DNA of 64,000 nucleotides from Takakia lepidozioides (lineage: Eukaryota > Plantae > Bryophyta), in contig CM060731.1 in assembly GCA_030704615.1 (NCBI GenBank), positions 55,800,001-55,864,000 of the forward strand. Direction: 5' to 3'. How positions within the stretch are numbered: the first letter of the stretch is position 1; every line of letters begins with the position of its first letter. Below the pieces are notes generated by a model, which was given only the letters and a program-made list of their open reading frames with translations, was not told where the DNA came from and did no database searches. The position numbers and the translations under genes are program-made. Positions 1 to 64,000 of this stretch are shown one piece after another.

Positions 1-26625: not shown

Positions 26626-29600
26626 TTGTACTCATAAGACGTTCTTTGCCGTAGCCTTGTGGCCATTGACCCCGCGCCCAGTTTGAGCGGGAACAAAAGG
26701 GACAGAACCTACCTCTGTCAGGGGCTGACGTTGGTAGTAAGACTTACCTTCATATATAGAATTAATCCGGGTTTTCCAGATATCCTCTAGAAATCCCTTC
26801 ACACAAGCATCAATCTGCTGTGTGTGATTTGCCCAAAAACTAGGCCTCAGGAGGGCCTGGGCTTTTGGCTCAGCCTCGAGACTTTCAAAGCTGGTAAACA
26901 GGGGTACAGGCACAATTCCCTTGATAGATTTGAAGAGAGCGTCTCTTTGGTGAGAGAACCCCGGACAGTGTATCAGAAAATGAATATTGTCTTCAGATTG
27001 CCCACACAACGGGCAATTGCACTCTCCCTTTCCTCTCTGCTTCTATTTGCTGTTCAAAGGTAGGCTTCCTGCCCTGAGTTTAAATTTCAGTCTAGTGCCG
27101 AGAGTGGGTAGACCCTTGAGGCATCCAAGATGTCCTCCCCCATGTCACAGACTGGAAACAAGTTCAGGGAAGTTTTCTGCCTAACTTCATTTTCATCAGA
27201 CAATCTCATGGCAACAGACATGGTTGAGGACACTTACTGTAGGTCTAGCAGTTCTAGAACCGTCCATGATTGGTGAACCGGCAAATCCATTTGCAACTCC
27301 TCCGGAAATATTACCCGAATGGTATTTCTCTCCTGTGTCTCAAATACTTCGTACAGTCCCTAATAAATTACTAGGTGTTCCTTTAATGGCTGCAGTACCT
27401 GCGGGATTATTGACAATACCTTTTCCGGAAAATGTGAATAAATTTTCAGAATCCTTTTCGTCGTCCAGTAGCTACAACAGTTTTTCCAATCGGTACCGCA
27501 GTAGCTCCTCGGTTGGGTATTGGGGCTGCTTTACCTATCGATAAATCTTTAACTCTAGGGCTTTTTCGAGACAAGTATTTAGTGGACACTACAGCCTCTA
27601 AGTCAGATTTATCCAGCAGGGTCAAGACTTGCGGATCCAGGTCCAGGTCCTTGAGGATCTCTTCTACTCTCTTCTGCCAGGACTTAGCCTGTTTGACAGG
27701 GCGGTCCTGTTTCCAAGATATAGAGTCGATTAACTTAGGATATCTGGTGTTGGGCATATGTTGCAGCTGACCCCACCATCTGACCTTGAATTCATCTCGT
27801 CGGGAGCTTAAGGACGGAATGCCAAACTCACCCCGAACAGCCACATTGGCTGTTTTGGAGCACGCTGACATACACTCCTTAAGCACCCCCACTTGAATGG
27901 ATTCTAGAGACTTAGCCTGGTTGGAGTTATCAACCCATATAGCAGATGCGTACTCCAAGGCAGGTCTAATAACGCGACAAAGCATGGTTTTCTTAACCTC
28001 AGAGGTGACCCCTCTGCAATGGAAAAAGTTAGTGAGCCCCAGAGCTTTGCCCTTGCCAGTTTGAACAACTTTCCGGATATGTGCATCCCAATTACAATTG
28101 GAGGAGAACTCAACGCCCAGGTAAGTGTAGGAAGGGAGGACCGGGATCTCTTGGCTACCCCACTGCCACTTAAGATCACTTCCTCCCTCTCCTCTGTCAT
28201 TGAATGCTACCACTGCACATTTGCTGACATTAGCCTCTAGCCCCCAAAGATCAAAGTATCTCTTCGCGCAATCAATCAATTCCTGGAGATTGGTTGGAGG
28301 CTCAGGGCTGGTATGGTGGTATCACCCACCCTTAACCCAAATCCCTCACTTTCCACATCCTCGAGGAGTTGATTGATGAAAACATTGAAGAGGAGAGGGG
28401 AGAGAGCACATCCTTGAGCTACACCTTGGTCTATGTCAAAGAAGTTGGACTTCTGTCCGGTAACAGTGACACAGCTTTTGGTGTGAGCATACAAGTTGTG
28501 GACAACTCTCCACATCTTTCCCTTGATCCCACAAGACCAGAGGCGGAACCATAGGCCATCTCTCCACACTGTGTCATAAGCCTTTTTGACATCCAGGAAA
28601 AAGACATAAGTGGGTTTCCTTCTTTTTTCCTTCCCTGGATAATCTGGCTTAGAGTGAAGATATGATCCACACAGCCCCTGTTTCGCCGAAAGCCAGCTTG
28701 GCCTTCGTGGAAACAACCTCTAGACTCCAGATCAACCTCGAGACGAGTACTTATAACTCTGCAGAATGTCTTGCCAACAGCATTGAGGAGCGTGATGCCA
28801 CGGTAGTTCCCCGGTTCTTCTCTGTCACCCTTCTTGTATAGATTGACAATGACCCCCTGTCGCCAGCGAAAGGGGATCATTTCAGTCTTCCAGATAAGGT
28901 TAAAGAGGAGAACTAGGGCCTCTATCATGGGATCGCCACCGTGCTTGATAAGCTCGTTGACAATACCATCAGGTCCACCAGCTTTATATCCATTTAAATG
29001 TTCAATTGCATCCACAATCTCAGAAGAACTAATGGGAGCATTATAAGCCATTGAAATATACTCCAGTTCATCAGGGCTGTTTTGAATCATAGGAACAGTC
29101 TTTCCAACTGTGTCCCTCCATTCAGGAGAAGACCCCTCACTGTTAGACCTAGAAGTTCTGCCAAGGATACTGTAGTGAGTTTCAAAGGTTTTGACAATGT
29201 CAACCGATGAAGTCACGACTGCACCTTTAGTAGTCTTCAGCGCTTGTACTTGCTGACCGTTTTTCGGCTTGTACAAACGTTGAAGGGCCAACCAGAATTT
29301 CTTGTCATTACCACCATGGTGGTTTGAGTTCATTTCACTGTATAACTTGTCCCAGTATAATTTCTTCTGAGACCTAACAAGCTGATTGATATCTTTACGG
29401 AGCTGGTAGTACCTCGCCCACAATTCTTTGTTGGTTTCCAAATTGCAGCACTCTTTATAGAGGGCTCGTCTCTCAGCTATCTTGAGTTTAATCTCATTAG
29501 TCCACCAATTAACTGCTCTACCGCAGACAATTAGTTTCCTCCCAATGATCTTGTCAGCCACGGAGGAAACGAAACTCTCCCAAGAGTCCACTGCCCTTTC

Positions 29601-30607
29601 GACTTTATTTCTTGCGTTAACAGAGCGTGACTGAAGTTCTTGGAGTGATTGGACAAAATGAGGGAGAGCCTCTTGCAAGGCCCGGACGTACTCAGCCTTG
29701 ACCTCCTCATTGTGGAGTTTTTCTATGCGCCACTTCCGAATCGAACGTTTCACAGATCTCTTGGTGGTGGGAAAACACCTTTTGATCTCAGTCCAAACCA
29801 GGAAGTGGTCAGAGGTACCAATATCAGTTCTGTCGATCAACACATTGGCACACTGGGGGAACAAAATTTTGTCCATTATGATATAGTCCACAATGGAACG
29901 TTCCCCAGTTTGGGATTTCTCACGAGTCCACTGCACTTGGTCACCTCTTGTCCTGTTATTCAAGGTCAAAAGCTGAAGCTCTTCTAGACAGTTAATTAAC
30001 CGTCTGCCATTAGAATTCAGCTCGTCCTCATCAAAAGGTCCAATGATATCGTCCTGATGGATCCCTTTGCCCACCCGGGCATTGAAGTCCCCCAATAGTA
30101 CCACCTGACCTTTGGCAAGGAACGAAGCACAGTCCAGCTTTACATCTTCGAAGGCCTTGTCTGCGTCAGCACTAAGGGTCCCCTCTGTGGGCATGTAAAC
30201 ACAACCAACAAAGAGGTCCTTTGTACTCATGCCGCCCTTCAAATTCAGTTTTAGCCAGATACTATGCTCGTACCTCAAACCCTTGTTGATAATTTCACAA
30301 TTGTCAAACAAGAAATCACGGACAAAGAATCCGACCCCTTTTTGACCGCGTTTGGCAGAGGCTGCCTTGAGAGTACACATCTTACCTGCCCATTTATAAC
30401 CAATGACATCTCCAACCAGTTTATCCGACGTTTCCCATGTTTCTTGCCCAGCACAGATATGAATATCATTAGTCCGAAGAACTTGTCCCACTTCAAGTTG
30501 TTTCCTTTGGTTGGTCAACCCTGAGAAGTTGAAAGTGGCAAGCCGCAAGCCAGCCCTTTGCGTGTGAATTGTTTGTCGTCTAGGTAGCTTGTGATTGCTC
30601 CTGTTCT
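26626..30607 (-). mobile_element. 5'-truncated LINE-A (APE-RT-zinc finger) with frameshifts and a plastid DNA insert
   Basis: ORFs 28431..30548, 27446..28279 and 26632..27009; TSD CGATGTATAGAGA at 26613-26625 and 30608-30620. Confidence 0.95.
27235..27583 (+). pseudogene. petD: Plastid petD (cytochrome b6f subunit IV) 3' fragment, NUPT, unedited
   Basis: [30 protein letters not shown]...RTVPNKLLG...[13 protein letters not shown]...[17 protein letters not shown]; flanked by the 7-bp duplication GGACACT. Confidence 0.95.
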
Positions 30608-31689
30608 CGATGTATAGAGAAAGGGTCGGAATGGTGCTTTGGGTGAAAAGCTAGTAATGAATCGAAAATCATGAGTGCTCTTGACCTGTCGATCTTGTCT
30701 ACATGCGATTTTCTCCCAAAGCTTAGTGTACTAATGATAAAAAGAACATACCACCCTTAGCGCAAGAGTTGAACACTAGACCACGGTTAACAACATGCGG
30801 CAAAGTGATTCCTTTCATGACAATGCAATCATGGGTACCACAGCCATAGGAAGAGCAATCAACCCAATTTATCTTCTTCTCATTATTCACATGTCCCTTG
30901 ATTTGATGTAATTTTATTAATATAAACTAATCCAACATAGCTTCGCAACTAAGTTTTTCAGTCCAAATTTGAGATATTCAACAGTACTAGAAGGAAAAAA
31001 TTGAAAATTAGAAAACATGGAGAGTTTCGGATTGTTACATATCAATAGCTGAAATGTTTTGGCCAAGTGCCCTTATTTGAAGTGAAAAAAAACGATTTTC
31101 CCAAAAAAATAAAAATAAAAAATCTTGCAAACTTGGAATGAGGTGAGTCCTAGGAGAGAGTGGAGGTAACAAGCAACAAACCCCATGGATGCTCACCATG
31201 TGTTCAGAAGAATGCGTGAACAATCTTTGATCACGTGGACTTTAACGTGATGGATTTACCATTTTTCTGGCAGGAATGGTTTGGAGACCAACGAGCAAAT
31301 GATGTGAGAATGCACTGCCCAAACCCATCACGTTTGTTTGTTTTTGCAATGCACACAAACCTGTGAGTTCCGGAAAACACTAAAGAGATTGAAGGAACTA
31401 TCCGGGCAGTCCATGCAACCCCCCTCTCCAACAATAGTTTGTTCCCAGGAATTCGCATCCCACGCACACATTGCAAACAGGACAACAAGGACACACAACC
31501 ATCCCATTTCAAAATTGGCCCTGAATAAAAGTAAAAGAAAACTTGATATCAAGTGTCACAGTCATCAGAATCACAATCGACCTCCTGTGTTATGTCATCC
31601 ACAAAGATTCCGGCCCCAACACCACCTCTTCTACCACGGCCGTCGATGGTTGGACTGCGAGTGCCATGAACGGACATGCTTGCTGTGAG

Positions 31690-34600
31690 TGTGACGAGCC
31701 CTGAGCGCGCGTAGTCAGGGTGACGGCATATTAGTCTAGGGGGGTCGTGGTAAGTTGCGGTGTAGGTTGGGCTCACTAAACCGCCTATCCAACTGCGGTT
31801 AGTGTAGGGGGTCCATGGTCGTACATGGTGGCTATAATCACTATCTAAGTCCTACCGGCAAAGAGAAATCACGTACTCCTCTTCACAGGGCGAGTTTGCG
31901 TTTCTAAGTCCTACGGTATCCTACAATCTACTCAGTAACTGCCCTCCAAGTCTTTGTGTTTTATTGTCTAATTCCTACCGCCTAGGCCCCCGAGCCGCCT
32001 ATAGCCGGGACATGTTTTAATCCCTTCACAAGGCACCTGCCGAGCCTAGGAAGAAGAGGGAAAATCTTCCTCTCCCAATGCCCCTTCTTCGCCGAGTGCT
32101 TGAGTTCAAGTCACCTCTAATGGAAGGGCGAACGCTTCTTACCCCAGTGCCTAAATACTTTGTTTTAGCAAAGGAGTGGTCAAAATGTCTATCATCATCC
32201 AATAGGTTCACCAAGCTCAATAAGGTGGTTCTAAGCCCCTCAACTCAATAAGTTCAATCAGTTTAATCAAGCCTTTCAAGCTATAACGTGCACCACGTGC
32301 ATCTATCCTATTTAAGCAATCTCGCAAATCAGAAATGCTGGAAAATAAAAGAAATTAAGTAAATAAATAAATAAAACCTCCCCTATAGAAAATCATGTGG
32401 GGAATCCAAAGATATCCTTGGCGCCTAAAGATGCCCTTGGGAACCGAATGAGAACCGAGGAACACCCAGCAACCGTTCCCTGTCGCGGGGAACTGCCGCG
32501 GCTCTATCGGATGAATGAATCTCACTGAGAGCTCATCCCTGCCATTACATTCGTTAGTCCAGAACATGCATGCGTAAATAATAAAATAACCACTAGTGGG
32601 TCCAAGCCAGATTTTACCCCCTTACATTATTTTAAGACGCTGGTGCGCTTTCCCTCCGTGGAAAAAGTCAACCTCTACCTTGGGCTCTGACACAAAGGCT
32701 CACTGAAGCCGAGTTTTTAGGACAAAGTACTTCCTCTCCTCCCTTGTCTCTCGAGGTCTCCGCCTCTGGCTCACTGCTCACAGGCCCGCTTGGCTCTCTC
32801 TTGGAGTCATAAGAACGCTCCCCTCCAAGGCTACGTCCTCCCAAAATCCTAGATAGCCGTGGACCGCTGCGGTTAACGCCGGCGTCCGCCGGTCCGTCTC
32901 AACTTTTGGTTATCTCGCGGGTTAAGACCCGCACCCTGCTCGCACGCTTCAGGGCCTCACGCCTGAGCCACGCGGCTGATGGACTTGATCTCAGTACGAC
33001 TTAAGGTCAGCGCTGGGCCCGCTCCTCGTACGTCGTGGCTGGGCCACGGCTGCCTCCACGCTTTTAGTAATCGAGTACCTACTCTCTAGGCGCAGCACCC
33101 GGGCTCCTCCCAGGCTGCTCGCGACTTTGGGGCAGCTGCTGTCAAGCGAAATTAGCCCGCCCAAACCCCAAGACAAAAAAATACAACCCACCCTCCCCTA
33201 GGCCTCCATGGCTTGCTAGTGGGGGGGGGGGATTAGCACATAGTGGCCTTATAGTGGCCTTGTATCATAGATCCAGCCTACTGGCCTACCTTTGCCAGAG
33301 CTGGCTATATTCAAATTAGTAATCAAACACAAAGATTCCTTCTTCAAACAATTCAAATACAAGCCTCTATTGGTGCCCTTTCCAATAGGCTATGGGGTTC
33401 TTCCCCTGTCAATTCTAGACATGAAATAGTGGGTTTCCACAATGCACTCTTGTCGCGGCCCTTCGCCTTGAGGGCAGGGGGTCGGACACAAGAGGGGCTG
33501 CCCCTGTGGTGGGGGCAGTGGCAACAATAGATACGGGGGCTGAAGCACCCTTGAGTGCCCAAGGCTCTCAAGGAGGCGGAGGTGCTCACTAGGTGGAGCC
33601 CCGCACACCGGGTTGCGGTGGGGGTGGTTCCACGAGGGGTGGGGGTAGCTTAGTGGGACTTAGTGGGGGTGGCATAGGACTCACCATGGGGGCGGAGACC
33701 TTGTGGTGGGAGTTGTGGGGAGTCTTGGGACTCATCACGGTCCAATGGGGCCGTGGTGGGTGGGCCAAGACTCACCGCGACCCATCACCGGGAATCGAGG
33801 GTTTTCGTGATGGTTCGCCATAAAATGGCATGGTTGTTTGTGAAACCCCCGCGGACAGTCACAGAAGTATATATAGGGAGTAGTAACCCCGAGAACGGTG
33901 CAAGCCCGTTGGTGACCAAAAACTAGTGAGTAAGCGTGCGAGCCGGGAAGCGACCAAGGTGTGGGAAGCTGTTCCGGACTGCCATCGACCAAAGGGAATT
34001 TCCACTTGGCCCAAATTAAGAGAGGGTCAAGTGGGGGAGTAAAGGGGGACCGTTATGTCCCGGTGAGCAGCCGAAGCTCCGAGTTGGCCCGGCGGCCAGT
34101 TTGGGAGTTAGGCGCGTGCATCAAAGCGAATAACTATGACTTGAAGAGGAGCTTACCGAAGTAAGGTGCGCAACACTTGGTATCAGAGCTTAGAGTTCAG
34201 TACGCGATCGTCCTTGAGATCGGCCTCATCATGGGGTTGGGCAAGCCTAAGCGAATGATCCTGGTGAGCCCGATGGGGGCAACGTGTCACTGAAGCGGCA
34301 ATTTGAGAAGGCGGTTCATGCTTTTGAAAGCGAGGCCGCTCAAGAACGGGAGGTATGTGGGGAGTCGGAGCCCGAGGACTTCTTGGGGGCTCCGGAAAAC
34401 CAACAGATGTCTCCCATGCCAGCAGCCTTTTGGGAAGGGTTGTTGGCGCAGTTTGGCGGAACGTTGAAAGACGTGTTGAAGGCGGCTAATGCCACTTCCA
34501 CTAAGGCAAAGTTTAAGGTGAAGCCTAAGGAACCCGGCACCTTCGAGGGCGTCCAAAATCGGAAAGCACTAAACACCTGGCTCTTGGAGCTGGAGCAGTA

Positions 34601-34850
34601 CTTCCGGGCGGCCAAGTTGAGTGACGAGGATCGGGTGGAAGTGGCTCCCACTTATTTGAGGGGCTATGCTCAACAATGGTGGCAGAAACGCCTTCATGAC
34701 CGAGGTCCAAACCCAGAAACCTTGAAGTGGAGTGGGTTCAAGGAACTTACGAAAAGACAGTTTGTTCCCCTCAACGCGTCCTAGCTCGCCCGGGACAAGA
34801 TGAGGAATTTGACGCAAACGGATGACATTCGGGGATATGTTCATGCTTTC
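31690..34850 (+). mobile_element. Truncated Ty3/Gypsy element: probable 5' LTR ending CA at 34175, tRNA-Met PBS, partial gag
   Basis: PBS TGGTATCAGAGC at 34178-34189; gag motifs KEPGTFEG, WLLELEQYF, YLRGYAQQWW, LKWSGFKE. The LTR start at 31690 is a guess. Confidence 0.7.
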
Positions 34851-34852
34851 AA

Positions 34853-34920
34853 TAGAGGTTTACTATTTCATGAGCTCATGAGCCTATGAGCCTATGAGCC
34901 TATGAGCTCATGAGCGGGCA
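34853..34920. mobile_element. One end of a hAT-like element with ATGAGC subterminal repeats
   Basis: TAGAGG terminus and (CTATGAGC)n, resembling the MITE at 2869-3000; it begins where the gag stops. Confidence 0.35.
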
Positions 34921-36089
34921 TCCGCGGAATTGGAATTTTTGTGCATTTATTGACGGTATTATGTCCTCATACCTCGATAATAGGGTTTGTTTCTCCTGGT
35001 CCAGGATGCGGAATGAGGTATTTCGGCGTCGTTATTCCACGTCACGACTTTAAAACATTGTGCAGGACAGGAAAGAGACACAAACTTGTAGCCCTCACAA
35101 GTGTCAAGTTATTTTACCACTAGTGTGAAACTAGCTAGGAAATAGCTAGCTTTTACATATTGACATTTGGGATTGGCCCAAGTGTCAATCCAGGGGTCAA
35201 GGCAGATTTAGGCCCTGGAGTGGTTATCTTCACGGCAAGCGCGGGAGGCTCATCTTTCTCGAGTTGAGCCTCACCGCGCCTAGCTATGGCGCCGTAGTGT
35301 GGATTCCCCATGGCGTGGGGTGCACTTGGCTTGACTTGTATTTGAGTGATGAGGTTATATATGCATGAGTTTATGCTTCAGCTTTGTGAGCTCGCATGAG
35401 CTTGTGCTTGTATTCTTCCTCTTTATCACTCGAGAAAGATGAGCTCGTATCTATGAGTGCTAGATACGAGTTAGTTGTAGCACTTGTGGTTTTTGCTTGA
35501 GAATGAGAGAAACCAAGTTGTTATGCAAGGAGCACCGTGGAGCTCTTGGTTGTTAGAAGCGGAGGCGATGTGGGTTACGAGGTGGTAAACCTTGGCATTC
35601 GATCTTCAGCTTCAGAGATGAAAGCACCATACTGTAGGTAATTCCAGAGCACCTTGATGGTTTCAGATTGTGTACATGCATGAGCAAGCACGATTGGGAA
35701 GAGGACCAGTCAAGAGCAGGTTATAGTGGCTTTGGTGGCAAAGCTGAGAACTGGACTTGGGAATGCGAGCTGTCATTGTGTGAAGGATTGCAAGACCAAG
35801 CGAAAGGGCTGATTTGGCTTGGGGCAAATCAGTGCACTTTGTGGAGTATGGTGAGATTGGGTTTCAATCTCGAGCTTCAGCATTGAGAGGGCTCTTGTCA
35901 TGGCGAGAGCAGGGCTGGAACAGGAGCTAAGAGGTGCGGCAAGGCCATGGAATGTGTACCTAGGGTTACAGAGCTTGGAAGAAGAGCTCTTGCACCACAA
36001 GAGAAGTGTCTTGTGGCTGGAAATGTAAGCCTTAGGGTTTCATGAGCTTGGCAAAGGCTATGGAGTGCTTAGTCTTGTCTTAGAGAGCA

Positions 36090-36530
36090 TCAAGGAGCCA
36101 AGGAGCCAAGATAGGGGGCTGATATCTCTTGTGTGAAGAGGTTGCATGTGTGGAGCATGTATTCAGCTCATTGAAGCTTCCATCTTCAAGCTTGGAGGAC
36201 AAGCAAGGAAGAGGGAAGGGCTGACTTCCCTTATGTGAGGGCAATGCATGTGTGGAGCATGTTATCAGCCTGGTGAAGGCTTGCACTTTCAGGTGTGGGA
36301 GTGCAAGAAAGGAAGGAAGGGGCTGGTTTCCATGTAGGGCATGTGGAGCATGCTTTCAGCATGCTGAAGCTTGTATTTTCAGGTTTGTGGGTGCAAGAAA
36401 TGAAGCAAAGGAGCTGATTCTTTTATGGTGAGAGTGGGGCATGTGTGGAGCATGCCTTCAGCCCATTGAGGCTCTTGTTTTCAAGCTTTAGAGAGCTAGA
36501 ACGGAAGGTCTAGGGCTGGTTTCCACTTGG
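36090..36530. repeat. Four degenerate ~100-bp tandem units (core GCATGTGTGGAGCATG)
   Basis: The core recurs near 36145, 36246, 36339 and 36439. Confidence 0.6.
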
Positions 36531-36964
36531 AGTGAAAGAAAAGCACTTGTAGGGCCTATGTGAGTTGGGGTTTCAACTTCAAGCTTGAAGGGAGCGCAAC
36601 TCTTGAAGCAGCAGGTGTAGGGGGCTGGAAGAGGCTCTAAGACAGATGCTATGGCCAAGGAGAGTGCTTGAATGAGTGCTCACAAGGGCTGGGAACCAGC
36701 AGGGCTTGGTTGTTTGCCATTGAGTTTAGTGGCGTGTTTGGGTAGGCTAAGTGAGAAAGAAGGCTTGGTTTGTGGCAACCACCTCATGGCTTAGGGCTAC
36801 TATGGTGGTGTGTGGGAGCCGAAAGAGCAAGGATACCTTGCTGATTTCCTCACAGCCACCATAGCTCGGTGGAAAGAAGCCTAGAGTCCAAGAGACACAA
36901 ACCCTAGCTTGGCGTGGCTAAACCCCTTGGAGAAATGGCTAAACTGCCAGAGCGGCCATGTGTG

Positions 36965-38100
36965 GGGCAGTGACAGGCTGTGGCAAGCTGTGACGGGCTG
37001 TGACGGGCTGTGTCAGGCTGTGGCGAGCTGTGACGGGCTGTGACGGGCTGTGACAGGCTGTGCCCTGTGCCCTGTGGGGCTGTGACGGGCTGTGTCAGGC
37101 TGTGACAGGCTGTGCCCAGTGGCCTTTTGGGGCTGTGACGGGCTGTGCGGGGCTGTGACAGGCTGTGCCCTGAGGCCTGTGGGGCTGTGACGGGCTGTGA
37201 CAGGCTGTGCCCATGGCCTTTGGGGCTGTGATGGGCTGTGAGGGGCTGTGACAGGCCGTGCCCGAGGCCTTTGAAGCTGTGACAGGCTGTGATGGGCTGT
37301 GACAGGCTGTGCCTGTGCCCTGTGGGGCTGTGACGGGCTGTGTCAGGCTGTGACAGGCTGTGCCCAGTGGCCTTTTGGGGCTGTGACGGGCTGTGCGGGG
37401 CTGTGACAGGCTGTGCCCTGAGGCCTGTGGGGCTGTGACGGGCTGTGACAGGCTGTGCCCATGGCCTTTGGGGCTGTGATGGGCTGTGAGGGGCTGTGAC
37501 AGGCCGTGCCTGAGGCCTTTGCGGCTGTGATGGGCTGTGAGGGGCTGTGACAGGCCGTGCCTGAGGCCTTTGAGGCTGTGACGGGCTGTGAGGGGCTGTG
37601 ACAGGCCGTGCCCATGGCCCTTGGGGCTGTGACGGGCTGTGAGGGGCTGTGACGGGCTGTGAGGGGCTGTGACAGGCCGTGCCTAAGGCCTTTGAGGCTG
37701 TGACGGGCTGTGAGGGGCTGTGACAGGCCGTGCCCATGGCCTTTGGGGCTGTGACGGGCTGTGAGGGGCTGTGACAGGCCGCGCCTGAGGCCTTTGGGGC
37801 TGTGACGGGCTGTGACAGGCCGTGCCTGAGGCCTTTGGGGCTGTGATGGGCTGTGACAGGCCGTGCCTGAGGCCTTTGAGGCTGTGACGGGCTGTGAGGG
37901 GCTGTGACAGGCTGTACCCATGGCCTTTGGGGCTGTGACGGGCTGTGAGGGGCTGTGACAGGCCGCGCCTGAGGCCTTTGGGGCTGTGACGGGCTGTGAG
38001 GGGCTGTGACAGGCTGTGCCTGAGGCCTTTGAGGCTGTGACGAGCTGTGAGGGGCTGTGACAGGCTGTGCCCAGTGGCCTGTGGGACTGTGACGGCTGTG
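36965..38100. repeat. Minisatellite array of the 10-bp unit GGGCTGTGAC/AGGCTGTGAC with higher-order periodicity
   Basis: Directly visible over about 1.1 kb. Confidence 0.95.
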
Positions 38101-38587
38101 ACCAGTGAGCTGTGTGGGCCTGTGCTGGTCTGTAGTGGCCCGTGTTGACCTGTGGATGGCCTATGCTGACTCGTGGAGGCACTGGTGGACTAAGGACTGG
38201 CATGTGGTCTGGAAGGCCGAATTTTGAAGCTCGTGGAGGGCGGTTTGAGGAGTATCTTCATGATATTCCCATGGTCATGCAAGTTCAGGTGTAGGCTATG
38301 TTAGGAACTTAGTATTCCAAACCATAAGCCGCAACAGGTTCTCTACCCGGTTACCTTGTGGAGAGGGGGTTAGGGACATGTTCATGACCGGTTGAGTGTC
38401 AACACGGAGGTGCCACTAGTTGCTGGGGACAGTGCGGTTCGAGCACTAGCGATACTAGTGGGTACACGAGACGAGGTGTGCGGTTTAGGCCACCTTCACC
38501 TCCTGTGTCTTCCACGGAAGGTTCTGATTCGGATTGTGAATCAGGAGGGCTCATACCGGCGGTGCAAGTTGTTTCTTTGCCATTATT

Positions 38588-41140
38588 GTGGGACACAATG
38601 GAGGAGATGTATGGAGCTACCAAGGGGCCACGAAGGTACTCTGGGCGGTGGGCACCATTGAGTTGGATGATTTTATCCAAGAGTTTGATAGTTGGTGTGA
38701 TTTGCAGCAAATGCGCAATCCACAACTATTTACGCCGTTCATGGCATGGAAAGGGCTGTTTCAGCACCTTGAGGGGCCGCCTATGGATGATTACCATGAG
38801 TTCAGGCGGGGGCATGAGGTTGAGATCGAGGAGTGGAGGATGTACTGGTCACCCGACTATGTCTCCATCACTAGGGGCACTAGAGCCACGAGGGCAGTGG
38901 CTACACCTGCCGCTGCACCGGCAGCTTCAGCAAGCAGCAGTGGGACTGGTGGTACAGTAGCTACGACGTCCACCCAAGCCACTACCGCACCAGCACTAGC
39001 ACCTGTGCCTGCCTTCAACCCTGTTGTGGAGTTCTTCGAAGAGTTGAGAGGGAACTACCAAGGGGTGAGGACAGAGAAGTTGCGGAGCTTGCAAGAGTTC
39101 CAACGGAAGCCGACCGAGAGCTTGAGGGAGGCTTTCACTCGCATGAGGCGCTTGATAAATGTAACCCAAGGGGTTACGGAAGCTCAGGCAGTCCAATTCT
39201 GGTATGGGATATTGGACAAGGAGCTGAGGAGAAGGGTGCGGGATGCAACTCTCCTACAAGCGGCCCAACCCACCTTAGCAAATGTGTTTTTGCTGGCAGA
39301 GCGGATAGAGCTCAACATGGTGGAGGAACGAGTGGTCATGGTGGGATTTGCTAAGGAGACACCACGGGGTAGTGGTGCTCCTAGCCAACCACTACCTCAA
39401 CGTGCTCAAGGCAACAAGGGGGCTCAGGTGAAGCTCAGGGAAGGGCAGAGAGGACCTCAAATGCAGGGGTCTCTCCCTTCATTTGCTGGCCAACAACGGG
39501 CGGATGTGGTGTGCTGGACATGTGGAGGACCCCATGTCAAGAAGGATTGCCCAGAGGGAGGCAAAGGGTCGGCACATGCACAGCCTGCACAGTTGCAGTG
39601 TGGGCATTGTGGCAAGCACGGGCATGGAGAGGCCCAGTGTTATAGTTTGCATCCTGAGTTGCGCCCAGGCCAGTTCCAAGGGAACAATGGTGGCCGGGGG
39701 CGAGGTGGAGCAGCCCAGAGAGGACGAGGTGGCCAGCCACGAGGCCAAGGGCAAGCTCAACGTGGCCAAGGACGCGGAGGTCAGGGTGTTGACCAAGGCA
39801 TGGCCAACCGGCTTCAGCAGCTAGAGCAGAGGCTCGCTGCCATGGCTACAGCTCAGGTGGTACCGGCTCTAAGGCCGGATGGTCCACCTCCTGCTCCTGA
39901 GGGAGGAGATATGGGAGGCATGGGATTCATGTGTGGAGCAGCACTACCACTAGTGCAGGTGGAGTCTGCTGCAGCCGTGACTCGAGGAGCAGCACGAGTT
40001 CCTGAGCCACGAGGTGCAGAGGTGGAGTTGGATCCACAGCGTGGGGAGGCAAGCCGTCAGGCTAGGCTTCCTCAGTCATTCACATTGGCGGAGACAGTGT
40101 CGACGCCATCCATGGCACCTAGTTCTCGCCCGACTGTTACCGAGGCGGAGGTTACTATGCCATTGGGGAGAGCTACACGGGTAGCACCACTACCTAGTGT
40201 TGCCAAGGCTACGGCAGCTAGTGTGCTGCTAGGAGCGGCCACATCTGTGTGCCAGGCTCCATTGTTCTCGGCTACCATGATTGCGACGCCGGGGGTAAGA
40301 CCAGCTGAGGTGTTCAGGCTGGCAGCTACACTCTGTGAGAGTGGGGAGGTTACTTCATCTTCTGCGGAGATAGTAGGAGGTGTAGTGCCGGAGGGATCCT
40401 CGGATTTGAGGGTCAAGACTGCCACGGCGGCGCCATGGCAAGCTGCAGCTGCCAGATTGATGGAGCTGCCAGCTAGGCCAGCCATTGAGCGCGCCATGGT
40501 GACACCTGGAGTTGTCATGTTAGACAACCAGGATGGCATTTTCTGTTTGAGTGGACCGGCAGGCAAGAGGTACCGGCCACTGCGAGTCTTGTTGGACTCG
40601 GGAGCTCAGCCACTGATGCTGGGCAGAGCTGCTATTGCAGGCTTGGGCCTCACGGAGGCGGATATGGAGCCTTGTCCTTTCCAGATACAGACGTCTCTGG
40701 GAGGATCGGAGCAGGCTCGGGGCATGACACGGCATGAGTTGGCTATCAGACTACGGCCGGATCACCCTACAGATGGCTCAGTGATGCGAGCCAAGGCCAT
40801 TGTGACAGACGCAGTCTCATACGATGTCCTGGTTGGTGGGGCAGTGTTGTACCCCATGGGCTTCACCCTGGATTTTTGGGAGGAGTCAGCTTCCTATAGG
40901 CCTGCATGGCAGTCAGGGGAGGGCCGGCGTGTGCAGCTCCCTGTGACGTTCATAGGAGGAGTTGCGGTTGCCCAGCGAGGCAAGATGCCGACACTAGCAG
41001 CATTCACAGCGGCAGTGAGTTGGCCTAGAGAGTTGCTTGAGGGCAATGCTCATTCAGAGGATGTACCACCTCCGGGAGAGCAGGATGACATGTATGGTAT
41101 GGCGGAGTTGCCTACCATGGTTGCTCAGACTCCATTGTGA
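38588..41140 (+). CDS. Gag (two zinc knuckles, RGG-rich region) plus aspartic protease
   Basis: CWTCGGPHVKKDC, CGHCGKHGHGEAQC, VLLDSGAQ, YDVLVG; the terminal TGA is TGG in the duplicate copy. Confidence 0.9.
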   Translation: MGHNGGDVWSYQGATKVLWAVGTIELDDFIQEFDSWCDLQQMRNPQLFTPFMAWKGLFQHLEGPPMDDYHEFRRGHEVEIEEWRMYWSPDYVSITRGTRATRAVATPAAAPAASASSSGTGGTVATTSTQATTAPALAPVPAFNPVVEFFEELRGNYQGVRTEKLRSLQEFQRKPTESLREAFTRMRRLINVTQGVTEAQAVQFWYGILDKELRRRVRDATLLQAAQPTLANVFLLAERIELNMVEERVVMVGFAKETPRGSGAPSQPLPQRAQGNKGAQVKLREGQRGPQMQGSLPSFAGQQRADVVCWTCGGPHVKKDCPEGGKGSAHAQPAQLQCGHCGKHGHGEAQCYSLHPELRPGQFQGNNGGRGRGGAAQRGRGGQPRGQGQAQRGQGRGGQGVDQGMANRLQQLEQRLAAMATAQVVPALRPDGPPPAPEGGDMGGMGFMCGAALPLVQVESAAAVTRGAARVPEPRGAEVELDPQRGEASRQARLPQSFTLAETVSTPSMAPSSRPTVTEAEVTMPLGRATRVAPLPSVAKATAASVLLGAATSVCQAPLFSATMIATPGVRPAEVFRLAATLCESGEVTSSSAEIVGGVVPEGSSDLRVKTATAAPWQAAAARLMELPARPAIERAMVTPGVVMLDNQDGIFCLSGPAGKRYRPLRVLLDSGAQPLMLGRAAIAGLGLTEADMEPCPFQIQTSLGGSEQARGMTRHELAIRLRPDHPTDGSVMRAKAIVTDAVSYDVLVGGAVLYPMGFTLDFWEESASYRPAWQSGEGRRVQLPVTFIGGVAVAQRGKMPTLAAFTAAVSWPRELLEGNAHSEDVPPPGEQDDMYGMAELPTMVAQTPL

Positions 41141-41309
41141 GGCACGAGCAAGGATTTGCAGCGGGATGCTAATCGACGGTGCAACAAGCCTGGGTGGAGG
41201 CTTTTGTACCGTCAGGAGAGGAGGAGAGTGTGGGGATTGCACCAGGACCACCTCAATTGTCTCCATTGGACACCACACCTATTGTGTGGCAGTCTCCGGA
41301 TGAAGGCAT

Positions 41310-42262
41310 TTGTCTTCTGGACTTGTTTGGCGGGATCAGCACCGGATTGGCTGCTGTGTTACAGCAGGTGTACGAGTTCGACATTACCTGTATGTGGAGA
41401 GGGATGAGACTGCACGACGCGTTTCACTTCGCCATGTTGCTCAGTTGGTGCAGCGGTACCCTGAGTTGTTGTCGGTGTCTGCAATTCGTGGATATCAGCA
41501 GGCCTTGCCAGCAGACATTTCGTTGCTGGGGGCGCAGGATTTGGAGCGGGTTGGCTCCATTGATCTGGTAGTGGCAGGTTGGCCCTGCCAAGGGCATTCA
41601 TCAGCCGGCATGGCAATGGATTGCGAGACTCGAGGTCGGGTCTGTTTTGGGAGATGGTGCGGGTTTTGCGCCACTTGCAGCTTCATCAAGCTGTATCTCC
41701 AGCATACATCTTGGAGAATGTGCCACTGATGGGCGATTCTCGGGCCAGGGTGATGGCCAGTGTGCATCAAGTCCGGTCATGGCTTGGGTCAGCAGTGTTG
41801 CTAGATGCAGCTACAGTGGGGTCACGGGCTCATCGTCCACGGCTATGGTGGACTAACATGATGCCACCCGCACTGCTCAAGCGTGCATTTGATGGGGTGC
41901 AGCGGCCAGCACATCTCACAGTGGATAACATTCTGGACACAGGGAGGCAGTCTCAACGTGTGAGACACGATGACCGTTCGCCTTTGGCAGTGGTCAACAA
42001 GGTGGGTCAACCACGAGCAGCATTACCTACACTGCTCAGCTTCCCAGGATCGCATGCTTTCCGGGATAGTGGACCTGGCCTCCTATGGGATGCTCAGTTG
42101 CAGCAGTTAGTGGAGCCTAATGCTGACGAGCGTGAGCGGGCAATGGGTTTTACCACTGGTACCACGGCGGTGTCGTCTCTTTACTGAGGCATCACGTCGT
42201 CAAGTGTTGGGGCAAGCAATGGATCTCAATTGCTTGACCTGGATTATCAGCTTGGCTCTAGC
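41310..42262 (+). pseudogene. First, frameshifted copy of the DNMT3-like C5 methyltransferase domain
   Basis: Nearly identical to 44285-45240 but with single-base indels. Confidence 0.85.
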
Positions 42263-44233
42263 TGAGCAACGCAGAGTGCGGAATACACTTCCCTCAATGG
42301 TCTCTCTGCCTACCGAGATGGTACAGGCAGTGAGTGGGGGCGAGCATATGAGGACCACGGGGTGCATGCATCCATGGCACACGTGGGAGGTGCTCGAGGT
42401 TCAGAGGGAGTTGGCAGCCAAGGCGGCTGTGATGGATGAGGTTGGGGATTCTTCTCGGGTTGAGGAGGTCCTCAAGGATGAGATGATGGGGCAGGATGAG
42501 GCCTTGTCATTGACTGAGCAGGTAGGGAGTACTGCTCAAGAGGTTGCAGCATAGCAACCACGGGACGCGTCCTCTACCTCTAAGCCCACTGGACTTAAGG
42601 TTGTAGTTACGGAGGACAATTGGGAGCCTGACATTGGACCCATTGTCACCGGAGGAGAGAGACGACGTATACGGCGGTTCCTGAGGGCTTACAGGAATTG
42701 CTTTGCCTTCAGTTTGAAGGACTTGGGAGCACTCAAGGGTCAAGAGATCCGTATTGAGTTGGCCACTGACACGCCAATCTTTCGGAGACCCTATAGATAC
42801 AGTGACATGGAGAGGTCTTTGATTCAGATGAGGACTCAAGATCTCTCGGAGGCAGGTTTGGTGGAGCTCTCTGGTGGAGAGTATGCTTCAGCCACAGTGA
42901 TGCCAGCCAAGAAGGATGTCTATGGCAATTGGACGGAGAGACGTATGTGCGGTGATGTGACATGTCACACACGAGTTCCTGAGCCACGAGGTGCAGAGGT
43001 GGAGTTGGATCCACAGCGTGGGGAGGCAAGCCGTCAGGCTAGGCTTCCTCAGTCATTCACATTGGCGGAGACAATGTCAACGCCACCCATGGCACCTAGT
43101 TCTCGCCCGACTATTACCGAGGCGGAGGGTACTATGCCATTGGGGAGAGCTACACGGGCAGCACCACTACCTAGTGTTGCCAAGGCTACGGCAGCTAGTG
43201 TGTTGTTAGGAGCGGCCACATCTGTGTGCCAGGCTCCATTGTTCTCGGCTACCATGATTGCGACGCCGGGGGTAAGACCAGCTGAGGTGTTCAGGCTGGC
43301 AGCTACACTCTGTGAGAGTGGGGAGGTTACTTCATCTTCTGCGGAGATAGTGGGAGGTGTAGTGCCGGAGGGATCCTCGGATTTGAGGGTCAAGACTGCC
43401 ACGGCGGCGCCATGGCAAGCTGCAGCTGTCAGGTTGATGGAGCTGCCAGCTAGGCCAGCCATTGAGCGCGCCATGGTGACACCTGGAGTTGTCATGTTAG
43501 ACAACCAGGATGGCATTTTCTGTTTGAGTGGACCGACAGGCAAGAGGTACCGGCCACTGCGAGTCTTGTTGGACTCGGGAGCTCAGCCACTGATGCTGGG
43601 CAGAGCTGCTATTGCAGGCTTGGGCCTCACGGAGGCGGATATGGAGCCTTGTCCTTTCCAGATACAGACGTCTCTGGGAGGATCGGAGCAGGCTCGGGGC
43701 ATGACACGGCATGAGTTGGCTATCAGACTACGGCCGGATCACCCTACAGATGGCTCAGTGATGCGAGCCAAGGCCATTGTGACAGACGCAGTCTCATACA
43801 ATGTCCTGGTTGGTGGGGCAGTGTTGTACCCCATGGGCTTCACCCTGGATTTTTGGGAGGAGTCAGCTTCCTACAGGCCTGCATGGCAGTCAGGGGAGGG
43901 CCGGCGTGCGCAGCTCCCTGTGACGTTCATAGAAGGAGTTGCGGTTGCCCAGCGAGGCAAGATGCCGACACTAGCAGCATTCACAGCGGCAGTGAGTTGG
44001 CCTAGAGAGTTGCTTGAGGGCAATGCTCATTCAGAGGATGTACCACCTCCGGGAGAGCAGGATGACATGTATGGTATGGCGGAGTTGCCTACCATGGTTG
44101 CTCAGACTCCATTGTGGGGCACGAGCAAGGATTTGCAGTGGGATGCTGATCGACGGGTCCAACAAGCCTGGGTGGAGGCTTTTGTACCGTCAGGAGAGGA
44201 GGAGAGTGTGGGATTGCACCAGGACCACCTCAA

Positions 44234-45532
44234 TTGTCTCCATTGGACACCACACCTATTGTGTGGCAGTCTCCGGATGAAGGCATTTGTCTTCTGGACT
44301 TGTTTGGCGGGATCAGCACCGGATTGGCTGCTGTGTTACAGGCAGGTGTACGAGTTCGGCGTTACCTGTATGTGGAGAGGGATGAGACTGCACGACGCGT
44401 TTCACTTCGCCATGTTGCTCAGTTGGTGCAGCGGTACCCTGAGTTGTTGTCGGTGTCTGCAATTCGTGGATATCAGCAGGCCTTGCCAGCAGACATTTCG
44501 TTACTGGGGGCGCAGGATTTGGAGCGGGTTGGCTCCATTGATCTAGTAGTGGCAGGTTGGCCCTGCCAAGGGCATTCATCAGCCGGGCATGGCAATGGAT
44601 TGCGAGACTCGAGGTCGGGTCTGTTTTGGGAGATGGTGCGGGTTTTGCGCCACTTGCAGCTTCATCAAGCTGTATCTCCAGCATACATCTTGGAGAATGT
44701 GCCACTGATGGGCGATTCTCGGGCCAGGGTGATGGCCAGTGTGCATCAAGTCCGGTCGTGGCTTGGGTCAGCAGTGTTGCTGGATGCAGCTACAGTGGGG
44801 TCACGGGCTCATCGTCCACGGCTATGGTGGACTAACATGATGCCACCCGCACTGCTCAAGCGTGCATTTGATGGGGTGCAGCGGCCAGCACATCTCACAG
44901 TGGATAACATTCTGGACACAGGGAGGCAGTCTCAACGTGTGAGACACGATGACCGTTCGCCTTTGGCAGTGGTCAACAAAGTGGGTCAACCACGAGCAGC
45001 ATTACCTACACTGCTCAGCTTCCCAGGATCGCATGCTTTCCGGGATAGTGGACCTGGCCTCCTGTGGAATGCTCAGTTGCAGCAGTTAGTGGAGCCTAAT
45101 GCTGACGAGCGTGAGCGGGCAATGGGTTTTACCACTGGTACCACGGCGGTGTCGTCTCTTACTGAGGCATCACGTCGTCAAGTGTTGGGACAAGCAATGG
45201 ATCTCAATTGCTTGACCTGGATTATCAGCTTGGCTCTAGCTGAGCAACGCAGAGTGCGGAATACACTTCCCTCAATGGTCTCTCTGCCTACCGAGACGGT
45301 ACAGGCAGTGAGTGGGGGCGAGCATATGAGGACCACGGGGTGCATGCATCCATGGCACACGTGGGAGGTGCTCGAGGTTCAGAGGGAGTTGGCAGCCAAG
45401 GCGGCTGTGATGGATGAGGTTGGGGATTCTTCTCGGGTTGAGGAGGTCCTCAAGGATGAGATGATGGGGCAGGATGAGGCCTTGTCATTGACTGAGCAGG
45501 TAGGGAGTACTGCTCAAGAGGTTGCAGCATAG
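44234..45532 (+). CDS. DNMT3-like C5 cytosine DNA methyltransferase domain (part of the polyprotein)
   Basis: Motif I DLFGGIS, II YVERD, IV AGWPCQGHS, VI ILENV, VIII AHRPRLWWTN, IX ERERAMGF, X RRQVLGQAM, in canonical order. Confidence 0.93.
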   Translation: MSPLDTTPIVWQSPDEGICLLDLFGGISTGLAAVLQAGVRVRRYLYVERDETARRVSLRHVAQLVQRYPELLSVSAIRGYQQALPADISLLGAQDLERVGSIDLVVAGWPCQGHSSAGHGNGLRDSRSGLFWEMVRVLRHLQLHQAVSPAYILENVPLMGDSRARVMASVHQVRSWLGSAVLLDAATVGSRAHRPRLWWTNMMPPALLKRAFDGVQRPAHLTVDNILDTGRQSQRVRHDDRSPLAVVNKVGQPRAALPTLLSFPGSHAFRDSGPGLLWNAQLQQLVEPNADERERAMGFTTGTTAVSSLTEASRRQVLGQAMDLNCLTWIISLALAEQRRVRNTLPSMVSLPTETVQAVSGGEHMRTTGCMHPWHTWEVLEVQRELAAKAAVMDEVGDSSRVEEVLKDEMMGQDEALSLTEQVGSTAQEVAA

Positions 45533-47317
45533 CAACCACGGGACGCGTCCTCTACCTCTAAGCCCACTGGACTTAAGGTTGTAGTTACGGAGGACAATTG
45601 GGAGCCTGACATTGGACCCATTGTCACCGGAGGAGAGAGACGACGTATACGGCGGTTCCTGAGGGCTTACAGGAATTGCTTTGCCTTCAGTTTGAAGGAC
45701 TTGGGAGCACTCAAGGGTCAAGAGATCCGTATTGAGTTGGCCACTGACACGCCAATCTTGCGGAGACCCTATAGATACAGTGACATGGAGAGGTCTTTGA
45801 TTCAGATGAGGACTCAAGATCTCTCGGAGGCAGGTTTGGTGGAGCTCTCTGGTGGAGAGTATGCTTCAGCCACAGTGATGCCAGCCAAGAAGGATGTCTA
45901 TGGCAATTGGACGGAGAGACGTATGTGCGGTGATTACCGGCCTGTAAATCGTCAGACCAAGTCCGATAAGTATGCCATGCCAACACCAGAGGAGATCTTT
46001 GATGCCATCGGGCATGCTAAGGCCTTTAGCACTTTGGATTTACGATCCGGATATCACCAGTTGCCAATCAAGGAGGCGGACAAGCAGAAGACGGCATTCT
46101 GGGGGATCAATGAGCACGGCAAGGATTGCCTATATCAGTGGCGGTTCTTACCATTTGGGCTTAAGAATGCTCCTGCAGAGTTTCAGAGAGTCATGGATAG
46201 GATTCTAGCAGGGGTGGACTTTGCTCGGTGCTACATAGATGACATCATCATCTTTAGTGTTACGATGGAGGAGCATGAGAGACACCTTCAGGTGGTATTG
46301 GAGCGCTTGAGAGCGCACGGATTGAAGTTGCATCCGGGGAAGTGCAAGTTTTTCCACAACCAGATTGAGTATCTGGGTCACATGATATATCCTGGAGGAT
46401 TGGGGGTACAGCAGACTAAGGTAGAGGCCATTGCACAAATTCCACGCCCCACGGATGTGAGCCGAGTTCGAGCTTTCATGGGGTTGGCAAACTATTATAG
46501 ACGGTTTGTCAAGGGATTTAGTACCATTGAAAAGGCTCTAACCAAGCTGACCAAGGTGGACCAGGAGTGGCAGTGGGAAGATGAGCAGGAACAAGCTTTT
46601 CAAGAGCTCAAGGCGAGGTTGACCTCGGCGCCTATCTTGAGACGACCTATCAGGGGGCGTCCCTTTCAGCTGCATACGGATTGGAGCATGCTGGGGCTTG
46701 GAGCGGTGCTCACACAGGTGGATGATGAGGGAAGAGAGTTCGTAGTGGCTTACGCTAGCCGCTCGAACAACGCTGCAGAGGCTAAGTACAGCTCATATGA
46801 GGGGGAGTGCTTAGCTGCAGTGTGGGCCGTGGCACACTTCAGGTGCTATCTATACGGCAATCTTTTCACCCTTGTCACGGATCACCAGCCACTCAAGTGG
46901 TTGATGGAGTCAGACAAGCTTACGGGGAAGCTTGCACGGTGGGCACTTATACTCCAGGAGTATGACTTTCAGGTTGTGCATCGACCGGGTTTGGTCAATC
47001 GGGATGCGGATGGATTGAGTCGCAATCCATGCATGAGCCAGCAGGATGACACTGGAGCTCGGTGGCATGGTGAGACGGACGAGGAGATGGTGCCGGGATG
47101 GCACGCATCTGCATTTTTGTGTATCTTGGCATCGGGAGGTCAGATTGGACCTACAACAGGGATGACTGTAGACGGAGTGTCTGAGGACCCTGAGGCTAGT
47201 GATGAGCTAGGTGGTGCCAGAGATATACATGAGGATTCGGCTGTGTTGAACTACCTCCGCACGGGAGACACGGCAGCCATTGTGACTGCCAGGGAGAGGG
47301 ATCGGATCCTGCAATGA
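45533..47317 (+). CDS. Reverse transcriptase and RNase H
   Basis: RMCGDYRPVN, LDLRSGYHQ, LPFGLKNAPAEFQ, YIDD; RH motifs HTDWS, YEGECLA, TDHQPL, DADGLSR; ends at an in-frame TGA. Confidence 0.95.
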   Translation, partial: QPRDASSTSKPTGLKVVVTEDNWEPDIGPIVTGGERRRIRRFLRAYRNCFAFSLKDLGALKGQEIRIELATDTPILRRPYRYSDMERSLIQMRTQDLSEAGLVELSGGEYASATVMPAKKDVYGNWTERRMCGDYRPVNRQTKSDKYAMPTPEEIFDAIGHAKAFSTLDLRSGYHQLPIKEADKQKTAFWGINEHGKDCLYQWRFLPFGLKNAPAEFQRVMDRILAGVDFARCYIDDIIIFSVTMEEHERHLQVVLERLRAHGLKLHPGKCKFFHNQIEYLGHMIYPGGLGVQQTKVEAIAQIPRPTDVSRVRAFMGLANYYRRFVKGFSTIEKALTKLTKVDQEWQWEDEQEQAFQELKARLTSAPILRRPIRGRPFQLHTDWSMLGLGAVLTQVDDEGREFVVAYASRSNNAAEAKYSSYEGECLAAVWAVAHFRCYLYGNLFTLVTDHQPLKWLMESDKLTGKLARWALILQEYDFQVVHRPGLVNRDADGLSRNPCMSQQDDTGARWHGETDEEMVPGWHASAFLCILASGGQIGPTTGMTVDGVSEDPEASDELGGARDIHEDSAVLNYLRTGDTAAIVTARERDRILQ

Positions 47318-48667
47318 GCCAAGAGGTTCAAGTGGGAGGGGATACACCTACTTCGAGTGTGGGAGGATGGTCGGGTGAGGATTGTGCCTCACCCCACATA
47401 GCGTGCACGGTTAGTGCGGCATGCCCATGAGGAGTTGGGGCATTTTGGAGTGCGACGCACTCACAGTTTACTGCAGGGGCAGTATTGGTGGTGTGGTATG
47501 CATACAGAGGTGCAACAGTTTGTGGCTAGGTGCATGGTGTGTGACAGGGTGCGTGCTTCATTCAACGCCCCTACACCACAGTTGCATCCTTTACCTATCA
47601 TGGGATTGGGCTACAGGTGGAGTCTTGACTTCGCAGGACCGTTGCCACTGACTATGCGCCACCACAGATATGTGTTGGTGATGGTGGAGCACTTCTCCAA
47701 GTGGATTGAGTTGGTTCCATTGCCTGACAAGGCTAGTGAGGGGGCTGCGTATGCATTCTTGGATCGTGTGCTTAGCCGATTTGGTGCTCCAGCTGAGGTA
47801 CTCACGGACCAAGGGAGAGAGTTCTTGGGGGAGTTTCAGGCTTTGTGTGATAAAGCCTTGATAGACCACCGCACCACTTCTCGGGATCATCCTGAGGCCG
47901 ATGGCTTAGCAGAGAGAGTTGTTCAGACGGTGAAGAGGGGTTTGCGCAAGTATGGCTTGCAGAAGGGACACCTAGGAGATTGGGATCTTCAGGTTCCTTG
48001 GTTAGCCATGGGCTACAGGTTCAGCAAACAAGCATCACTTGCCTCCTTCTCACCATATTTCCTTCTCTTTGGCCGAGAGCCGGATTTGCCTGCAGCCATT
48101 CGTAGGGACACTGCTCAAGTCCTTAACCTTGACGATCCGGACATGTGGGTACGTGCATGTGATCAGCGTGCAGAGTTGTTCAAGAAAGTCATGCCCATGG
48201 CTTTTGAGAACCTTGCCATTGCACAGCACCGTGATACGTTGAGGTATGCCACTATACGTGGTGGAGGATATCGTCCTGGGGTTCGGAGGTTTAGCCCTGG
48301 TGACTATGTTTATTTGCAGCAGACTGCTCCTACGACTCTGGATGTTACTGCAGGGCGTGTTATTCTGAGGGTTCGAGAGGTGTTGCCCTCAGGGGTCCTG
48401 ATCTTAGAGGGTCGGGATGGCATGACTTGGAAAGACCATGTGCGTAATTGTGCGCCATGTCACCTTCCCAATGTCGATGGCAGAGTTGACCCAAACTTGG
48501 CAGTGGTACCTGCAGGTTTGAGGTGCATGCTCTGTGGGTCTGCCAAAGGGGCAGCCACCATGCTGGTGTGTGATCGGTGCTCAAGGGGTTGGCATATGGG
48601 ATGCTTGACACCACCCCTTGAGAAGGTTCCTGACGGAGATTGGTTGTGTCCACACTGCTTGGGATAG
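47318..48667 (+). CDS. Integrase (HHCC, DDE) with C-terminal PHD finger; in-frame TAG at 47399
   Basis: HEELGH..CMVC, SLDF, TDQG, LAERV; PHD CMLC..MLVCDRC..WHMGCLTPPL..PDGDWLCPHC at 48524-48658. Confidence 0.93.
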
Positions 48668-49487
48668 TGGCAGTGGACATGACTGGAGGCAACTAACAAG
48701 ACATGGGAGGCCAAGCTCATAGGAGTCAATACATGAGATCCCAAGCTCAAGTTCACAGGTTGCAAGACGGCGACTAACGATGGGGCAACTCTTGCACCCG
48801 GCCTCTTGATCTATCGAGTTTGAGTGTAGTAGGGATAGTGGTGGAGGACTTAGTGAGGCTATGGTCACTATCACATCTTGTGGCTACCTGGACTTAGAGG
48901 GACCTAAGCACCAGCTAGGGGGGCGATTGTGTGGACTAGTGACTGCCATAGTGGGCAGCGTAGTGGCAGCCTAGTGACTGACTAGTTGTAGCCTAGTGGT
49001 TGGCTTAGTGGCTGGACTAGTGGTAGACTAGTGGTATACTAGTGTGTGGTGTGCACATGTGTTGTGTGGTTTTGGACAGCGATGTAGTTGTGTAGCGATA
49101 TGTATGCGCACGACACAAGCCATTGTGCTGACAGGATAATATATTTAGGGTCAGACGACAGTTCAACTTGCAAACCCCATTCAACACAACATCAACACCA
49201 CATTGACATGACAGAAAATTGCCATACACGCTCGAAATACAAACATCAGGAAACTACAAGTTTTTATTCTGTACAGCGACAACTCCGAGCTTCCATCATC
49301 AGAAATGGACCACTACGGCATAAGAAACCTGTGGATGTACCATAACCCGGAGCTTGTGCCCTCCAATTACGCTCCACAATGATCCTTAACGCTCTATGCT
49401 GCTGCGTTGACATCCACAACACGAACCACCGAGTCGTCGAACCACAGGTCCAGAATTAGGAGTGGTGTGGTAGTCGTCCACTGCGCC

Positions 49488-49931
49488 TCATATCGGGACC
49501 TCCTCCACAGCGTCGTGAAATTCGCAAACATCCAGAACAAACCTGTTCCGATTCTCCCTTAGTGTCAACAATATATTCCCTGGCCCAGAAGAGTGAGTGA
49601 GCAACTCAAGAGCCCTATCCGGGAGCAAATACTGTGGAGGTGCAGTATAGTTATGGTAGTAAGACCTCCAGAACTCGCCGCAGCAACATCTCATGATGAA
49701 GAGACGAACACTCCGTCTTCCAGGTCTATCTCGCACAACAAATATCCACTGTTGTCCACTGGCAAGCCTCACCCAAAGAGAATCCCACAGAAGTGCTCGG
49801 AAACTCGTCACCCTGCGTGTACCTTCACTGAAGTCCAACTCCACCATAATGTCTCCCATCACCGGCTCACGCAATCGCGAACCTTGAATCCCGCTCCGTC
49901 GAATGTAGAAGGCATTTACACAGGGCGGCAT
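49488..49931 (-). CDS. Hypothetical 147-aa ORF of unknown function
   Basis: ATG-initiated ORF with plausible composition and no recognisable motif. Confidence 0.3.
   Translation of the reverse strand: MPPCVNAFYIRRSGIQGSRLREPVMGDIMVELDFSEGTRRVTSFRALLWDSLWVRLASGQQWIFVVRDRPGRRSVRLFIMRCCCGEFWRSYYHNYTAPPQYLLPDRALELLTHSSGPGNILLTLRENRNRFVLDVCEFHDAVEEVPI

Positions 49932-64000: not shown

Follow-up and report, generated by a model that had tools for sequence, protein, structure and literature searches.

The 64,000-nt window analysed here (Takakia lepidozioides contig CM060731.1, positions 55,800,001 to 55,864,000) contains a dead Ty3/Gypsy retrotransposon copy that carries a DNMT3-like cytosine methyltransferase (DNMT) between its protease (PR) and its reverse transcriptase (RT), and that, judged by its sequence, falls within the KnitGypsy-Dnmt3 lineage, a kind of element already described in print. 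On balance we lean towards an account in which a Gag-PR-DNMT3 product ends at a leaky stop, the DNMT is packed at capsid amounts, and the likely methylation target is the double-stranded cDNA of the element itself. The insertion measures 14,014 bp (35102-49115 in the window) and has a 4-bp target duplication (Table 1); the first-pass annotation, which had given 38588..48667, fell well short of both ends, and coding homology itself begins at ~38448, upstream of that start. A 10/51-bp tandem array (36965-38101) lies inside the 5′ non-coding region 35446..38447, which may also contain a nested insertion. Outside the element, a neighbouring ORF (51354-52853) has Atlas matches to unnamed clusters only.

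Table 1. Features of the Gypsy-DNMT3 insertion, in window coordinates.
Feature	Position	Strand	Evidence
Left target-site duplication, 4 bp (CAAG)	35098..35101	+	same letters at 49116-49119
Terminal segment A, TG start, CA end; likely promoter-bearing LTR part	35102..35428	+	relatives carry A at both ends
5′ arm of 18-bp stem; likely transcript 5′ end as self-primer	35247..35264	+	pairs with 35428-35445
3′ stem arm just behind A; likely self-priming site replacing tRNA primer-binding site	35428..35445	+	pairing
Long 5′ non-coding region with tandem arrays	35446..38447	+	strand skew as in coding part
Gag N-terminus, out of frame with remainder (single-copy lesion)	38448..38645	+	tblastn of relatives
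Gag, zinc knuckles, linker, aspartic protease (DSG at 40595)	38645..41140	+	PF03732 weak, E 0.005
First duplication copy: linker-PR-DNMT-stop-RT start, DNMT fragmented	39993..42956	+	98.75% to 42970-45934
Copy-1 counterpart of TAG CAA CCA site	42552-42560	+	duplication
Filler at duplication joint, 13 bp, within 14-bp palindrome	42957..42969	.	sequence
Second duplication copy, single frame break at 44209	42970..45934	+	aligned to first copy
DNMT3-like C5 cytosine methyltransferase, every catalytic motif present	44279..45241	+	PF00145, PDB, Foldseek
ORF1 stop TAG then CAA CCA, likely programmed readthrough site	45530..45538	+	conserved in relatives
Predicted extended RNA stem-loop 3′ of stop	45543..45646	+	fold z -1.97, arm covariation
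RT (YIDD at 46232) and RNase H	45716..47029	+	PF00078 E 2.6e-33, PF17917 E 5.3e-36
Two premature stops (47315-47317, 47399-47401) ahead of integrase	47315..47401	+	sequence
DDE integrase, H2C2 finger; D 47627, D 47807, E 47912	47402..48100	+	PF17921 E 3.5e-15, PF00665 E 7.9e-14
PHD finger at integrase C-terminus, plus stop	48518..48667	+	PF00628 E 1.4e-10
Polypurine tract adjoining segment B	48917..48926	+	sequence; conserved in relatives
Terminal segment B, end CACGACA	48927..49115	+	end conserved in relatives
Right target-site duplication, 4 bp (CAAG)	49116..49119	+	same letters at 35098-35101

The methyltransferase is flanked on one side by the protease (DSG at 40595, plus the duplicated one) and on the other by the RT-RNase H-integrase-PHD finger block, and the ORF at 44150-45532 matches PF00145 with E 5.7e-13 and 49.4 bits, against a cut-off of 22 bits. 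Its motifs I to X are in unpermuted order (I 44300, II 44372, PCQ 44555, ENV 44690, RxR 44810, IX 45107, X 45173), and a DRM identity was rejected on this ground and because DRM matches span motifs I-IV only. The closest solved relatives, by sequence and by fold, are DNMT3A/B (Foldseek match to DNMT3A, E 1.7e-15), which bears out the earlier suggestion of a DNMT3 resemblance as a ranking against solved structures, not as a tree with host DNMT3. A host plant DNMT3 gene was rejected because the domain lies in a single frame without introns and has no DUF3444 Pfam match, whereas host DNMT3 is, in the text of PMC6453930, a multi-exon gene with DUF3444 at its C-terminus. Host DNMT3 was absent among the best 150 of 649 profile matches (E 1e-30, cluster representatives, profile with flanking columns), and viral contigs gave only five short matches (37-48%), to other methyltransferases. 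The first-pass annotation had placed the enzyme in the polyprotein frame, which is correct as to the full motif set and the RT frame, but the TAG at 45530-45532 divides DNMT from RT.

Intact family members are probably catalytically active. The catalytic C is retained in 59/60 and the ENV E in 58/60 near-complete DNMT domains, mostly from decayed copies, and dN/dS on the domain is 0.09-0.16, indicating purifying selection rather than a value near 1, in four of six named locus pairs with unsaturated dS, dS being saturated in most distant pairs. Between the window DNMT and its relatives, pN is 0.17-0.35 and pS 0.73-0.80; close decayed copies have high dN/dS (0.89 for one DNMT pair, RT median 0.47), as is expected of dead copies. 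Retention of the domain for some non-catalytic purpose, such as cDNA or RNA binding, particle structure, or a decoy for host DNMT3 partners, is in our view unlikely, as the catalytic C (59 of 64, with five gaps), the E (64/64), both R (R in 62/64) and motif I are retained across very distant members. Such a role would fit the replacement of PC by EC at motif IV in 19/64 and 69/134 deeper relatives, although PC is kept in the window and its near relatives, and would also fit the failure of the Klebsormidium enzyme to methylate in yeast, a result called inconclusive in the text of the source itself, where human DNMT3B failed too (PMC5890265).

Membership in the KnitGypsy-Dnmt3 lineage, described from Klebsormidium nitens by de Mendoza et al. 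2018 (PMC5890265) and since named ‘Gypsy-DNMT3’ of streptophytes (bioRxiv 10.64898/2026.05.21.726589), follows from the same domain order, the same split repeats and a single RT clade. This clade joins the window and the K. nitens element (41 of 52 rows, SH-aLRT 99; FastTree support 0.933 with 125 rows) in a tree whose outgroups are only sequences returned by the search, in agreement with the kinship to the charophyte case that had been proposed from the window alone. As the K. nitens element is described in the article text, the two share an intronless, unpermuted DNMT3-like domain under purifying selection and DIRS-like split repeats (A-coding-B-A-B; PMC5890265), and the PR-DNMT-RT-RH-IN order recurs in K. 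nitens KFL_009030040 (GAQ92009.1); in K. nitens P0398, PR occupies residues 59-170, DNMT 311-565 and RT 713-934. They differ in that the host here is a land plant with a very high copy number of the element, that identity to the window is 45% for DNMT and 44% for RT-RH, and that the K. nitens DNMT is described inside the Pol ORF whereas here it ends ORF1 at a conserved stop; the text of PMC5890265 makes no mention of a PHD finger, readthrough, self-priming or a short form. Other retrotransposon-borne cytosine methyltransferases are reported in SymbioDIRS-Dnmt3 (which has DNMT3 and split repeats too) and SymbioLINE-Dnmt of Symbiodinium, and in the EpiLTRs of Cymbomonas and Euglena (PMC5890265; bioRxiv 2026.05.21.726589). 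As described there, some of these rely on a tyrosine recombinase, others are LINEs, and others again encode a DNMT4-related enzyme together with DAM and a chromodomain, whereas the window element combines a DDE integrase with a PHD finger and lacks DAM.

The capture was regarded as specific to the K. nitens lineage in the text of PMC5890265. We find relatives in Marchantia, Calypogeia, Riccia, Sphagnum, other charophytes and chlorophytes, a distribution that we did not find in print; the supplements of PMC5890265 and PMC12344493 yielded no land-plant element, and figures, tree files and the bioRxiv supplements may include Marchantia sequences. In chlorophyte-type elements the DNMT is placed between RNase H and integrase, so the domain has moved yet stayed within the packaged polyprotein. 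That a host DNMT3 gene was captured just once, or that the contig is algal contamination, is extremely improbable, and either would have undone the first-pass reading: DNMT depth is 0.68, 0.95 and 0.69 of RT-IN depth in the three DNA runs, the domain is present in 80/80 loci retrieved with it and accompanies retrotransposon domains in 75/75 long new matches, introns and DUF3444 are lacking as noted, and the closest named relatives are liverworts, not algae (proteins 72-76% identical, against 45% to Klebsormidium).

The remainder of Pol is that of a Gypsy element, with the DDE integrase downstream of RT-RH by Pfam, and ends in a PHD finger whose best PDB matches are CHD4, KDM5B, PHF12, KDM5A and ATXR5. 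A chromovirus was rejected since there is a PHD finger and no chromodomain, and the RT falls outside the chromodomain-bearing rows of the tree; DIRS/Ngaro was rejected since rve and H2C2 domains are present, those groups having a tyrosine recombinase and no DDE integrase; and Troyka, with CG...CG ends, a 3-bp duplication and animal hosts only (PMC12440569), was rejected on the TG...CA ends and 4-bp duplication seen here. REXdb Phygy/Selgy, compared by description, are presented in PMC6317226 as short, with ordinary LTRs and with no DNMT or PHD named.

The lesions of the window copy lie in Gag, in both duplication copies and in Pol. The two duplication copies differ at 37/2,967 columns (32 substitutions and five single-base indels); copy 1 has a premature stop at 41138-41140 and three more frame breaks, while copy 2 has just one, at 44209 in the protease-DNMT interval, which is absent from many other family copies. 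The first-pass annotation had proposed that the copies complement each other to give an intact Gag-PR-DNMT. The duplication is real and no lesion is common to both, but a whole Gag-PR-DNMT is not obtained, because the Gag frame change at ~38645 (where the relatives' tblastn match moves from frame 3 to frame 2) falls outside the duplication. The Gag-to-protease region is 49% identical to residues 17-838 of Marchantia Mp4g09160. Ahead of the integrase, the stop at 47315-47317 is private to the window copy, with ~99% of depth reading otherwise in all three DNA runs.

The TAG at 45530-45532 is of another nature: from comparison with relatives, it is a conserved feature of the family and not damage. 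An in-frame stop follows the DNMT in 59/60 loci, with CAA or CAG next in 55, against 22/794 for lesion stops; the stop is absent from the 40 listed of 471 host-copy difference rows, which has no bearing on conservation among host copies. Another 28 listed relatives, less two that have the other layout, leave 26 of 1,228-1,451 aa, six of them Marchantia gene models, that end behind the DNMT without RT. Gag-PR-DNMT is thus likely the main product, and RT-RNase H-integrase-PHD probably arises by readthrough of the stop, which ribosomes would pass at a low rate. The type I (tobamovirus) signal is given in PMC3542737 as UAG-CAR-YYA; the window has TAG CAA CCA preceded by A, and two other loci (L063, L065) have TAG CAG TTA, but the exact CAR-YYA hexamer occurs in the window and only 5/60 loci, most fetched relatives having CAA CCC, and the extended stem seen here is of a sort that PMC3542737 lists mainly for types II and III. 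Across lineages the pairing of the stem arms, which were picked after the folds were seen, covaries, ranking first among 120 permutations; the test fails in L065, where 340/500 recodings pair equally well, and folding of the whole region is unexceptional in most sequences. A conserved, likely leaky stop after the DNMT with a covarying downstream stem was not found in print.

Pol might instead be a separate product of reinitiation or splicing, which we consider improbable. The CAA-CCC-ATG that follows the stop in 45/60 loci, with its in-frame ATG two codons past the stop, would permit reinitiation, and two-ORF plant elements split after protease (Ogre, Bianca) are described in PMC6317226. Against this, the window and three further loci (L013, L063, L071) have no ATG near the stop, the first Met of the window lies 85 codons past it, within RT, and the stop-to-RT spacer takes four lengths (78, 90, 96 and 99 nt to the same motif), every one in frame, with CAR and the stem downstream of the stop. 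Many deeper relatives, Klebsormidium and Closterium included, run from DNMT into RT in a single frame with no intervening stop (some being gene models, which may skip one), so bulk DNMT expression is not needed lineage-wide.

The termini are unusual and, like the conserved stop, were missed in the first-pass annotation. Whereas the window copy is a short form (A-internal-B), other copies have the start of segment A after segment B, seen as loose ends at 49115, past which depth drops 26- to 300-fold; full B-A-B occurs in L021, L051 and L059, and B-GC-A in host copies. Short forms make up 15 and long forms 6 of the 21 resolved ends, and 4-bp target duplications flank both. The stem at segment A is 18 bp against 14 bp for the longest control stem, and the same geometry recurs with other letters in L063 (16 bp) and in L009, L050 and L077 (17-21 bp); it beats all controls in only 5/17 scored sequences, 6/23 not being scorable. 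Since the polypurine tract adjoins B and the stem adjoins A, the cDNA ends would be B...A and not A...B. We give an even chance to a route in which the cDNA is self-primed, the LTR is B-GC-A, and the integrase cuts an internal CA-GC-TG in circularised cDNA: a one-LTR circle so cut would yield the window form, and a two-LTR circle would yield A-internal-B-GC-A-B. It is also quite possible, at somewhat under even chances, that circles undergo no internal cut, and that long forms arise by a DIRS/Ngaro-like route and short forms by B-B recombination after normal long-form integration. The 4-bp duplications of both forms would be retained under such recombination, and it fits the absence of the mirror product of a two-LTR circle (0/22 left ends, against 6/21; Fisher p 0.009). 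On the other hand, the short form is the majority though B is merely ~115-190 bp, the polypurine tract and the stem adjoin B and A respectively, and in long forms A and B meet end to end at the A|B joint, precisely so in L021 and L051 and across filler in L059.

Parts of the self-primed circle route have parallels, as far as these are described. In Tf1/Tj1 of fission yeasts (PMC4600332) and plant Tcn1 (PMC6317226) a stem likewise joins the likely transcript 5′ end to a site behind the left repeat, but these have ordinary twin LTRs and no DNMT; Gag of Tj1 likewise finishes at a stop (PMC4600332), but that stop precedes the protease, whereas the one here follows protease and DNMT. Retroviral integrases cut a palindromic CA..TG in circular cDNA (PMC4372172, PMC1180852, PMC1905944), but as a side route that uses the LTR-LTR joint, while here the site lies inside the proposed LTR and would be the sole route. 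Self-primed, permuted LTR termini with likely insertion from circles were not found in print.

As to what the enzyme methylates, for which the first-pass annotation had suggested the cDNA in the particle or the insertion site, the element's own cDNA seems to us a slightly better than even proposition. The protease would free the DNMT, which would be packaged in the particle at capsid-protein amounts and would methylate double-stranded cDNA before or during insertion; a circular episomal stage would offer it naked DNA, the PHD finger would likely guide the integrase to chromatin, and a pre-methylated new copy would join the host CG/CHG maintenance system immediately. The DNMT3 domains of SymbioDIRS are reported to methylate CG in yeast (PMC5890265). 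Extra CpG loss was not found in the element, whose CpG observed/expected of 0.47-0.59 is no lower than that of its neighbours (LINEs 0.42-0.49, other Gypsy 0.20). This would suit an active DNMT that acts not on cDNA but on host DNA at the insertion site or on other chromatin through the PHD-bearing integrase complex, as would the pairing of a PHD reader with a DNMT writer on the same element throughout the lineage and the RH-DNMT-IN layout that puts the DNMT beside the integrase. We regard a host-DNA target as quite unlikely, as in the window's clade DNMT is on ORF1 and PHD on ORF2, giving separate chains after processing, and capsid-level amounts would better fit a substrate in the particle than a single target site.

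That a transposon should bear the enzyme that normally silences transposons has been a puzzle since 2018, and its known hosts, Symbiodinium and Klebsormidium, are awkward experimentally. In Marchantia polymorpha, a genetic model for which methylomes and mutants exist, at least six Gag-PR-DNMT gene models are uninterrupted (Mp4g09160, Mp8g17980, MpVg00370, MpVg00540, Mp5g06330, Mp5g06860), so that the question can be tested there. The conserved stop narrows the DNMT's job, since it means that enzyme output in the land-plant branch is likely on the scale of a structural protein. The termini suggest a replication route unlike that of standard LTR elements, and tools that seek twin LTRs would miss this abundant family. 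Bryophyte DNMT gene counts and readings of methyltransferase mutants may be affected. More speculatively, and we think this rather doubtful as a whole, there may be a green-lineage-wide Ty3 clade with its integrase site in mid-LTR and circle-only insertion, whose land-plant branch, by way of a leaky stop, would pack hundreds of DNMT3 per particle and have every new copy methylated from the start by a transposon enzyme. If so, the intact Marchantia copies would mean that early land plants possess a second source of de novo DNA methylation, and a mobile one.

The first-pass annotation had seen a C5 methyltransferase inside a Gypsy element, and the feature is real: the plus-strand frames encode Gag, zinc knuckles, protease, C5 methyltransferase (DNMT), reverse transcriptase (RT), RNase H, integrase and a PHD finger, the HMM check proposed at that time gives a PF00145 match (E 5.7e-13) better than the curated cut-off, and methyltransferase motifs I, II, IV (PCQ), VI (ENV), VIII (RxR), IX and X stand in the normal order. 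Among 48 sequences of solved structures, DNMT3A (E 3.7e-11) and DNMT3B (3e-8) rank highest, with DRM (1e-5, motifs I-IV only) and HhaI (4e-4) lower, and a profile search returns the same ranking. Similarly, the closest fold to an AlphaFold model of the domain (mean pLDDT 76, pTM 0.81) is DNMT3A (E 1.7e-15), the listed top rows all being DNMT3 entries. We call the predicted domain DNMT3-like, a label that rests on its ranking among solved structures.

Features of the Takakia stretch, in its own numbering
Feature	Position	Strand	Remark
LINE copies	4575-30650	both	at least five near-identical (97-100%) 3′ ends; three long copies with endonuclease and RT
Gag-like fragment	34251-34784		just left of element
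Element	35102-49115		TG at 35102, CA at 49115
Left terminal segment, A	35102-35428
Tandem array	36965-38177		GC-rich, 10/51-bp, in element's 5′ region; related stretch at 63453-63543
Coding frames	38540-48667	+	Gag to PHD finger
Gag frame change	~38645		outside duplication
Tandem duplication, 2,965 bp	39993-42956 and 42970-45934		two copies
Duplication joint	42956-42969		perfect 14-bp palindrome (TGTGACATGTCACA)
Methyltransferase ORF	44150-45532	+
TAG between DNMT and RT	45530-45532	+
Pol stops	47315 and 47399		47315 private to this copy
Right terminal segment, B	48927-49115
499-codon ORF	51354-52853	-	no Pfam match
Second, unrelated Gypsy	57144-60496	-	no DNMT; CpG very low (0.20)
Further Gag fragment	62847-63425	-

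In the Klebsormidium nitens protein KFL_009030040, protease, DNMT, RT, RNase H and integrase follow the window's order, and in the RT tree K. nitens shares one clade with the window and every other row that bears a DNMT (41 of 52 rows, SH-aLRT 99). Because of this shared domain order and single clade, we assign the element to the KnitGypsy-Dnmt3 lineage as described in the available text of PMC5890265; the earlier guess of a DNMT3-like enzyme with charophyte retrotransposon kin was correct. In a chlorophyte-containing branch the DNMT lies between RNase H and integrase, a change of place that likely occurred once, since this branch nests beside K. nitens in the RT tree. The branch is large and includes proteins P0402, P0415 and P0399 (Haematococcus, Pleodorina) and about 90 of 134 new profile matches. 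Two further proteins carry other combinations: a relative of 1,053 aa (P0198) has its DNMT3-like domain in one chain with a PHD finger and a PCIF1-type domain (PF12237), and a Gypsy polyprotein with PHD and Dam-type (PF05869) domains (P0421) adjoins the DNMT clade in a FastTree RT tree.

The DNMT is a trait of the whole family and not a one-off capture: in three DNA runs, two of them from one sample, its read depth, which is not copy number, is 0.68, 0.95 and 0.69 of the RT-integrase depth and 26 to 303 times the depth just past the element's end. Protein searches returned 188 near-length and 82 longer relatives, with named hosts including Marchantia polymorpha, M. paleacea, Calypogeia, Riccia, three Sphagnum species, Closterium and one chlorophyte. 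Coleochaete, Klebsormidium, Haematococcus, Pleodorina and Tetraselmis came in with a search on the RT. Ferns, lycophytes and seed plants are absent from the named family matches, most matches being without a name. The dN/dS ratio, suggested earlier as a check on the DNMT, is far from 1 (0.12, 0.11, 0.09 and 0.16 in the four of six named locus pairs with unsaturated dS), and is 0.03 for RT in the sole such pair. The catalytic cysteine is present in 59 of 60 near-complete DNMT domains from metagenome loci, seven of which are stop-free. The window's DNMT shares 72-76% identity with the best-matching liverwort proteins vs 45% with Klebsormidium, and in the RT tree the window branches first within a group with Marchantia and two loci (SH-aLRT 98); the element is likely from a land plant. 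Elsewhere in the family, an RT-RNase H-integrase-PHD protein of the same clade (P0311) in a Coleochaete scutata transcriptome assembly hints at transcription there, and four members filed in bacterial genome bins (P0017, P0194, P0250, P0456) likely reflect eukaryotic contamination of the bins.

The window's own copy is dead. Its duplicated segments had been thought to complement each other's lesions into an intact Gag-protease-DNMT; no lesion is indeed common to both, but the Gag frameshift lies outside the duplication, and Pol has stops as well. The segments differ by 32 substitutions and five single-base indels, some of which may be sequencing errors because all five sit in homopolymer runs. 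Transitions make up 29 of the 32 substitutions (7 at 250 CG, 11 at 376 CHG and 11 at 1,036 CHH cytosines), the expected mark of host CG and CHG methylation provided that C was the original base and T the derived one. The palindrome at the duplication joint resembles the family's terminal CA..TG site.

The first-pass annotation placed the DNMT in a single polyprotein, a reading that fails at a TAG, found in both duplicated copies, which divides it from RT. We surveyed the best 80 of 177 metagenome loci, 60 of which have both DNMT and RT: at the projected site in the RT frame, 52 of the 60 carry TAG or TAA followed by CAA or CAG, three more (L062, L064, L076) were recognised by inspection, four have a stop followed by TAA or TAG, and one (L043) has a sense codon instead. 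With near-duplicates removed, CAA or CAG follows in 26 of 30; for lesion stops within domains the count is 22 of 794. The window (TAG CAA CCA) and two distant loci (TAG CAG TTA) fit the tobamovirus readthrough signal UAG-CAR-YYA, as given in the available text of PMC3542737, but CAA CCC ATG behind the stop in 45 loci counts against a signal of that type. The spacer between the stop and a fixed motif on the RT side measures 78, 90, 96 or 99 nt and keeps the frame at every length, and a stem starts about 10 nt 3′ of the stop in all six folded sequences (z -0.6 to -3.0). Its arms vary between lineages, each pairing best with its own partner (rank 1 of 120, two sets of five); the stem exceeds synonymous recodings in the window (1/500) but not in locus L065 (340/500). 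Because the stop context is conserved, the spacers are in frame and the stem covaries, readthrough is likely. In the DNMT tree, a single clade (support 0.949) unites the proteins that end after the DNMT, and in deeper relatives DNMT and RT share one frame.

The element has no twin LTRs. CAAG flanks it on each side, and six of eight two-ended copies, the window's among them, have an exact 4-bp target duplication. The right end could be resolved in 21 of the 27 sequences that carry a PHD finger: 15 end with B (the short form, A-internal-B) and six go on with two bases and A (the long form, A-internal-B-GC-A-B), three of these having the whole B-A-B and two possibly being assembly collapses. The B-GC-A continuation also occurs in other host copies, and the long form has the A-coding-B-A-B layout of KnitGypsy-Dnmt3 in a figure legend of PMC5890265. 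The polypurine tract directly adjoins B; A ends in CA, and directly behind it lies an 18-bp stem arm whose partner is within A, a self-priming arrangement like that of Tf1 and Tj1 in the available text of PMC4600332. Loci L063 (16 bp) and L009, L050 and L077 (17-21 bp) share this geometry with a different sequence, and wherever a TATA-like box was found, the stem lies 23-33 nt behind it; in 12 other decayed copies it does not exceed controls, six copies being outside the scoring. In long forms A and B are joined end to end, exactly in two of three. Ordinary reverse transcription would yield cDNA with an LTR of B-GC-A, and the integrated ends lie instead at its inner CA-GC-TG palindrome. Given the positions of polypurine tract and stem and the end-to-end joint, we suggest self-primed cDNA whose circles are cut at that palindrome: a one-LTR circle would give the short form, and a two-LTR circle cut at the upstream site the long form. 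According to the available text of PMC4372172, 2-LTR circles can serve retroviral integrase as a substrate. Recombination between the two B segments remains a rival origin of the short form, and the circle route leaves unexplained why the mirror product is found at 0 of 22 left ends vs six long forms among 21 right ends (Fisher p 0.009).

We propose that a long-form copy would be transcribed from A. Most ribosomes would halt after the DNMT, making Gag-protease-DNMT the bulk product, and a few would read on into RT, RNase H and integrase-PHD; the protease would likely release the DNMT within the particle, where it could meet, and likely methylate, new double-stranded cDNA. The PHD finger would likely guide insertion; its nearest counterparts belong to CHD4, KDM5, ATXR5, BAZ2 and UHRF1, which read H3 tails that lack methylation at K4. 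Counting against self-methylation are the lack of extra CpG loss in the element, EC in place of PC in many deeper relatives, and the inactivity of the Klebsormidium enzyme in yeast reported in the available text of PMC5890265.

Outside the element, the window consists of LINE and Gypsy debris, in which we read the LINE copies as a recent burst. The 499-codon ORF beside the element may be a methyltransferase-like gene; its look-alikes in the Atlas are unnamed clusters, a cluster called 'trimethylguanosine synthase (fragment)' and, at 0.88, a cluster of N6/N4 methyltransferases.

Our literature search, with figures, preprint supplements, Repbase and most subscription papers outside it and absence from print thus unproven, found only PMC5890265 and a 2026 preprint, which names the family. 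No land-plant element is named in the available text of PMC12344493, PMC6317226, PMC6453930, PMC10952607, PMC11982613 or PMC11244446; two papers speak of 'streptophytes' and give no species. The stop behind the DNMT is a feature of the window's element by which it differs from KnitGypsy-Dnmt3 as the available text of PMC5890265 describes it. To what is known of the lineage, the land-plant range, the conserved and likely leaky stop and the permuted termini add a testable mechanism, and uninterrupted Marchantia gene models make such tests practical.
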